A DNA stretch of 64,000 nt from a bacterium (GTDB lineage Bacteria > UBA10199 > 2-02-FULL-44-16 > JAAZCA01): contig CAXXGI010000003.1 of the NCBI GenBank assembly GCA_963674695.2, positions 1-64,000 of the forward strand, given 5' to 3'. The number at the start of each line of letters is the position of its first letter. Positions within the stretch are counted from its first letter, which is position 1. The notes beneath the pieces were generated by a model. The model was not told the origin of the DNA and did no database searches. It was given only the letters and a program-made list of their open reading frames with translations. The position numbers were made by a program, and so were the translations under genes. Positions 1 through 64,000 of the stretch are shown piece after piece.

Positions 1-1238
1 CGGCGCGTTGCGGCTAAAAAGAGCAGTCGCGACGCATCTTCCTCCATGAGGTCTGTTTGATCGAGCGCACAGAAGCCATCGGCATAGCTTTTACACCTCA
101 GGACTGCTGCCAGCGTATCGGAGAAACGGTAGGGGGTCCCTTCGGTTTCAAATGCGTTTTCGAACCGAACATTCAGACGGTTTGGACCGAAATACTCGGT
201 TGGGTTGAATTCGTCGGGGCAGACGTCGGTGAACTGAAATACGTTCGCGCCAATTTTCCCGTTGATGCGATTGGGATTCAGGTTGGTGAGCGCGGTGCTC
301 TTTGACTGGGCTCCTGGGATCTGTCCGTAAATCTTCGTGCTCCTGCCTATGAAGAGGAAGTGATTACTGGAGGCGGTGATGTGATTGCGCATGATGACCA
401 GGTTCGATTTGCCATAGAGGCTGACCAGTGATCCCTGTGCGGAGGTTATATCGATCTCCATATCGCGCAGTTCAAATCGTGCGTCGTTGTGCACATTGAA
501 TGCAGGCAGAATGCAGATTTCATCGGTGACCTCCTCGCATTCTTTGGCCTGTACCTGAAGATGGGATTTGTAGGGTTCTTCGGTGCAATAGAGATCGGTG
601 AGGTCGGTATCCTCCGGATCGATCTCATAACAAGCCCCGTCAAATGGAGGGACGATCGTTCCCTTGTGATCCTCCCAGTGATGTTGTGTGCGGTCCGATT
701 CAGATGCAATCATATCGCGCATGAGATCTTGCGGGAAGATGCCGATGCCGTGTGCATAATTGACAGCGCCGCTATGGCAGGTTCCATTATCATTAGGATC
801 GCCAAGGCACGGTTCACTTTCGCCGTCGTCCCAGAGCACCTTCCATCCAAGGAGCAGGGTGTTGCGGGTGATGGTGATGGCTCGATCGAGCATCGCGGTG
901 CCGCTTTCGACTTCGGATGCGGTGATGCTGTGATCCGGCACGTTTTTTGGCTGGAAGAGGACGACATGGTCGCCATTGCTTCCGCCAACTCTGCAGATGC
1001 TCGATTTGCGGTTGATCTCATCGAGGATGAAGTCGAGGGTGCATGCGGTATAATAGTTTCTCAGCTTCGACGTTTCCCAAATGTTGGAATTGGTGACTAC
1101 CACACAGGGGTCATAATTGCCGCCATCTCCACTGAGATATTCTAGCTCACACTGATGATCAGCCCATGAAGGCATCGATATCATGTTCAGGAGGATGATG
1201 GCGGCGATGGTAAAGAAAATCTTGGCGCGACGGGTCAT
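1..1238 (-). CDS. Exported Cys-rich protein, paralogue of 1319-3832 (3' end runs off the window; absent from the ORF track)
   Basis: ATG at 1238 with AAGGAGG SD. Manual translation MTRRAKIFFTIAAIILLNMISMPSWADHQCELEYL... has a signal peptide and shares CELEY, PCVVVT, CTLDFI, LGWKVLWD, PCLGDPN, EEPYKS, YFGP and PYRFSDT with the neighbour. Confidence 0.85.
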   Translation of the reverse strand, partial: MTRRAKIFFTIAAIILLNMISMPSWADHQCELEYLSGDGGNYDPCVVVTNSNIWETSKLRNYYTACTLDFILDEINRKSSICRVGGSNGDHVVLFQPKNVPDHSITASEVESGTAMLDRAITITRNTLLLGWKVLWDDGESEPCLGDPNDNGTCHSGAVNYAHGIGIFPQDLMRDMIASESDRTQHHWEDHKGTIVPPFDGACYEIDPEDTDLTDLYCTEEPYKSHLQVQAKECEEVTDEICILPAFNVHNDARFELRDMEIDITSAQGSLVSLYGKSNLVIMRNHITASSNHFLFIGRSTKIYGQIPGAQSKSTALTNLNPNRINGKIGANVFQFTDVCPDEFNPTEYFGPNRLNVRFENAFETEGTPYRFSDTLAAVLRCKSYADGFCALDQTDLMEEDASRLLFLAATR

Positions 1239-1259
1239 GGGTCTTCCTCCTTCGTTTCT

Positions 1260-1289
1260 ATTATCGGTCGGGGAGGACCCTCGGGTTTT
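1260..1289 (-). promoter_or_regulatory. sigma28/FliA-type promoter candidate
   Basis: Minus strand AAAAC-N16-ACCGATAAT just upstream of the SD; same -10 and spacing as 4378 and 7674. Confidence 0.55.
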
Positions 1290-1318
1290 GTTGGGGAGGG
1301 GAAAAACGGTAACGCGGG

Positions 1319-3832
1319 TTACCGTCGCCGCTTGGTTCGCACCAGGGCTATGGGAAGAAGGGATATGCCGAAGAGAATGGCAGGCCAGGCCGTGGCATGG
1401 GCAGGGGTGAGCGAACATCCACCGCCGGTTGTACCCGTTGGCAAGGCATCATCGCTGCTGCTGAGGCCAATCTCGTCGACTTCCACATCGTCATCGCAGC
1501 GGCCCATCATGCGATCCATCGCGCTGCAGCCGGTATCGTCGTCGTCATCCCCGATGAGGTCATCATCGTCGTCGCCGATTTCTTTGATGGTATTATCATC
1601 ATCATCATCATCGTCATCATCGTCACCTGGATCCGGGATCGCGCGGCAATAGTGTCCCTCGCGGGTCTCATCCACATCGCACGGACGAAGGCAGAGTGGT
1701 TTGCCTTCCTCCCAGATCATATCCTGACTCGGATCGGGACAGATGCACTGCGTGGTATCGGCTGACAGGATGGTCGGTGCGGGGCAAATGGCATGTGTCG
1801 TTCCATTTGGCTCATCGGTAAAACCACGAACCATTTGGCATACTCCATCCTCATCGATGATCATGTGGCTGGGGCACTGCCGAAACGCGATCGCCTCTCC
1901 CATCGTCGTGTAGTAGCGCCGGTCAAGCTGCATCTGGGTCCGATCGCCGATAAGGGCAAAACCGCCGTTTCCGATGGCGAACGGTTGTGCCGACTGCATT
2001 TCTGCATCGATCAATCCGATGCGTGTTCGCAAGAAGGGGTCGGCCTGTGGGGTGTGCGTGCAGGTGATTCGGCAGGTCGTGTCGGTTGGGGCACAGGTCG
2101 CAGCATGAAAGGAACAGTAGATCGGGTCGGAGTGATCGCGTTCGATTTCGATCTCCTGCTTCCCCCACGTCTTCAGCGTGACGCTGCTGCCTCCGTCGCG
2201 GATGCGTTCGGCCGCTGTCTTTCCTGTGTTCGTCGTGACCTCATGGAGGGTGAGCCGATAGAGATCTCCCGCGCGTTCGATGGTTGTCACTTCCTCTTTG
2301 CCGTAGGCCAGCTGCGTCCAGAGCGTGATGCCACCTTTGCCGATGATCTCGACGACCGGTGTGTCGCAGGTGGCCAGCAGTTCTTCTTCATCGCGGTCGA
2401 GGATGCGGCAGTGGCCGTTTTCTGTGATGGGAGGTTCGAGGGGCATACTGATGCGTCGTCCGCTCTCTGTGAAGAGGATTTCGCTTAAGGGGTCGAGGGG
2501 AATTGTTACATGGCCGTCTTTGAGCGTTCCCTCGATGCCAACGATAGCTCCATCGCTATTCACACGGTAGAGTGGGAGTGTGATGGGTTCTTCGGCGGAG
2601 CCGGGGTCGGCAATGGCATAAACGATTGCCTCCGTGCGGTAGGCGCGTTCCTTGAGGAGCTTTGATCCATCAATGGTGCACTGGCCGTGAGCATACTGTT
2701 CGCATCGGATTGCTGTATGCGGCGTGTCGGAGAATCGATAGGGCGAGGCCGTTTCACCGAAGCTGTTATCGAAGCGGAGATTGAGGTGCTCCGGGCCGAA
2801 ATAGTCGACCGGGTTGAAGTCGACGGGGGCGGCGTCGGTGAACCAAAAGACATTCTTGCGAATTGTTCCTTTGATTCGGTTGGGGTACGCTCGTGTGAGC
2901 GCCTCGCTCTTCATGTCGATATTTGGAAGGTGTCCGAAAAACTGCGTGCTCCTGCCGTGGAAGAGGGAGATGCTATTGGAAACGGTGATCTGGTTGCGCA
3001 TGAGAATCAGGCGAGCAGTGCTGTAGGTATAGGCGAGTGATCCCCATTCAGATGTCATCGTGATCTCCATATCGCGCAGATCCAGTTGGGCATCGTTGTA
3101 GATATTGAATGTGGGACGCATACAGTTCGTATTGTCTTCCCCGCATCCCGGGTTGTGAATGTGGAGGCGGGATTTGTAGGGTTCTTCATCACAATGATTT
3201 GCGATAGCAGCGCTGTTTTCCGGATCGATGTCGAAACAGCTTCCGGAGAAGGGGGCAATGATCGTTGTCTGATGGTTATTCCAATCGTTATTGCCGCGTC
3301 CGCGTTCATCGAGCATGTACAGGAAGTTGAAACTGGTCGGAATGTCAAAAAAGATAGCATCTTTGGCGCAAGACCCGTCTTCGTTCGGATCGCCCAGACA
3401 GGGGTCGTCATCATCATTATCCCAGAGCACCTTCCATCCGAGGATTGACGTCTCTCGGAGAATATCTACGGCTTGATCCAGATAGGCCACGCCGCTCGTG
3501 ATTTCGGACGATCTGATGTTATGGGAGGGTGCGTTTCTGGGCTGAAAGAGAAGAGTATTCTTCATTCCGACCTTGCAGGTGCCTTCATCTTGACGGTTCG
3601 CATCGATGATGAAATCAAGGGTGCACTCATCATAATACTCTTTCCACCCCTGCTTGATCCACATGCTTGAATCGGTGACGACAACGCAGGGGGCCCAGTT
3701 TCCTTTATTTCCTGAGATGTAGCCTTTATCCAAATCAATGTATTCCAGCTCGCATTTGTGAATGGCCAGCGCGCGTGCGGGGATGATCGTGATGAAAAGG
3801 ATGATGGCGATGATGTATGGTTTGAAGCGCAT
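1319..3832 (-). CDS. Exported Cys-rich surface protein with poly-Asp linker and GGGC-TM-RRR (MYXO-CTERM/GC_trans_RRR-like) tail
   Basis: Start moved to MRFKPYIIAII (signal peptide, GGAGA SD); C-terminus GGGCSLTPAHATAWPAILFGISLLPIALVRTKRRR. Confidence 0.8.
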   Translation of the reverse strand: MRFKPYIIAIILFITIIPARALAIHKCELEYIDLDKGYISGNKGNWAPCVVVTDSSMWIKQGWKEYYDECTLDFIIDANRQDEGTCKVGMKNTLLFQPRNAPSHNIRSSEITSGVAYLDQAVDILRETSILGWKVLWDNDDDDPCLGDPNEDGSCAKDAIFFDIPTSFNFLYMLDERGRGNNDWNNHQTTIIAPFSGSCFDIDPENSAAIANHCDEEPYKSRLHIHNPGCGEDNTNCMRPTFNIYNDAQLDLRDMEITMTSEWGSLAYTYSTARLILMRNQITVSNSISLFHGRSTQFFGHLPNIDMKSEALTRAYPNRIKGTIRKNVFWFTDAAPVDFNPVDYFGPEHLNLRFDNSFGETASPYRFSDTPHTAIRCEQYAHGQCTIDGSKLLKERAYRTEAIVYAIADPGSAEEPITLPLYRVNSDGAIVGIEGTLKDGHVTIPLDPLSEILFTESGRRISMPLEPPITENGHCRILDRDEEELLATCDTPVVEIIGKGGITLWTQLAYGKEEVTTIERAGDLYRLTLHEVTTNTGKTAAERIRDGGSSVTLKTWGKQEIEIERDHSDPIYCSFHAATCAPTDTTCRITCTHTPQADPFLRTRIGLIDAEMQSAQPFAIGNGGFALIGDRTQMQLDRRYYTTMGEAIAFRQCPSHMIIDEDGVCQMVRGFTDEPNGTTHAICPAPTILSADTTQCICPDPSQDMIWEEGKPLCLRPCDVDETREGHYCRAIPDPGDDDDDDDDDDNTIKEIGDDDDDLIGDDDDDTGCSAMDRMMGRCDDDVEVDEIGLSSSDDALPTGTTGGGCSLTPAHATAWPAILFGISLLPIALVRTKRRR

Positions 3833-3972
3833 GCGCGGTCTCCGTTCGAATGCCCTCACTTCAGTATCGGCAGGCGCGGGGGGCGAAATTCTTCCGCAGC
3901 GGCACAAAACGGGAACACCGGTTACCATGGCCAGGGATTGCGCTGATGGGTGCGATCTGCTATTGATAGGCC

Positions 3973-4281
3973 ATGCCACAGAATCGACTGCGCCCAGCCC
4001 CAGCTCCCGCCGCAGGCCCTTATGGGCAGACCGGCTATCCCGAAGTGGAAAAACTGATCGAGACCGAGGACTTCGCGGAGGTCAACGCCGCCTTTGAGGG
4101 GGCCTATGCCGAGCTCGTGGATGTCTCCAAGCGTCGCCGGGGCCTGAAAACCCAGCGTGAGGCCAAGAAGGCCATGAAGGCCCTGGAGCTGACCATGGAC
4201 CTCTTTCGGGAGCTTCTGGCCATCAAGTACCGCCTGCAGGAGGAAATGGACAAACGGGCCAACGCCCAGGACGGACATTGA
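3973..4281 (+). CDS. Small helical hypothetical protein at the head of the T3SS locus
   Basis: 102-aa ORF, host-like codon use, followed by hairpin AGGCGCC-ATGAT-GGCGCCT and a T-run. Confidence 0.7.
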   Translation: MPQNRLRPAPAPAAGPYGQTGYPEVEKLIETEDFAEVNAAFEGAYAELVDVSKRRRGLKTQREAKKAMKALELTMDLFRELLAIKYRLQEEMDKRANAQDGH

Positions 4282-4377
4282 CGGCTATCATTAGAAGGGG
4301 ACTTACGTAGGCGCCATGATGGCGCCTTTTCTATTTTGCCGTTGTTCGCAGAAATTTTCACTTTTTTTCATGTTCAC

Positions 4378-4407
4378 GCAACTTTGGCGTCATGGTGGAC
4401 CGATAAT
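4378..4407 (+). promoter_or_regulatory. sigma28/FliA-type promoter
   Basis: GCAAC-N16-ACCGATAAT; -10 matches the GCCGATAA consensus; ACGCAACTTTGG also at 7672. Confidence 0.65.
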
Positions 4408-4427
4408 GTCAATGGAGGCACTACCCT

Positions 4428-4970
4428 ATGACGATCGAACACATTGATCCCAAAGCGATTCAACAGTCGAAGGGGACGAAGTTCAAGGCCATGGGCGGCA
4501 CTGACTTCAACGCCATTCTCGACACCATCAATGCCGGCGTGATGGGCCCGGCTGGGGTAGCGGTGCAGCAGCACGGAAGCCCCAACAGCCAAGCGGTCTT
4601 GGCCGCGGCCTTTTCGGGCATCAACGAAGTTGGTGCCGCGACTGGTGGCATGAGCGCCATGTCGGGAATGGGCGGCGGCGCCTACGGAACCTCGTATGGT
4701 GCAACCCCGTCCTTCGCGGCTGGCTACAGCGGTGGAACCAATTATAAGGCCTCCTCTCTGGGCAGCCTCGATCCGAACGCCAGCATGATGGGTGTGGATG
4801 GCGTCTCTCAGATGGATATGATCAATACGATGAACTCGAACAACCTCGAGCTCCTCGAATTGCAGGCGGTGATGCAGAGCAATATGCAGTCGTGGAACAC
4901 GAAATCGAACATTCTGTCGGCAGATCACCGCGCCCGCATGGCCATGATCGAGAAGTTCACGGTGAGATAA
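4428..4970 (+). CDS. Candidate T3SS needle/filament subunit (SctF-like C-terminus, Gly/Ser-rich N-terminal extension)
   Basis: C-terminal LLELQAVMQSNMQSWNTKSNILSADHRARMAMIEKF resembles needle C-termini; own promoter, GGAGG SD and terminator; sits before a TPR chaperone and sctJ. Confidence 0.55.
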   Translation: MTIEHIDPKAIQQSKGTKFKAMGGTDFNAILDTINAGVMGPAGVAVQQHGSPNSQAVLAAAFSGINEVGAATGGMSAMSGMGGGAYGTSYGATPSFAAGYSGGTNYKASSLGSLDPNASMMGVDGVSQMDMINTMNSNNLELLELQAVMQSNMQSWNTKSNILSADHRARMAMIEKFTVR

Positions 4971-4999
4971 GAGCGGCGGGATGAAATGGATGGAAATTC

Positions 5000-5039
5000 A
5001 GCCGCGGATTGCTATAATGCAATCCGCGGCTTTTCTTTT
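5000..5039 (+). terminator. Intrinsic terminator
   Basis: AGCCGCGGATTGC-TATAAT-GCAATCCGCGGCT followed by TTTCTTTT. Confidence 0.8.
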
Positions 5040-5076
5040 GGTCGCGACGGAAGCTCTTCGAATGGCGAAGAGCAAG

Positions 5077-5154
5077 GTCGCCTCCCGGGGAAATCATGTG
5101 CATCTTCACAGGTGAAGCTTGTTCCAGACGCACATGATTTCCCCTCGCGGCGAC
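5077..5154 (+). repeat. 77-78 bp hairpin repeat, copy a
   Basis: GTCGCCTCCCGGGGAAA...TTTCCCCTCGCGGCGAC; nearly identical to 16913-16990. Confidence 0.85.
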
Positions 5155-5171
5155 ACGATCTGCGGTTTTAC

Positions 5172-5220
5172 GAGTTACGAGTTACGAGTCACGAGTCACG
5201 AGTCACGAGTTACGAGTCAC
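5172..5220. repeat. Heptamer array GAGT(C/T)AC x7
   Basis: Directly visible tandem repeat ending just before ATG 5230. Confidence 0.95.
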
Positions 5221-5229
5221 GGGGGTCCA

Positions 5230-5661
5230 ATGATCGAGCTTTCCAAGCAGCACCTGGCCATCATGATGGAGGCGGGCTACGTCTACCTGGGCATGCGTCG
5301 GTTCAAGGAGTCCAGGGCCGTCTTCGAGGGCATTGCCGCCATCGCCCCCGGAAGTGAAATTCCACAGGTGGCGGTCGGCAATGTCGATTTTTGCGAGGGG
5401 AAGATCGCGCAGGCCATTCGGCGTTATACCAAAGCCCTCGCGATTGATCCGGCCAGCGTCTTTGCCAAGGTTTACTTGGGCGAGGCGCTCTATTTTTCCG
5501 GAAAGGTCGATGAAGCTACAGATTTGCTCAAAGGGGTGGCCAAGGGCGATCGCGGCGGTGCAGGTGAATTTGCACAGGTCCTGCTCGATGCCATCATTTC
5601 CGGCGCCGTTGCGCCTGCGGCAGGGGCGCACAGATCCGGAAAGGGAAAGAAATCATCATGA
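5230..5661 (+). CDS. TPR protein, T3SS chaperone-like
   Basis: Start moved to MIELSKQ (the upstream ORF extension is translated repeat); TPR-like helices; overlaps the sctJ start. Confidence 0.75.
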   Translation: MIELSKQHLAIMMEAGYVYLGMRRFKESRAVFEGIAAIAPGSEIPQVAVGNVDFCEGKIAQAIRRYTKALAIDPASVFAKVYLGEALYFSGKVDEATDLLKGVAKGDRGGAGEFAQVLLDAIISGAVAPAAGAHRSGKGKKSS

Positions 5662-6632
5662 ATCGTATCTCCATTGTTGTGATCGCTCTCTGTTTCGCCA
5701 TCTTCTGTGCCGGTTGTAGCGGCATCGAACTCTACCAGAATCTCTCCGAGGAGGATGCCAACGGGATCCTCGTGCTGCTTTCGGAAAATGGCATCAAGGC
5801 GAAAAAGAAGAAAGAGGTTCGCCAGAACGAAGTCACCTATATCATCGAGGTGCGCGATACGGAGATGGCGCGCGCGCGCCAGTTGCTCGTACAGCACAAC
5901 ATGCCGCGCAAGAAGGAGATGGGTCTTCCCGGTGTTTATAAAGATAAGGGGCTCATCCCCACGCCGGATGAACAGAAGGCGCGCTATCTCCTGGCGGTGA
6001 AGGGCGAGATCATCAACTCGCTTGAACGCATCCCGCAGATCATCGATGCCGATGTCGTGCTCAACGTGCCGGTGACGGATGAATTCGCCAGCGCCGATGA
6101 GAAACACCGGCTGCGTCCGACCGCTTCGGTGGTGTTGCGCATCAATCCGGATCCGACGGGCCAGATGGAGTTGACCGAGCCCAAGATCCAGCAGTTCGTC
6201 TCCAATGCGGTCGAGGGGATGAATCCGCGCGATGTGACGGTGATTCTCACCTATCTCCCCACGGGCAATCGGCTTCCACGATCGCGCGATGTGAAGAGCC
6301 TGCCGGCGCCATCGATGGATTTGCCTTCGGTGCCGCGTGAAGAGGGGGTGGAAAAGCCCGCTTCGATCACCGGGGGCCAGGAGCTCATCGGGCTCAAACT
6401 CGATGCCGAATCCAAGGGTCGGCTCAAGGTCTATCTGCTCGCTTTTTTCCTGATCCTCGTGGTGCTCTCGTTGGCGCTCATCGTCGTCATCGTTCAGGGC
6501 AGTCGCATGCGGCGAACGTTGGCCGCGTTGAAAGGCCCCGCTGGAAATCATCCCGCGCTCGAGGGGCAACTCCTCGATGAGGGTCCGCCGGAGCTGACGG
6601 ATGGGTATCCGGAGGATGACGAGGAGGAATAA
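5658..6632 (+). CDS. sctJ: T3SS inner-membrane ring lipoprotein SctJ (YscJ/PrgK family)
   Basis: Lipobox-like AGC, ELYQNLSEEDAN, GLIPTPDEQKARY, PTASV, VSNAVEG, C-terminal TM helix. Confidence 0.92.
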   Translation: MNRISIVVIALCFAIFCAGCSGIELYQNLSEEDANGILVLLSENGIKAKKKKEVRQNEVTYIIEVRDTEMARARQLLVQHNMPRKKEMGLPGVYKDKGLIPTPDEQKARYLLAVKGEIINSLERIPQIIDADVVLNVPVTDEFASADEKHRLRPTASVVLRINPDPTGQMELTEPKIQQFVSNAVEGMNPRDVTVILTYLPTGNRLPRSRDVKSLPAPSMDLPSVPREEGVEKPASITGGQELIGLKLDAESKGRLKVYLLAFFLILVVLSLALIVVIVQGSRMRRTLAALKGPAGNHPALEGQLLDEGPPELTDGYPEDDEEE

Positions 6633-6716
6633 GGGGTGACCTCTATCGCCCAATTGCTTTCCGATTTCTGATCGTGATGATGATGTTGATCCTGATGTTG
6701 ATTCCCGATTACCGGC

Positions 6717-7049
6717 TCACCTGAGCCGGTAGAGCATCCTGCTGATTCGATCAGCTCGCTCTTTGTTCTCCATAACACAACACGCCGGAATCAAGGAGAA
6801 GGCGGCAGCCAGGTCGATACAGGCCGACACCTCCGCAAGCGATGCCCTGGAGATCTGAAAGAAGCGCTTTCGTTCACCCTTGCCCAACCTCGCATTGCCC
6901 TCCGCCAAATTGAGCACGACCGAGGCCATGGCCCTTCTGAGCTGATCGACCAGATAGCCATAACCACGTGGCCATCCACAGACAAGCCCCCCGAGTTCCT
7001 TCGCCAATGTGATTGATTCCCGGTAACAGTCCAGTTTTTCATGTAACAT
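6717..7049 (-). CDS. Four helix bundle protein (IVP/Avd-like), type A
   Basis: MLHEKLDCYRE...DQLRRAMASVVLNLAEGN...RFFQISRASLAEV signature; GGGAGG SD. Confidence 0.9.
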   Translation of the reverse strand: MLHEKLDCYRESITLAKELGGLVCGWPRGYGYLVDQLRRAMASVVLNLAEGNARLGKGERKRFFQISRASLAEVSACIDLAAAFSLIPACCVMENKERADRISRMLYRLR

Positions 7050-7054
7050 TTTCT

Positions 7055-7132
7055 CCTCCCGTTGGTGGTTCATGATTTTTTTGCCCCCCAACCGGGTGAG
7101 GGGCAAAAAAATCATGAACCACCAACGGGAGG
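7055..7132. repeat. Perfect 33-bp inverted repeat with 12-nt loop between the divergent genes
   Basis: CCTCCCGTTGGTGGTTCATGATTTTTTTGCCCC / loop CCAACCGGGTGA / exact reverse complement; the arms contain both SDs. Confidence 0.95.
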
Positions 7133-7136
7133 CGTT

Positions 7137-7472
7137 ATGAATCATGAAAAACTGGACTGTTACCGGGAACTCATCATGGTTTCGAAGGAGCTCTGGGGGC
7201 TCATGAAGGGATGGCCGAGAGGCTCGGGCTATCTGGTCGATCAACTCAGAAGGGCCATATCGTCTGCTGTGCTCAACTTGGCGGAGGGCAACGGCAAGCG
7301 GGGGCAACCACGTGAACGAAAGCGCTTCTTTCAGATCTCGATGGGGTCAATCGCGGAGGTGGCAGCGGGCCTGGATCTGGCCGCCGCATTCTCCTTGATT
7401 CCGGCCAGGGTGCAGGAGGAGAACAAGGCGATACTGCGAGCGGCATACAACCGGATCAGGAGACTCTCCTGA
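7137..7472 (+). CDS. Four helix bundle protein (IVP/Avd-like), type B
   Basis: MNHEKLDCYRE...DQLRRAISSAVLNLAEGN...RFFQISMGSIAEV. Confidence 0.9.
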   Translation: MNHEKLDCYRELIMVSKELWGLMKGWPRGSGYLVDQLRRAISSAVLNLAEGNGKRGQPRERKRFFQISMGSIAEVAAGLDLAAAFSLIPARVQEENKAILRAAYNRIRRLS

Positions 7473-7673
7473 TCCGGTTCCGTTATCGGTGTATCCGTAT
7501 ATCCGATTCGGTCTCTCCCAATCGGTTATCGGTTTTCCGTTTTGATTCTATAATTTGCGTTTCACTCAGTGATGATATCACGTTGACATGACCTATTTGG
7601 TAGGTGCGTTGCAAAATGTTGATAATAAAGGGGAAAATAGATTGAAGGGTTCCTCTCTTTTTTCCCTCCTGAC

Positions 7674-7703
7674 GCAACTTTGGGGTCCCCCCCAACCGAT
7701 AAT
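7674..7703 (+). promoter_or_regulatory. sigma28/FliA-type promoter
   Basis: GCAAC-N16-ACCGATAAT, same architecture as 4378; IHF-consensus match CAAAATGTTGATA at 7612-7624. Confidence 0.65.
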
Positions 7704-7742
7704 ACAAACGTGGGAAGTGGTCCTTCTTTCGGGAGGCATTCA

Positions 7743-8168
7743 GTGGCACTCAATACGATTCAGCCGGACATGGTAAAATTCGAGATGCGCATGGTGCAGG
7801 GGGAGAATCCCCATGCCCGTGAGCAGAAAAAACCCGGTGCATTCGGGCGGTTTCTCTCCGGATTGGGGCGGGTACTGGGGTCGGTCGCCATGCCGTTGTC
7901 GTTCATCTTTCCGCCGGCAGCGATCGGTGCGGCCGGTATGTACGGCATTGGACAGATTGGCGACCAGGTCCAGACGCGCGCCTACGCGAACGCGGCGGAG
8001 AAGGCCCAGCGCCAGCAGGCCACAAACGTTGCCTTCCCGGGGTTACAGCTCGGAGGGGCCTCGGCCGTACGTCCGGCGGCCTTCGATATGACCGGACGGG
8101 ATCAATCGGTCATGGATGTGCTCAGTGCCAGGGGTGGGTCGATGTCGGAGATGTCGCAAAAAATATGA
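7743..8168 (+). CDS. Hypothetical T3SS substrate with amphipathic/hydrophobic segment
   Basis: GTG start after GGGAGG; FGRFLSGLGRVLGSVAMPLSFIFPPAAIGAAG segment; no Sec signal. Confidence 0.65.
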   Translation: MALNTIQPDMVKFEMRMVQGENPHAREQKKPGAFGRFLSGLGRVLGSVAMPLSFIFPPAAIGAAGMYGIGQIGDQVQTRAYANAAEKAQRQQATNVAFPGLQLGGASAVRPAAFDMTGRDQSVMDVLSARGGSMSEMSQKI

Positions 8169-8242
8169 AATATGAAAGATAAGAAATGAGAAAATAGGGA
8201 ATAATAGACTGCTGACAAAGGCATTTCGTACAATCGGAGTTT

Positions 8243-8311
8243 GTCATTCCCGCGAAAGCGGGAATCTCGCTTTTTACGGTACATCGAGATCCCCGCGTTC
8301 GCGGGGATGAC
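8243..8311. repeat. REP-like GTCATTCCCGC...GCGGG(A/G)ATGAC double hairpin
   Basis: Same family at 16365, 24984, 29323, 34664, 43420, 63518. Confidence 0.9.
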
Positions 8312-8338
8312 AAAGAACAAGGATTTGTCATCAACCTG

Positions 8339-8370
8339 AAACCGGCATCCGTTGGGGTGTCGGTTTTTTT
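8339..8370 (+). terminator. Probable intrinsic terminator
   Basis: AAACCGGCATCC-GTTG-GGGTGTCGGTTT plus T-run. Confidence 0.6.
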
Positions 8371-8473
8371 ATTGGGGGGAGTGCTCCCCGGAATGGATGG
8401 GGAGGCGAAAGGAGGGGGTTTAGATATGTCCAATAAATACAGTGAGATAGGAGGATTTCCGCTGAGCGCTCAC

Positions 8474-8490
8474 CTGGCATGTTTTCTGCA
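8474..8490 (+). promoter_or_regulatory. sigma54 -24/-12 promoter upstream of the fliA-like operon
   Basis: CTGGCATGTTTTCTGCA (GG-N10-GC), about 40 nt before ATG 8530. Confidence 0.7.
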
Positions 8491-8529
8491 TGAATAGAGG
8501 TCGAAGGGCATCTGTCAAAAGGGGGAGTA

Positions 8530-9399
8530 ATGGCCAAACCGGCAACGAAGGGTCGCAAGAAGCCGACGCGCAAGGAGCTGGAGGGCAGTGCCCGCCAGAA
8601 AGCTTTGCAAACGGCTCAAGCGGCGAAGCGGAGGGCGCCCAGTGGCACAGCCAAGTCGACCAAGCGCGAACTGGCCGAACTCAAGCGGCGTGACGAGCTC
8701 ATCGAGCAGTTCATGCCGTATGCGGCGTCGATCTCCAACCGCGTCTGTCAGAGCCTGTCCTCTGCCGTCGACTATGAGGAGGTCCTCTGTAATGCTCGGC
8801 TGGGCCTGCTGGAAGCGGCCAAACGCTTCGATACCACACAGGACGTCGACTTTCGTACCTTTGCCTACTATCGGATCAAGGGCGCCATCTACGACGGTCT
8901 GCGTCGCAGCGGATGGTTGCCGCGCACGCTCTATGCCAAGATCAAGTTCGAGGAAGCGGCCAACGACTTTCTGCAGAATCGCAACCTCAACGGGGGCATC
9001 ACCTCAGCGACCCGTTCGACGGCCTACGATCTGGACGAGAACGCTGCGGCCGAGACGGTCAACAGTCTGGCCTCGATCTATATCATCTCGATGGACGCCA
9101 CCGAGGATATGGACGTCGAGGATCCGAAGGGAACCGATGTCGAGCAGCGCACGGAGTTCTTGCAGATCCGTCGCCACATGCGCGATGCGATCAGCACGCT
9201 GCCGGAGAAGGAGAAACAGCTGATCATGATGTATTATTTTCAAAATCGAACGCTGGAGGAGGTGGGAGAGCGGCTGGGGCTATCCAAGTCCTGGACCTCT
9301 CGCCTGCACGCACGGGCGCTCACCCTCCTGTTCAAGCGCATTCGAAACCGTTCGCTCATGAAGGCGACGGATGAGGGGGAAGACGAAGGAGAGCTCTAA
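8530..9399 (+). CDS. fliA: FliA/WhiG-family (sigma28) RNA polymerase sigma factor
   Basis: GLLEAAKRFD, FRTFAYYRIKGAIYDGLRR, region 4 LPEKEKQLIMMYYFQNRTLEEVGERLGLSKSWTSRLH. Confidence 0.9.
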   Translation: MAKPATKGRKKPTRKELEGSARQKALQTAQAAKRRAPSGTAKSTKRELAELKRRDELIEQFMPYAASISNRVCQSLSSAVDYEEVLCNARLGLLEAAKRFDTTQDVDFRTFAYYRIKGAIYDGLRRSGWLPRTLYAKIKFEEAANDFLQNRNLNGGITSATRSTAYDLDENAAAETVNSLASIYIISMDATEDMDVEDPKGTDVEQRTEFLQIRRHMRDAISTLPEKEKQLIMMYYFQNRTLEEVGERLGLSKSWTSRLHARALTLLFKRIRNRSLMKATDEGEDEGEL

Positions 9400-9896
9400 T
9401 GGCTATCGAAGCGATGATCGGAAAACTCAACAGTCAGGCCCTGGGAAAGGCTGTCAACCAGGCCGATGGCTTACAAAAACCGGTGAAGCAGGGTGGTGGA
9501 TCTTTCAAAGAGATGCTCAACCGGGTGGATACGGGAACGGATTTTGCCGAACTCATGGGGATCGGAGGATCGACCGACGTCAATCCCACCGCCAAGATGC
9601 AGGCGCTCGGCGGTGAGGGCGTGAACTACATGCCGGATGAGGCGGTGACCCAGGTTGCCGATCCGGGCGCGTCCGAGAAGGTCGTCGACATGCTCGGAGA
9701 GGTCAACAAGGGGCAGATGCAGATGGATAGCCTCGTGAACCACATTCTCTATAGCGGAAAGAAATTTTCGAATCAGGAATTGCTCGTCGTCCAGGCGCAC
9801 GTCTTTCACTTTGCGCAGATGACGGAATTGACCGTGAAGGTCGCTGAACAGGGCGTCTCTTCCGTGAAGTCGGTCCTGAATACCCAAGTGCAGTAA
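9399..9896 (+). CDS. sctI: T3SS inner rod protein SctI-like
   Basis: C-terminus ELLVVQ...TELTVKVAEQGVSSVKSVLNTQ typical of YscI/HrpB2. Confidence 0.7.
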   Translation: MAIEAMIGKLNSQALGKAVNQADGLQKPVKQGGGSFKEMLNRVDTGTDFAELMGIGGSTDVNPTAKMQALGGEGVNYMPDEAVTQVADPGASEKVVDMLGEVNKGQMQMDSLVNHILYSGKKFSNQELLVVQAHVFHFAQMTELTVKVAEQGVSSVKSVLNTQVQ

Positions 9897-9935
9897 CGGC
9901 AGTGAGAAGTGAGAAGTGGGAAGCGAAGTGTCATG

Positions 9936-9976
9936 CACGAGTCACGAGTCACGAGTCACGAGTCACGAGTTACGAG
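9936..9976. repeat. Heptamer array GAGT(C/T)AC x5
   Basis: Visible tandem repeat before ATG 9988. Confidence 0.95.
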
Positions 9977-9987
9977 GGTTTTAAAAC

Positions 9988-11052
9988 ATGGAAGGTCGAA
10001 TCGATAATAGACAGCGTATCGTCGCGGCCCTCGCCGTTCTCCGTGATGGCGACGAAGCGGCGGATGTCTTGAGCTACATGGACGATCATGATCGCGCCGC
10101 GTGTGCCCAGCTCATCGAGACCTATGCGGAGGAGGCCGATTGCGAGCATCGGATGCAGCAGCTGATCATGCAGATGGTTGCCTCCGAGCGCTTCACGACG
10201 TTGGCGGAAGTTCATCCGGCCTGGATCGTCGAACACCTCAAGGAGGAGTCGCCGCGTGTGATCGGCATCATTCTCCGTTCGCTGCCCTCCAAACACGTTC
10301 GCTTCGTGCTCGAGCGCATGCCACCCATGTTGCGCGCACAGGTGCCGCACATGGTGGAGTCGTTCGCGGTCTCTCCCGAGGTGCTCGAGATCGTGCGCAG
10401 TCGATTTGAGCGGCATTTTCGGTCCATGCCCATCAACCGCAGTGCCGAGAGCCTCTCGTTCGAACAGCTCTATTATCTGCGCGGGGAGGAGCTCGAAGAG
10501 CTTATCCGCGAGATCGGTCTGGACGAGCTCTCCATCGCTATCGGAGGTCTGAGAGAGGGTTCGCTTGCAGCGGTCTACAACCGTCTTGACCTGAAGGATG
10601 CCAAACGGCTCAAACGGCATATCGAGGGGGAGGAAGCGGTATCGCCCGCCCTGTTGCGGCAGGCGCGCATGACGATTCTCGAATCGGACGGCCGTCGGGT
10701 CGGTCCGGATCGGATGCTCTTCCAGATCGGGCTGACAGCGCTGGCGTATGCGTGTGAGCTGGAACACGATGAACTCGTCGGCATGCTTCAACAGAAACTC
10801 GAGCCGAGCGCAGGATATCGATTCAAGCGCTTGGTTGACGAGCGTCGCCTGCGTCCGAATGCTGTCGTCGCTCAGGAACGGCGGGAACGGATTCTGCGAT
10901 TGGCGGCGGCATTGGCACATGCCCATCGCATCGATGCCCATTGGACCCGCTTTTCTTCCGCTGATCTTTCCCCCATCCACGATGATGATGTGTTTGCGTC
11001 CCCGAGGGTCGAGGAGGAGACGGCAAGTAGCTCTTCCCCGCAGTTGGCATAG
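9988..11052 (+). CDS. FliG-like/SctK-position sorting platform protein
   Basis: EESPRVIGIILRSLP resembles the FliG EHPQ motif; lies between the rod gene and sctL. Confidence 0.6.
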   Translation: MEGRIDNRQRIVAALAVLRDGDEAADVLSYMDDHDRAACAQLIETYAEEADCEHRMQQLIMQMVASERFTTLAEVHPAWIVEHLKEESPRVIGIILRSLPSKHVRFVLERMPPMLRAQVPHMVESFAVSPEVLEIVRSRFERHFRSMPINRSAESLSFEQLYYLRGEELEELIREIGLDELSIAIGGLREGSLAAVYNRLDLKDAKRLKRHIEGEEAVSPALLRQARMTILESDGRRVGPDRMLFQIGLTALAYACELEHDELVGMLQQKLEPSAGYRFKRLVDERRLRPNAVVAQERRERILRLAAALAHAHRIDAHWTRFSSADLSPIHDDDVFASPRVEEETASSSSPQLA

Positions 11053-11120
11053 AGGGGGACGTGTGGTACATTGATGGCTGGTGATTGAGGATTTCACGAG
11101 TCACGAGCCACGGGTATTCA

Positions 11121-11798
11121 ATGGCAAAAATCGTCAAACGACATGAGGCGGAGAAGAACACGGGCACTCCTGCGCGGCGTTCGGCTCCTCCCGCCGACGT
11201 CCAGTCCGTGAGTGCGGCGGGCGGGGTGGTGCACAAGCGCGTGGTCGATGCCCGTGCCCATGCGGAGGAAATCGTCATTCAGGCGCAGGCACGTGCGGAG
11301 GCAATTCGCGATGAAGCCGAGGCTTTGCTCGAAAAAGCAAAGGGGGAACGCCAGGAGCTGATCAAAAAGGGTTTTGCCGAGGGAGAATCCAAGGGGTTGG
11401 CTCAGGTGACCGAGAAACTCGTCGCCTTCGAGGCGCTCAAAGATCGATTCTATGCCGATGCCGAGCCGGAGGTGATCAAGCTCGTGATGTCGATCGCCGA
11501 AAAGGTGATCGGCCGCATCGTCGATGAGAGCGCCGAGATGATTCGCAGCGTGGTACGGCAGGCCCTCGAACGGGCCATCGGCGATCGCATTACGGTGCGT
11601 CTGAACCCGAGCGACTATCAGAGTATGATGGCGGGGGAACATGAGTTTCGCGATGTGCTCGATCGCACCAAGCGGCTCGTCTTTCGCGAGGACGAGACGA
11701 TCATGAAGGGGGGCTGCGTGGTCGAGACCGAGGTCGGCACGATCGATGCCCAGCTCGACCGCCAGCTGGACGCGATTCGAAAAGCCCTCATTACGTAA
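11121..11798 (+). CDS. sctL: T3SS stator SctL (FliH family)
   Basis: GFAEGESKG repeats, ITVRLNP, GGCVVETEVGTIDA. Confidence 0.9.
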   Translation: MAKIVKRHEAEKNTGTPARRSAPPADVQSVSAAGGVVHKRVVDARAHAEEIVIQAQARAEAIRDEAEALLEKAKGERQELIKKGFAEGESKGLAQVTEKLVAFEALKDRFYADAEPEVIKLVMSIAEKVIGRIVDESAEMIRSVVRQALERAIGDRITVRLNPSDYQSMMAGEHEFRDVLDRTKRLVFREDETIMKGGCVVETEVGTIDAQLDRQLDAIRKALIT

Positions 11799-11860
11799 TT
11801 CGTAACTCGCAACTCGTAACTCGTTGTTTCGAGTCACGAGTCACGAGTTACGAGTCACGA
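11795..11860. repeat. Inverted heptamer arrays (CGTAACT)n / (GAGTYAC)n
   Basis: Two complementary arms fill the sctL-sctN junction. Confidence 0.9.
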
Positions 11861-11867
11861 AAATCGA

Positions 11868-13235
11868 ATGACAGAAGAAGGAAAAAAAACAAAATCCACC
11901 GTGCCGTCCGCCGACCTCCCAACGGTCGACTTCCACAAATACCACCACAAGCTTTCATCGGTCGCCACGTATACCATCAAAGGCAAGGTGACGGAGTTGA
12001 CCGGAATCGTCGTGCGCGCGGTCGTTCCCGGCGTGCGCATCGGTGAGCTCTGTTTCATCGTCCCCTACCATGGGCGCGTTCCGATCAAGGCTGAGGTCGT
12101 CGGTTTTCGCGACCAGGAGGTGCTGCTCATGCCCCTGGGCGAGCTCGAGGGGATCGGTTTGGGCAACGACGTGATCCCCACGGGGCACACCCTCACCGTT
12201 CGCGTGGGCGAGGGCCTTCTGGGCCGCATCCTCGATGGCTTGGGCGACCCGCTCGACGAAGAGACCTGCGGGCCCCTGGAGTTTACAACGGAATATCCGG
12301 TCACCGCCAATCCCCCCAAGGCGCTCAAGCGCGAGCGGGTCACAAAGCCGCTGGCCATCGGCATCAAGTCGATCGACGGCATGTTGACCGTGGGAGAAGG
12401 GCAGCGCGTCGGAATCTTTGCCGCTGCAGGTGTCGGAAAATCGACGCTCATCGGCATGATCGCGCGCAATACCGAAGCGGAAATCAATGTGATCTGTCTG
12501 GTCGGTGAGCGCGGACGAGAGGTGCGCGACTTCATCGAGGCCGACCTGGGTGTCGAGGGGCTGGCGCGATCGGTGGTGATCGTGTCGACCTCCGATCAGC
12601 CGTCGCTCGTGCGTCTGAAGGCCGCCTATGTGGCAACCGCCATCGCGGAATATTTTCGCGATCAGGGCAAAAAGGTGATTTTAATGATGGACTCCATCAC
12701 GCGTTTTGCACGTGCGCTGCGCGAGGTGGGCTTGGCGGTCGGGGAGCCGCCGGCGCGGCAGGGCTATACGCCATCGGTCTTCTCCACGCTTCCGCGCCTG
12801 TTGGAGCGCTCGGGCAACTCGGACAAGGGATCGATCACCGCGTTCTATACGGTGCTCGTCGCGGGCGATGATATGAACGAACCGGTCGCGGATGAGACGC
12901 GATCGATCCTGGACGGGCACATCGTTCTCTCCAGGGCGCTGGCGGCGCGCAATCACTACCCCGCCATCGATATCAGCGAGAGCGTCAGCCGCGTGATGAG
13001 CAACATCATCGATCCTGATCATCGGGCCGTATCCAACAGCCTGCGCGAGGTGGTTGCCAACTATGAGAAGGAACGCGACCTGATCCTGATCGGCGCCTAC
13101 GAGGAGGGCAGCGATCCGAAGGTCGACTATGCCATCGAAAAGATCGAAGAGGTGAATACGTTTTTGCAGCAGGGGGTCGAAGAAAATTTTAGTTTCGAGG
13201 AGTCGGTCGAGCTGCTCAAAGAGGTGTTCGATTGA
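11868..13235 (+). CDS. sctN: T3SS ATPase SctN (FliI family)
   Basis: GQRVGIFAAAGVGKSTL, LVGERGREVRDF, MDSITRFARA, RSILDGHIVLSR. Confidence 0.97.
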   Translation: MTEEGKKTKSTVPSADLPTVDFHKYHHKLSSVATYTIKGKVTELTGIVVRAVVPGVRIGELCFIVPYHGRVPIKAEVVGFRDQEVLLMPLGELEGIGLGNDVIPTGHTLTVRVGEGLLGRILDGLGDPLDEETCGPLEFTTEYPVTANPPKALKRERVTKPLAIGIKSIDGMLTVGEGQRVGIFAAAGVGKSTLIGMIARNTEAEINVICLVGERGREVRDFIEADLGVEGLARSVVIVSTSDQPSLVRLKAAYVATAIAEYFRDQGKKVILMMDSITRFARALREVGLAVGEPPARQGYTPSVFSTLPRLLERSGNSDKGSITAFYTVLVAGDDMNEPVADETRSILDGHIVLSRALAARNHYPAIDISESVSRVMSNIIDPDHRAVSNSLREVVANYEKERDLILIGAYEEGSDPKVDYAIEKIEEVNTFLQQGVEENFSFEESVELLKEVFD

Positions 13236-13338
13236 TGGCGAGACAAGCCAGTCAGGCCAGAAACGATTTTGATTCATGCTGTCAACCTTTCTCGCCTGAC
13301 TGGCTTGACTCGCCTGACTCGCGTGGTGCGTAGCGCAT

Positions 13339-13854
13339 ATGGCCAAAGAAAAATACAGATTGCAGGCGTTGCTTACGCTCAAGTCCCGCATGAAGAAACG
13401 AGCGGAGATGATGCTCGCGCGTGCCATCAAGAAACTGCTGGATGCGCGCGAACGTCTGGAGGAGCTTCAGGAGGAGAAGAAGCGCATCATCGAACGTCGG
13501 CTCGGTGCCCGCAAGGAGATGAGTACTCGCATGGGAGGTGGGGCTGCTGTAGGCGAGGGCACCGTGCACGTCAATTTTTGCCGGAAGCTCGAAGAGGATG
13601 AAGAGGCCAAACAGGAGGAGATCGAAGATCAGGAGCTGGTCGTCGAAGATTGCGAGTTGGGCGTGGCCACAGCGCGTCGTGAATATATCGATGCGGCACG
13701 CGAGCATCAGGTCATGGAGAAACACAAGGAGCTGTGGGAGAAGAAAATCCGAGGGGAGCTGAACCGTCGTGAAGCGAAGGAGATGGACGAGTTGGGCGGG
13801 ACCATCCACCAGCTGCGACGTTGGCGCGGAGAGCGCTCGGCGGTTGAGGGCTAG
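13339..13854 (+). CDS. sctO: T3SS stalk SctO (FliJ-like)
   Basis: Coiled-coil, YRLQALL start, REAKEMDE end, directly after sctN. Confidence 0.8.
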   Translation: MAKEKYRLQALLTLKSRMKKRAEMMLARAIKKLLDARERLEELQEEKKRIIERRLGARKEMSTRMGGGAAVGEGTVHVNFCRKLEEDEEAKQEEIEDQELVVEDCELGVATARREYIDAAREHQVMEKHKELWEKKIRGELNRREAKEMDELGGTIHQLRRWRGERSAVEG

Positions 13855-13984
13855 CCGGTCAGGCCAGTCAGGCGAGTCAAGCCAGTCAGGCCAGTCAGGT
13901 TGACAGTATGAAACAAAATCGTTTTTTGCCTGTCTAGCCTGACTCGCGTGTCTCGCGTGTCTCGCGTGTCTCGCGTATCTCGCA
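13854..13984. repeat. Nonamer arrays (GCCAGTCAG)n and (CTCGCGTGT)n
   Basis: Visible; related units also at 13243-13325. Confidence 0.85.
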
Positions 13985-13993
13985 GGAGTTCTT

Positions 13994-14779
13994 ATGGGTG
14001 AAAAGATCACCAGAGCGGAACGGGTGCGGCAGGAGCAGAAGCAGCAAAAGCCGAAGGAACCGGTGCGGGCCAAGCCGCGCGAGACGACCTTCGAGAAGAC
14101 GATGCGGCAGAGCCAGCAGCCGCTCAAGATGCAGACCCAGATCAAATCGACCTCCAAGACGGTGACCGAAGAGGCCATCCATCAAGCGACGCGCCATGAA
14201 CGCCAGGGCGATGAAAAACGTCGGCGCAATGACGATGAGCAGGACAAGGGTCGCGAGTCGCGCGATCAGGCGCAGCAGAAGGAGGGGGGCGCCCATGGGC
14301 CGCGCGTCGTCGCCAAGGGGAAGCTCAAGCAGGGTGCCGGCGGAGGTCAGGGCGGAAAGGGCCAGGGTGGTTTTCACCAGGGCATGGGGCGTCGTCGACT
14401 GAGCAGCGCCTTGACCAAATCCGGGGCGAAGTCGCTTCCAGCCGATCTCCAAGGAAAATTTGCCGCGCGGTTTGCCCAGACGCTGAAGGGGACCGACGTC
14501 GCCTCGCAGACGGCGCTCACTCAGCAGGTTCTCAACCAACTCGTTCAGTATGTGCGCATCGGGCTCAACCGAAAGGGAGAGAAGGAGATCCAGATCGAGC
14601 TTCACGAGCGGATCTTCCGGGGCCTCAAGCTTCGGGTCATCGCTCGAGACGGGAAGGTCGCGGTCCATCTGAAGGCGACGGATGCGGCGGGACGGAAGGC
14701 GCTGCAGGAGAATACGGAGGCCATCTCCAAGGCCTTGAAACAAAAGGGGATCGAGGTTGATGAAATCCTGGTGACCTGA
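13994..14779 (+). CDS. sctP: Needle-length ruler SctP (FliK C-terminal-like)
   Basis: Low-complexity N-terminus; C-terminal EIQIEL...GLKLRV...GKVAVHL...LKQKGIEV; position between sctO and sctQ. Confidence 0.7.
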   Translation: MGEKITRAERVRQEQKQQKPKEPVRAKPRETTFEKTMRQSQQPLKMQTQIKSTSKTVTEEAIHQATRHERQGDEKRRRNDDEQDKGRESRDQAQQKEGGAHGPRVVAKGKLKQGAGGGQGGKGQGGFHQGMGRRRLSSALTKSGAKSLPADLQGKFAARFAQTLKGTDVASQTALTQQVLNQLVQYVRIGLNRKGEKEIQIELHERIFRGLKLRVIARDGKVAVHLKATDAAGRKALQENTEAISKALKQKGIEVDEILVT

Positions 14780-14823
14780 TATATTTTCGAAGCTCGTAAT
14801 CTCGGAGCTCGTGAGATCGTTCT

Positions 14824-14865
14824 GAGACGAGACCACGAGACCACGAGACCACGAGACCACGAGAC
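14824..14865. repeat. Octamer array GAGACCAC x4 plus partials
   Basis: Ends 1 nt before ATG 14867. Confidence 0.95.
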
Positions 14866-14866
14866 A

Positions 14867-15784
14867 ATGGCCATTCAACCATATCAGTTGAAGCTCCAGC
14901 AGGTCGAAGGCTCGCAACAGCGCCTGCTTCGAGCGATCTATGCCTATCTGCCCGCTACCGGTATGCAGGATCTCTTCGCGGCGGGTGTGCGCGATGCCGT
15001 GGCACGCCATGTAGGCGAATCCATCGACTTTCATCTGGAAGCGCTGCACCAGGAGTCGTTTGGAACCTGCCTGGAACGCCTCGCCGATCCCAGCCTCATC
15101 GTGGTCATCGGCCTGGCGCCGCTGGCGCAACAGGCCTTCCTCGAGATCGATCAGAGTCTGGCCCTCATGGTGATCGAGCGCATGCTCGGCGGGCCGCTCG
15201 GCCATATGACGGAAGCGCGCGAACTCAGCGAGACCGAACAGGGCGTTTTTCAGTATCTGATTCTTCAGATCCTGGCGCATCTGCATCGGGCTTGTGGCGA
15301 TGATAATCGGGTCGGGTTTCGTTTCGATCGATTCGCCTTTCACCCCCACCAGATCCAGGAGATTGCATCGCCGGACGATGGTGTCGCTGAACTCATCTTT
15401 CGCGTTCAGCTCGGACATACTTCGGGGTTTGTTCGGCTCATGTTGCCAAATCCCTTCGTCCAGGAGGCTTTCCTCAATGTGGCGGGCATCGGTGAAAACC
15501 GCGCCTCTGAACAGGCGTGGCGGCAGCGCGAGCTGAAGCGTTTTGCCTCCGTTGAATTTCCCCTCGTCGCCGAGGCGGGCCGCATGTCGGTGACCCCACA
15601 GGATGTGGCGCAGCTTGAGGAGGGGGATATCATCCTCTTCGACGAGAGCCGCATGAAGTTGGAGCAGGGGCATCCCGCGGGTCGGGTGAGGCTGACCGTT
15701 GGCGACGGTCTCCACGGTGCGATCCAGGGCGATCTCATGCATGAAGGCGACCGGCTGCGCGTGCGCATCGCCGGTGTTGAATAA
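14867..15784 (+). CDS. sctQ: C-ring protein SctQ (FliM-like with SpoA domain)
   Basis: IERMLGG...RELSETE (FliM-like) and LEEGDII SpoA motif. Confidence 0.8.
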   Translation: MAIQPYQLKLQQVEGSQQRLLRAIYAYLPATGMQDLFAAGVRDAVARHVGESIDFHLEALHQESFGTCLERLADPSLIVVIGLAPLAQQAFLEIDQSLALMVIERMLGGPLGHMTEARELSETEQGVFQYLILQILAHLHRACGDDNRVGFRFDRFAFHPHQIQEIASPDDGVAELIFRVQLGHTSGFVRLMLPNPFVQEAFLNVAGIGENRASEQAWRQRELKRFASVEFPLVAEAGRMSVTPQDVAQLEEGDIILFDESRMKLEQGHPAGRVRLTVGDGLHGAIQGDLMHEGDRLRVRIAGVE

Positions 15785-15796
15785 AGGAGCAGTGCT

Positions 15797-16333
15797 ATGC
15801 CGAAATCAAAGAAGGAACATGACGATCTTCTTCCGGGCGATGACCTAGATGCCTTCGACGAGTTCGAGCGCGATGCGGGTCAGGAAGGAATCGAAGAGAA
15901 TGAACCGGCAGATGCCGAGGACGACGATTTTGATTTTGCGGAGTTTGAGGAGGAGGCGGCGCCATCGAATGAGCCGCTCGATCCCGTAGGGGCCTCGGAT
16001 GAGCCGGGGGCGATTCCCAAGACGCGACGCAGCGGCGTTCCGTCAGAGCCGCCGCCGTCGGATCCGTCAGGGAGAGCTGATGAGGCCGATACCGCTGCCG
16101 CTGCCTTTTCCGATCTGGCGCCGGATGTTCCGATCAACCTCGTGGCTGTCATCGGGCGGACGCGATCGAACGTGGGAGAGCTGATCGAGTACCGCCCCGG
16201 TCAGGTGATCGATCTGGGACGAACGCCCGGGGAGACGGTCGATCTGGTGGCCAACGGGCGGCTCATCGCGCGAGGCGAACTCGTCGAGATGGACGGCAAG
16301 CTCGGCGTGCGTATTCTGAAGTTTGTAAAATAG
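15797..16333 (+). CDS. FliN/SctQ-C-like SpoA protein with acidic N-terminus
   Basis: DVPINL...GQVIDL...VDLVANGRLIARGELVEMDGKLGVRI. Confidence 0.85.
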   Translation: MPKSKKEHDDLLPGDDLDAFDEFERDAGQEGIEENEPADAEDDDFDFAEFEEEAAPSNEPLDPVGASDEPGAIPKTRRSGVPSEPPPSDPSGRADEADTAAAAFSDLAPDVPINLVAVIGRTRSNVGELIEYRPGQVIDLGRTPGETVDLVANGRLIARGELVEMDGKLGVRILKFVK

Positions 16334-16364
16334 CGTAATGAGGTTGATGACAAACCCGGCTATT

Positions 16365-16459
16365 GTCATCCCCGCGAAAGCGGGGATCTCGATGGGCATT
16401 ACAGGCGAGACTCCCGCCGGAGCCTGCCCTCGAATGATTGAATCGGGGGCGGGAGTGAC
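16365..16459. repeat. REP-like element
   Basis: GTCATCCCCGCGAAAGCGGGGATC...GCGGGAGTGAC. Confidence 0.85.
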
Positions 16460-16557
16460 AAACTTCTCTTTCATGGGGATAACAGCGCAAGAGGGCTTTG
16501 TCAGCGGTCTGGTAATAGCGTGATAGCTGTATTTGAGACGAGAGAGGACGGCAGAGG

Positions 16558-16893
16558 ATGGTATTGCTGTTGGCGCAGGTTAACACGGTTCCCCCCACCG
16601 GCGAGGGTGCGATCGATTTCACCTGGCTCTTTCTGAAGATGCTGCTCATCCTGGGCATCGTCTGTGTGGGTGCGGTCTTGATCCTGAAATATGGTGTTCC
16701 TCGGACGCGCATCATGCAGCGATTTCAGCAGGGGGGATACTTTCAGGTGCTGGGGCGGCATGTCCTGGAGCACGGCCGCAGCCTCTATCTGGTCCATGTG
16801 GGAAAGAGATATTTGGTGATCGGGGTGGCCGATCATGGTATAAATCTCGTGACGGAATTGACAAAGGAAGAGGTGGAAAGCGGTGGGCCGTAA
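16558..16893 (+). CDS. fliO: FliO-like protein
   Basis: Single TM helix, then SLYLVHVGKRYLVIGVADHGINLVTEL; directly before sctR. Confidence 0.8.
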   Translation: MVLLLAQVNTVPPTGEGAIDFTWLFLKMLLILGIVCVGAVLILKYGVPRTRIMQRFQQGGYFQVLGRHVLEHGRSLYLVHVGKRYLVIGVADHGINLVTELTKEEVESGGP

Positions 16894-16912
16894 GTGGAGT
16901 ACAAGTGACAGG

Positions 16913-16990
16913 GTCACCTCCCGGGGAAATCAGGTGCATCTTCACAGGTGAAGCTTGTTCCAGACGCACCTGATTTCCCCTCGCGGTGAC
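16913..16990 (+). repeat. 77-78 bp hairpin repeat, copy b
   Basis: GTCACCTCCCGGGGAAA...TTTCCCCTCGCGGTGAC. Confidence 0.85.
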
Positions 16991-17035
16991 AAGAACCTCG
17001 ATTTCACGAGTCACGAGTCACGAGTCACGGATCTT

Positions 17036-17797
17036 ATGAACAAAAAGAAATTGATCATCGGTGGTGTGGGTGCGGCGGCATGCTTGGGCGTGAGTAGCGT
17101 TGCCTGGGCGCAAGCGGGCAGCGTCGGTGTTTCCAAACCGTTGGTGCTCTTGCTCGTACTCGCCTCACTCGCCATGGTTCCCTTCATCGTGATGATGGTG
17201 ACCTCGTTTGTGAAGGTTGCGGTCGTGTTGGCCCTCATCCGTAATGCGATCGGCACGCAGCAGGTTCCCCCAAATGTCGTCATCACCGGTTTGGCCATGA
17301 TCTTGACCATCTACATCATGGTTCCGGTGGCCTACGACGTCTATCGCGCGGCGGGGGCGACGATCAACCAGGGCACGAACCAGCCCCTGCTTTCGCAGGC
17401 GTCGATCAAGCTCCTGACCCAGGCGGTCGACGAGGGCAAGGAGCCCATCCGCAATTTTTTACTCAAGCACGTTCATGCCAAGGAACGCTCGCTCTTCTAC
17501 AACCTCTCGCTCAAGCTGCGTGTCAACGAAGCTGATCGCGAGGATATATCGGATAAGGACTTGATCAACCTCATCCCGGCGTTCGTCATCAGTGAACTCT
17601 CCGAGGCTTTTCAGATCGGGTTCATTATCTTTCTCCCGTTTCTGGTGATCGATCTGGTGATCGCCAATATCTTGCTATCGCTCGGTATGTTTCAGATCTC
17701 GCCGATCACGATATCGCTGCCGTTCAAGCTCCTGCTCTTTGTGCTCGTAAGCGGCTGGCACATGATCGCGAAGGGACTGATTTTGGGATACGTTTAG
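17036..17797 (+). CDS. sctR: Export apparatus SctR (FliP family)
   Basis: TSFVKV, RNAIGTQQVPPN, PAFVISEL, FLPFLVIDL, ISLPFKLLLFV. Confidence 0.95.
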   Translation: MNKKKLIIGGVGAAACLGVSSVAWAQAGSVGVSKPLVLLLVLASLAMVPFIVMMVTSFVKVAVVLALIRNAIGTQQVPPNVVITGLAMILTIYIMVPVAYDVYRAAGATINQGTNQPLLSQASIKLLTQAVDEGKEPIRNFLLKHVHAKERSLFYNLSLKLRVNEADREDISDKDLINLIPAFVISELSEAFQIGFIIFLPFLVIDLVIANILLSLGMFQISPITISLPFKLLLFVLVSGWHMIAKGLILGYV

Positions 17798-17799
17798 AG

Positions 17800-17946
17800 A
17801 CGGTGAACGGTGAACGGTGAACGGTGAACGGTGAACGGTGAACGGTGAACGGTGAACGGTGAACGGTGAACGGTGAACGGTGAACGGTGAACGGTGAACG
17901 GTGAACGGTGAACGGTGAACGGTGAACGGTGAACGGTGAACGGTGA
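17800..17946. repeat. Perfect heptamer array (ACGGTGA) x21
   Basis: 147 bp of perfect repeat, followed by short inverted TTCACCGT units. Confidence 0.98.
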
Positions 17947-18003
17947 AGTGTAACACGATTTTGCTTACGGTTCACCGTTTACGGTTCACCGTTTACGAAT
18001 CTT

Positions 18004-18270
18004 ATGCCTGAATATTTTATCGCGTTGGCCAAGCAGGCGCTCTTTCTTGTGCTGATTCTCACCGCACCCCCGGTGATGACGGCGTTGATCGTGGGACTCT
18101 CCATCAGCATCGTGCAGGCGACCACCCAGATCCAGGAGCAGACGCTCACCTTCGTGCCGAAGCTCTTTGCCATCGTCGCGGTCTTGGCCATCGGCGGCCC
18201 CTGGATGCTCGCCCAACTCATCGGATTCGCATCGTCGATCTACGGTTCCATTCCAACCTATGTACGCTGA
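18004..18270 (+). CDS. sctS: Export apparatus SctS (FliQ family)
   Basis: VGLSISIVQATTQIQEQTLTFVPK. Confidence 0.95.
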   Translation: MPEYFIALAKQALFLVLILTAPPVMTALIVGLSISIVQATTQIQEQTLTFVPKLFAIVAVLAIGGPWMLAQLIGFASSIYGSIPTYVR

Positions 18271-18474
18271 TCGCGAGTCGAAGGGTGTCATTCCCGCGGG
18301 AGTAAGCGGGAATCCCGATTGATCTCAGGGTATAAAGTGTTGTGCTCACTATTTGATCTGACAACAACGATAGAGCGTTATCACCCTACCTGACATCTAG
18401 AACCGAAACGGAGAGCCGGAAACCGATTGGGAGAGACTGAATCCGATTTCCGACCTCTCGATAACGGAACCGGA

Positions 18475-18810
18475 TCAGGAGAGTCTCCTGATCCGGTTGT
18501 ATGCTGCTCGCAGAATCGCTTTGTTCTCCTCCTGTACTCTTGCCGGAATCAAGGAGAATGCGGCGGCCAGATTTAGGCCCGCTGCTACCTCCGCGATGGA
18601 TCCCATCGAGATCTGAAAGAAGCGCTTTCGTTCACGCGGTTGCCCCCGCTTGCCGTTGCCCTCCGCCAAGTTGAGCACAGCAGACGATATGGCCCTTCTG
18701 AGCTGATCGACCAGATAGCCCGAGCCTCTCGGCCATCCTTTCATGAGCCCCCCGAGCTCCTTCGAAACCATAATGAGTTCCCGGTAACAGTCCAGTTTTT
18801 CATGATTCAT
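18475..18810 (-). CDS. Four helix bundle protein, type B
   Basis: Differs from 7137-7472 at only 2 aa. Confidence 0.9.
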   Translation of the reverse strand: MNHEKLDCYRELIMVSKELGGLMKGWPRGSGYLVDQLRRAISSAVLNLAEGNGKRGQPRERKRFFQISMGSIAEVAAGLNLAAAFSLIPARVQEENKAILRAAYNRIRRLS

Positions 18811-18813
18811 GAC

Positions 18814-18948
18814 GCCTCCCTTTCCGTTGTCGCTTTCCGTTTCGGTTGTCCGTTCTCCGTTTTCTGCCCCCCCGCCCGGGTGAAGGGGCAGAAAACGGAG
18901 AACGGACAACCGAAACGGAGAACAGCGAACAGCAACGGAAAGGGAGGC
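18814..18948. repeat. Central inverted repeat of copy 2 (35-bp perfect inner arms, 14-nt loop)
   Basis: Arms 18836-18870 and 18885-18919; loop CCCGCCCGGGTGAA; outer arms contain the SDs. Confidence 0.92.
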
Positions 18949-18952
18949 AAAG

Positions 18953-19285
18953 ATGTTACATGAAAAACTGGACTGTTACCGGGAATCGATCACTTTAGCG
19001 AAGGAGCTCGGGGGGCTTGTCTGTGGATGGCCACGGGGTTATGGCTATCTGGTCGATCAGCTCAGAAGGGCCATGGCTTCCGTCGTGCTCAACTTGGCGG
19101 AGGGCAATGCCCGGATGGGCAAGGGGGAACGAAAGCGCTTCTTTCAGATATCCAGGGCTTCGCTTGCGGAGGTATCGGCCTGCATCGATCTGGCCGCCGC
19201 ATTCTCCTTGATTCCGGCACGATGCGAAATGAAGAACAAAGAGAGAGCCGATCGAATCAGCAGAATGCTCTACCGGCTCAGGTGA
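18953..19285 (+). CDS. Four helix bundle protein, type A
   Basis: Differs from 6717-7049 at 4 aa. Confidence 0.9.
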   Translation: MLHEKLDCYRESITLAKELGGLVCGWPRGYGYLVDQLRRAMASVVLNLAEGNARMGKGERKRFFQISRASLAEVSACIDLAAAFSLIPARCEMKNKERADRISRMLYRLR

Positions 19286-19478
19286 GCCGGTCATCAGAAA
19301 TCAACATCAGGATCAACATCACCATCATTATAATCAAAAATCAGAAGACAATTGTGCAATCATATCGTAATCTCTTATTGCTCTTGTGCGATCATATCGT
19401 GACTACTGCATATAAAGCGATATCCCCGATGACTCCATTCGGGGATGACACACAACATAGCGCGCTTTTGAAGCAATT

Positions 19479-20384
19479 ATGGATGACTTCCTGGGACAGC
19501 TCGGTGTCAATGTCAACGTCACCTTCCACCTGATCTTCTTCTCTCTGGTATGGGTACGCGTGCTCATGATGGCGTCCGTGCTTCCCTTTATCTTCGGAAA
19601 GCCCCTGCCAAAATATGTGGTGGTCGCGGTCTCCATGGCGCTGGCGGTCTTCGTTTATCCCGCCATCGTGCCGAGTGTTCCGCCGCCCCTTCCGGAGGAG
19701 CTGATCGTCCTCGTCATGCTCTTCGTCAAGGAAGCGTTCTATGGCTTTATCATCGGTATGTCGGTTGCCGTGATCTTTCATGCCTTCGCCTCCGTCGGCC
19801 AGATGATCGATAACCAACGCGGCATGTCGATCGCGCGCATCCTGATTCCTCAGTTGAATCAGCAGGGCTCGCTCTCCGGCATCTTTCTCTTTCAGCTCGG
19901 CATCGTGCTCTACCTCGTCGGGGGCGGGCATCTCATCTTCTTCAACTCGTTCTTCATGAGCTTTACGGTCTTGCCCGTCATGGGGTTTCCGTCGGTCGGG
20001 CCGGGGCTCTATCCGCTGGTCGATCTCTTCATGAACTTGACCGGAGAGGTGATCTATATCGCCCTGCAGATGTCTGCCCCGGTCATCATCGCCATCTTCA
20101 TGGCCGACATCATCCTCGGCATCGCCAATCGCATCGCGCCGCAGATCAACGTCTGGATGTTGGGCTTTACGCTCAAAGGCTATGTGGGGATTTTGCTGCT
20201 CTTCATCGCCATCACGATGATCGGCGATCAGATGATCGTCTATTCCAAAAAAGCCAACCGCTACACCGACGAGGCGATCCGGCTCATGGAAGGCAAGGTG
20301 CCCGAGGACGCCCCGCAGCTCATCTCGCCCGAGGAGGGCCTGCCCAAGTCGGAGGAGGGCGTGCCCAAGGTCGAATCGTTCTAA
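19479..20384 (+). CDS. sctT: Export apparatus SctT (FliR family)
   Basis: GQMIDNQRG, GGHL, ADIILGIANRIAPQINV. Confidence 0.95.
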   Translation: MDDFLGQLGVNVNVTFHLIFFSLVWVRVLMMASVLPFIFGKPLPKYVVVAVSMALAVFVYPAIVPSVPPPLPEELIVLVMLFVKEAFYGFIIGMSVAVIFHAFASVGQMIDNQRGMSIARILIPQLNQQGSLSGIFLFQLGIVLYLVGGGHLIFFNSFFMSFTVLPVMGFPSVGPGLYPLVDLFMNLTGEVIYIALQMSAPVIIAIFMADIILGIANRIAPQINVWMLGFTLKGYVGILLLFIAITMIGDQMIVYSKKANRYTDEAIRLMEGKVPEDAPQLISPEEGLPKSEEGVPKVESF

Positions 20385-20451
20385 GGTGGATCGGGGGCGT
20401 TTTTTTGTGAGGGAGCCATTTTTATATATGTATTTTATATGGGAATGATAT

Positions 20452-20733
20452 ATGATTGATATATATAAGTGGGATCCAGAGAAGAGCGCTGAAAACAAGC
20501 GAAAACACGGCATCTCGTTTGAGGAGGCCAGGGATACGATCTTTGAAGGAAAGAATATCCTGGCGTTAGGGATTGCGTATGACAAAGGGGAGTCCCGACA
20601 CGCAGTTATCGGAACACACAAAAAGCGGTATTATGTCGGTATCTTCACGGTTGTCGCAGGTATGATTCGCATCATATCGGTCAGGAGGGCGCGAAAGGAT
20701 GAAGAAAAACAAGCAAAAGATCGAGGACTTTGA
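20452..20733 (+). CDS. brnT: BrnT-family toxin
   Basis: WDPEKSAENKRKHGISFEEA...IRIISVRRA. Confidence 0.9.
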   Translation: MIDIYKWDPEKSAENKRKHGISFEEARDTIFEGKNILALGIAYDKGESRHAVIGTHKKRYYVGIFTVVAGMIRIISVRRARKDEEKQAKDRGL

Positions 20734-20950
20734 TGAGGCCTTCGACGAAGGGCGCGTTGCGGTCAATTTTCAGAACGGTGTGATGACGGAGGGGATGAGC
20801 CGCTTGGTAAAACTCCCGCCGCTGTCTATCCCCGCCTGGCTTGCTCTCGAGATCGACACCATCTCCAAGCTTCAGGCGAATTCACGTTCCTCCGTCATTC
20901 GCCAGCTGTTGGTTGAAGCGATCGAGGCAAAGCGCAAAGTTGCTTCCTGA
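20699..20950 (+). CDS. BrnA/CopG-like antitoxin
   Basis: Overlaps brnT; EDFDEAFDEG N-terminus and RHH-like C-terminus SRSSVIRQLL. Confidence 0.75.
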   Translation: MKKNKQKIEDFDEAFDEGRVAVNFQNGVMTEGMSRLVKLPPLSIPAWLALEIDTISKLQANSRSSVIRQLLVEAIEAKRKVAS

Positions 20951-21110
20951 ACGCATCTCCATTTCCCGTACAGCATCATAGCGCTGCCATCGGCAGAGCC
21001 GGCACTCCGAGCATAATCCCTCCCTTGTCCACCCCATCCTGGGGGTTTCAGACCCCGATAGAGGCGTTTTTCGGGGTGGGTCCCAAAACCGCATGATCGC
21101 CGGCTACGTG

Positions 21111-21123
21111 TAACTCATTGATA
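21111..21123. promoter_or_regulatory. IHF site candidate
   Basis: TAACTCATTGATA matches YAA-N4-TTGATW, about 50 nt upstream of a sigma54 promoter. Confidence 0.55.
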
Positions 21124-21170
21124 TTTCAAGTAAAATATGACATCCTCGTCTCCCTCGATGTGACGGGTCT

Positions 21171-21186
21171 TGGCACCTCCCTTGCA
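21171..21186 (+). promoter_or_regulatory. sigma54 -24/-12 promoter
   Basis: TGGCAC-CTCCC-TTGCA, exact consensus. Confidence 0.8.
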
Positions 21187-21257
21187 TAATAGGTGAGCGA
21201 GGGTGGTAAGATCCGCCGTCGCCGACACAGAGGATCGGCGACCATTCAGGAGGAACG

Positions 21258-22334
21258 ATGGTTATTCGCATCCAGGACACGAACAATGATGGACGCATCT
21301 CGCGCCAGGAGTTCGACGAGCAGACGCGTGATATGGCCAAGGAGGAGCGGGTCGTCATGAAGGTGGACGGCCGCGACATCTCCGGGACGCTCACTGAGTT
21401 TCAGAGCAAGGTCGACACGCTCTTTTCGGAGGCGGGCGATGCCACGAGTCCCAGCGAGACCGTCCAGCGCCAGGTCGATTCCCTGAAGGGGGAGCTCGAC
21501 TCGACGATGGCGGCGTGGAAACAGGCCGTCGAGCAGGGCAAAGAGGCCAAGGCCGATGAGCTCAAAACACAGGCGCAGACGATTCTGCAACAGATCAAGC
21601 AGATCAATGCGCGTGCGGCCCGGCCCGTGAATACATCATCGTATGAACAGCAGCTCGGCAGCGATGGGAGCAGCGACCGGGGCAGCGCGTTTAAGGCCAG
21701 CGTTCGGTCCGGCGGATCCGCGCAGGGTTCGGCGGCACAGGCCGGTGCACAGACCGGCACCAGGACATCGGGAACGAGTGGGTCGGCGGCGTTTCCTCCG
21801 GCCGGCTGGAGCGCGCAGAGCTTCGCCGCTGAGACGTTCAACAGTTCGGAGTATCTCCAGAGCTTGGCTGCCGAAGAGCACATCACGGAGAGCTGGGATT
21901 CGGTGAACCAGAACACCAGCCGCGGCAAACAGCTCATGCAGCTCTTTTTCTACTTCGCAAAGATGGCCGAGTCCGGCGACATGGGGGCGATGTTTCAGTT
22001 CATGAAGTTCATCACCTATATCGTTTCGAAGGATAAGGCCAAACAGCAGATCGAGATGGGCAAGAAGCTCATCCAGCTGCAGGATCTCTCGCGCCAGTGG
22101 ACGAATAAGCTCCTCGACATGAAATCCGACAGCACCGATCCGTCGGCATCCAACGACCTGATGAAGACGATGACCATCGTCAAGAGTGAGACCGACGCGA
22201 TCGCGACCTCGCAGAAGCTGATCAGTCAGATGATGGAGGAGTTCGGCCAGGTCGTCGAGACGCTCACGAACGTCACGCAGTCGGCGCTGCGGACGCAGGG
22301 CCGGATCATGCAGACCGTCTCCCGCATGTCGTAG
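21258..22334 (+). CDS. Putative T3SS substrate (translocator/filament-like) with N-terminal EF-hand-like motif
   Basis: DTNNDGRISRQE; coiled coils; AGGAGG SD; precedes a SycD-like chaperone. Confidence 0.6.
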   Translation: MVIRIQDTNNDGRISRQEFDEQTRDMAKEERVVMKVDGRDISGTLTEFQSKVDTLFSEAGDATSPSETVQRQVDSLKGELDSTMAAWKQAVEQGKEAKADELKTQAQTILQQIKQINARAARPVNTSSYEQQLGSDGSSDRGSAFKASVRSGGSAQGSAAQAGAQTGTRTSGTSGSAAFPPAGWSAQSFAAETFNSSEYLQSLAAEEHITESWDSVNQNTSRGKQLMQLFFYFAKMAESGDMGAMFQFMKFITYIVSKDKAKQQIEMGKKLIQLQDLSRQWTNKLLDMKSDSTDPSASNDLMKTMTIVKSETDAIATSQKLISQMMEEFGQVVETLTNVTQSALRTQGRIMQTVSRMS

Positions 22335-22494
22335 GGCGCATGCATTCCGGAACGGCTTGTGGAAAATCAGAGGCCCTGCCGCATGGCGGGGCCTTCTTGT
22401 CGGAGGGGCGAACGGGAAAAGCCTTGCCGGAGAGAGGGCAAAATGGTAATTTTTCCCAGGAGTTGTGGCCCAAGGGCGTTGTTCGGATGATATT

Positions 22495-23133
22495 ATGACC
22501 AAGAATCCCAAAGACAAGGTGAAGAAGAAAAAGCCCGAGTTTCCCATCGGCATTGAGCCCATGTCTCGCGAAGAGGCCGATGAGAAGATGAAGCATTTCT
22601 TCGCCTCCCTCGAAGAGCAGTTCAAGGACGTCCCCGAGGCGGAGATCGAGCGCGGGTTCAAGAAGATCCAGTCCTTCATCGACGGCAAGATCAACTGGGC
22701 GGAGCTCTTCAACTTCACTCCCGAGATGCTCTTCCAGATGGCCGAATATGGATTTACGCAGTTCAAGCGCGGTCGTTTCCCCGAGGCCGAACGCGTCTTC
22801 AAGGTGCTCACGGTGCTCGACTGGAATAACGGTTATTACCATTCCGTCATGGGTTCCATCCTGCAGCGTCAGCAGCGCTACGGCGAGGCGATCGCAGAGT
22901 TCACGCAGGCGATCGAGCTCGATGGCGAGGATATCGTCAGCCACACGAACCGGGGCGAGATCTTTCTGCGCCATGGCCTGCTCGATGAGGCCGAGGCCGA
23001 TCTCCTGCATGCGGCCGAGCTCGATCCGGAGGGTGCCGACAAGTTTGCGGCGCGCGCGCGCATGCTGCTCAAGGAGGTGGAAAAACGCCGGAAGCTTTCA
23101 GGGGGCGGCGGTGGGGCCAAGGGCGGGAAGTGA
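22495..23133 (+). CDS. SycD/LcrH-like TPR chaperone
   Basis: GFTQFKRGRFPEAERVFKVLTVLD...YYHSVMG; TPR repeats. Confidence 0.8.
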   Translation: MTKNPKDKVKKKKPEFPIGIEPMSREEADEKMKHFFASLEEQFKDVPEAEIERGFKKIQSFIDGKINWAELFNFTPEMLFQMAEYGFTQFKRGRFPEAERVFKVLTVLDWNNGYYHSVMGSILQRQQRYGEAIAEFTQAIELDGEDIVSHTNRGEIFLRHGLLDEAEADLLHAAELDPEGADKFAARARMLLKEVEKRRKLSGGGGGAKGGK

Positions 23134-23168
23134 TTTTCTTCTCTCCTGCAGGCATAAAGAGGTGACCC

Positions 23169-24164
23169 ATGGTCGATGTTCGAAAGACAACTCCTTTACG
23201 GCGTCGCGATACCGATCTGGAGCTGGAGCGCCAGAACATGATCGAGATGCTCAAGTCGGGCGAGAGCATCCATGACGTCTTCGCCAAGCAGTCCCTCTTC
23301 AAACTCAGCGATTTTACCGATTTCTTCGCGCGCCAGTATTCCGATTTCAACCGACAGATCATTCAGGATGCCGAGATCAAGTCGATGGAGGGGAGTTGTC
23401 CGCCCCCCGATCTGAATGCCTTTTACCTGACGCAGCGCGGGGCCACGCTCAAACCCGAAGAAGTTGCCCTCTTCAACGAGGCGATGCAGATGGCGGCCCA
23501 ACGCATGGCGCGCCGCAGCGGCAGTGGTGCCGGTGGCCGCGATACCGGCGCGCGCGCGGGGCAGGAGGGTCGGGAGACGGCGCGCAATCTCTTCAAGGCG
23601 AGCACCGTCGGGGGAAGCGCTGGCGCCGAGGATGCGGCGGCGACGATGACGGAAGAGGAACTCTACGAGTCGGCCCAAGGGACGCTCGGCGAGTGGGATC
23701 AATTTATGGAGGACAGTTGGGGGCAGATCTTCGACGCCCAGATGATGCAGGACTATGAGCAGCGCATGGGCGAGGTTAAACGCGAGGTGGATCGCTTGAT
23801 CACGCTCGCCAAGCAGGGCGCGATCGGTCCGGAGTTCGTCCTGATCGCTCTGGCCAAGGTCAATGTCACCAAGAATGGCGTGCTGATGAGCTGGCTGGGA
23901 AAGAAGGCCTTTCATGTCAACGAGTCGCTCAGCAATATCGCCAATGACTTGGGCGCGGCTGATCCGACGAGTGTGAATTATTATGCCGATCTCACGATCG
24001 GGAAGGAAAAGACGCGCGACGGCACGATGCAGCTGTCGCTGCTGACCCAGGATATGCAGAAGGTGACGCAGGATGTTGCGGGCGTGATCGAACAGGTGCA
24101 AAGCATGATCGGCGAGATCAACCGGACGCGTCGCGAGATTATCTCGCGTTATAACGTGTCGTAA
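23169..24164 (+). CDS. Putative T3SS substrate, distant paralogue of 21258-22334
   Basis: Helical C-terminal domain alignable by eye (LGKK vs MGKK); GAGG SD. Confidence 0.6.
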   Translation: MVDVRKTTPLRRRDTDLELERQNMIEMLKSGESIHDVFAKQSLFKLSDFTDFFARQYSDFNRQIIQDAEIKSMEGSCPPPDLNAFYLTQRGATLKPEEVALFNEAMQMAAQRMARRSGSGAGGRDTGARAGQEGRETARNLFKASTVGGSAGAEDAAATMTEEELYESAQGTLGEWDQFMEDSWGQIFDAQMMQDYEQRMGEVKREVDRLITLAKQGAIGPEFVLIALAKVNVTKNGVLMSWLGKKAFHVNESLSNIANDLGAADPTSVNYYADLTIGKEKTRDGTMQLSLLTQDMQKVTQDVAGVIEQVQSMIGEINRTRREIISRYNVS

Positions 24165-24342
24165 CAATCGGGAATACAAAATCCTAAATCCAAATGTCTA
24201 AACACATCCGAAATCTCAATGTCCGATATCCAAGACAGTTGTTTTGTCTGTTTGCTGGGCATTGGGTATTTGTCATTGGACATTGTTTGGATATTTGTCA
24301 TTTGGATTTTGACATTCCTCTATGCACAGGATGAGGGGATCC

Positions 24343-24918
24343 ATGGTTCAGGATGTGCGAACAGAGGCCTCAAGGCATACACCCATCATCGATCCGACTC
24401 CCGCCCGGCGCAAGCGCCTCACCGAGTTGCTGCACGCCTTTCTCGAAGATCGCGTCTGCTTGGCTGATCTCAAGGGAATTCCTCGCGAGCAACTCTATCA
24501 GCTCTCCGATGCCGGGTTTGTGAAATTCAAACATGGGCGAATGGACGAGGCGGAGAAAATCTTCCAAGGGCTCATCGTCCTCGATCATCGCAATGGCTAC
24601 TTTCATGCGATGATGGGGGCGGTCCACCAGAAGCGTGGTCGTCCCATCGAAGCCATCATGGAGTACACGCAAGCGCTGCGTCTGAACAAGAAGGACATCT
24701 CTTCCTTCGTCAATCGCGGCGAGATCTATCTGCGCCATCGCAACTACCGCAAGGCCGCTGAGGATTTTCGAAACGCCATCCTGCTCGATATGTCGGGAAT
24801 AAATCTCTGGGCCAATCGCGCTCGCTCGCTGGTCATCGCCATCAAGCGTTCCATGGAGCAGGATCGCACCCGCCCCCTCCGGCATCCGCCGCGCCGCCGT
24901 GTCAAACGGGAAGCGTGA
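24343..24918 (+). CDS. SycD/LcrH-like TPR chaperone (second)
   Basis: GFVKFKHGRMDEAEKIFQGLIVLD...NRGEI; paralogue of 22495. Confidence 0.8.
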   Translation: MVQDVRTEASRHTPIIDPTPARRKRLTELLHAFLEDRVCLADLKGIPREQLYQLSDAGFVKFKHGRMDEAEKIFQGLIVLDHRNGYFHAMMGAVHQKRGRPIEAIMEYTQALRLNKKDISSFVNRGEIYLRHRNYRKAAEDFRNAILLDMSGINLWANRARSLVIAIKRSMEQDRTRPLRHPPRRRVKREA

Positions 24919-24983
24919 ACCGTGAACGGAAAAACCCCTCTGCATATCACAGAGGGGTCAGGATGTTGATACATCCAGCTGTT

Positions 24984-25054
24984 GTCATCCCCGCGAAAGC
25001 GGGGATCTCGATGTGCAAATTGATAATCGAGATTCCCGCTTTCGCGGGAATGAC
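24984..25054. repeat. REP-like element between convergent genes
   Basis: GTCATCCCCGCGAAAGCGGGGATCTCG...CGAGATTCCCGCTTTCGCGGGAATGAC. Confidence 0.9.
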
Positions 25055-25066
25055 ACAACATTGTAT

Positions 25067-26455
25067 TCACTCCTCTTTCGTCGGGATGCCGTATTTCTTT
25101 AAGAGATTGCGCAGGTGTTTTCGATCGATCTCGGCTTCGCGCGCGGCCTTGGAGAGGTTGTGGTTGTGCCGCTGCAGGAGCTCCGCCAGATATTCCTTCT
25201 CGAACTGTTCGACGATATGCTGTTTGGCATCCTTGAACGGGATGTCCGTGTCGACATCCATCCGCTCGGTTCGTTCCTCGCCATGGGACATCTCGGCGAA
25301 GATAAAGTCGAGTTGCGGCTTGCCCATGGAATCCCCTTCGACGAAGGAGGAGACCCGTTCCATGACGTTGGCCAGTTCGCGAATGTTTCCCGGCCAGCCA
25401 TAGCGGGAGAGCATCTTGAGCGCATCGTCTTCGACGCGCGTTACCTTGAGTGAACCGTCTTCATTCTTGTTGTAGGCGCTCTTCATCAGAAAGTGCTCGA
25501 CGAGCGGCGGGATGTCATCCGGACGGTCGCGCAGTGAGGGCAGCATGACCTTGACGACGGAGAGACGGTAGTAGAGGTCCTCGCGGAAACGCCCCTCCTC
25601 GATCTCCTTGCGCAGGTTCCGGTTGGTGGCGCAGACTACGCGTACATCGATCTTGATGGGGACGTTGCTGCCGACGCGTTTGACCTCGCGTTGTTCCAGC
25701 GCGCGCAGAAGCTTTGGCTGGAGTTCGGAGGTGAGCTCCCCGATTTCGTCGAGGAAGATCGTGCCGCCGTTGGCAGCTTCGAATGCACCGCGCCGTGCTT
25801 TGACTGCACCGGTGAAGGATCCCTTTTCATGGCCGAAGAGTTCCGACTCGATCAGGTTTGGCGCGACCGCGGAACAATCGAAGACGACGAAGGGTTTGTC
25901 TTTTCGCAGGCTGTTCTCATGGATGGCGCGCGCGACCAGATCCTTTCCCGTTCCCGTCTCTCCCTCGATGATGACCGTGGCGTGCGTCGGTGAGATCTTT
26001 TCGAGGATCGAAAAGATCTGCCGCATCTTCCGGCTCTTGCCCACCATTTCGCCGTACTGTTCGCGGTCGGAGGGTTCGATCTTGATCTTCTCGTCGAACG
26101 CGACGAATTCAAGGGTGGTATTTCCCACCTTGATGATGTCGCCCGGCGAGAGGTAGGCTTCCTTCACCTTCGAACCGTTTAGATACGTACCGTTGGTCGA
26201 TCCCAGGTCGCGCAACAGAAAGCTATCGGACGAGTATTCGATCTCCATGTGGTTGCGCGAGACGGTTTTATCGCTGACGACGAGGTCGTTGCTCTCGCGT
26301 TTGCCGATCTTGATGAGGTTTTTGTTGAGCGGAATCTTCTTTCCGCGGCTGGGTCCCTCGGTCACGACCAGCTGGCACTTGCGCAGTGAGACGACTTCGG
26401 GCGTGTCGTCGAGTTTTAGCAACTCCGTTTTTCCCTCAAACTCTTTTTCCACCAT
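25067..26455 (-). CDS. FHA-domain sigma54 enhancer-binding protein
   Basis: FHA (VSRNH, DLGSTNGT), GETGTGKD, ESELFGHEKGSFTGA, FREDLYYRL, C-terminal HTH. Confidence 0.95.
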   Translation of the reverse strand: MVEKEFEGKTELLKLDDTPEVVSLRKCQLVVTEGPSRGKKIPLNKNLIKIGKRESNDLVVSDKTVSRNHMEIEYSSDSFLLRDLGSTNGTYLNGSKVKEAYLSPGDIIKVGNTTLEFVAFDEKIKIEPSDREQYGEMVGKSRKMRQIFSILEKISPTHATVIIEGETGTGKDLVARAIHENSLRKDKPFVVFDCSAVAPNLIESELFGHEKGSFTGAVKARRGAFEAANGGTIFLDEIGELTSELQPKLLRALEQREVKRVGSNVPIKIDVRVVCATNRNLRKEIEEGRFREDLYYRLSVVKVMLPSLRDRPDDIPPLVEHFLMKSAYNKNEDGSLKVTRVEDDALKMLSRYGWPGNIRELANVMERVSSFVEGDSMGKPQLDFIFAEMSHGEERTERMDVDTDIPFKDAKQHIVEQFEKEYLAELLQRHNHNLSKAAREAEIDRKHLRNLLKKYGIPTKEE

Positions 26456-26483
26456 GGGCTGCTCCTTTTGTCGGCCACGTCTT

Positions 26484-29246
26484 TCACTGCGGTTGCAGCG
26501 CGACGTTCAAGGATTTCTTTTCCTGATTCATCGAGATCGATTGGCTCCAAGGCCGGTACCCGGCCAGGGAGACGCTGATATTGTGCGGACGGTCGCGACG
26601 AACTTTTCGGATGATGATCGGGGTGACTCCAGCGTTCTGTCCATCGATCACCACGTTTGCGCGCGGCGGGGTGCTCGTGATCGTCAGCTCGCCGTGGATG
26701 CCGCCCAGCTTGATGCCGGTGAGTTTTGTCGTTCCTCCCGGCTTGACCGTGACGCTCTGACTGTGGCGGGCATATCCCTCCTTGCTGACGAGGACCGAAG
26801 CGCTCCCGGAAGGGACGGTCGCCGTGAGCGGCGTCTTCCCCTGGTAGTTGGAGTTGATAAAAACGTCCGCCCCAGAGGGGTTGGAGGCGATCTTGATCTT
26901 TCCGCTGCCGCCGGTCTGTGCCGAGGGCTGTGGTGTCGGCTGCGGCGTTGGCTGCGGTTGTGGTGTTGGCTGTGGTGTCGGCGTTGGCGTCGGTGTGATC
27001 GCAGGGGCTTGCCGCGAGGGAGAGAGCGTCGCGTAGAGCTTCTCCTGTTCCCCGCGGACGGCCTTGCGCACCGTCTTGCTCTCATATCCATCCAGATCCA
27101 GGCCGACGCGATAGGTGGCGCCGACCTTGAGGTCGGGGATGCTCGCCGGCGTCGTTCGGCCGGTGGAGCGTCCATCCAGGGAGATCTTCGCGCCCGAGGG
27201 TTTTGAACTGATGCGCAGCGTCCCCTTCGTGGCGACCGCCTTGTCCGGCGTGGCAGCTGGTTTTTCCGCCTCTTTTTTAAGCGTCGTATCGACCGGCGTC
27301 GATTCGTTGCTCTTGACGGTGAAACGCTTCTCCCAATCGGTGAAGCCCTTCATGCGCATGGCGACGGTATAGTCCTTTGGCGCAAGATTTGAAATCGTAG
27401 CGGGCGTGGTGCGGCCGGTATCCTTGCCATCGACGATGATCGCCGCGCCCGAGGGTGTTGAGGTGACTGTGAGTTTTCCGTTTTCCGGTGTCAGGGGTTT
27501 GAGTTTTGTCGAGATGCGCTGGGGTTTGTTCGAGGTCAGCGTGATCACCTGCTCGAAATCCTCGAACTCCGGTTTGGTGAGCGTCACGCGCTGATCGGTG
27601 CCCAGCGGAAGTTTTTCCAGCGTCGCTGGTGTCACCTTTCCCGTGAGCTTTCCATTGAGCATGATCGCCGCCCCGGTCGGATCGGTGATGAGGTTCAGCG
27701 TTCCGGTGGGTTTCGCGAGCGCGAGCTCGACCTCAAAGCGCTTGGCCGAACTGACCGTGAGTTGTTCTTCGGCGGGGCTCAGCCCCTCCTTCTCTGCGCG
27801 GATGGTATGGGTTGATCCGACCTTGAGATCCTCGATCGTAGCCGGGGTCTTCTTGCCGGTCTCCTTGCCATCGATGAGGATTGTGGCACCGGTAGGCTCC
27901 GAGGTGATGCGCGCGCTGCCGACGGCGGCGCGTTCTATCGCTGGTTCCGGCTTGGGTGCTTCCGCTTGTTCCCAGAAGTGGGGGATGGGGGCGAAGCGAT
28001 AGACGCCAAAAGCGGCGGCGGCGATCACAGCCAGGGTGGCAGCGGCTTTGAGCCAGCGCCGGCCTGGCTTTTTCATCGTACGGCTCTCGGTGATTGCCTC
28101 GGGTTGCTCGGCCGCGGTGATCGAAGGGATCGGCGTTGGGACCGGGATGGCCTTGGTCTCAGCCGAGGGCACGCCCCCGGAGCGGTCGGTGATCTCAGGC
28201 GGGAAGGAATTCTCGCGATGGACGATCTCCATCTGCTTCGCTCCCTCGCCGATGTTCAGGGAGCTGGTCTGCTGCTCGACGGCCGCTTGCCGCGCCTGAT
28301 CGATCTGCTCGCCGGTGACGTTCTCGGAGAAGATATGCTTGATGAAGGCCGCGAGCTTTCTCGGCGAGAAATCGACGTAGGTGGAATAGAGAAATTTGGT
28401 CAGCTCGATCTGAAAATCGCCCGCATTCTGGAAACGATCTTCGGTTTCATAGGAGAGCGCCTTTGCCAGTACGGGTTTCAGCGCATCCGGAATAGCATCG
28501 GGAAGCGTCTCCGGCGTGATGTGTGTGGTGCGAATTTTTTTCAGCACCTCGAATTGCGACTCTCCGGTGAAGAGTTTTGTGCTGGTGAGCGACTCATAGA
28601 GCAGGATGCCGGTGGCGAAGATGTCGGTGCGTCCATCGATTGGCTGGCCCATCGCCTGTTCCGGCGACATGTAGGCGATCTTCCCCTTGAGGATTCCTGC
28701 CATCGTGTGCGAGATGTTCATCGCTGCCTTGGCGATGCCGAAGTCGCCGATCTTTACCTCTCCTTCATAGGAGAGGAGGATGTTCTGTGGGCTGATGTCG
28801 CGATGAACGATGCCGAGTGGTTTTCCGGTTTGGTCGGTCTTGCGATGGGCGTAGTCGAGCCCCTTGCAGATTTCCGAGATAATGTAGACGCCGATGTCGT
28901 GCGGAATGGGGGTCTTGGTCTCACGGCAGCGGAACATGATGTCGCGCAGGTTGACGCCGTGGATGTACTCCATGGAGATGAAGTAATCGTCGCCAACCTT
29001 GCCGAGATCGTAGACCTGCACGACGTTGGCATGCGAGAGCAGCACCGAGAGCTTGGCCTCGTCGATGAGCATCGTGATGAAGTCTTTGTCGGCGGAGCAG
29101 TGCGGCAGGATGCGCTTGATCGCCAGCTCTTTTTCAAAGCCGTCGACGCCGAAGGTCTTGGCGACATAGATCTCGGCCATTCCTCCGACCGCGAGCTTCT
29201 TGAGGAGGTAGTATTTGCCGAATTGTTTTGGTTCAAAGTCGTTCAT
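26484..29246 (-). CDS. Membrane Ser/Thr protein kinase with six PEGA domains
   Basis: GGMAEIY, HRDISPQN, DFGIAK, YMSPEQ; TM helix; six S-x-P-x-(G/R)-A PEGA-like repeats. Confidence 0.95.
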   Translation of the reverse strand: MNDFEPKQFGKYYLLKKLAVGGMAEIYVAKTFGVDGFEKELAIKRILPHCSADKDFITMLIDEAKLSVLLSHANVVQVYDLGKVGDDYFISMEYIHGVNLRDIMFRCRETKTPIPHDIGVYIISEICKGLDYAHRKTDQTGKPLGIVHRDISPQNILLSYEGEVKIGDFGIAKAAMNISHTMAGILKGKIAYMSPEQAMGQPIDGRTDIFATGILLYESLTSTKLFTGESQFEVLKKIRTTHITPETLPDAIPDALKPVLAKALSYETEDRFQNAGDFQIELTKFLYSTYVDFSPRKLAAFIKHIFSENVTGEQIDQARQAAVEQQTSSLNIGEGAKQMEIVHRENSFPPEITDRSGGVPSAETKAIPVPTPIPSITAAEQPEAITESRTMKKPGRRWLKAAATLAVIAAAAFGVYRFAPIPHFWEQAEAPKPEPAIERAAVGSARITSEPTGATILIDGKETGKKTPATIEDLKVGSTHTIRAEKEGLSPAEEQLTVSSAKRFEVELALAKPTGTLNLITDPTGAAIMLNGKLTGKVTPATLEKLPLGTDQRVTLTKPEFEDFEQVITLTSNKPQRISTKLKPLTPENGKLTVTSTPSGAAIIVDGKDTGRTTPATISNLAPKDYTVAMRMKGFTDWEKRFTVKSNESTPVDTTLKKEAEKPAATPDKAVATKGTLRISSKPSGAKISLDGRSTGRTTPASIPDLKVGATYRVGLDLDGYESKTVRKAVRGEQEKLYATLSPSRQAPAITPTPTPTPQPTPQPQPTPQPTPQPSAQTGGSGKIKIASNPSGADVFINSNYQGKTPLTATVPSGSASVLVSKEGYARHSQSVTVKPGGTTKLTGIKLGGIHGELTITSTPPRANVVIDGQNAGVTPIIIRKVRRDRPHNISVSLAGYRPWSQSISMNQEKKSLNVALQPQ

Positions 29247-29322
29247 AATTAAAATCCGTAACTCGTAACTCGTAACTCGTAACTCGTGAAATCGCTTACT
29301 CTATAGCTCCCATCCGGTTTTT

Positions 29323-29418
29323 GTCATTCCCGCCCCCGATTCAATCACTCGAGGGCAGGCTCCGGCGGGAATCTCGTTTTTTCGAGTACTTCGAGATTCC
29401 CGCTTTCGCGGGAATGAC
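29323..29418. repeat. REP-like element
   Basis: GTCATTCCCGC...GCGGGAATGAC. Confidence 0.85.
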
Positions 29419-29445
29419 GGCAAAATGACAGATTCTGTTCGACGC

Positions 29446-30090
29446 TTACGGTTCGCTGTATTCCAGGACGATGACCGTGATCGTCATTCCCAACAGAAAG
29501 AGGTAGAGCAACATGACGCCCCAGCTGACCTTGCCCGTCGATCGGTCGATAAGACCGATGGCCCCCAGCCAGCGGGGGAGCGCCCGAGCCAGAGAGCCTT
29601 TCGAGGGCGCTTGTTTTGCGCCTGCGCCGCTCGGTTTTCCCGGCCTGCGCTTGGCCTCCCCCACGCGCTGCGGGATGCCGAGTTCGATCGTCGTTCCATG
29701 TGCCCAGAGGCTGTCGGGAACCGTCTCCCCCGGCTTGAACCGCTTGGTGCGGATGAAATCCTCCAGGTGCGTCAGCAGGACCAGCGCCCCGCGTGTCTGT
29801 CGCCCATCGCGCCAGACTACATCCACCTGCAGGATCCCCGTTCCGCTATGGAGCTTTGCCGCGCGAAAGAGCAACCGGTCGATTCGCGCGCGCGGAACGC
29901 GCACCGGTTTGATCACCATGGTGCGCCGTTCGAACTTCTCCCACTCGTTTCCTTCGAGCTGCTTCTGATACTGTTTTTCCTGCTCCTCACGCTGGTTGTA
30001 TGACGACTGGTGCTGATCCTCGCGGGATTCCTTCGCCTTGGTGATGCGATAGGGCGGAGGGGCTTCCGGTCTGTCGATCTTTTCAACCAT
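29446..30090 (-). CDS. Hypothetical protein with C-terminal TM helix
   Basis: 214-aa ORF in operon context. Confidence 0.7.
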   Translation of the reverse strand: MVEKIDRPEAPPPYRITKAKESREDQHQSSYNQREEQEKQYQKQLEGNEWEKFERRTMVIKPVRVPRARIDRLLFRAAKLHSGTGILQVDVVWRDGRQTRGALVLLTHLEDFIRTKRFKPGETVPDSLWAHGTTIELGIPQRVGEAKRRPGKPSGAGAKQAPSKGSLARALPRWLGAIGLIDRSTGKVSWGVMLLYLFLLGMTITVIVLEYSEP

Positions 30091-30101
30091 AGGAGGTCCG
30101 C

Positions 30102-30365
30102 TTATGACTTTTTATCGGATGTCTTTGTGGAGTCGCTCTTTGTTGTCGTTGTCGTCGATTTCTTCCCCGGAGATGACGTGGTCTTCCCACTGGCATAGCC
30201 ATCCTTATACCAACCCCCGCCCTTGAGGGTGAAGGAGGTCTGAGAGATGAGCCGCTTCGCCTTGCCGCCACAGGTGGGGCAAGCGGCGATGGGTTCGTCC
30301 GTGATCTTCTGCACGATTTCAAAATCGGCATCGCAGGATTTGCAGTGGTACTCGTAGATCGGCAT
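30102..30365 (-). CDS. FmdB-family zinc-ribbon protein
   Basis: [11 protein letters not shown]...CPTCGG...[13 protein letters not shown]. Confidence 0.92.
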
Positions 30366-30552
30366 AGCGTGGGAACCTTTCATCTGTTGCGGTGAAAAAA
30401 CGGGTTGGAATCGAGTCTCTGTGTGGGATTCCATGCCCCAGTTCAAACTGTGGTCTTGAGACCCCATTTTAGCCTATCTCTTGAGAATGTAAACCGTTCT
30501 TCGCCTATCGGTGTTGCTCGCCGGGGGGAGACAGGGTCAGTTTGGAAACTGT

Positions 30553-30852
30553 TCATATATTGAACGGTTTGAGCTTCTCTTTCAGATCCGCAGCGTTTAC
30601 CCTCGTTATCGCGACGCTCTTGTGGCGATTGTGCTCCCCCCGGATGAGGGTGATCTTCCGGCGCGGGATGCCGAGTATTTTGGCCAGGAAGGCGATAAGC
30701 GCGGCATTGGCCTTGCCGTCGACTGGGGGGGATGCCAGCGCCACGGCCAGCGCTCCATCGCGAATCCCCTTGATCGCCGTGCGCTTCGCGCGCGGCTGGA
30801 CGTGACAGTCGAACGCGATGCCGTCGTCTCGAGTGGTGATCTTCAGGGGCAT
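30553..30852 (-). CDS. DUF167/YggU family protein
   Basis: VQPRAKR...PPVDGKAN...IRGEHNRHK. Confidence 0.9.
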   Translation of the reverse strand: MPLKITTRDDGIAFDCHVQPRAKRTAIKGIRDGALAVALASPPVDGKANAALIAFLAKILGIPRRKITLIRGEHNRHKSVAITRVNAADLKEKLKPFNI

Positions 30853-30892
30853 GGTTTCTGTTCACCGTTTACGGTTCACCGGTCACCGTTCA

Positions 30893-31201
30893 TTATTGCA
30901 GCATCTGGGCGCCGGTGCGGTAGAGCGTGCCGACGAGCACCGTATCGATGATGACCAGGATCAACAGCACGATGATCGGCGTGATGTCGATCGGCAGGCG
31001 TCGCACCACAACCGGCAGGAATCGTCGGACCAGGCGAAAGGCCGGTGCGGTCAGGCTATAGAGGAGGCGGACGATCTGATTGTGGGGATCGGGGTTGACC
31101 CACGTCAGCAGCGCCCCGATGACGATCACGACGGTATAGAGGTTGATGATGAGCCCGAGCACCTTGGCCAGGGAGATGATGAGATAAGCGAGCACAGTCA
31201 T
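30893..31201 (-). CDS. yggT: YggT-family membrane protein
   Basis: LLTWVNPDPHNQIV...IDITPI; proC-yggT-yggU order. Confidence 0.9.
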   Translation of the reverse strand: MTVLAYLIISLAKVLGLIINLYTVVIVIGALLTWVNPDPHNQIVRLLYSLTAPAFRLVRRFLPVVVRRLPIDITPIIVLLILVIIDTVLVGTLYRTGAQMLQ

Positions 31202-31218
31202 GACAACTCCTGTGAAGC

Positions 31219-31295
31219 GTCGCCTCCCGGGGAAAATGGAGATCTTTTTTCCGATGAACCTGTAAAAAAGACCTCCATTTTCCCCTCGCGGCGAC
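31219..31295 (+). repeat. 77-bp hairpin repeat, copy c
   Basis: Same ends, different covarying stem, loop CCGATGAACCTGT. Confidence 0.85.
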
Positions 31296-31339
31296 AACGT
31301 CTTTACGAGTTACGAGTTACGAGTTACGAGTCACGGTCT

Positions 31340-32158
31340 TTACATCTTTCGCAACTGCTCCGCGCGTTTGGTGGCGACGCGGACGGTTTCTTCCATCGTC
31401 TTCCAGAACTTCTTCTTCTTCAGATGATTCATCGCGGCCCACGTGGTTCCCTTTTTCGAGGTGACGCGACGGCGAAGCTCCTGCGGCGGCAGATTGCTCT
31501 GAAACGCCATCTCCGCTGCACCCACGGCCGTCTGCAGCGTGAGCAGCGCCGCCATCTGATCGGTCAGCCCGAGCTTGCGTCCCGCATCCTGCATCGCCTC
31601 CATGAGGGCGAAGAAATAGGCCGGCCCCGTTCCGGAGAGCCCGGTGACCACGTCCATCAAGCGCTCTTCACGCACATCGACCGTCTTGCCCACCGCCTGG
31701 AAGATCTGGTGGGCGAACCGCCGGTAGCGCTCGGGCATGCGCGGGCCGCAGTAGATGGCGCTGATCCCCATGTCGATGACGGAGGGGAGGTTGGGCATCA
31801 CGCGGATGAGCTTCGGTTTCGAGCCCAGCATCTCGCGGAGACGACTGAAGTCGATGCCGGCGGCGATCGAGATGGCCAGATGGTTGCGCGTCATGGCCGG
31901 CTGGATCTGGGTGCAGACCTTCTGCATGTCCTGCGGCTTCACCCCCAGGATGATCGTTTCCGAGGCGCTCGTCACCGCAAGGTTGTTGCGCGTGGTGTGC
32001 ACGCCGTAGGTCTTCTCCAGAAACCGCACGCGCTTGGCCGTGCGCGCCGAGGCGATGATCTCGTAGGAGCGCACGAGGTTCGAGCGCAAGAGCCCCTTGA
32101 TGAGGGCCTCGCCCATGTTGCCCGCCCCGATCACGCCGATGATATAGTTGTCGCGCAT
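31340..32158 (-). CDS. proC: Pyrroline-5-carboxylate reductase
   Basis: IGAGNMG, ISIAAG, IRVMPN, TGLSGTGPAY, VTSKKGTT. Confidence 0.95.
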   Translation of the reverse strand: MRDNYIIGVIGAGNMGEALIKGLLRSNLVRSYEIIASARTAKRVRFLEKTYGVHTTRNNLAVTSASETIILGVKPQDMQKVCTQIQPAMTRNHLAISIAAGIDFSRLREMLGSKPKLIRVMPNLPSVIDMGISAIYCGPRMPERYRRFAHQIFQAVGKTVDVREERLMDVVTGLSGTGPAYFFALMEAMQDAGRKLGLTDQMAALLTLQTAVGAAEMAFQSNLPPQELRRRVTSKKGTTWAAMNHLKKKKFWKTMEETVRVATKRAEQLRKM

Positions 32159-32319
32159 ATGGTCTCCTCTGATCCCTTGTGGTGGATGCCCAACCCTATT
32201 CATTCGCGCCGAATTATCAACCCCTAATGATTTCAGCTTGTTTGCTCACATTTCTTTTCAAATGGGATCGATGTCGTTATAATGCTCTCGGTTTGGAAAA
32301 GGGCACCTCGGGGGTGCTC

Positions 32320-32595
32320 ATGCGACGTCTGGTCCTCATCATTCTCCTGCTCGCTCTGCTGCCGGCCACCGCGCTGGCGCAATCATCCTTTCATCCCCGT
32401 TCATCCGAACGCATCCAGGTTCCGTATCAGCCCGCCGGATCCCTGCGCGCTCGCCCCATGAATACGCGCCTGCCCGATGGCGGCGCACGCTCGGCGGCGA
32501 ACTCCGGCGTCGATCAAAACGTGCGCACCGTGCAGCAGGGCCGGATGTCGAACTGCTATCCCGCCGCGATCGGCTGCGTCGACCTGCAGCGTTGA
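32320..32595 (+). CDS. Small exported protein
   Basis: Signal peptide MRRLVLIILLLALLPATALA. Confidence 0.6.
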   Translation: MRRLVLIILLLALLPATALAQSSFHPRSSERIQVPYQPAGSLRARPMNTRLPDGGARSAANSGVDQNVRTVQQGRMSNCYPAAIGCVDLQR

Positions 32596-32613
32596 AGTCG
32601 ATCAGTGAAACAA

Positions 32614-32743
32614 GGGCACCTCTAAAAACTGAGATATTGATGTCACCTCCCGGGGAAAATGGAGACCTTTTTTCCGATAACCCTGTAAAAAAGGCCTCCA
32701 TTTTCCTCTCGCGGTGACTCATGAGAGGTTTTTAGAGATGCCC
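32614..32743. repeat. MITE-like unit with 16-bp terminal IRs enclosing hairpin copy d (32642-32718)
   Basis: GGGCACCTCTAAAAAC / GTTTTTAGAGATGCCC (15/16 match). Confidence 0.7.
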
Positions 32744-32772
32744 ACAGCAGAAATCGGGGTATCGGAGCCGTT

Positions 32773-32847
32773 GCGCCGCGAGGGGAAAAACGAATCCCTT
32801 TTTATAGTTTCATCGGAAAAAGGGGTTCGCTTTTCCCCGGGAGGCGC
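32773..32847 (-). repeat. 77-bp hairpin repeat, copy e (inverted)
   Basis: GCGCCGCGAGGGGAAA...TTTCCCCGGGAGGCGC. Confidence 0.8.
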
Positions 32848-32861
32848 TCAACGAATGGGTG

Positions 32862-33827
32862 TCATTTCGATGTCTCGGCAATAGGTTCGTTTGCCGAGAG
32901 GGAGCGTTGCGTCGAGGAGAGGTAGAAGAGGAGTCCGATGAGCGTGACCGGGATGATCTGGACGGCGTGATAGATGAGCGCGATGCTGAAGGCCATATCC
33001 TTTCCCACCCCCAGCCAGGTATAGGCCAACACGGCGGCCACTTCGAACGGCCCGATGTTGCTGGGCGCGGAAGGAACCATGATGGCCAGGTTGATCGCGA
33101 CGAAGACGAGGATCGGCACCCAGATGGCGACGTGAACGCCGAGGGCGAGCTGGCAGCAGAGGATCGTTCCCACCTGAAGCAGACAGTTGGCAATCGAGAG
33201 GGCGAGCGTGCCCAGGACGAGCCGCTTGCTCGTGAGCATACCCATGCCGGAGCCGAGCCTGTGGGCCAGGTGGCTCAAACGCCCGAGCGATGCGGCCGGG
33301 TCGGCGGTCGTGCGACGATGGTGCAGCAGGAGTCCCACGGCCAGGATCAGGATGATGACCATGACGATGGCGAAGATCGTCGTGCCGCGTTGGACCCAGA
33401 CCGGAAAGGTCGAATGCATGGAGAGCAGACCGAAGAGGATGAGGATGGCCAGCCCGTCGAAGAACTTGTCGAGCGCGGTGATCGAGGTGAGCATGGCGCG
33501 ACAGACGCCCTCCCACTTGCCGAGCAGATAGATCTTGAGGACGTCGCCGCCGCGCGCGGGCATGACGTTGTTCGCGGCCAGGCCGATCATCGTGGCCCGG
33601 AAGATGGAGCCGAAACGGGTGCGCTTCTGCGGCCACATCAACCACTGCCAGCGCACGGCCTTGAGCGCGATGACGGCGATGTTGAGCAGGCCGGCCAGAG
33701 CCAGATAGTGCCACTTGGCATCGGCAAGCTTCTCCCCGATCGAATGGAAGTCGAGCTTCATCGCCAGCGAGGTGAGCAGGGCGATGGAGATGAGCCATCC
33801 GAGGATGGTGAGGGCCTTTCGTTTCAT
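32862..33827 (-). CDS. Lysylphosphatidylglycerol-synthase-TM/flippase-like membrane protein
   Basis: RWQWL, NNVMPARGGDVLK, PSAPSNIGPFE. Confidence 0.85.
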   Translation of the reverse strand: MKRKALTILGWLISIALLTSLAMKLDFHSIGEKLADAKWHYLALAGLLNIAVIALKAVRWQWLMWPQKRTRFGSIFRATMIGLAANNVMPARGGDVLKIYLLGKWEGVCRAMLTSITALDKFFDGLAILILFGLLSMHSTFPVWVQRGTTIFAIVMVIILILAVGLLLHHRRTTADPAASLGRLSHLAHRLGSGMGMLTSKRLVLGTLALSIANCLLQVGTILCCQLALGVHVAIWVPILVFVAINLAIMVPSAPSNIGPFEVAAVLAYTWLGVGKDMAFSIALIYHAVQIIPVTLIGLLFYLSSTQRSLSANEPIAETSK

Positions 33828-34645
33828 AGCGTCTTTCCATCGAGCAGCGTGCTGATGCGGACAAAGCGATAGCCGCGATCGCGATAACGCCGGATAATGT
33901 TCGACAGCGCTGCGACCGTAGCCTCACGGCTCTGGCAGGTCAAGCCTTCGTCGAGGCCATCGTGGAGCAGGAGGATCTCCGGATCGCCGAGGTTTTCCCC
34001 CAGCCGGGCGATGATCATCGAAGCATCGGCGCCATCGGTATCCCAGAGCCCACGGGTCCAGGGGATCGGCGTCAGCCCCAGCTCCTGACAGATGTGTCGC
34101 ACGCGCGCGGTCATGAAGCCATGCGGTGCGCGAAAGAGGTGCGGACGCGCTCCCGTGATGGATGCCAGGGCTTTCTGCGCCGAGGTGAGTTCCCCCTCGA
34201 TCGCCGCGCGGGAGCGATGCGCGAGGATGCGGTGCGAGACCGTGTGGTTGCCGACTTCGTGTCCGTCATCGATCATGCGTCGAACCAGTTCCGGATGGGC
34301 GCGCGCTTTATTCGCGAGGACGAAGAAGGTTGCCGCGACGCTTTCGGCCTTCAGGATATCGAGGATGCGTTCGGTCCAGGGTTCATCCGGCCCGTCGTCG
34401 AAGGTGAGCGCGACGAGCTGTTCGCCGCGATGGCGTCGTTGCATACGCTGCAACACCGGATCCCACTGGGGAATCAGGACGCGCGCGACGATGACCCCCG
34501 CGACGATCCAGGAGAGGGCGGCGATCCCGGCGAGCGCACGACAGGGGAGACAACTGCCGAAGATCGCCATCGCGATCAACAGCACCGCAACGCCGACGGC
34601 CGCAGCGACGGCGAGCACAACGCGCATTTTTATCCGCAGTGGCAT
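33824..34645 (-). CDS. Polysaccharide deacetylase (CE4) with N-terminal TM helices
   Basis: ALTFDDGP, GNHTVSH, FRAPHG, LLLHDG. Confidence 0.93.
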   Translation of the reverse strand: MPLRIKMRVVLAVAAAVGVAVLLIAMAIFGSCLPCRALAGIAALSWIVAGVIVARVLIPQWDPVLQRMQRRHRGEQLVALTFDDGPDEPWTERILDILKAESVAATFFVLANKARAHPELVRRMIDDGHEVGNHTVSHRILAHRSRAAIEGELTSAQKALASITGARPHLFRAPHGFMTARVRHICQELGLTPIPWTRGLWDTDGADASMIIARLGENLGDPEILLLHDGLDEGLTCQSREATVAALSNIIRRYRDRGYRFVRISTLLDGKTL

Positions 34646-34663
34646 GAACTCCTTCTTTCGATT

Positions 34664-34884
34664 GTCATTCCCGCGGGTCCAAATCTGTCATTCCCGCGGG
34701 TCCAAATCTGTCATTCCCGCGAAGGCGGGAATCTCGATTGTCACGAAACATCGAGATCCCCGCCTTCGCGGGGATGACAAAGCCAAATCCATCCACATCC
34801 CCGCCTTCGCGGGGATGACAAAGCCAAGTTCATCGAGATCCCCGCTGGAGCCTGTCCTGAGCGTAGCCGAAGGGCGGGGATGAC
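34664..34884. repeat. Cluster of REP-like units
   Basis: Three tandem GTCATTCCCGCG starts and several GCGGGGATGAC ends. Confidence 0.9.
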
Positions 34885-34894
34885 AACGCTCTGT

Positions 34895-36007
34895 TCATTC
34901 CCCCAAAATCTGCTCGTAATACTCCAGGTGCAGTTTCGTCACGCGTTTCCAGTCGTAGCGCTCCACGCGCAGGGCGGCGGTGGAGCCGAGTTTTGCGCGT
35001 AGTTCCTCGTCGTCGATCAGCCGCACGATGGCGGCTTCGAGCGCGGCCTCGTCCTGCGGCGGGACGTGCAGCGCGCTCTCCTCGTGCGTGGTCAGCTCGC
35101 GAAAGGCCTCGATGTCGGAGGCGATGATGGCGCGACCCGCGCTCATCCCCTCGATGATGGTGATGCCGAACGAGGCGATCGTGGGCGTGAAGACGAAGAC
35201 GTCGGCCGTGGCGAGATAGTCGGCGCGCTCATCCGTGGCGGTTCCGACGAAGACGATGTGTTCGCGAAGTGCGGCGGGGACGAGGTTTTCGAAATAGAAA
35301 CGCAGCGGCCCATCGCCCACGATGATGAGGCGCGCGTTCGGTCGTTTCGGATGCACGTGCGAAAAGGCGCGGATGAGCGTGTCCAGACCGTTGCGCGTGT
35401 CCGGCCGGCCCAGGAAGAGGACGTTCACGCGTCCGTCGTCGAAGCGAGGGATGCGCTTGCCCCTCGCCCACCAGCCCACGTCGACGCCGTTGGGGATGAC
35501 GTCGAAGTCGAGCCCCATATAATGGTGATTTTCTTCGGCACAGCAGCGCGAGACGGCGATGCGGCCGCTCAGCCGTTCGAGCATCGGTTTCACCGTTCCT
35601 CTGAAGAGACGGTAGTAGATGTCGTTGCCCATGCAGGTGTGGAAGGTGCCCACCATCGGCGCATTGGCTTGCATGATGGCGATATGCGGCAGGGCCGGGA
35701 AGGTCGGCGAGTGCAGATGCAACAGATCAAACTGTTCTTCGGCCAGGAGCCGTTTCATTTTTCGCGTGAGCCCGAAGCCATAGGTCGCCCGTCCACAGGA
35801 GCCGTTGGAGAAGACCGGAATGCTTCGGCCGATGGTGCGGATGCGGTCGGAGATGCTCGGTTCAATTCCCTTCGGAGCGAGTCCTCCACCGGTGATGATG
35901 CGAAAATCGTGTCCAAGATGCAGGAGCTCGCGCGCAAAGTGGTGGATATTCTCGGTGATGCCACCGATCGTGGGGGAGAAATATTCTGAGACGATGCCGA
36001 TTTTCAC
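34895..36007 (-). CDS. GT4 glycosyltransferase, PimA-like
   Basis: GTG start VKIGIVSEY...GG; HLHSP, GTFH, IPNGVD, SFGITIIEGM. Confidence 0.85.
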   Translation of the reverse strand: MKIGIVSEYFSPTIGGITENIHHFARELLHLGHDFRIITGGGLAPKGIEPSISDRIRTIGRSIPVFSNGSCGRATYGFGLTRKMKRLLAEEQFDLLHLHSPTFPALPHIAIMQANAPMVGTFHTCMGNDIYYRLFRGTVKPMLERLSGRIAVSRCCAEENHHYMGLDFDVIPNGVDVGWWARGKRIPRFDDGRVNVLFLGRPDTRNGLDTLIRAFSHVHPKRPNARLIIVGDGPLRFYFENLVPAALREHIVFVGTATDERADYLATADVFVFTPTIASFGITIIEGMSAGRAIIASDIEAFRELTTHEESALHVPPQDEAALEAAIVRLIDDEELRAKLGSTAALRVERYDWKRVTKLHLEYYEQILGE

Positions 36008-36218
36008 GCGAAAAGGGGGCTCCCGGTTGTGAAGCGCTGTATAAGCGAAAAACCAAAACGATTTTGGGCGTTTATACATCGTAGGGGGGTTTGTCAATCG
36101 AGCTGTCTCCGGGCCTGTTTTTCGAAGGGGGAAGAGGGGAAAAGGTGACTGAATTTCGAATGTTACCTATTTTTTCATTGTCAATACAGACCGGCGCGTA
36201 TAGCATCCCGAAACTTTT

Positions 36219-37235
36219 ATGGCGACCCAAGAGACAACCACCTCCAACGCACTCGAGCGCAACGGCAAGCGGCTGACCGTGCCGGTCATCGTCGCGGGCA
36301 TCTGGGAGCGCATCCTCTATCGCATCGCAACGATGGGGTTCGACCTCATCATTATGATCGGCATGGCGTTGCTGCTCTCCGCATCGGTGCTGGCCATGGG
36401 GGGGCATGTGCGCCTCTTCCAGGCGACGGTGCTCATGCCTATCGGAATCATGGCCACCGCCATCGTCGTGACCATCGTGCGACACCGCGCCGATTGGCTC
36501 CTTCGCACGACTCGCCTCTTGCGCGATTGGGTCCCCTTTCTCTTCATCGTCTTCATCTATGAAAACCTGCGCGACGTGGCGGGCCAGGCCATGAGCTTCG
36601 ACATCGCCGGGGTGATGCAGGCCTGGGACGCCGCGATCTTTGGTATGCAGCCCACGATCTGGGCGCAGCGCATCCATATGCCCTGGCTCACCGACCTGAT
36701 GTCGGCATCCTATGCGTTGTGGTTCTTCCAGCCGCTCTTCATCATGTTTCTGCTCTCGCTGTGGGGAAAACGGGACGAGTTTCGGCACATGTCGCTCTGT
36801 CTGTCGCTCGTCTTTCTGATGGGGTTTCTGGGATATGTGCTTCTGCCCTGTTCGCCCCCGCGCTATTTCATCGAACACCTCTATACCGATCCGGTTCGGC
36901 TGCATGGGTTCTTCCTCTTCGAGCGCCTGCAGGGCACGTGGGATAATCTCTCCGCCATCAGCGGCGGGGCCTTTCCCAGTCTGCATGTCGGAAGCTCTGC
37001 CGTCGCGCTCATCTATGCCTGGCGCTATCGCCGTATGAACGGCACGATGCGCATCGTCTGGTACGCCTTCATTCCGCTCGTGACGAGCATCTGGTTTTCC
37101 ACCGTCTACCTTCGGCATCACTGGGTGATCGACATCATCGCGGGACTTTGCGTGGCGCTCGCAGGCTACTGGGGGGCGGGGGTGCTCGTGCGGGTGTGGG
37201 GACGCCTGCGCGATCGTTTCGGCCTCTCCTCGTAA
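36219..37235 (+). CDS. AUR1/IPC-synthase-like PAP2 membrane phosphotransferase
   Basis: PPRY, AFPSLHVG, STVYLRHHWVIDIIAG. Confidence 0.85.
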   Translation: MATQETTTSNALERNGKRLTVPVIVAGIWERILYRIATMGFDLIIMIGMALLLSASVLAMGGHVRLFQATVLMPIGIMATAIVVTIVRHRADWLLRTTRLLRDWVPFLFIVFIYENLRDVAGQAMSFDIAGVMQAWDAAIFGMQPTIWAQRIHMPWLTDLMSASYALWFFQPLFIMFLLSLWGKRDEFRHMSLCLSLVFLMGFLGYVLLPCSPPRYFIEHLYTDPVRLHGFFLFERLQGTWDNLSAISGGAFPSLHVGSSAVALIYAWRYRRMNGTMRIVWYAFIPLVTSIWFSTVYLRHHWVIDIIAGLCVALAGYWGAGVLVRVWGRLRDRFGLSS

Positions 37236-37244
37236 GCGAGCGAT

Positions 37245-39728
37245 ATGGGCACACGGATTCATCGATATATCTCCGGTTACCTCCGCTTCATCGGGCGCCA
37301 TCAGCTGGCGACGCTGCTCTTCTATCTGCTGAGTTTTTTCGCCTGTGCCGTTCTGGCCTCCACCCTCGCGCTCAAGAGCAATCTCAAAGAACTGCTTCCT
37401 CCCAACTATCAGAGCGTGCGCGAACTCAACCGCGTGCTCGAGCGCGTCGGGGGTGTGGGGTCGCTCATCGTTGCCGTCGAAGGCCCCGACGAGGAATCGA
37501 ACAAACGCTTTCTCGACGACCTGGCCGTGCGCCTGCAGGAGTTGCCGCAGGGACAGATTCGATATCTCAGTTACAAGGCCGACGACGTCCGACGCTTCTA
37601 CGAGGATCGCTTTCTCTATTATCTCGATATCGGTGATCTCCAGCGCTTTCATCGGCGTCTCAAGCAGCGCGTCGATTTTGAAAAGTACAAGCGCACGCCC
37701 TTCTATCTGGAGCTCGGCGACGAGGGGGATGAACCGGCACCGCTGCAGATCGCCGATATTCGCGAGAAGGTGGAACGCAAATACACGGCGCCCATCTCGA
37801 CGTACGAAGACTATTTCGGCGGCGAGTGGGGGCGATTGCTCATCATGATGATCCGTCCGTACGGGGCGACGATCACGCTCGACGGCTCGCGCAAGCTTGT
37901 CTCGACCGTCGAAGCGATAGTGGATGATCTCAAGCCCGCCTCGTATAACCCGCAGATGCGCGTGGGGCTGTGCGGGAACGTCAAGAGCACGATCGAGGAG
38001 TATGAGACGCTCAAACACGATATTCTCTCGACCGCGCTCATGTGTCTCGGGCTCGTGGCTGCGGTGATAGCGCTCTTTTTTCTCCGATTGCGCATCGTCT
38101 TTCTGCTCGGCGCAACGCTGCTCATCGCTGTAGCCTGGACCTTTGCGCTCACGCGAGGGGTGATCGGTTATCTCAATGCGCAGACCGCGTTTTTGGGGTC
38201 GATCATCGTCGGCACGGGGATCAACTACGGCATCATCCTGATGGCGCGCTATCTGGAGGAACGCAAGAAGGAGCGTTCGCCGCTCGAGTCGATGCAGCAT
38301 GCGCTCGAGATGACCGTCCGTCCGACATTCCTGGCGGCGGCGACCACCGCGGTCTCCTTCGGCGTGCTGCTCATCGCGCGCATTCGGGGGCTGTCGCAGT
38401 TTGGGTTCATCGGCGCCAGCGGTGTGATCTTCTGCTGGATTTCGACGATGCTCGTGCTCCCCGTGATGACGCTCGTCTCGGAGCGCATCCTGCGTTTCGT
38501 GCGTCCGCGCCAGACGCCAAAGCGCGAGAGCGCGCTCTTCGAGTTGGCCACGAAAATTGGGTCGCGATCTCCGGCCGTCATTCTGGTGTTGGCCTCCGTG
38601 GCGGCCATCGTTGCAACGGTGGTCGTCTGGCGATTCATACCAAATGCCATCGAATATGATTTTACGAAGATGCGCAATCAGGTCTCGGTGGCCAGTGGAA
38701 CCGAGGCGCTGGAGAAGCGCGTCTCCAAACTCTTTCGCAGTTCCATGACGCCGTCGGTCGTGCTGGTCGATTCCGCCGATGAGGGCCCCCAGGTCTGCCA
38801 GGCGGTGGAGCGGCAGAACCTCGATCTGCATCCGCAGGAGCGACGCGTTGGCAATTGCAGCTCCATCTTCGATTTGCTGCCGCCCGATCAGGAGGGCAAA
38901 CTTCCGATCATCGCTCGCATCGGGAGGCTCCTGAATCAGGATTGGGTGAACGATGTCTCCGGAGAGCTGCGCCGACAGATCGAGCGGATTCGCACCTCGA
39001 TCATTGGACGGGCGCTGACCATCGAGGACCTGCCCGATACGCTGGCGCGTCACTTCGAAGATCTGGACGGCAATCGCGGTGCGGTCGTCTTCATCAATCC
39101 GCGGCCGGGGATGCCCCTCTCCGACGGGCGCAACCTGATGCGCTATGCCGACACGATTCGCAATATCCAGCTGGAGGACGGGCGTATCCTGCATGCTGCC
39201 AGCGCCTCCATCATCTTCGCGGATCTCATCGAGATCATCAAGGTGGAGGCGCCCTACCTGACGATCGCCTCCTTTCTCGGCGTGTTGCTCTTCGTCCTCA
39301 TCATCCTGCGGCGTATGCGTCTGTCGCTCGAGCTGATCACAGCGCTGATCTGGGCCGTGCTCATGATGGTGGGGGTGGCTGCCTTCATGGACATCAAGAT
39401 CAACTTCTTCAACTTTATCGTCCTGCCACTGACCTTCGGTGTCGGCGTGGACTATGCCCTCAACATGGCCATGCGCATTCGGCAGGAGGGGCCGCAAGGC
39501 GTCTCGTCCGCTCTGAAGCGCACGGGGGGCGCGGTCGTGCTCTGTTCGATGACGACGATCATCGGTTACTTCGTGCTGACCACGGCCAACAATCAGGCGT
39601 TGGCGACCTTCGGCGTTGCGGCGGTGATCGGTGAGATCGCCTGCATCACCGCGGCGGTGTTGCTCTTGCCCGCACTCATCGTGATCGTGGATCGGGTCAG
39701 ACAGTTGAAAGTGAAACGTGAACGGTGA
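37245..39728 (+). CDS. MMPL/RND family lipid exporter
   Basis: Two TM bundles with GTGINYG and GVGVDYA motifs; large periplasmic loops. Confidence 0.9.
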   Translation: MGTRIHRYISGYLRFIGRHQLATLLFYLLSFFACAVLASTLALKSNLKELLPPNYQSVRELNRVLERVGGVGSLIVAVEGPDEESNKRFLDDLAVRLQELPQGQIRYLSYKADDVRRFYEDRFLYYLDIGDLQRFHRRLKQRVDFEKYKRTPFYLELGDEGDEPAPLQIADIREKVERKYTAPISTYEDYFGGEWGRLLIMMIRPYGATITLDGSRKLVSTVEAIVDDLKPASYNPQMRVGLCGNVKSTIEEYETLKHDILSTALMCLGLVAAVIALFFLRLRIVFLLGATLLIAVAWTFALTRGVIGYLNAQTAFLGSIIVGTGINYGIILMARYLEERKKERSPLESMQHALEMTVRPTFLAAATTAVSFGVLLIARIRGLSQFGFIGASGVIFCWISTMLVLPVMTLVSERILRFVRPRQTPKRESALFELATKIGSRSPAVILVLASVAAIVATVVVWRFIPNAIEYDFTKMRNQVSVASGTEALEKRVSKLFRSSMTPSVVLVDSADEGPQVCQAVERQNLDLHPQERRVGNCSSIFDLLPPDQEGKLPIIARIGRLLNQDWVNDVSGELRRQIERIRTSIIGRALTIEDLPDTLARHFEDLDGNRGAVVFINPRPGMPLSDGRNLMRYADTIRNIQLEDGRILHAASASIIFADLIEIIKVEAPYLTIASFLGVLLFVLIILRRMRLSLELITALIWAVLMMVGVAAFMDIKINFFNFIVLPLTFGVGVDYALNMAMRIRQEGPQGVSSALKRTGGAVVLCSMTTIIGYFVLTTANNQALATFGVAAVIGEIACITAAVLLLPALIVIVDRVRQLKVKRER

Positions 39729-39780
39729 ACGGTGAACGGTGAACGGTTCACCGTTCACGGTTCACGAGTCACGGATCTTT

Positions 39781-41442
39781 ATGCGTTTTCGTTTTTACAT
39801 ATTGCTCCTCCTGATCGTGGTTGCTCCGCTGTCGGTGCGGGCGCAGACGGCGCTCAATGCGCCGCCGGACGATCCGGTCTATCACGCCGTCGATGTCTTC
39901 ATCGCCAACGACTTGGTGCGGGATGTCATCATCGGGCAGCGTCCGTATTCGCGCCTGGAGATCGCGCGTATCCTGCGAAGCGCACGCGAGACGCTGGACG
40001 AGCGGGAGGGGATCGTCGCGGGGCGTCTCTATCTGGAGCGGCTGCTGGCGTTTTATGAAAAACGCTACGCGCGCGAGTTGGGCGGAATGCCCAAGGGCGT
40101 CGTCTTCGAGGCGCTCGATCAGCTCGACCTCTTCGCCGCGTACAACAGCAGCGAGCCGCGTCAGATTCCCGTCAACAATGGGGCGGGCATGATCGACGGC
40201 ATCATCACCTCGTTCGATCGCTATACGACCGGGGGGCTGACCTATGTCGACGGCGCCAACGCGACGCTCACCACGCAGCACGATCTCTATGCGACGCCGT
40301 ATCTCGCGATGCGGGCCAAGCCGCGTTTCGAATTCCTGACGCCGCAACGCAGTGAAGCGCAGGTCTTTGCGCACATCGAGCGACTCTATCTGACGACCGG
40401 CTGGCGCAACATCCAGCTCGAGGTCGGGCGCGATAACCTCATGTGGGGGCAGGGAGAGTATGGCGGCTTGATGCTCAGCTCGAACGCCCGGCCGCTGGAC
40501 ATGATCAAACTCACCAATCCCTATCCCTGGCGCGCGCCCTGGGTCTTCAAATATCTCGGGCATATGAAGTTCACCTTCTTCGTCTCGAACCTCGGCCCGG
40601 AGCGGACCGCCTTTCCCTATGCGTATTTGTATGGGCTGAAGTTTTCGCTGCGGCCGTCGCGCTGGTTTGAGTTCGGTCTGTCGCACACGATCACCATGGG
40701 CGGGCGCGGCGCGCCGGGCGTGAAGTGGTGGGAGCCGATCGCGGAGATGCTTCCCTTTCACAAGTGGGGCGGATCCAACATCGGTGCGACCGATGTGGCC
40801 AACAACTCCTGGGGCTTTCTCGATTTTCGCCTGACCATTCCGCCGCTGCGCGGGAGCCAACTCTACTACGACGCCTACATCGAGGACTCGATCGTCCGTG
40901 CTTTTCGCCTCCCCGATAACATTCTCAACCAGATGTCCTTCATCGTCGGGTGCTATGTGCCGCGCCTGACCTCTTCGGGGGAGGTGGGTCTGCGCCTCGA
41001 GGGGCATCACGTCGCCCCGCTGACCTATCGGCACGGCACCTGGACCGACGGCTACACGCTCAACCGCAGGCTCCTGGGCGATCCGCTCGGGCCGACCGCC
41101 GATGGCGTCTATGCCACGCTCTATTGGTGGCCGAGCCCGCGCCATCGCGTGCGCTTCGATGCGGCCTTGGAGGACTATGATTCCTCCACCTATTACACGC
41201 AGCCAAATGCGTCGGGGGGCGGCGACAAGATCCTGGTGCTCACCCCCGGGCCGCACGAGCGCCGCTTTCGCCTGATGGGGGAGATGAGCTGGCAGACGCA
41301 GGGTCGTATCGAGTGGACGGTGCTCGGCGGTTATGAACGCATCGAAAACTGGAATTTCATCGTTGGGCGCGGCGTCAACAATATGATGGTTGGAGCACGC
41401 TTGCGTCTTCACTTCGATGAGTTTACGATTGGTGAACGGTGA
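39781..41442 (+). CDS. Wzi-like outer-membrane capsule assembly protein
   Basis: Signal peptide; RPYSR, GRDNLMWGQG...LMLSSNARP. Confidence 0.8.
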   Translation: MRFRFYILLLLIVVAPLSVRAQTALNAPPDDPVYHAVDVFIANDLVRDVIIGQRPYSRLEIARILRSARETLDEREGIVAGRLYLERLLAFYEKRYARELGGMPKGVVFEALDQLDLFAAYNSSEPRQIPVNNGAGMIDGIITSFDRYTTGGLTYVDGANATLTTQHDLYATPYLAMRAKPRFEFLTPQRSEAQVFAHIERLYLTTGWRNIQLEVGRDNLMWGQGEYGGLMLSSNARPLDMIKLTNPYPWRAPWVFKYLGHMKFTFFVSNLGPERTAFPYAYLYGLKFSLRPSRWFEFGLSHTITMGGRGAPGVKWWEPIAEMLPFHKWGGSNIGATDVANNSWGFLDFRLTIPPLRGSQLYYDAYIEDSIVRAFRLPDNILNQMSFIVGCYVPRLTSSGEVGLRLEGHHVAPLTYRHGTWTDGYTLNRRLLGDPLGPTADGVYATLYWWPSPRHRVRFDAALEDYDSSTYYTQPNASGGGDKILVLTPGPHERRFRLMGEMSWQTQGRIEWTVLGGYERIENWNFIVGRGVNNMMVGARLRLHFDEFTIGER

Positions 41443-41454
41443 ACGGGTTACAAG

Positions 41455-41531
41455 GTCGCCTCCCGGGGAAAAACGAAACCATTTTTCCGATGAAGCTGTA
41501 AAAATGGCTTCATTTTTTCCCTCGCGGCGAC
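41455..41531 (+). repeat. 77-bp hairpin repeat, copy f
   Basis: Same ends; loop CCGATGAAGCTGT. Confidence 0.85.
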
Positions 41532-41569
41532 ACGATCTTCGGTTTCACGGTTCACGGTTCACGGATTAC

Positions 41570-41646
41570 GAGTTACGAGTTACGAGTTACGAGTCACGAG
41601 TTACGAGTCACGAGTTACGAGTCACGAGTCACGAGTCACGAGTCAC
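41570..41646. repeat. Heptamer array GAGT(C/T)AC x11
   Basis: Visible; runs into the GGAGG SD of the next gene. Confidence 0.95.
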
Positions 41647-41658
41647 GGAGGTTGTTCC

Positions 41659-43272
41659 ATGCCGCGATCGCTGCGCGATGAACTCATCGCGATCCAAAAA
41701 AAACTCTGGCGGTGGAATAAAGACCTGATCGATCATTCCGTCCTCGTCAAAGAGCCTGGTTTCGATGCGTATGAGCAGAACTACAAGCGCGCCGTGCACG
41801 ACTATGCGCGCGCTTCCAATCAGGATGAGATGATCGAGGCGGTGCTCCAGTCGAACGTCATCTTCGTCGGCGATTATCACACCTGCAATCAGTCGCAACG
41901 CTCGTTCCTGCGCATCCTCAAAGAGGTGGTGCGCCATGACCCGAGTGTGATGGTGGGGTTGGAGCTGTTGCACAAGAAGAGCCAGTCCTCCCTCGACGAG
42001 TATATGGACGGTGCCATCAGCGAGAAGACCTTCCTGCGTCGCATCAAGTTGGAGGAGCACTGGGTCTTCGATCTCTGGGAGAACTTCAAACCGATCTTCG
42101 ATTTTTGCCGCTACCACGGCACGGAGCTCTTCGCCATCGATGCGGCGCGGGTTGGTTCCAACGTGCGCACGCGCGATCGGAAGAGCGCGCATCTCATCGC
42201 TGATATCCTCGAGGAACACCCGGGGCGGCGTCTCTTCGTCTTCATCGGCGATCTGCACCTGGCTCCGAAGCATCTGCCCCGCGATGTCGCGATGGAACTC
42301 AAACGTCGCAATTTGCCCTTTCATCCGCTCATCCTTTTTCAGAACAGTGAAAACATCTACTGGAAGCTGGCCGAGGCCGGCGTCGAGGACTGGATCGAGG
42401 TGGTCAAGCTTCGCGATGGCAATTTTTGTCGGATGCATACGCCGCCGGTGGTGGAACAGCGCTCCTACCTCAATTGGCTGGAGCACGAGGAGGGGGAGAT
42501 CGACTATGCCGATGCCAAGTCGAGCTTCTTGGAGATTGTGGAGCGGCTCTGTGAATTTTTGGGGATTCGCCTCGGACGCGAGCGTGATGACGTGGAGATC
42601 TTCACCTGCGGCGATCTGAGTTTTCTGCGACAGCTGCGCGATCGGGGCGATTTTTCGAAGGATGAGATCGACATCATCAAACGTCAGATCCTGGCCAGCG
42701 AGAGCTACTACATAGCCCAGACCAAATTCGTCTATCTGGCGAACCTCTCCATCAATCACGCCGCTGAGGAGGCTTCGCATTTTATCAAGAGCGTCTGTTC
42801 GGGACCGGAAGAGCCGCGCTTCGTCGTCGATGCGTTCTATGCCAACTGCTTGCATGAGGCGTTGGGATTCTTCGGCTCGAAGGTCATCAATCATAAACGA
42901 AAGTGTTTTCACGAGCGCGATTTCAAGAGTCTGTTGTCCTATTTTCAGACGGTGCGCATCCCGGAGGAGCGTCGCCTCGAATACGAGACCGCGCACCTGG
43001 TCATGGAATACAAAAAACTCGAACGGAGCGGCAAGGCGCTTTCGCGCACGGAGATCTTTCGCAGCCGCATGGACCTGTTTCTCTCGGTGACGCATGCCAT
43101 CGGGTATATGCTCGGCGATCGCCTCTACTACGGCCTCATGTCCGGCGTGATCAAAAAACCACTTTTAAAGCAGCTCTTCTGCGACCCCTGGGCGGAGGAG
43201 GGCGATCCCGTCGAAGTCTACATGAACCTCTGGCAGAAGCTGCGCAAAGTGAAACTGCCGAGGCGAATGTAA
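41659..43272 (+). CDS. ChaN-like domain protein with long C-terminal extension
   Basis: VIFVGDYH, GLE, RDR, IGDLHL pattern; no signal peptide. Confidence 0.6.
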   Translation: MPRSLRDELIAIQKKLWRWNKDLIDHSVLVKEPGFDAYEQNYKRAVHDYARASNQDEMIEAVLQSNVIFVGDYHTCNQSQRSFLRILKEVVRHDPSVMVGLELLHKKSQSSLDEYMDGAISEKTFLRRIKLEEHWVFDLWENFKPIFDFCRYHGTELFAIDAARVGSNVRTRDRKSAHLIADILEEHPGRRLFVFIGDLHLAPKHLPRDVAMELKRRNLPFHPLILFQNSENIYWKLAEAGVEDWIEVVKLRDGNFCRMHTPPVVEQRSYLNWLEHEEGEIDYADAKSSFLEIVERLCEFLGIRLGRERDDVEIFTCGDLSFLRQLRDRGDFSKDEIDIIKRQILASESYYIAQTKFVYLANLSINHAAEEASHFIKSVCSGPEEPRFVVDAFYANCLHEALGFFGSKVINHKRKCFHERDFKSLLSYFQTVRIPEERRLEYETAHLVMEYKKLERSGKALSRTEIFRSRMDLFLSVTHAIGYMLGDRLYYGLMSGVIKKPLLKQLFCDPWAEEGDPVEVYMNLWQKLRKVKLPRRM

Positions 43273-43340
43273 AAAAAACAACACCTCGAAGGGCGAAGAG
43301 GCCGAGGGGCGAGGGACGAAAAGGACGAAGAACGCCGAAC

Positions 43341-43373
43341 AAAAAACCCCCGAGTTTTCACTCGGGGGTTTTT
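43341..43373. terminator. Bidirectional intrinsic terminator
   Basis: AAAAAACCCCCGAG-TTTTCA-CTCGGGGGTTTTT between convergent genes. Confidence 0.8.
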
Positions 43374-43419
43374 GCATGCGGCTGATAACCAAACGATTAT
43401 CCCAGCAAAACCAAAGACT

Positions 43420-43515
43420 GTCATTCCCGCCCCCGATTCAATCATTCGAGGGCAGGCTCCGGCGGGAATCTCGATTGTGACGGCACGTCGAGATCCCCGC
43501 TTTCGCGGGGATGAC
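43420..43515. repeat. REP-like element
   Basis: Near-identical to 29323-29418. Confidence 0.85.
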
Positions 43516-43581
43516 AACAGCCGGGTTTGTCATCACTCTCAACCCCCGAGCTTTCGCCCGGGGGTTTTCTCAGGTTCATCC

Positions 43582-44904
43582 TTACATATCGTAGTACTCA
43601 TTTCCCAAGTGCGTGATCTGTTCTTCGCCCATGAGATAGCGCAGCGTGTTCTTGAGTTTCATCTCCTGGATGAAGAGGTTGTGCTCGGCGTAGAGGCCGG
43701 GCGCGGTCATCGGCGACTTGAAGTAGAAGGAGAGCCACTCCTGCGTGCCGCGCAGACCCGCGCGCTTGGCCAGATCGCAGAAAAGGGCGAGGTCGAGGAC
43801 CAATGGCGCGGCTAAAATCGAGTCGCGGCAGAGGAAGTCGATCTTGATCTGCATCGGGTAGTTCATCCACCCGAAGATATCGATGTTGTCCCAACCCTCT
43901 TTCTCATCACCGCGCGGCGGATAGTAGTTGATGCGCACCTTGTGGTAGATGTCGCCGTAGAGGTCGGGATTGACCTCCGGCTGGAGGATCGTGTCGAGCA
44001 CGGAGAGCTTGCTCTCCTCTTTCGTCTTGAACGAACCCGGATCGTCGAGGACCTCGCCGTCGCGGTTGCCCAGGATGTTCGTCGAGAACCATCCCTTGAG
44101 CCCCAGATAGCGGGCCTTGAGTCCCGGTGCCAGGATCGTCTTCATCAGCGTCTGACCCGTCTTGAAATCCTTGCCACAGATCGGCGTGCGCGTCTCTTTG
44201 GCCAACTCCTGCAGCGCCGGGGTGTCGACGGTGAGGTTGGGGGCGCCGTTGGCAAACGGGACGCCGAGCTTGAGGGCGGCATAGGCGTAGAGCATCGAGG
44301 GGGCGATGGTTGCATCGTCCGCATCGAGTGCCTTTTCAAACGCCTTGAGCGTTTGATGGGCGTCGCCGAGTTCGGCGAAGGTCTCGGTCGAGGCACACCA
44401 GACCATGACCACGCGACTGACGCCGCGTTCCTTCTTGAACTGCTCGATGTCGCGGATGATGCCGTCGGCCAGCGCGCGCCGCGTGCCCTGCTTCACATAG
44501 GTGCCGTCGAGTTTTTTGACCCAGTTGCGGTCGAACGCGCCCTTCCAGGGCTTGATCGCGGCCAGCGCTTCGCGGTTGGCTTCGAGGTCGGTCGGGGAGA
44601 GCACGCCCGCCTTCTTCGCGGCGAGATAGGCGTCGTCTTCGAAGATGTCCCAGGCGCCGATCTCGATGTCGGTCAGATTCGCCAGCGGAGCGAAGTCACG
44701 GATGAGTGGATGACGGTCGTCGGTGCGCTTGCCCAGGCGGATGGTCCCCATCTGGGTGAGCGAGCCGATCGGCTTTGCCTTTCCCTTCCGGATGGCATCG
44801 AGGCCCGCGATGAAGGTCGTGCTGATGGCCCCGAGGCCGACGAGCACGATGCCGAGTTTGCCCTCGGCGGGGGCGATCGTGTGGGGTTTCGAGGTAGTCG
44901 TCAT
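43582..44904 (-). CDS. ino1: Myo-inositol-1-phosphate synthase
   Basis: GLGA, NGAP, GKDFKTGQT, STNILGNRDG, GDEKEGWD, CRDSILAAPL, SFYFKSP. Confidence 0.96.
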   Translation of the reverse strand: MTTTSKPHTIAPAEGKLGIVLVGLGAISTTFIAGLDAIRKGKAKPIGSLTQMGTIRLGKRTDDRHPLIRDFAPLANLTDIEIGAWDIFEDDAYLAAKKAGVLSPTDLEANREALAAIKPWKGAFDRNWVKKLDGTYVKQGTRRALADGIIRDIEQFKKERGVSRVVMVWCASTETFAELGDAHQTLKAFEKALDADDATIAPSMLYAYAALKLGVPFANGAPNLTVDTPALQELAKETRTPICGKDFKTGQTLMKTILAPGLKARYLGLKGWFSTNILGNRDGEVLDDPGSFKTKEESKLSVLDTILQPEVNPDLYGDIYHKVRINYYPPRGDEKEGWDNIDIFGWMNYPMQIKIDFLCRDSILAAPLVLDLALFCDLAKRAGLRGTQEWLSFYFKSPMTAPGLYAEHNLFIQEMKLKNTLRYLMGEEQITHLGNEYYDM

Positions 44905-44964
44905 GTGTATTCTCCTTGAGTTGAGGATCGTTCGATTTTGAGCTTGATACCTTGGGGGGATTGT

Positions 44965-45010
44965 ATTAGTCAAATTAATAATATTACTCACATCTATTAA
45001 TAAGACTTAT
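44965..45010. promoter_or_regulatory. LysR-type T-N11-A boxes in the divergent ino1/lysR region
   Basis: ATTA-N7-TAAT (44965-44979) and ATTA-N7-TTAT (44996-45010). Confidence 0.55.
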
Positions 45011-45021
45011 CGGTGGTGCCT

Positions 45022-45939
45022 ATGGAACTGCGACAACTCCATCTCTTTTGCGAGGTCTATCGCCAGCGGGGGTTTTCCGCGGCGGCCCGGCATCTGGGGC
45101 TGACCCAGTCGGCGGTCAGTCAGGCGGTGCGTGCACTCGAAACGGAATTGGGCGTATCGCTCTTCGACGCGAGCGACCGTTCGCGGCCGACGGCATCGGG
45201 CGATTATCTCTTTCGTGAGGGGGGGCTCATCCGCTCTCAGGTGGATGACCTCTGCAACGGTATTCGCACGGTCGGCGGCGTTGGCGGAGGCACGGTCAAG
45301 TTCGGCATGATCGATGTTGCCGCGACCCATCTCCTGCCGGGCGTTTTGCACGAGTTCAAGAAGGTCTCTCCCGACATCAAGATCGAGGCGGTGGTCAAGG
45401 CCAGCGGCGAACTGATGCTCATGGTCGAGCGCAACGAACTCGATTTTGCCATCGTCGTCACCAATGACATTCCCGATTCCCTGAAGCGATCCGAGATCTA
45501 TCATGACTCGATCGTGGCGATCGTGCCGGAGGGGAGTCCGCTTTCGCGATCGAAGATCGCCGTGACCGATCTTCGCGGCGAGCCGCTCATCCTCTATCCG
45601 CAGTCCTCCCATTCGCGGCAATTGATCGAAGCCGTCTTTCGCGAAGCCGGCATTACCCCCGCCGTCAGTATGGAGTTGCACTATCCGGCGGCGATCCTGG
45701 CGCTGGTGCAGGAGGGGATGGGTGTGGGCCTCATCTCGGAGCTCTCCGCTCGCGAACACGCCCTGGAGGGGCTCGTCATCGTTCCCGTTGCGGAGCTCGT
45801 TCAGGCGCGCCAAATCGGTATCGTCGCGCGCCGCAAGCGACGTTCCTCGCCTCAGGCGCAGGCGCTCATGGAGCGGGTCGGGCGTCTTTCGGGGTTGACC
45901 GGTCCCATCGGCAAGAAGGGGCGCTCCTCACGGAAATGA
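45022..45939 (+). CDS. LysR-family transcriptional regulator
   Basis: MELRQL...FSAAARHLGLTQSAVSQAVRALETELGVSLF. Confidence 0.95.
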   Translation: MELRQLHLFCEVYRQRGFSAAARHLGLTQSAVSQAVRALETELGVSLFDASDRSRPTASGDYLFREGGLIRSQVDDLCNGIRTVGGVGGGTVKFGMIDVAATHLLPGVLHEFKKVSPDIKIEAVVKASGELMLMVERNELDFAIVVTNDIPDSLKRSEIYHDSIVAIVPEGSPLSRSKIAVTDLRGEPLILYPQSSHSRQLIEAVFREAGITPAVSMELHYPAAILALVQEGMGVGLISELSAREHALEGLVIVPVAELVQARQIGIVARRKRRSSPQAQALMERVGRLSGLTGPIGKKGRSSRK

Positions 45940-46047
45940 ACGGAGCATGAAAAAAGTGCGCAACTTTTTCCGCTGAGTTGCGATAAGGAGGGTGAAAGGA
46001 GCGGGCGACCGTTCGAACGTGCAATACAAAAAGGGAGCGAATACAAT

Positions 46048-46386
46048 ATGATACGCAAGATCCTCCAGGTTCTCTCCGGCGCCGATGCGGCAACCCCTGT
46101 TCCGATCGAAGAGGAACGCCGAACGGACAAGTCAAAAAAGCTCCTGGATGTGGCGCACGAGGCGATCATCGAGGAGGATGGCGAGGGGCTCAAGGGGCTC
46201 ATCCGTCTTGGCGGGCCAAATGCCGAACGGCAGCGTTTCAAGGGGAAGGTGCGCAAGAAGGTCTGGGACACGGTGAAGGATGAGTTTGGGTTTGCCGATG
46301 AGGCGATGGTGGATGAGATCACCGACCGCATCGACGATGTCGCCACAGCCGATCCGCGCTATGAAAAGCTCTTCGATTCAGAGTGA
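46048..46386 (+). CDS. Hypothetical protein
   Basis: 112-aa ORF with GGGAG SD and host-like codon use. Confidence 0.65.
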   Translation: MIRKILQVLSGADAATPVPIEEERRTDKSKKLLDVAHEAIIEEDGEGLKGLIRLGGPNAERQRFKGKVRKKVWDTVKDEFGFADEAMVDEITDRIDDVATADPRYEKLFDSE

Positions 46387-46429
46387 GTACAGCATGGTGT
46401 CATTCTGAGGGAGGAACGACCGAAGAATC

Positions 46430-46663
46430 TCATGTGTTTGCAGGGGATCCTTCATTGCACTCAGGATGACAACAACAGGAATGATCACTTTTTCTCGGGT
46501 CCGCTTGACGGGCCCGATTTTTTTTGTGCGCGGGCATCGACGTCCATCGCCGAGGATTGTTGGCGTGGTTGAGCTGCATCATGATGTAGAGGACGAGGTA
46601 GGCCGCGGTGTTGTAGACCACGAGGATGGAGCGCAGCAGAAATGATTTAAGTCGTTCGCCCAT
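46430..46663 (-). CDS. Small hypothetical membrane protein
   Basis: One hydrophobic helix, GAGG SD, follows the aldolase gene; 3' end overlaps a REP-like hairpin. Confidence 0.4.
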   Translation of the reverse strand: MGERLKSFLLRSILVVYNTAAYLVLYIMMQLNHANNPRRWTSMPAHKKNRARQADPRKSDHSCCCHPECNEGSPANT

Positions 46664-46691
46664 GGGTGACGTCTAACCTCGCTTGAGGGAA

Positions 46692-47375
46692 TCAGTCCAG
46701 CAGATCGATCAGCGTCTGCGAGATCTGTTGGCCGAGTTTGCGTGCCTGCTTGGTCAGTTTTCTCAGCTCGGTCGTCGTCATCGGTTCGATCGAGCCCATG
46801 GAGCTGACCAGATAGGCCACGCGCGCGATGTGTTCCAAGTGTTCCAGACGGTTGAAGGCGTCCTGCAGGTCGTCGCCCAACACGAGTACGCCGTGGCGCT
46901 CGAGCAGGAAGGCGCTGTGCTTTTCCAGAACGGGGCGCAGAACATCAGCCATCTCGTCCGTTCCCGGCGTGGCATACGGCACCGATGGAACCGAGCCGAT
47001 ATAGATGGCCAGCTCCGGCAGCAGCATCTCCGTGAGCGAGATGCCCGCGAGCGAGCAGGCCAGACAGTAGTGCGGATGGGCGTGTACGGCCGCCGTGATG
47101 TCTTGGCGCCGACGATAGACGGCGCGATGCATGGCGATCTCGGACGAGGGGGTCTGCGCGGAATCGCGCGGATTGCCGTCGGCATCGCAGGCGACGATCA
47201 TGTCGGCGGTGACGGCATCCTTGCGCGTCGCTCTCGGCGTGATGAGAAAACCGTCCCCGTCGCGCACCGAGACGTTTCCGGAGGTGGCCACGAGGTAGTT
47301 CTTCTCACAGAGCCGATGGCAGACATCGGCCATCGACTCACGCGTATCCGTTTTCCATGTGCGTACATTCATCAT
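46692..47375 (-). CDS. Class II aldolase/adducin family protein
   Basis: SGNVSVR, PSSEIAMH, VHAHP, LLERHG. Confidence 0.92.
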   Translation of the reverse strand: MMNVRTWKTDTRESMADVCHRLCEKNYLVATSGNVSVRDGDGFLITPRATRKDAVTADMIVACDADGNPRDSAQTPSSEIAMHRAVYRRRQDITAAVHAHPHYCLACSLAGISLTEMLLPELAIYIGSVPSVPYATPGTDEMADVLRPVLEKHSAFLLERHGVLVLGDDLQDAFNRLEHLEHIARVAYLVSSMGSIEPMTTTELRKLTKQARKLGQQISQTLIDLLD

Positions 47376-47403
47376 ACGAGTCACGAGTTACGAGTCAGGG
47401 CAA

Positions 47404-48420
47404 TCACACTTGTTCGATGAGCTCCTCTTCCTCCCAGACGCGTTTGCGATCGTGCGCTCCCAAAAAGAGCAGCCCCAGCATAATCCAGAAGGCCGCGCGC
47501 ATGCGCTTGGCGATCTGAATCGTGATGCCGATCGAGGGATCCAGGTGCAGCAGGTAGAGCGTGCCGCTGTAGGCGCCTTCCATGACGCCAATCGCGCCCG
47601 GCACGAAGGTGAAGACCGCATTGATCACGGGGGCGAGTGCGGTCAGCATCAGGGCGGCGAAGAGCGTGAAATCATCCGAGCAGATGCGGCCGACCGCATA
47701 GATCTCGATGACGCCCAGCAGACGCCCCACGATATGACAGGCCAGGGCGATGAGAAAGCCGCGGTGGCTCTCGTTGTAGAAATCGACGATATGCGTGTCC
47801 AGTTCCGTGAAGCGCTTCACCGTCTTTTCTGAGAACTCGCGTTTGATGCCGATGCGACGACAGGCGTTGAGCAACAGGCCGAACAGCCCGCGCCGTTGGT
47901 GGATGAGGATGAACGTCAGAAACGCGGCCGAGACGACGAGCGCGATCGGAACGCCGTAGGTGATATTGGCCGAGAGTTCGTCGAAGGTGAGGAAGGCGAC
48001 GCTGATGCCGAGGATCACGACGATGAGGATCGCCGCGCTGTGCAGCGTGCGGTCGACGACCACGGAGGCCGCGCCCTCGGAGACGGGAAAGTTTTTGCGC
48101 AACAGATAGATGCGCATCGGATCGCCGCCGATGAAGTTGGCGGGGGTGAGCGTGTTGACCGCTTCGCCCGCGATCTTGATGCGGAAGAGCTCCCAGAATC
48201 GGATGCCGTCTCTCAACCGATGGAGGAACTGCATCCAGGCCTCGGTGTAGAGCATGTACCAGCACAATCCGATGGTGAGGATGGGGATAAAGCGCCACCC
48301 GATCGTCCGAATGTTGGCGACGATCGTGTCGACGCCGATCTTGCGGACGATGAACACCAACAGGATGGCGCCGATGACCAGGGATACGCCCCGAAGCATG
48401 AAACTGAGTTTTTTCTTCAT
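47404..48420 (-). CDS. Lysylphosphatidylglycerol-synthase-TM/flippase-like protein (second)
   Basis: GEAVNTLTPANFIGGDP, VVVDR, PGAIGVMEG. Confidence 0.85.
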   Translation of the reverse strand: MKKKLSFMLRGVSLVIGAILLVFIVRKIGVDTIVANIRTIGWRFIPILTIGLCWYMLYTEAWMQFLHRLRDGIRFWELFRIKIAGEAVNTLTPANFIGGDPMRIYLLRKNFPVSEGAASVVVDRTLHSAAILIVVILGISVAFLTFDELSANITYGVPIALVVSAAFLTFILIHQRRGLFGLLLNACRRIGIKREFSEKTVKRFTELDTHIVDFYNESHRGFLIALACHIVGRLLGVIEIYAVGRICSDDFTLFAALMLTALAPVINAVFTFVPGAIGVMEGAYSGTLYLLHLDPSIGITIQIAKRMRAAFWIMLGLLFLGAHDRKRVWEEEELIEQV

Positions 48421-49151
48421 ACGCAAAAATCCTGTTCACGGTGAAGGGTTGTTTCCGCCAGGGCGCGATCTTCTGGCGTATCCACCTCGAGCCACCGTAG
48501 CCCAGAGACGTTACAGATGGTGATCGGTCGGCCTTGGCGCGCCAGCCAGCCCAGGACCCATTCCACGGAGGCCGCATCGCCTTCTTCGCGTCGGGTCGCC
48601 GCAACCGCTTCGCGATATTCCGCGAGACGATCTGCGGTGCAGGCGGTCATGCCGATGTAGCCGCCGTCGAAATCGGTCAGCGTCTTGCGAATGCGCGCAA
48701 GCGTCCCGTCGGGATGACGCTTGATCTTCATGTCATCCGCTCCGAGCTCGCGGTCGAAATCGCAGATCGCGGTGAGGCCTTTGCGTTCGTCTAGCACCCG
48801 CGCGATCATGCGGCGCGGATAGATGTGGTCGACGTTCATGAGCAGAAAGTCGCCCTGAATGTGGGGCAGCGCGGCTTCGATGGAACGGATGCTGCCGTCC
48901 CGAAAGTGCGGGTTCTGCACGATGGTTGCCTTCGGATAGTGTTCCTTCAGGAAGGCCGCGAAGACCTCGTGCTGATAACCGGTGACGACCACGTGTTCGC
49001 TCACGTCGGGGTGTTCGGTGGCGTCAAAGACGCGCCGGATCAGCTCCCGATCCGCCACGGGGACCATCGCCTTAGGGTGGTTTTGCGTCAGTTCGCCCAG
49101 GCGGCTGCCGAGCCCTGCGGCCAAGATGACGATCTGTACGGGTTCTGTCAC
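48417..49151 (-). CDS. NTP transferase (IPCT/LicC-like cytidylyltransferase)
   Basis: ILAAGLGSRLG...PKAM; WLEVDTPED; GTG start after GAGGAGG. Confidence 0.88.
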   Translation of the reverse strand: MTEPVQIVILAAGLGSRLGELTQNHPKAMVPVADRELIRRVFDATEHPDVSEHVVVTGYQHEVFAAFLKEHYPKATIVQNPHFRDGSIRSIEAALPHIQGDFLLMNVDHIYPRRMIARVLDERKGLTAICDFDRELGADDMKIKRHPDGTLARIRKTLTDFDGGYIGMTACTADRLAEYREAVAATRREEGDAASVEWVLGWLARQGRPITICNVSGLRWLEVDTPEDRALAETTLHREQDFCV

Positions 49152-49167
49152 GACGGGTTCTCCTCCT

Positions 49168-49812
49168 CTACACATGGGCCTTGAGCTCCGCCAGGTGCGT
49201 GATGATCAGCGCCTGCGGGAATGCGGCATGGAAGTCTGTGCGGCTGAAGGTGCCTTCCTTGCCGATGAAGTCGATGCCGAAATCGGAGGCGCGTTCGCCG
49301 TCCTTGAGCGAGTCGCCGACAAAGGTGATGGCCGCGCGGTCGACGCCGAGCGCTTCCTGAATGTGGTAAAAGTGATCCGCCCCTTTGGCGAAGTTCGGCT
49401 TGAATCCGAGGGTCAGGTCGAAGGGGATGCCCGCCTGCGCGACGAATTGATCGACCAGGTGCTGAAAGTTGTTCGAGGAGACGGCGGTCTTGATGCCGTG
49501 TTCGCGCAAAAAGACGATCGTTTCGATGACATCATCGAAGAGTGGTTCGTCGAAGTAGCCGTCGAGTTTCTCCGCTTCGAATTCCTCGGCGGCGCGATCG
49601 TTGAGCGCGTGCCCGGGGAAGATGACTTCGAGCTGCTGAAAGAAGGGGATGCCCGATGTCTCGAGGTAGCGTCGGCGCGCCGTCTCCGCGTCGATGTCGA
49701 AGTGGCGCGGCATCACCTTCGCGGCGACGTCGGCGAATGCGCTCATCGAATCGACGATCGTTCCGTCAAAGTCGAAGGCGACCACAGATTTTCCTTTCAA
49801 TCGTTTCGTCAT
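49168..49812 (-). CDS. HAD-family phosphatase
   Basis: FDFDGTIVDS, VSSN, FVGDSLKD. Confidence 0.92.
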   Translation of the reverse strand: MTKRLKGKSVVAFDFDGTIVDSMSAFADVAAKVMPRHFDIDAETARRRYLETSGIPFFQQLEVIFPGHALNDRAAEEFEAEKLDGYFDEPLFDDVIETIVFLREHGIKTAVSSNNFQHLVDQFVAQAGIPFDLTLGFKPNFAKGADHFYHIQEALGVDRAAITFVGDSLKDGERASDFGIDFIGKEGTFSRTDFHAAFPQALIITHLAELKAHV

Positions 49813-49813
49813 G

Positions 49814-51163
49814 TCAGGCTGATTCTCCCATCTTGGCCCCTGCCGAAGCCGGTGCTGTTGCATCCGCCTTCTTTCGCATCGTCTGCGCGTTCAGATAGGT
49901 GAGTATGATCGCCCCGAAGGTGGTTCCGATTGCGGAGATGAAGAGCCATGAATACAGGACGCCGAAGATCGCGAAACAGAGAAACATAAACGAGAAGACG
50001 TCTTTCTTCAGCGTGTATTTTCCGTATTTGATGAAGAGGATGAGCCAGCGCGGCTGACCCGTCAGGTGCTGCAAAAATTCTTTGTCGTAGGTGACCAGGC
50101 TCGCCGACTGCGTGTGCTGTTTGAGATAGCGAACCATCCAGAAGAGCGTGATGCCTGCCGTGACGATGAGCCACCCACCCACGAGGAAGGCGATGGGCGA
50201 GTGCGTGTGGCGCCAGTAGCCGGCGATCATGCCGATGATGAAACTGGCCAGCGAGAGGTTGTCGCAGAGCGTGTCGGCGTACTGGCCGAACTTACTCTCG
50301 CGGAAGGTCAGTTTGGCCACCTCGCCGTCGCAGCCGTCCACGATGGAGGCGATCTGAAAGAGGATCGCGCCGAGCAGGATCATGTCGTAGCTGTGGCCGT
50401 CGGCGACGAAGACGCCGGAGAAGATGCCGATGATGATGTTCACACCGGTGATGACGTTCGGGCTGATCCAGAGCTTGGCGAGGATGAGGCTGGCTGGCAG
50501 CGAGATGCGCTTGTTGATGTAGCGAGCGACGGGGCCCGACGTGCTGTGGCGGATCGCCTCGGAGAGGTGTTTTTCCGCCACCATGCGATCCTGTGGCTTC
50601 GCGAGGAGAAAGGTGTTCATCTCCGCCGGTTTCTGAACGACGCGCGTCGTCGTGATGTCGAGGAGGTGATTCAGGCAGCTCTCGATCGAGCGCGGGCGTG
50701 CCTCGGCGAATGCCTCCAGCGCCATCCAGGCCGGGCGCGTGACCGCATAGATTGGGAGCGGATGCACGCCTTCGCGGCAGAGCAGCATGCCCTTTCCGGC
50801 GAGCGCCTCTTTTCGGAGCAGGCGCGCCAGCTCCTTTTCGAACAGGAGGTTGGCGTTGATCAGCAGCGTCTTCTCCCCCAGGGTTTCGCCGATGGTGCGG
50901 ACGATCTCGGGGCTGACGCGATAGGGTTCGTCGTAGGTGATGATGTCGATCGTCGGCAGGCGGCTCGGTCGATAGCGCAGCAGAAACCGCGCGATCTGCT
51001 CGCGTTGGGTCTGCGCGATGAGCAGCGTGCAGCGTTCAACGCCCGCCCGGGCCAGCGTCATGATGCCGCGGACGATGAGCGGCACGCCCGCCACCTTGCG
51101 GGTTGCCATCACCATGGCCTCGGGGGTGTCCGAGGGGACGTAGAGAACCGCTTCGGTCTTCAT
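49814..51163 (-). CDS. CDP-alcohol phosphatidyltransferase with degenerate N-terminal NTP-transferase-like domain
   Basis: ISPNVIT, DGCDGEVAK...GQYADTLCD signature; N-terminal KVAGVPLI. Confidence 0.88.
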   Translation of the reverse strand: MKTEAVLYVPSDTPEAMVMATRKVAGVPLIVRGIMTLARAGVERCTLLIAQTQREQIARFLLRYRPSRLPTIDIITYDEPYRVSPEIVRTIGETLGEKTLLINANLLFEKELARLLRKEALAGKGMLLCREGVHPLPIYAVTRPAWMALEAFAEARPRSIESCLNHLLDITTTRVVQKPAEMNTFLLAKPQDRMVAEKHLSEAIRHSTSGPVARYINKRISLPASLILAKLWISPNVITGVNIIIGIFSGVFVADGHSYDMILLGAILFQIASIVDGCDGEVAKLTFRESKFGQYADTLCDNLSLASFIIGMIAGYWRHTHSPIAFLVGGWLIVTAGITLFWMVRYLKQHTQSASLVTYDKEFLQHLTGQPRWLILFIKYGKYTLKKDVFSFMFLCFAIFGVLYSWLFISAIGTTFGAIILTYLNAQTMRKKADATAPASAGAKMGESA

Positions 51164-51445
51164 GCGAAAAACCTACCGTGGATGAAAAAAAACCGCCGGA
51201 TGACGCGCATCGGTCGGCCCGATAGACAGCAAAGTTGCTAGTGACTATCAAGATTTGCCGATGGCTGTAAAGGAAATTCCAGGGCGGATTTGTGAGTGAA
51301 AACGAGGGGATAGCAATCTGTCCGGTTTCTGCGGGGGCTTGACGCCACTCCCCATCCGTGGTAGCGGAGTCCACCTTTTTTTCACGATATCAAGCACTTG
51401 GAATGTTTTCCCTTCGATGCCCTCGCGTGTCGAGACTGAGGATTC

Positions 51446-52399
51446 ATGAAACAGACATCGCCCCCACCCGTTCGCGGCATCTGGTATCTCACCCGCTGCA
51501 TCCTGCGAGGCCAGCCCAGACTCGTCAACCTCGAGATCACCAAGCGGTGCAATGCGCGCTGCACCTTCTGCAGTTGTTGGCAGGTGGGTAAGGGTGAGGA
51601 GCTGGCCGACTATAGCGACGTCATCAAGAAGTTCCGCCCGGTCGTCGTCTCGGTCTCCGGGGGGGAGCCGCTGTTGCGCAAGGACTACGCCGAGGTCCTG
51701 ACGAGCCTGCGACCCTATTGCCACTATCTGGGGATCATCACCAATGGCGTGCTTCTCAATGAGGAATCTGCGAAAAAGCTCGCGAGAGCGGGGGTCAACC
51801 ATACCAGCGTTTCGCTCGACTATCTCGGCACGCAGCACGATGAGGCGCGCAAGGTGTCCGGGCTCTACGATCACCTCGCCACGACCATTCCGCATCTGTC
51901 GAAGCTCGGGCATCGCATCGTTCTGAATACGATCATCATGGACTCGAACCTGGATGAGATCCTGCCGATCGCCTATCGCGCCAAGGAGTGGGGGGCCATG
52001 GTCTCCTTTTCGGCCTATTGCTCGCTCAAAAAGGATCAGGATGGCGAGATGGTGCGCAGTCGCCGCCATGCCCAGCTCGTGGGCATCTGCAGCGAACTCA
52101 AGGCGCTCAAACGCACCCTCGGCCACATTCGCAACTCCGATTACTATCTCGACCGCGTCCCGGGCTATTTTCGCGATGGCCGCATGGCCAACTGTCAGGC
52201 CGGGTACCGCTGGGTGCAGGTCACGCCCGACGGGTATGTCCAGCAGTGCTCGGAGCTGCCGCGCGTCTGTCACTACAGCGAATACGATCGCTCGAAGATC
52301 AAACCGTCCACCTGCGAGAAGTGCTGGTACACCTGTCGCGGCGAGGCGGAGGCGCCCTGGTACGAACCGCGCCGGATGCTCGAATTTATCAAGGCCTGA
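51446..52399 (+). CDS. Radical SAM protein with SPASM/twitch-like C-terminus
   Basis: CNARCTFC, SGGEP, TNG, CQAG...G...C, CEKC...C. Confidence 0.92.
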   Translation: MKQTSPPPVRGIWYLTRCILRGQPRLVNLEITKRCNARCTFCSCWQVGKGEELADYSDVIKKFRPVVVSVSGGEPLLRKDYAEVLTSLRPYCHYLGIITNGVLLNEESAKKLARAGVNHTSVSLDYLGTQHDEARKVSGLYDHLATTIPHLSKLGHRIVLNTIIMDSNLDEILPIAYRAKEWGAMVSFSAYCSLKKDQDGEMVRSRRHAQLVGICSELKALKRTLGHIRNSDYYLDRVPGYFRDGRMANCQAGYRWVQVTPDGYVQQCSELPRVCHYSEYDRSKIKPSTCEKCWYTCRGEAEAPWYEPRRMLEFIKA

Positions 52400-52499
52400 T
52401 GCGCCGGTCGGGGCCTTTTCCCTTGCACGTGCTGGGAGGGGTCGATAGAATGGGACAACGTCAACAACACATCATCGAAAGATAAAGGGAGGTATGCAT

Positions 52500-52709
52500 A
52501 TGAAGAGAGTACTCGCAATGTTGGTCGCCATGGGTGTGGTCGGGCTCTACTGGCTCGGCTGCGAAAAGAAGGCCGATGATATGGGCGCCGTGGAAGAGGA
52601 AGAGGTGGTCATAGAGAAAGTAACACCGCCGCCGCCTCCGCCGCCCCCACCGCCGCCGCCTGCTGCGGAAGAAGCGCCCGCTGAGGATGATGCACCCGCG
52701 GGCGAATAA
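52500..52709 (+). CDS. Small Pro-rich lipoprotein
   Basis: Signal ending LGC; poly-Pro; GGAGG SD. Confidence 0.75.
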   Translation: MKRVLAMLVAMGVVGLYWLGCEKKADDMGAVEEEEVVIEKVTPPPPPPPPPPPPAAEEAPAEDDAPAGE

Positions 52710-52727
52710 GGATTCAAACGATGGCGA

Positions 52728-52765
52728 AACGGCCGGAACCCTTCGGGGTTCCGGCCGTTTTTTTT
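52728..52765 (+). terminator. Intrinsic terminator
   Basis: CGGCCGGAACCC-TTCG-GGGTTCCGGCCG followed by T8. Confidence 0.9.
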
Positions 52766-52976
52766 GTTCGGGGTGTTCAGCAAATCGTCGGTTCAAATCC
52801 GAGGCTTGATGCAAAAGAGAATCGGCCCATAAGTTGGGAAGATCAGGTTTATGTTTGATTTTATCCCCTGGAGACGCAACGAGAGATATTGTACTGTAAT
52901 ATCAGTAGGATATGGAGACTTGAAATTACATTCCATTTCTTGTAAATTGCCTTAGAAGCAATTATTGGGAAATCGA

Positions 52977-53792
52977 ATGAAACAACATCGGACAAAACTT
53001 GGTCCCCTTGAAATCCAGGTGCTCGCCTATGCTCAGATGAAGAAAAAAGAGGTCATGAGGATAGGCGATATCGCCGCTGCCCTTGACCTCAGCACAAAGC
53101 AGGAACGCGAGCTCTTGAGCAGGATGATGAGGGTCGGACTGATTATTCGACTGACATCAGGGGTCTATCTTGTCCCCCAGAGCGTGCCTCCCGGCGGCAA
53201 ATTCGCCGTGAGCGAGTACTATATCCTCTCCAGACTCATGAACGTGCTGAAAGGGCGCTATCAGATCAGCGGACCGAACGCGTTTCGGTTCTACGGTTTT
53301 GATGATCAGATCCCCAACAAGGTCTATGTGTATAACAACCGAATCTGCGGCGAACGCAATATCGGGAACATCGAGTTCATCTTCATCAAGACGTCCGACA
53401 AGCGCCTTGGAGGCGTGAATAAATTCAAGACAACCGATGGGAGTATGGCGATATTCGCATCCCGGAGTCGAGCGCTCATGGATGCGGTCTATGACTGGAG
53501 TCGCTACAATACGCTCCCGCGCGCGTACACATGGATAGAGAGTGATGTGAGGAAAGATCCCAAGATGGCGAGCGATCTCATATCGATGACGATCGCATTC
53601 GGAAACAAGGGGACGGTACGACGCATTGGCTTCCTGCTGGAGACATTGGGCGTGAAGGGCTCGGCACTGGAGAAGATGAAGGGAAAAAGGGGTTCAACGC
53701 GGTCGCTTATCGCGTGGATACCGGATAGGCCGTCAAAGGGTTCGGTCAATAAGGATTGGGGTCTCATCATCAATGGGGAAATCGGACACTGA
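52977..53792 (+). CDS. abiEi: Type IV TA antitoxin AbiEi-like
   Basis: wHTH with LIIRLTSGVYLVP, YGFDDQIP; coupled to AbiEii. Confidence 0.85.
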   Translation: MKQHRTKLGPLEIQVLAYAQMKKKEVMRIGDIAAALDLSTKQERELLSRMMRVGLIIRLTSGVYLVPQSVPPGGKFAVSEYYILSRLMNVLKGRYQISGPNAFRFYGFDDQIPNKVYVYNNRICGERNIGNIEFIFIKTSDKRLGGVNKFKTTDGSMAIFASRSRALMDAVYDWSRYNTLPRAYTWIESDVRKDPKMASDLISMTIAFGNKGTVRRIGFLLETLGVKGSALEKMKGKRGSTRSLIAWIPDRPSKGSVNKDWGLIINGEIGH

Positions 53793-54663
53793 CATGATAG
53801 GCGTTCACGAAGATATCGATCTCTTCAGGGCCGCTGTCCTTCATACCGCGAGGGAGACGGGCTTTCTCGCTGAGTTGGTTGAAAAGGATTATTTCTGTTC
53901 GCTCCTCCTCGACTACCTCTATGCGGATGACAACCTCGGGCTTGTCTTCAAGGGCGGGACCTGTCTGAGCAAGATCCACTCCGATTTTTATCGCCTGAGC
54001 GAAGACCTCGACTTCATCATTCCGATATCACCGGACGCTTCTCGGAGCGAAGGGAGCGGGGCGGCGAAGCCGTTGAAGGCCAAACTGGACGCCGTGCACA
54101 AGAGCCTCCCCGTTTTTGAGCTGTTGGATGGCTGCCGGGGACATAACAATTCCAAACAGTACATCGCCAATGCACAATATGTATCCTCAATCACTTCCAA
54201 GACCGGAACGATCAAAATCGAGATAGGGCTTCGCGAGAGGATGTTGCAGGAAGCGCTCCGCGGAGAGGCAAAAACGCTTTTGGCGGATCCGTTTAAAGGG
54301 AGGCCGGCCGTCGCCCCATTTCTTGTCGTGAGCATGTCGCTCCAGGAGGCCTATGCGGAGAAGGTGAGAGCTGCGCTTACGAGAGAGAAGCCGGCCATTC
54401 GCGACTTCTTCGACATCGATTTTGCCGTGCGAGAGATCGATTTCGATCTGTACGAAGATAGTTTTCTTGAGCTCGTCAGGGCAAAGCTTGCCGTCCCGGA
54501 TAACGGTCCTGTTGATATTAGCGATGCACGGAAGGAAGCGCTTCAGAAACAACTGGAAGCTCAGCTCAAGCCGGTGCTCCGTTCTAAGGATTTCGAAACG
54601 TTCGAACTCGATCGGACGTTCGACATGGTCGTCGAACTGAGGCAATTGGTTGAAGGTCGTTGA
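53773..54663 (+). CDS. abiEii: AbiEii/AbiGii nucleotidyltransferase toxin
   Basis: VEKDY, FKGGTCLSK, RLSEDLDF, AEKVRA, RDFFD. Confidence 0.92.
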   Translation: MGKSDTDMIGVHEDIDLFRAAVLHTARETGFLAELVEKDYFCSLLLDYLYADDNLGLVFKGGTCLSKIHSDFYRLSEDLDFIIPISPDASRSEGSGAAKPLKAKLDAVHKSLPVFELLDGCRGHNNSKQYIANAQYVSSITSKTGTIKIEIGLRERMLQEALRGEAKTLLADPFKGRPAVAPFLVVSMSLQEAYAEKVRAALTREKPAIRDFFDIDFAVREIDFDLYEDSFLELVRAKLAVPDNGPVDISDARKEALQKQLEAQLKPVLRSKDFETFELDRTFDMVVELRQLVEGR

Positions 54664-54842
54664 GGTCAGCATGCCGTTAGCAGCGCGTTATGAATCGCTC
54701 TCCGACGACTATGAAGTCCTCCATCTCGTGCCCCAGCGACAGGCGTTCGAAGAGGGGGGGTGTTGAAAGACATTCGCTCCGGCTGACGGTTTTTGCTCGA
54801 GATATTGCTTGAGCATTTGGTTTGCTCCGTCATATGGTTTTG

Positions 54843-55170
54843 ATGTCCAATGTGAGGAGGTGGTTCTTAACGAAACCGGATATTAAAGGAAGGTGCAAAT
54901 GGTGCGGCCGTTATACCGAATTCATCCCCCCAGATGTCCCAACCTATGGCACTTCACTTTCAACTTTTGGTCCAAACAACTGTAGAGTATGTGGAAGGCA
55001 TGTATCCCATGCCTTCATGGCAGTGGGATAGTCCCGACGGCAGGGCATACAGCTATTATCGTATGTCATTTGGTAACAGTAAAGACGAAGTCAGGTTTTA
55101 CGAGGAATTTGAAAACGACTACGAACCAGCTCCACGAAATGCAATATCTACTCAGGCGAACACACGGTAA
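54843..55170 (+). pseudogene. Frameshifted CxxC...CxxC zinc-binding protein
   Basis: CKWC...CRVCGR frame appears to continue as MYPMPSWQWDSP after one extra base near 55000. Confidence 0.5.
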
Positions 55171-55184
55171 TCTTAAGATAATTC

Positions 55185-56126
55185 ATGTCCAAATATCAAA
55201 CCCACCGAGATCACATAGACAATCCACTTGGCCACTGGGGAGGACGTAACAGGGGAACTCAGCTCATACTTCTTCTGGATGACTCCGATGACAGGCCTTC
55301 AGAGACGCAGAGTTCTGAGAATCTTAAAGATTATGTCAACTGGCATGCTGTAGCTATTCCTCGTTTTGGTATCAAATCTGCTGAGAGAGATTGGATGGAA
55401 ATAAAGCGAGCTCATGACGTTCCAGAGTGCTATCTGCATTGTAATGAGCATTCACCCATACTGCTAAATCCAAAATCTGAGATTCGGCTCAGAATCAAAA
55501 ACCTATTTTCTCAATATGGCATTATCCAATTCTTCGTTTCCAGATCTAAAGAGCACTGTGCTGAGTTTATCAGGCAAAACAGGGATGCGGAGCTGTACAG
55601 ACAGATATCCTCTAGTTGGTCACTGAGTGAATATAAAGAGCAGGCGCTGTTTTGGTTTATACACATGATGGATCGCATCCTACCGCAACACTACTTTTGG
55701 CCAGATGCTGTTGTCTTCTGCGACAAGACCGAACGCAGTGCATCAACGTTTAGGTTGCTTGCTACAGGAGTACCCGAGGCGGCTTGGGGCTGGAGAGAAT
55801 ATCATGAGCTCTCATGCATTCACCACCGCATATTATCGCGACTTCATGCTGCCCCGAGAGACATTATTGGTCGTTGTCTGGACTTGGCTGACTACAGCGC
55901 ATGGATGTGTCAACGTGTGTTCCGTTGTATTGGTGCAAGGGATTTTACCGACATTCCCCTGACTGAGGATGAATGGAAAACCAGAACAGCACATCTTTCA
56001 GCTGCCGATAACGATTTATGCTGGCATTTTCTTGAACTGATAGAGGCAAAAGTGATTCGTCATGTATGGCCTCAAAGAGTATATGGTGGCGAAAAACAGC
56101 AAGTTCCACAAGAGGGGAGTCCGTAA
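55185..56126 (+). CDS. Hypothetical protein, possibly DUF3800/RNase H-like
   Basis: LLLDDS, VFCD and DLADYSA acidic motifs; AT-rich codon use. Confidence 0.55.
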   Translation: MSKYQTHRDHIDNPLGHWGGRNRGTQLILLLDDSDDRPSETQSSENLKDYVNWHAVAIPRFGIKSAERDWMEIKRAHDVPECYLHCNEHSPILLNPKSEIRLRIKNLFSQYGIIQFFVSRSKEHCAEFIRQNRDAELYRQISSSWSLSEYKEQALFWFIHMMDRILPQHYFWPDAVVFCDKTERSASTFRLLATGVPEAAWGWREYHELSCIHHRILSRLHAAPRDIIGRCLDLADYSAWMCQRVFRCIGARDFTDIPLTEDEWKTRTAHLSAADNDLCWHFLELIEAKVIRHVWPQRVYGGEKQQVPQEGSP

Positions 56127-56428
56127 CCTTTGCCGCCTGCGGCGGCTCATCCCCTGCCGCGGCAGTTTGCCTTGGGTATACTGGACCAAGTTTGCCCGCC
56201 TTGCCTACGAATCAGCTGACACGTGAGAGCAGTTGATCTGCAGTGTTCAGCGTGTCGTCGGTTCAATATAATCATCACATGCAGTAGTCACGATATGATC
56301 GCACAAGAGAAATAAGGGATTACGATATCATCGCACAACTGTTAGGTGATTGACTTGATAGTACAAGTACACTGATCGTGATGATGATATTGATCCTGAT
56401 GTTGATTTTTTGATTCCTGATTGCTGGC

Positions 56429-56673
56429 TCACCTGAGCCGGTAGAGCATTCTGCTGATTCGATCTGCTCTTTCCTTGTTCTCCATTTCACAACGTGCCGG
56501 AATCAAGGAGAATGCGGCGGCCAGATCGATACAGGCCGACACCTCCGCGAGCGAAGCCCTGGATATCTGAAAGAAGCGCTTTCTCTCTCCCTTGCCCGAC
56601 CGAGCATTGCCCTCCGCCAAGTTGAGCACGACGGAAGCCATGGCCCTTCTGAGCTGATCGACCAGATAGCCAT
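56429..56673 (-). pseudogene. 5'-truncated four helix bundle gene, type A
   Basis: Homology starts at GYLVDQLRRA. Confidence 0.85.
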
Positions 56674-56937
56674 CGACTGAAGTGGTGCGCCAAAGTGGTA
56701 AAATCTGACCACCACGAACGGCCTTTGTGACGGTCGCCTATGACCACTTTTCGACATCATCACTCATAGATCATCGAGATTTACCGATTTGGAGAACCGA
56801 TTGGGATAACAGAGACACCGAAACGGAAAAACGGACGATCGAATCCAATTAGCATCAACATCATCATCAGGTGGGCCCTGTCCGATAGATCGGCGTGGGA
56901 GATGTTTTGGATTGGCTATGGGTAAAAACACCGTCGT

Positions 56938-57165
56938 CTCAGAAGGACCATATCGTCTGCTGTGCTCAACTTGGCGGAGGGCAACGGCAAGCGGGGGCAA
57001 CCACGTGAACGAAAGCGCTTCTTTCAGATCTCGATGGGATCCATCGCGGAGGTGGCAGCGGGCCTGAATCTGGCCGCCGCATTCTCCTTGATTCCGGCCA
57101 AGGTACAGGAGGAGAACAAAGCGATTCTGCGGGCAGCATACAACCGGATCAGGAGACTCTCCTGA
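56938..57165 (+). pseudogene. 5'-truncated four helix bundle gene, type B
   Basis: Homology starts at CTCAGAAGG (LRR). Confidence 0.85.
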
Positions 57166-57346
57166 TCCGGTTCCGTTCTCGGTATATCGGCAATCGGATT
57201 CGGTTTCTCCCAATCGGTTTGCGGTTCTCCGTTTCGGTTCTAGATGTCAGGTAGGATGATAACGCTATATCGTTGTTGTCAGATCAAATAGTGATACACA
57301 TCACAAAAAGAAAACGCCCCTCTGATCGAGGAGCGTTTTCATCTTG

Positions 57347-57419
57347 AGCCGAGAAGCGGATTTGAACCGCTGACCTGTCGATTACGAATCGACTGCTCTA
57401 CCAACTGAGCTACCTCGGC
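57347..57419 (-). tRNA. tRNA-Thr(CGT)
   Basis: GCCGAGGTAGCTCAGTTGGTAGAGC...TTCGTAA...GGTTCAAATCC cloverleaf. Confidence 0.96.
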
Positions 57420-57526
57420 GTGAAAAGAAGTGAGAAGTGGAAAGTGAAAAGGGGGAAGAAGAACAGTCTTTGCGCTTCCCACTTTTCACCGCTGTCAACT
57501 TCCCACTGCCGTCAACTGTCGTCCTG

Positions 57527-57609
57527 TGCCGCCCCCCGGACTCGAACCGGGACGGGATTGCTCCCAGAGGATTTTGAATCCTCCTCGTCTGCCATTCCGA
57601 CAGGGCGGC
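57527..57609 (-). tRNA. tRNA-Leu(CAA)
   Basis: GAGGA-TTCAAAA-TCCTC anticodon arm, long variable arm, GGTTCGAGTCC. Confidence 0.94.
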
Positions 57610-57627
57610 CTCGATCGGGTGGCGCTG

Positions 57628-57855
57628 TTATTCCGTGGTCGTATCGTCGACGACAACATCCTCGACGATGACGATGTCCGGCTGGACCTTGCCGAGGGCG
57701 ATTTCCCGCAGGGCGATGACCGCTTCACGATTCTTGCACTTCACCAGCGGGCGCGATCCTTTGTAGAGCTGCTTGGTCCGCTGGGCGGCCAGGTGAACGA
57801 GCGCGAAGCGGTTTTCAACGTTATCAAGGCAATCCTCAACGGTGACGCGAGCCAT
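57628..57855 (-). CDS. rpoZ: RNA polymerase omega subunit
   Basis: [10 protein letters not shown]...NRFALV...ALREIA. Confidence 0.97.
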
Positions 57856-58037
57856 GCAACCCTCCAATAAATGACGGAAAAGAGCCAGAAACGAGCAGCG
57901 TCATTTAGTGCCGGCACGGGGAGAAGTCAAGTCATTCTGGGGCGGTTGCTCGCTTTCGCCTGTGTGATCGATTTGACGGCTTTGCTGTGGACGTGGTAGC
58001 AGTTCCAACTGCTTGATTCTACAGAAGAACCGAACCT

Positions 58038-59987
58038 ATGGCCCGAATACACCCGCTGATCGACCGCCTGCTCCCCGATTATCGGCGGCGGCACCTGTTC
58101 ACCACAAAGCTACGCCTGGTGGCCTTTGTCGGTTTTTGGGCGATCTATCTCTATTTCTACCATGGCGTCATCGATCAAACCCTGGGGGTGGCGGCGATCG
58201 TCCTGGGCAGTTTCCTCCTGACCGGGTTTGCCTATTCCAACGTCATGCGCGGGCGGTGGCTCGTGCCCTCGTTCTTCATGGAGCTGGTCGGCGACATGGT
58301 CGCCATCGCGGTGGTGCTCTATCTGACCGGTGGCCCTCATAGTCCGTATTATCTCATCTATATTTTCTACATCGCCATCGCGGGGATGCTCTACAATCAT
58401 CGGCTGGCGGTGATGTTGGCGCTGCTGAGCGCCATCTCCTATGGGGCTTTTTTGCTGCTCTGTCATGCGGGGATCATTCCGCCGCTGATCCTCGAATACG
58501 GCGATCGCCTGCCGATCGTGGCCTACACGCCGGTGGCGCATTTTTTCTTCGCCCTCCTGTTTTTGACGGGCGCGGTCTACACGGTCCGGGTGGCCAGCCA
58601 CTTCTCGCAGCAGCGCGAGCGCACGCTGGAAAAGCGCAATCGTGAGCTGACCGCGCTGAATCGAATGAGCGCAACGATTCGCAGTGCCGCGGTCTTGGGC
58701 GATGTGATCGAACAGCTGCTCGGCGCGGTCATCGAGGGCCTGGGGTTCGAGGCGGCAGCGCTCATCCAGTTGGATGCGGAGCGCGGCGTGGCCCGCCTGT
58801 TCGTGTCGCAGGAACATCCCCGACGCGCGGCGGTCGAGGAGATCATCGGACGAAGCGTTGATGGGATCGAGGTGCCGATCGCGATGCTGGCCGAACCGCT
58901 GCGCATGGAGATCGATCGGCATCGCATCATCTTTCGCCGGGAGCTCGCAGAGCTGATGCGCGGCGGCGATGGGGAGGGCGTTGCACAGATGTGTCGGCGC
59001 ATTCAAGAGGTGGTTGGATTCAGGCGCATCGTGGTGATGCCGGTCGTAGCGGGCGAGACGGCGTTGGGCGCCATCATCGGTTTTTCGCGCGAGCCGTTCG
59101 TGGAGGAGGAGCAGATCCGGACCATGGAGGCGTTTGCCAACCAGTCGGCGGTCTCGCTCGAAGCGGCCACGCTCATCGAACGGTTGCGGCAACTCAACGA
59201 GGCCCTGGCCCAGGCCAATCGCGTGAAGTCGGAGTTCCTGGCGACGATGAGCCACGAGCTGCGCACGCCGCTGACGGCTATCATCGGGTTCACCGAACTC
59301 ATCATCGAGGGGGTGATGGGGGAGGCGACCGAGGAACAGCGCGAGGCCCTGCAAGAGGTGCTGCACAACGCGGCCGATCTGCTCGACCTGATCAACAGCC
59401 TCCTGGATCTGACCAAGATCGAGTCGGGCACGATGGGCGTTTCCTTCGAATGGTTCGACCTGCGCGGGCTCACCCAGCGCATCGTCAGCACGGTGGCGTC
59501 GCTGCTCCACAAGAAGCGCCAGCAAATCACGGTGTCGATCCCGGATGAGCTTCCGCCGATCCAGGGGGACGAGCGCAAGGTGCAGCAGGTGCTGCTCAAT
59601 CTCGTGGCCAACGCCAACAAGTTCACGCCCGAAGAGGGGCATATCGATATTCGCGTCGAGGTGATGCCCACCCGTGCGGCGATCGAGGCGCGCGAGGGGG
59701 TGTTTATGCGCCTGGCCCATCGCATCGATCGCTTTTCGAAGGGGGGCGTGCTCATCTCGATCGCCGACGATGGCATCGGCATCCCTGCCGACCATCACGA
59801 GCGGATCTTCGAGATGTTTCATCAGGCCGACAGCTCGACGACGCGCGACTTCGGCGGCACGGGCCTGGGGCTCGCGCTCGCACGCCAATTCGTCGAGATG
59901 CATGGCGGCGCCATCTGGGTGGAAAGCGACACCGGTGCCGGCGCGCAGTTCACCTTCGCCATCCCGCTTGAGGCGACCCCGGATTGA
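58038..59987 (+). CDS. Membrane sensor histidine kinase with GAF domain
   Basis: TM helices; FLATMSHELRTPL, NANKF, DDGIG, GGTGLGL. Confidence 0.95.
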   Translation: MARIHPLIDRLLPDYRRRHLFTTKLRLVAFVGFWAIYLYFYHGVIDQTLGVAAIVLGSFLLTGFAYSNVMRGRWLVPSFFMELVGDMVAIAVVLYLTGGPHSPYYLIYIFYIAIAGMLYNHRLAVMLALLSAISYGAFLLLCHAGIIPPLILEYGDRLPIVAYTPVAHFFFALLFLTGAVYTVRVASHFSQQRERTLEKRNRELTALNRMSATIRSAAVLGDVIEQLLGAVIEGLGFEAAALIQLDAERGVARLFVSQEHPRRAAVEEIIGRSVDGIEVPIAMLAEPLRMEIDRHRIIFRRELAELMRGGDGEGVAQMCRRIQEVVGFRRIVVMPVVAGETALGAIIGFSREPFVEEEQIRTMEAFANQSAVSLEAATLIERLRQLNEALAQANRVKSEFLATMSHELRTPLTAIIGFTELIIEGVMGEATEEQREALQEVLHNAADLLDLINSLLDLTKIESGTMGVSFEWFDLRGLTQRIVSTVASLLHKKRQQITVSIPDELPPIQGDERKVQQVLLNLVANANKFTPEEGHIDIRVEVMPTRAAIEAREGVFMRLAHRIDRFSKGGVLISIADDGIGIPADHHERIFEMFHQADSSTTRDFGGTGLGLALARQFVEMHGGAIWVESDTGAGAQFTFAIPLEATPD

Positions 59988-60155
59988 CCCCGCTGTGAGC
60001 AATTTTCCCCTAAAATGGCGACCGAAGGATGTCATTCTGGGATGACAAAGGCACCGGCTTGTCATCAAACTGAGGTGCCCGAGAAACCACCTTTTCTGTT
60101 TTATTTTAAAGGGTTAACATGTATACTCGAGACTCCACAAGAGGGGGTAAGGTGC

Positions 60156-61148
60156 ATGGGGGGGTTCTTACGGCAGTATGCGTGGGTGATCGACCTGGTC
60201 GGCATACTCCTCTGTTCGTTCTTTTTAGCCAGAATTACAGGCGTTTATCTCGGTGAGTCGATGCAGGTGAAGCGCTCGATCGGAGTGCTTTCCTCGCCCA
60301 CGGTCGAGACGGTCGCACGCACGCGATCCGATCTGGCCAGCTACCGCATCATCGAAGAGCGGAACATCTTCGATTCCACCGATCGGACGCCGGACGTGGC
60401 CGAGGGCGAAGAGGGGGAGACGGTCGTCGAGGAGGATAAGACGGCTACCGGCGAGGCGGTTCCCACCAGCCTGGACATTTCGGTGATGGGCGTTCTCGTC
60501 GTCGGGAATGGTCGGGATAAACGTTCCACGGCGACGATCGCTTCCAAGGCCAAAGCAGCGCCAAAGGCCAAGGGCCGTCGCAGGAAAAAGTCGAGCGCGA
60601 GCGCCGCCAAGGTCTATGCGGTCGGCGACGAAGAGAGTTTTGCTCCCAATACGAAGATGACGCTCGTGCAACCGGATCGCATCGAGTTTTTGCACAACGG
60701 ACGGTTGGAGTTTGCCGAGGTTGGACTCGATGAGGGGAAGAATATCTTCGGTCCCCCGACGCGCGCGGCGGCGGTGGCTTCGAGTGAGGCGGCACCGAAG
60801 GAGGAAGAGACGCTCATTCGCAAAGAGGCGGCGGGGAAATTCACCGTCGATCAGCGCGAGATCAACAGCGCCCTGGAAAACCTCGACAAGCTCTATACGG
60901 AGATTCGCGCGGTGCCCAATTTTGCGAATGGCAAAGTGTCGGGTATGAAGATCCTCTCGGTCAAGCGCGGTTCGATCTTTGCAAAATTGGGGATGCGCCG
61001 CGGCGATGTGCTCAAGCGGATCAACGGCATGGAGCTGGACGTGAAGCGCGGGTTTGAGATCTTTAACACGCTCAAGGATGAGAAGAGCATCACGCTCGAC
61101 CTCATTCGACAGGGCCAACCGACGACGGTCGAATATGAGATACGCTAA
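60156..61148 (+). CDS. gspC: T2SS protein C with PDZ domain
   Basis: TM helix, RNIFDS, C-terminal PDZ, upstream of gspD. Confidence 0.88.
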   Translation: MGGFLRQYAWVIDLVGILLCSFFLARITGVYLGESMQVKRSIGVLSSPTVETVARTRSDLASYRIIEERNIFDSTDRTPDVAEGEEGETVVEEDKTATGEAVPTSLDISVMGVLVVGNGRDKRSTATIASKAKAAPKAKGRRRKKSSASAAKVYAVGDEESFAPNTKMTLVQPDRIEFLHNGRLEFAEVGLDEGKNIFGPPTRAAAVASSEAAPKEEETLIRKEAAGKFTVDQREINSALENLDKLYTEIRAVPNFANGKVSGMKILSVKRGSIFAKLGMRRGDVLKRINGMELDVKRGFEIFNTLKDEKSITLDLIRQGQPTTVEYEIR

Positions 61149-63495
61149 TCGATGGGTCGCACTGCTGGGTCTGCTGCTCGTGCTCGGGCAGGCCGCAGAT
61201 CTCTCTGCCCAGGCAGGTCGCACACGCGGGAGCGTGCGCCTGCCGGAGGCGGCTGATGCTCCGGAAAAGGTCCCCGAGGAGGAGGGGGCGACCGCGAAGC
61301 AGGTGGATACGGAATTCAAAGAGGAGACCACCCCGCCCGGCGCAGAGATGGTCTATCTCAACGTCGAGGATCAGGACATCGTCGATGTCATCCGTCAGAT
61401 CAGTAAGGCCACCGGAAAGAACTTCATCATCGATGACAAGATCAAGGGTCGCGTCACGATCATGTCGGAGAAGATGATGACGAAGGAGGAGGCCTATCAG
61501 GCTTTTCTCTCCGCGCTGGAGGTTGCTGGCTACACGACCGTGACCGGGCCGGGTGGCATCATCAAGGTCGTCTCCACGAAGGAAGCGGTGAGTTCTCCTA
61601 TTCCGATTCACGTCGATTCCACGCCCTATACCGACAGCTTCGTGACACGGCTCATCTCACTCGAGAACATCAGCGCGCTCGATATGTCCAATGCCATCAA
61701 GGGGCTCATCTCCAAAGAGGGGAACATGTTCGCGTATCCCGCGACCAACACCCTCATCATCACCGACTCCGGAACGAACATCGACCGCCTCATGAAGATC
61801 ATCAAGGAACTCGATCAGGAGGGGCCACAGCAGGTGCTCGAGATCATCCCGATCAATTACGCCAGCGCCAAGGAGGTGGCCAGCACGGTGCTCAATATCT
61901 TCGAGATCGAAAAGCAGAAGACCACCAGCCGGACGAGTCGACGCAGTAAGACGGCGCAGCCGCTCGAGGAGCTCCAGGATGTCTCCAAAATCATTGCGGA
62001 TGAGCGGACGAACTCGCTCATCGTCCTGGCGAGCAAGCGTGCGATCGCCAAGGTGCGCGACGTGATCAAGAAGCTCGACGTGCCGCTCACGGCCGGCGAG
62101 ACCGGCACGATCCATGTGCACTATTTGAAATATGCTAACGCGATGGAGCTGGCCCAGACGCTGCAGGCGGTGACCTCCAAGAGCGGTTCCTCCGCGGCGA
62201 CCGCCAAGAAGACCAAGGGGGCGACAACGACCGCGGTGGCGCAACTGGAGGGCGGCATCACCATCGGTGCGGATGAGACGACCAACGCGCTCATCATCAC
62301 CGCATCGGCCAAGGACTATAAGACCGTCGTCGACGACCTGATCTCCAAGCTCGACATCCCGCGCCGTCAGGTCTTCCTCGAATCGATCGTCATGGAGCTG
62401 GATGTCCAGAAAGGGAGCAGCATCGGTTTCTCCGGCTTCGGCGGTGGGGGACCGAGTTCCTTCCTGGGTCTGGGCAGTGTCGGTTCCACGCCGACGAGTC
62501 TCTTCGATCCCACGAGCTTTTTTGCTGCGCCGGGACTCCTCGGTGGAATCCTGTCGCGCAAGACGGTGACGATCGATGTGCCGCAGTCCGGCGGCGGGAC
62601 CACGCAGGTGAGCATCCCCGCCTTCGGCGCGTTTCTCTCGCTCCTGCAGGATTATCGCAATGCGAACATCGTCTCGACGCCGAACATCCTGACGTTGGAT
62701 AACCAGAAGGCCTCCATCGAGGTGACGCGCACGATCTATGCGCGCAAGGAGACGACGATCGCCAACGCCGGTTCCACTTCGTTTACGCCGGAGCCGTTGG
62801 AGGCGGGCCTCACCCTCGAGATCACGCCGCAGATCAGCGAGGGAGATGCGGTGCGCCTCGAGATCAATCAGAAACTCTCCAACTTCACCGGCGATCCCGA
62901 TACGCTCACCGGTGCGGCGCCATCGACGAAGCGCCAGATTCAGACGACGGTCATGGCGATGGACGGTCAGACCGTGGTGCTCGGCGGACTCATGCAGGAC
63001 GCCGACATCAAGCAACAGCAGAAGACGCCGCTTCTGGGTGATATCCCGCTGCTCGGGTTTCTCTTCCGGCAGACCAAGACGAGTAAACAGAAGACCAACC
63101 TCGTCATCTTCATCACGCCGCACGTCATTCGCGATCCGTCCGACTTTGCCGCGGTGACCAAGGACAAGATCGAACAGCGCAACCGGTTCATCGAAAACAA
63201 CTTCGGCAAGCGGCAGCAGCGGCAGATTCGCGAGACGATCGCGATGCACCGCGCGGATCTGTTGGAGTATAGCCCGCAGCTGACCCGGGGGGCGTCGGAG
63301 TCGACGCTCAGCGCGCCGTTGATGCAGGCGCCGGTGCCTGCTGGTCCCGTGATCACCGTTCCGCCGGGAGGCGGCGGGGTGAAGGCGACAACGGCAACTC
63401 AGCCGGTGATCACCGCACAACCTCCCGCGCGTGGGGGGCCGACCCCGGCGAGTCCCAACCTGAAAGGGACGGGCGAGTTGGATCTGTCGTACTAG
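61135..63495 (+). CDS. gspD: T2SS secretin
   Basis: TGKNFIID, DERTNSLIV, LDIPRRQV, STPNILTLDN, PLLGDIPLLGFLF, LVIFITP. Confidence 0.95.
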   Translation: MRYANRWVALLGLLLVLGQAADLSAQAGRTRGSVRLPEAADAPEKVPEEEGATAKQVDTEFKEETTPPGAEMVYLNVEDQDIVDVIRQISKATGKNFIIDDKIKGRVTIMSEKMMTKEEAYQAFLSALEVAGYTTVTGPGGIIKVVSTKEAVSSPIPIHVDSTPYTDSFVTRLISLENISALDMSNAIKGLISKEGNMFAYPATNTLIITDSGTNIDRLMKIIKELDQEGPQQVLEIIPINYASAKEVASTVLNIFEIEKQKTTSRTSRRSKTAQPLEELQDVSKIIADERTNSLIVLASKRAIAKVRDVIKKLDVPLTAGETGTIHVHYLKYANAMELAQTLQAVTSKSGSSAATAKKTKGATTTAVAQLEGGITIGADETTNALIITASAKDYKTVVDDLISKLDIPRRQVFLESIVMELDVQKGSSIGFSGFGGGGPSSFLGLGSVGSTPTSLFDPTSFFAAPGLLGGILSRKTVTIDVPQSGGGTTQVSIPAFGAFLSLLQDYRNANIVSTPNILTLDNQKASIEVTRTIYARKETTIANAGSTSFTPEPLEAGLTLEITPQISEGDAVRLEINQKLSNFTGDPDTLTGAAPSTKRQIQTTVMAMDGQTVVLGGLMQDADIKQQQKTPLLGDIPLLGFLFRQTKTSKQKTNLVIFITPHVIRDPSDFAAVTKDKIEQRNRFIENNFGKRQQRQIRETIAMHRADLLEYSPQLTRGASESTLSAPLMQAPVPAGPVITVPPGGGGVKATTATQPVITAQPPARGGPTPASPNLKGTGELDLSY

Positions 63496-63595
63496 GACGT
63501 GTGGGTGATTGAGGGGGGTCATTCCCGCGAAGGCGGGAATGACAGACGAAACGTTCCACGAATCACGAGTTACGAGTTACGAGTCACGAGGTGTT

Positions 63596-64000
63596 ATGGA
63601 AGGACGCAGTCTCGGTGCCATTCTTTTGGAGACGACCTCCCTGACGGAGGAGCAGCTCGAGCAGGCGCTGGCGGTGCAACGCGAGCGCGGCATCAAGCTC
63701 GGCGAGGCACTCGTACAGCTCAAGTTCCTGCGCACCGAGGATGTGCTCAAGGCGCTCTCCATCCAGCTGGGTTTTCCCTACGAGAACAAGATCGAGGTCG
63801 AGGAGATCGCCAACGATCTCATCGGGGCGCTTCCGATCAACTATGCCAAGCAGAACGAGATTCTTCCCCTGCGCAAAGAGGGGAACGTACTCTTGGTCGC
63901 CATCGCGGATCCGACCAACTTCTATGCCCTCGACGATCTGCGTCTGCTCTTCGGTTGCGACATTCGGCCGATCATCGCCAGCTCCTATGAGATCGTCAAC
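63596..64000 (+). CDS. gspE: T2SS ATPase GspE, N-terminus (runs off the window; absent from the ORF track)
   Basis: Manual translation MEGRSLGAILL...EQLEQALAVQ...KLGEALV...VAIADP; follows gspD. Confidence 0.85.
   Translation, partial: MEGRSLGAILLETTSLTEEQLEQALAVQRERGIKLGEALVQLKFLRTEDVLKALSIQLGFPYENKIEVEEIANDLIGALPINYAKQNEILPLRKEGNVLLVAIADPTNFYALDDLRLLFGCDIRPIIASSYEIVN

Follow-up and report, generated by a model that had tools for sequence, protein, structure and literature searches.

How does a cassette of about one kilobase, which carries two small genes and no transposase, come to be dispersed over a bacterial genome? The question is raised by a 64,000-nucleotide stretch of DNA (hereafter the window) from a genome of 3.03 Mb, 100% complete in three contigs (C1–C3), in which a sequence-only reading had perceived a ~1.05-kb unit of two genes, A and B, at three sites and in both orientations. 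This observation was borne out, and a BLAST search of the genome raised the count to eight copies or large fragments, in addition to four small fragments, of a cassette ~1.07 kb long. To our knowledge, the PF05635 family, to which both gene products belong, has had no known function since its discovery in 1993 inside rRNA intervening sequences. Genes of the family are encountered in unexpected locations, e.g., inside cas operons and rRNA genes (available portions of PMC3936711 and PMC11270868), and a search of the literature outside subscription journals yielded no account of PF05635 genes carried by elements that have both inverted ends and target duplications. The present locus displays unusually clean transposition signatures for genes of this family, in a complete genome without a matching transposase.

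Copy 2 (window positions 18338–19410) starts with TG, ends with CA and lies between two TATAAAG heptamers, and copy 3, which has the opposite orientation, retains both ends between two CATCACA heptamers. Both brackets, already recognized in the sequence-only reading, are exact (7/7); with 200,000 random pairs from the same genome, the chance of a 7/7 match at fixed positions is 1.8e-4 and that of a match of at least 6/7 is 2.8e-3. The expectation that the other copies be similarly flanked stood in part: of the five copies with both ends, three have duplications, 7/7 in two cases and 6/7 in one (ATTTATC/ATTTACC), one has a weak 6/7 match found only at a 1-nt offset (7e-2 by chance) and one has none (the full copy C3:635203–636202 is without duplication). 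An internally deleted, gene-less copy of 406 bp (C1:1028098–1028508) has kept both ends and a 6/7 duplication, and a rearranged form was seen three times (copy 3, C3:796350 and C3:245464), one of these copies having a 7/7 and another a 6-bp duplication. In copy 3 the 5′ halves of A and B are swapped for about 264 nt (56674–56937) that include a 75-nt genome repeat, and the B-side end lacks 4 nt in comparison with copy 2, in line with the slight uncertainty of this boundary that had been pointed out. Copy 1 has intact A and B genes, termini short by about 60 and 50 nt and no duplication.

All copies are intergenic, as had been surmised, being placed between protein or tRNA genes (copy 3 after the terminator of tRNA-Thr); alignment shows that the flanking DNA is unrelated between sites for all copies and that homology stops sharply at the inverted repeats. 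The cassette has thus reached five or more sites in the genome, and its nature as a mobile unit, delimited by inverted ends and accompanied by target duplications, is almost certain. Because the copies are only 84–94% alike, the insertions are old, and because copies with broken genes have moved, the ends alone suffice in trans.

The genes adjoining the cassettes are, by Pfam, sctJ, sctR, sctS and sctT, which agrees with the placement within a T3SS locus that had been proposed. The insertion of copy 2, between sctS and sctT, took place in the loop of a REP-like double hairpin, and the 7-bp AT-rich target was duplicated in the process. Indeed, when copy 2 is removed in silico the double hairpin is restored and aligns with uninterrupted members of its family at 8242–8315 and 34709–34782. 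The sctS–sctT junction, predicted to occur in an empty form, is empty in 12/12 family relatives, with a spacer of about 15–170 bp versus 1208 bp here; on the other hand, an allele with a single TATAAAG, likewise predicted, was not found in the reads of the organism. No joint skipping 18338–19410 is listed in the read contigs of three runs that possibly derive from the source sample, these contigs bridging the left junction with 34 nt of the element and reaching the right end with only 29 nt, below the 31-nt rule. A joint from 18560 to 19215 in the same contigs corresponds to the copy with the internal deletion, which is located at another place in the genome.

The ends of the cassette are imperfect 25-nt terminal inverted repeats beginning with 5′-TGCAGT (TGCAGTGCTCACTATTTGATCTGAC and TGCAGTAGTCACGATATGATCGCAC), and a profile built on them also matches, in three copies, a subterminal repeat of the end motif (Table 1). 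The whole cassette is a near-palindrome, whose two arms, when one is inverted, agree at 79% over 700 nt. Furthermore, the B-side arm is the complement of the central palindrome's left arm, an arrangement that places gene B between two inverted arrays of words. Both ribosome-binding sites fall within the central palindrome, which folds into one hairpin, the single-strand fold having an energy of −73.1 kcal/mol (z −17.8); an Rfam search of this sequence returned sub-threshold matches only, to generic microRNA hairpin models, and between 18200 and 19560 no sigma-70-like promoter site was found, compared to 1.0 expected. The number of A-side words differs between copies, ATCAAC/AATCAAC insertions being present in other copies.

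Table 1. Features of the cassette, its insertion site and its other copies in the window
Feature	Position	Strand	Basis or remark
Copy 1	6645..7550	-	84% identity over 964 nt; directly after sctJ
Left half of split REP-like double hairpin	18287..18319		in-silico excision alignment
Left target duplication TATAAAG, 7 bp	18331..18337		identical (7/7) to 19411-19417; 1.8e-4 by chance
B-side terminal inverted repeat TGTTGTGCTCACTATTTGATCTGAC	18338..18362	+	copy alignment; fuzzy and profile searches match cassette ends only
B-side arm, short words AAACGG/CCGA	18398..18467		inverted pairs I6 and I8; conserved among copies
Perfect 15+15-nt hairpin over gene B stop codon	18468..18498		I9; kept in all copies
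Gene B, 111 aa, PF05635 four-helix-bundle protein	18475..18810	-	Pfam 49.9 bits; PDB 2GSC E 6e-7
Central palindrome between the two start codons	18814..18948		inverted pairs I3-I5
Gene A, 110 aa, PF05635 four-helix-bundle protein	18953..19285	+	Pfam 70.5 bits; model pLDDT 96.4
Short hairpin CCGGCTCA GG TGAGCCGG over gene A stop codon	19274..19291		sequence reading; conserved among copies
A-side arm, ATCA-type hexamer words	19292..19345		repeats D8 and D9
Subterminal end-motif repeat TTGTGCAATCATATCGT	19352..19368		32 nt inside terminal copy, A arm
A-side terminal inverted repeat, reverse complement TGCAGTAGTCACGATATGATCGCAC	19386..19410	-	copy alignment, end searches
Right target duplication TATAAAG	19411..19417		partner of 18331-18337
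Right half of split REP-like double hairpin	19422..19449		in-silico excision
Copy 3	56280..57298	-	both ends; CATCACA at 56273-56279 and 57299-57305

The two genes are head-to-head PF05635 (IVS-protein/Avd-fold) paralogues, the Pfam gathering score used as cut-off for the family being 33.8 bits. The model of the gene A product predicts four helices and the same fold as XCC0516 and BT_0352 (Foldseek TM 0.87 with 2GSC and 0.85 with 2RLD), and the structural relation to Avd that had been claimed is confirmed by TM values of 0.78–0.80 with chains of 4DWL and 8UB7. The cassette proteins resemble Avd also in being small and basic, but they differ from it in that the identity is only 11–12%, in that they form an A/B pair and in that no reverse transcriptase, template or variable repeat is present at the cassette. 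The Avd relative XCC0516 is a homopentameric toroid according to the available part of PMC4990558 (citing Lin 2006), and 2GSC comprises five chains.

A and B are kept intact by strong purifying selection, the dN/dS values among the four intact copies being 0.04–0.13 for gene A and 0.02–0.09 for gene B (dS 0.12–0.49 for both). Within the motif R-x3-S-x3-N-x2-E, given as conserved in PF05635 in the portion of PMC3936711 available, R39, S43 and E50 show no variation among 23 sequences and N47 hardly any; D35, S70 and E73 are further invariant residues. Relatives as distant as class level preserve the A-type and B-type signatures; gene A is nevertheless closer to gene B of the same cassette (65% identity) than to A-type orthologues (55–61%), which suggests gene conversion between the arms. 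In the protein tree drawn for A/B orthology, one row of which is in the wrong frame, 16/23 inner branches are open, and the A/B assignment relies on the signature residues instead. No catalytic motif typical of known transposases, recombinases or nucleases was found in the PF05635 proteins. The other PF05635 genes of the genome are three in number, and all are single genes that lie in gene junctions between inverted word (heptamer) arrays.

What moves the cassette? Its only family matches are the two PF05635 ORFs, and no transposase ORF is present between the ends; the earlier description of a transposase-free cassette, whose sole content is an A/B pair with the IVP/Avd fold, is therefore upheld by the inverted ends, the duplications, the deletion derivatives and the target restored on excision. 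The TG...CA ends and the fixed length of the duplication may point to an integration of the DDE type. A fuzzy search of the whole genome for the ends (up to 6/25 mismatches) retrieved only the cassette termini and one chance match inside a gene at C3:692022, and a profile of 11 termini gave 13 matches at E up to 0.02, all of them cassette ends or the subterminal repeat, the next match having E 0.47. No transposase-bearing element with cassette-like ends was found in this genome. The transposase genes present, in a family search from which ISL3, IS1595, IS66, Tn3 and others were left out, are one DDE_Tnp_1_4, one Transposase_mut, two IS110 copies, three Y1_Tnp copies and one rve fragment, DDE_3 having no match. 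As to possible partners, comparison of the DDE_Tnp_1_4 element with its partial second copy defines a right end that does not resemble those of the cassette, no inverted ends could be discerned around the Transposase_mut gene, and the rve match is a truncated 192-aa fragment unrelated to the cassette. The three Y1_Tnp genes are separate from the cassette and the REP-like double hairpin is a target, not an element; unlike the REP/RAYT system, in which hairpin repeats are moved by Y1 enzymes and leave no duplication, the cassette has inverted termini and duplications. RVT_1 has a single match (C2:707195–708148), which is neither within the cassette nor close to it but about 700 kb into another contig, in a DGR-like locus where a tandem repeat splits the reverse-transcriptase gene into two frames.

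The best explanation, in our view, is that the PF05635 proteins, i.e., the A/B pair, are needed for the movement of the cassette and constitute its own mobility module, a reading to which we give a probability of roughly 45%. By analogy with Avd, which is pentameric and binds nucleic acids and polymerase, A and B would form a toroid capable of recognizing the repeated words and end motifs of both arms and of bringing the two ends together. Cutting with a 7-bp stagger and joining would be accomplished either by A/B themselves or by a recruited, unlinked host enzyme, and gene-less and gene-damaged copies would move in trans.

In favor of the mobility module are the strong constraint on A and B with their lasting signatures, the Avd-like fold, the failure to find a partner element here, and the recurrence of transposase-free PF05635 cassettes in this genome, in its relatives and in G041, an unrelated genome of the Verrucomicrobiota. 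PF05635 genes are present in 27/41 relatives. In the closest of these (G008) the end matches are cassette ends only, two such ends being found on different contigs with the flanks AATAAAT and GATTAAT, but in the more distant twin cassettes of two relatives (G007 and G016), and this counts against the module, inverted termini or duplications could not be defined, the homology fading in arrays of ATCGC-type words. In G041 a different inverted-end motif has 53 matches (0 for the control), and these ends pair only as gene-less miniatures of 127–190 bp or as elements of 510–590 bp with a single, PF05635-like ORF; the elements are flanked by direct repeats of 7–13 bases, and none of the 39 ORFs of at least 220 aa near 20 ends belongs to a transposase family. 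The G041 data also weigh on the other side, since the duplication length differs by family (7 bp here, about 8–13 in G041) and this argues against one catalytic family, which would more naturally give one length. Moreover, the gene copies of G041 are near-neutral (dN/dS 0.36–1.12), so that the strong constraint seen here is not general and might stem instead from an advantage conferred on the host. Finally, the proteins show no known catalytic motif, as mentioned above, the movement in trans of gene-broken copies fits an unlinked transposase equally well, and the insertions are old enough for a partner element to have been lost since.

As a tentative extension, for which the odds are somewhat against, the PF05635 proteins may confer mobility on small transposable elements devoid of a conventional transposase, which would form a class that is widespread but undescribed. 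The branches of such a class might, with the same reserve, be the twin cassette, the single-gene elements of Verrucomicrobiota with their miniature derivatives, the heptamer-armed operon cassettes and the ORF-bearing rRNA intervening sequences, Avd being a domesticated member.

The strongest competitor, which we regard as a real but doubtful possibility, is that the unit is a passenger, a mobile insertion cassette or large MITE on whose ends a DDE transposase located elsewhere acts with formation of 7-bp duplications. The enzyme may have belonged to an element since lost or to former co-residents, or may be encoded by a replicon that was not assembled, and the PF05635 genes would be cargo, either handling hairpin transcripts and thereby keeping the invaded operon working or playing a role in defense or addiction. 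Classical transposases yield TG...CA ends, short fixed duplications and repeated subterminal end motifs, and these are the products seen here, with a 7-bp AT-rich target; the IS21, Tn552, Mu and Tn7 families in particular share with the cassette the TG...CA termini, the repetition of the end motif in one arm and the short fixed duplication. These families have several subterminal transposase sites and an rve-type transposase, usually with an ATPase, whereas the only rve match of this genome is the fragment mentioned above. Mobile insertion cassettes, such as MIC231/IS231 of Bacillus cereus, and MITEs offer a further parallel, with their inverted ends, constant-length duplication, passenger genes, deletion derivatives and lack of an inner transposase. 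The duplications around gene-less and gene-damaged derivatives, the age of the copies, the DDE genes in the genome (DDE_Tnp_1_4 and Transposase_mut) and the near-neutral evolution in G041, which fits cargo, all agree with a passenger.

However, mobile insertion cassettes and MITEs share their ends with an autonomous insertion sequence, and this 100%-complete genome contains no like-ended element, nor is there a transposase beside the 20 ends in G041. Furthermore, the same sole cargo recurs on independent, unrelated end families in two phyla, being carried in G041 by the largest member of a miniature family, and A and B are strongly constrained in four redundant copies. Also against it, four of the six PF05635-richest relatives (9–20 matches each) have no match to rve or DDE_Tnp_1, and the five of the six in which Transposase_mut, DDE_3, ISL3 and IS1595 were searched have none to these, four PF05635-rich relatives being without a match to any of the six DDE families; the relatives are draft assemblies, 78–96% complete, and insertion sequences are often missing from such assemblies.

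Unlikely, in our estimate, is a route through an RNA or single-strand hairpin intermediate, in which the cassette would be a relative of the ORF-bearing rRNA intervening sequences and its transcript, bound by the Avd-like proteins, would be copied by a reverse transcriptase acting in trans and inserted at staggered breaks or replication forks. The likeness to Avd, a component of the DGR reverse-transcriptase ribonucleoprotein (8UB7), the near-palindromic structure with its very stable hairpins and the presence of a reverse-transcriptase gene in the genome are what one would expect of this route. So is the resemblance to the intervening sequences of 23S rRNA (Coxiella burnetii, Leptospira), whose S23p/PF05635 ORF belongs to the same protein family and is enclosed by inverted, hairpin-forming flanks, with a variable number of tandem short repeats beside it, heptamers according to the available part of PMC4990558. 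The same source describes these sequences as sporadically distributed and long regarded as selfish, and traces to 1993 the idea that the ORF serves mobility. The inverted word arrays around gene B and the inverted heptamer arrays around the three single genes of this genome are comparable features. Unlike the intervening sequences, which occupy a helix of 23S (or 16S) rRNA and are removed by RNase III, the cassette sits between protein or tRNA genes and has two head-to-head genes, as well as TG...CA inverted termini and 7-bp duplications that do not appear in that part of PMC4990558. Such termini and a constant duplication are also unlike the traces of known bacterial retroelements, the copies have neither poly-A nor variable 5′ truncation, and the sole reverse-transcriptase gene is the distant, split one.

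That the copies are immobile, having arisen by segmental duplication or recombination with coincidental flanking 7-mers, might be suggested by the full copy without duplication and by copy 1 without ends, but is contradicted, and in practice dismissed, by two exact duplications at the predicted positions (1.8e-4 each) and one of 6/7, the sharp stop of homology between unrelated flanks, the target structure restored by excision and the junction empty in 12/12 relatives.

To return to the A/B pair as mobility module, if these proteins drive the movement they represent a new transposition machinery, possibly not yet described, which would connect the intervening sequences with dispersed heptamer hairpins and with the origin of Avd. 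Should the drivers be others, why do independent non-autonomous elements in different phyla all carry PF05635? Either answer can be tested with a 1-kb construct. A separate observation concerns the host, whose T3SS operon tolerates 1 kb of hairpin-rich DNA inserted between sctS and sctT.

The cassette, whose sole genes are the divergent PF05635 four-helix-bundle genes A and B, is securely identified as a mobile element. The sequence-only reading had recognized in the window three occurrences, in both orientations, of a ~1.05-kb unit, the second and third of which run from TG to CA between direct repeats of different sequence, and the coordinates bear this out, as they do the ~4-nt disagreement between the B-side ends, copy 3 being the shorter by 4 nt. 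The genome (G000: 3.03 Mb, three contigs, 58% G+C, completeness rating 100%), of which the window is C3:1-64000, was searched with the cassette by BLASTN, which yielded five sites outside the window copies and four short fragments, two solo A-side ends included; identity among the copies is 84–94%, and self-comparison of the genome, covering repeats of at least 250 bp, turned up no larger family with multiple copies. Copy 1 abuts the sctJ stop codon.

Features of the window (no prefix) and of the remainder of its genome (contigs C1, C2 and C3)
Feature	Position	Remarks
Cassette copy 1	6645-7550	genes A and B intact; termini short by roughly 60 and 50 nt
Cassette copy 2	18338-19410	begins TG, ends CA; TATAAAG at 18331-18337 and 19411-19417
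Cassette copy 3	56280-57298	orientation opposite to copy 2; CATCACA on both sides
Cassette copy (BLASTN)	C3:635203-636202	full length
Cassette copy (BLASTN)	C3:796350-797336	centre replaced as in copy 3
Cassette copy (BLASTN)	C2:896580-897510	without A-side end
Cassette copy (BLASTN)	C1:1028098-1028508	gene-less; first ~220 nt fused straight to last ~190 nt
Cassette copy (BLASTN)	C3:245464-246186	partial, replaced centre
Second, diverged twin PF05635 cassette	C3:919065-919820	own palindrome; adjoins putative 5S rRNA gene
Single PF05635 gene	C2:124076-124435	between sensor kinase gene and response-regulator gene
Single PF05635 gene	C2:239995-240309	within operon
Single PF05635 gene	C1:748889-749242	among tRNA genes
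Y1_Tnp (IS200-like) genes	C1:749672-750421, C3:279280-280122, C3:473817-474586	249 aa, 79–85% alike
DGR-like locus	C2:705789-708148	FGE-sulfatase-domain gene, small ORF, split reverse-transcriptase gene
74-nt double hairpins	8242-8315, 29349-29422, 34709-34782, 43446-43519	
75-nt repeat	56683-56760	inside replaced centre of copy 3
75-nt repeat, examples elsewhere	C1:519134-519382, C1:520739-520941, C3:157369-158433	
CACGAGT/TACGAGT tandem heptamers	5169-5241, 9922-9994, 16991-17049, 31290-31348, 41539-41667, 63550-63608	directly 5' of start codons
85-nt hairpin element	31219-31303, 32642-32726, 41455-41539	often ahead of the heptamers
sctR–sctS heptamer hairpin	17797-18003	~20 tandem ACGGTGA units, 20-nt loop, inverted TTCACCG copies
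BrnT-family toxin gene	20452-20733	77 bits; directly after sctT
Small ORF	20699-20950	downstream of BrnT gene, overlapping

Read from B to A, the cassette consists of an inverted end, an arm made up of AAACGG/CCGA words, a hairpin, gene B, a palindrome, gene A, a hairpin, an arm of ATCA hexamers, more or fewer depending on the copy, a subterminal motif and the other inverted end. The stop codon of gene B, which lies on the minus strand, is covered by a perfect 15+15 hairpin and a short hairpin extends across that of gene A, while both ribosome-binding sites fall inside the 135-nt central palindrome (fold -73 kcal/mol, z -17.8). Gene B stands between inverted word arrays, since the palindrome's left arm is the complement of the B-side arm. 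One half of the cassette, aligned with the inverted other half, is 79% alike over 700 nt. No sigma-70-like promoter was detected at the cassette by promoter scan, no Rfam family reached threshold and, genes A and B apart, its ORFs have no family match.

Alignment of the copies with their flanks indicates that homology stops at imperfect ~25-nt inverted repeats (B side, TGCAGTGCTCACTATTTGATCTGAC; A side, TGCAGTAGTCACGATATGATCGCAC). A second copy of the end motif lies in the A arm, 32 nt inward of the terminal one. When ends and flanking heptamers are tabulated for the five copies having both ends, the duplications anticipated from the window recur unevenly: they are exact (7/7) in two copies, match at 6/7 in the gene-less one (ATTTATC/ATTTACC), are weak in another (CTGAAT, 6/7 only after a 1-nt shift) and absent in one. 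At fixed positions, 200,000 random site pairs of the genome gave 7/7 with a frequency of 1.8e-4 and 6/7 or better with one of 2.8e-3. The target words are AT-rich despite the 58% G+C of the genome. Removal in silico of copy 2 and of one TATAAAG leaves a 128-nt spacer that aligns end to end with the uninterrupted double-hairpin repeats at 8242-8315 and 34709-34782, and the insertion point of copy 2 is therefore the loop between the hairpins. Furthermore, sctR, sctS and sctT occur in the same order in 12/12 other genomes of the same family, in all of which the sctS–sctT spacer, as estimated from tblastn coordinates, measures about 15–170 bp vs 1208 bp in G000. The empty allele envisaged by the sequence-only reading has its counterpart in these short spacers but not in an actual empty-site joint, none being found in the contigs from three public runs holding the stretch (perhaps those of the source sample), where the left junction is occupied.

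Both A and B match PF05635 over cut-off, and their nearest solved structure is XCC0516 (PDB 2GSC), a homopentameric toroid according to the portion of PMC4990558 dealing with it. The predicted structure of A (23 sequences as input, pLDDT 96.4) has four helices; Foldseek ranks 2GSC (TM 0.87) ahead of BT_0352 and this ahead of Avd, the DGR accessory protein, which alone and in complex with the DGR reverse transcriptase yields TM 0.78–0.80 at 11–12% identity, in keeping with the kinship to Avd proposed at the outset for this four-helix-bundle (IVP) family. The residues invariant in 23/23 aligned sequences (D35, R39, A40, S43, L46, E50, G51, S70, E73) take in the R-x3-S-x3-N-x2-E motif that a section of PMC3936711 mentions. 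Comparison of the four copies whose genes are intact gave dN/dS of 0.04–0.13 for A and 0.02–0.09 for B (dS 0.12–0.49); therefore, both proteins have remained functional in several redundant copies.

What, then, moves the cassette? The reading we tentatively prefer, with a probability of roughly 0.45, is that the PF05635 proteins themselves are its mobility factor. The strong constraint on genes A and B in G000 argues for this, whereas the lack of a known catalytic motif, the age of the copies and the fact that damaged ones have moved in trans argue against it. A passenger mobilized by an unlinked or lost transposase is a possible, though less favored, explanation; a transposase with matching ends was nevertheless sought in vain throughout G000. 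Indeed, a profile of 11 termini identified 13 places at E <=0.02, every one a cassette end or subterminal repeat (next E 0.47), and cassette-like ends are absent from all the transposase-like genes found, namely a 192-aa rve fragment, one DDE_Tnp_1_4 gene plus a partial second copy, one Transposase_mut gene, two IS110 copies and the Y1_Tnp genes. This absence of a partner element from a complete genome favors the mobility-factor reading. An RNA or hairpin route is improbable: for all the hairpins of the cassette, the sole reverse-transcriptase gene lies on another contig in two frames, split by a tandem repeat encoding HPSI repeats. No Avd gene was seen beside the DGR-like locus.

Relatives up to class level likewise have the head-to-head pair, arranged around a central palindrome and flanked by word-rich DNA; each genome contains several diverged copies, and the A-type and B-type signatures are kept. 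In a public genome collection such pairs occupy 8/80 loci, all eight from the lineage of the window, their records being labelled Myxococcales, Bdellovibrio, Pseudomonadota or bacterium. PF05635 matches occur in 27/41 related genomes, the richest being G016 (20), G011 (17), G007 and G009 (12 each), G018 (11) and G040 (9). No match to rve or DDE_Tnp_1 was obtained in G016, G011, G018 and G040, and none to Transposase_mut, DDE_3, ISL3 or IS1595 in these and G007, all drafts 78–96% complete in which absence is not proof; of the genomes with most rve and DDE_Tnp_1, G020 has a single PF05635 match and G002 has none. The multiplication of cassettes in genomes without detectable DDE transposases is a further point for the proteins as movers, weakened by the draft state of the relatives.

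The same sole cargo is borne by unrelated end families in two phyla and is there the largest of its miniature family, which also supports the mobility-factor reading. In the Verrucomicrobiota genome G041 (6.4 Mb), a ~540-bp unit present at eight loci (85–94% alike) comprises a ~25-nt inverted end, a TAATCC run, one PF05635-like ORF, a GGATTA run and a second inverted end, and is flanked by direct repeats such as TTGAACCTCAGA (12/12) and CTAGGGCA[G/A]CGG (11/12). The end motif occurs 53 times vs 0 for the reversed control. Excision of 12 end pairs gave eight gene-less elements (seven of 127–166 bp, one of 331 bp) and four ORF-bearing ones; near both ends, six pairs have putative direct repeats of 7–12 matching bases with one mismatch, a seventh is a borderline case and the other five lack them. 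Another 20 ends mostly form short-range pairs, that is miniatures or ORF-bearing units, and no transposase family is represented among the 39 ORFs of at least 220 aa within 3 kb of 20 ends, which are ordinary cellular genes. On the other hand, duplication length varies by family and gene evolution in G041 is near-neutral (dN/dS 0.36–1.12 in five intact copies, a frame-shifted sixth excluded), so that in G041 the gene decays once inserted; both points count against a mobility factor. Dozens of 127–190-bp miniatures (loci L124–L155) share the inverted ends and TAATCC/GGATTA runs of the 540-bp elements.

A full-text literature search returned no account of PF05635 genes borne by elements that combine inverted ends with target duplications. 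In the relevant parts of four papers, these proteins are treated as functionless ORFs, be it in rRNA intervening sequences (PMC4990558, PMC11270868), as stray genes in cas operons (PMC3936711) or as Avd relatives (PMC10053308).

The single PF05635 genes of G000 all (3/3) lie in gene junctions between inverted heptamer-type arrays; the sctR–sctS spacer holds a gene-less hairpin of this kind. In the diverged twin cassette, one side alone has pyrimidine-rich words and, after them, GCGATG repeated five or six times with a spacing of 11 nt. One Y1_Tnp copy adjoins a single PF05635 cassette and a tRNA cluster, and the REP-like hairpins may have Y1_Tnp as their enzyme. The double hairpins, one of which was the target of copy 2, have the layout GTCATTCCCGC...GCGGGAATC, spacer, GATCCCCGC...GCGGGGATGAC, and their half-sites are dispersed across all three contigs. 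The 75-nt repeat of copy 3 recurs, single and in tandem, at ~10 other places. CACGAGT/TACGAGT heptamers precede start codons at many junctions, and the BrnT-family gene lies within the secretion locus.
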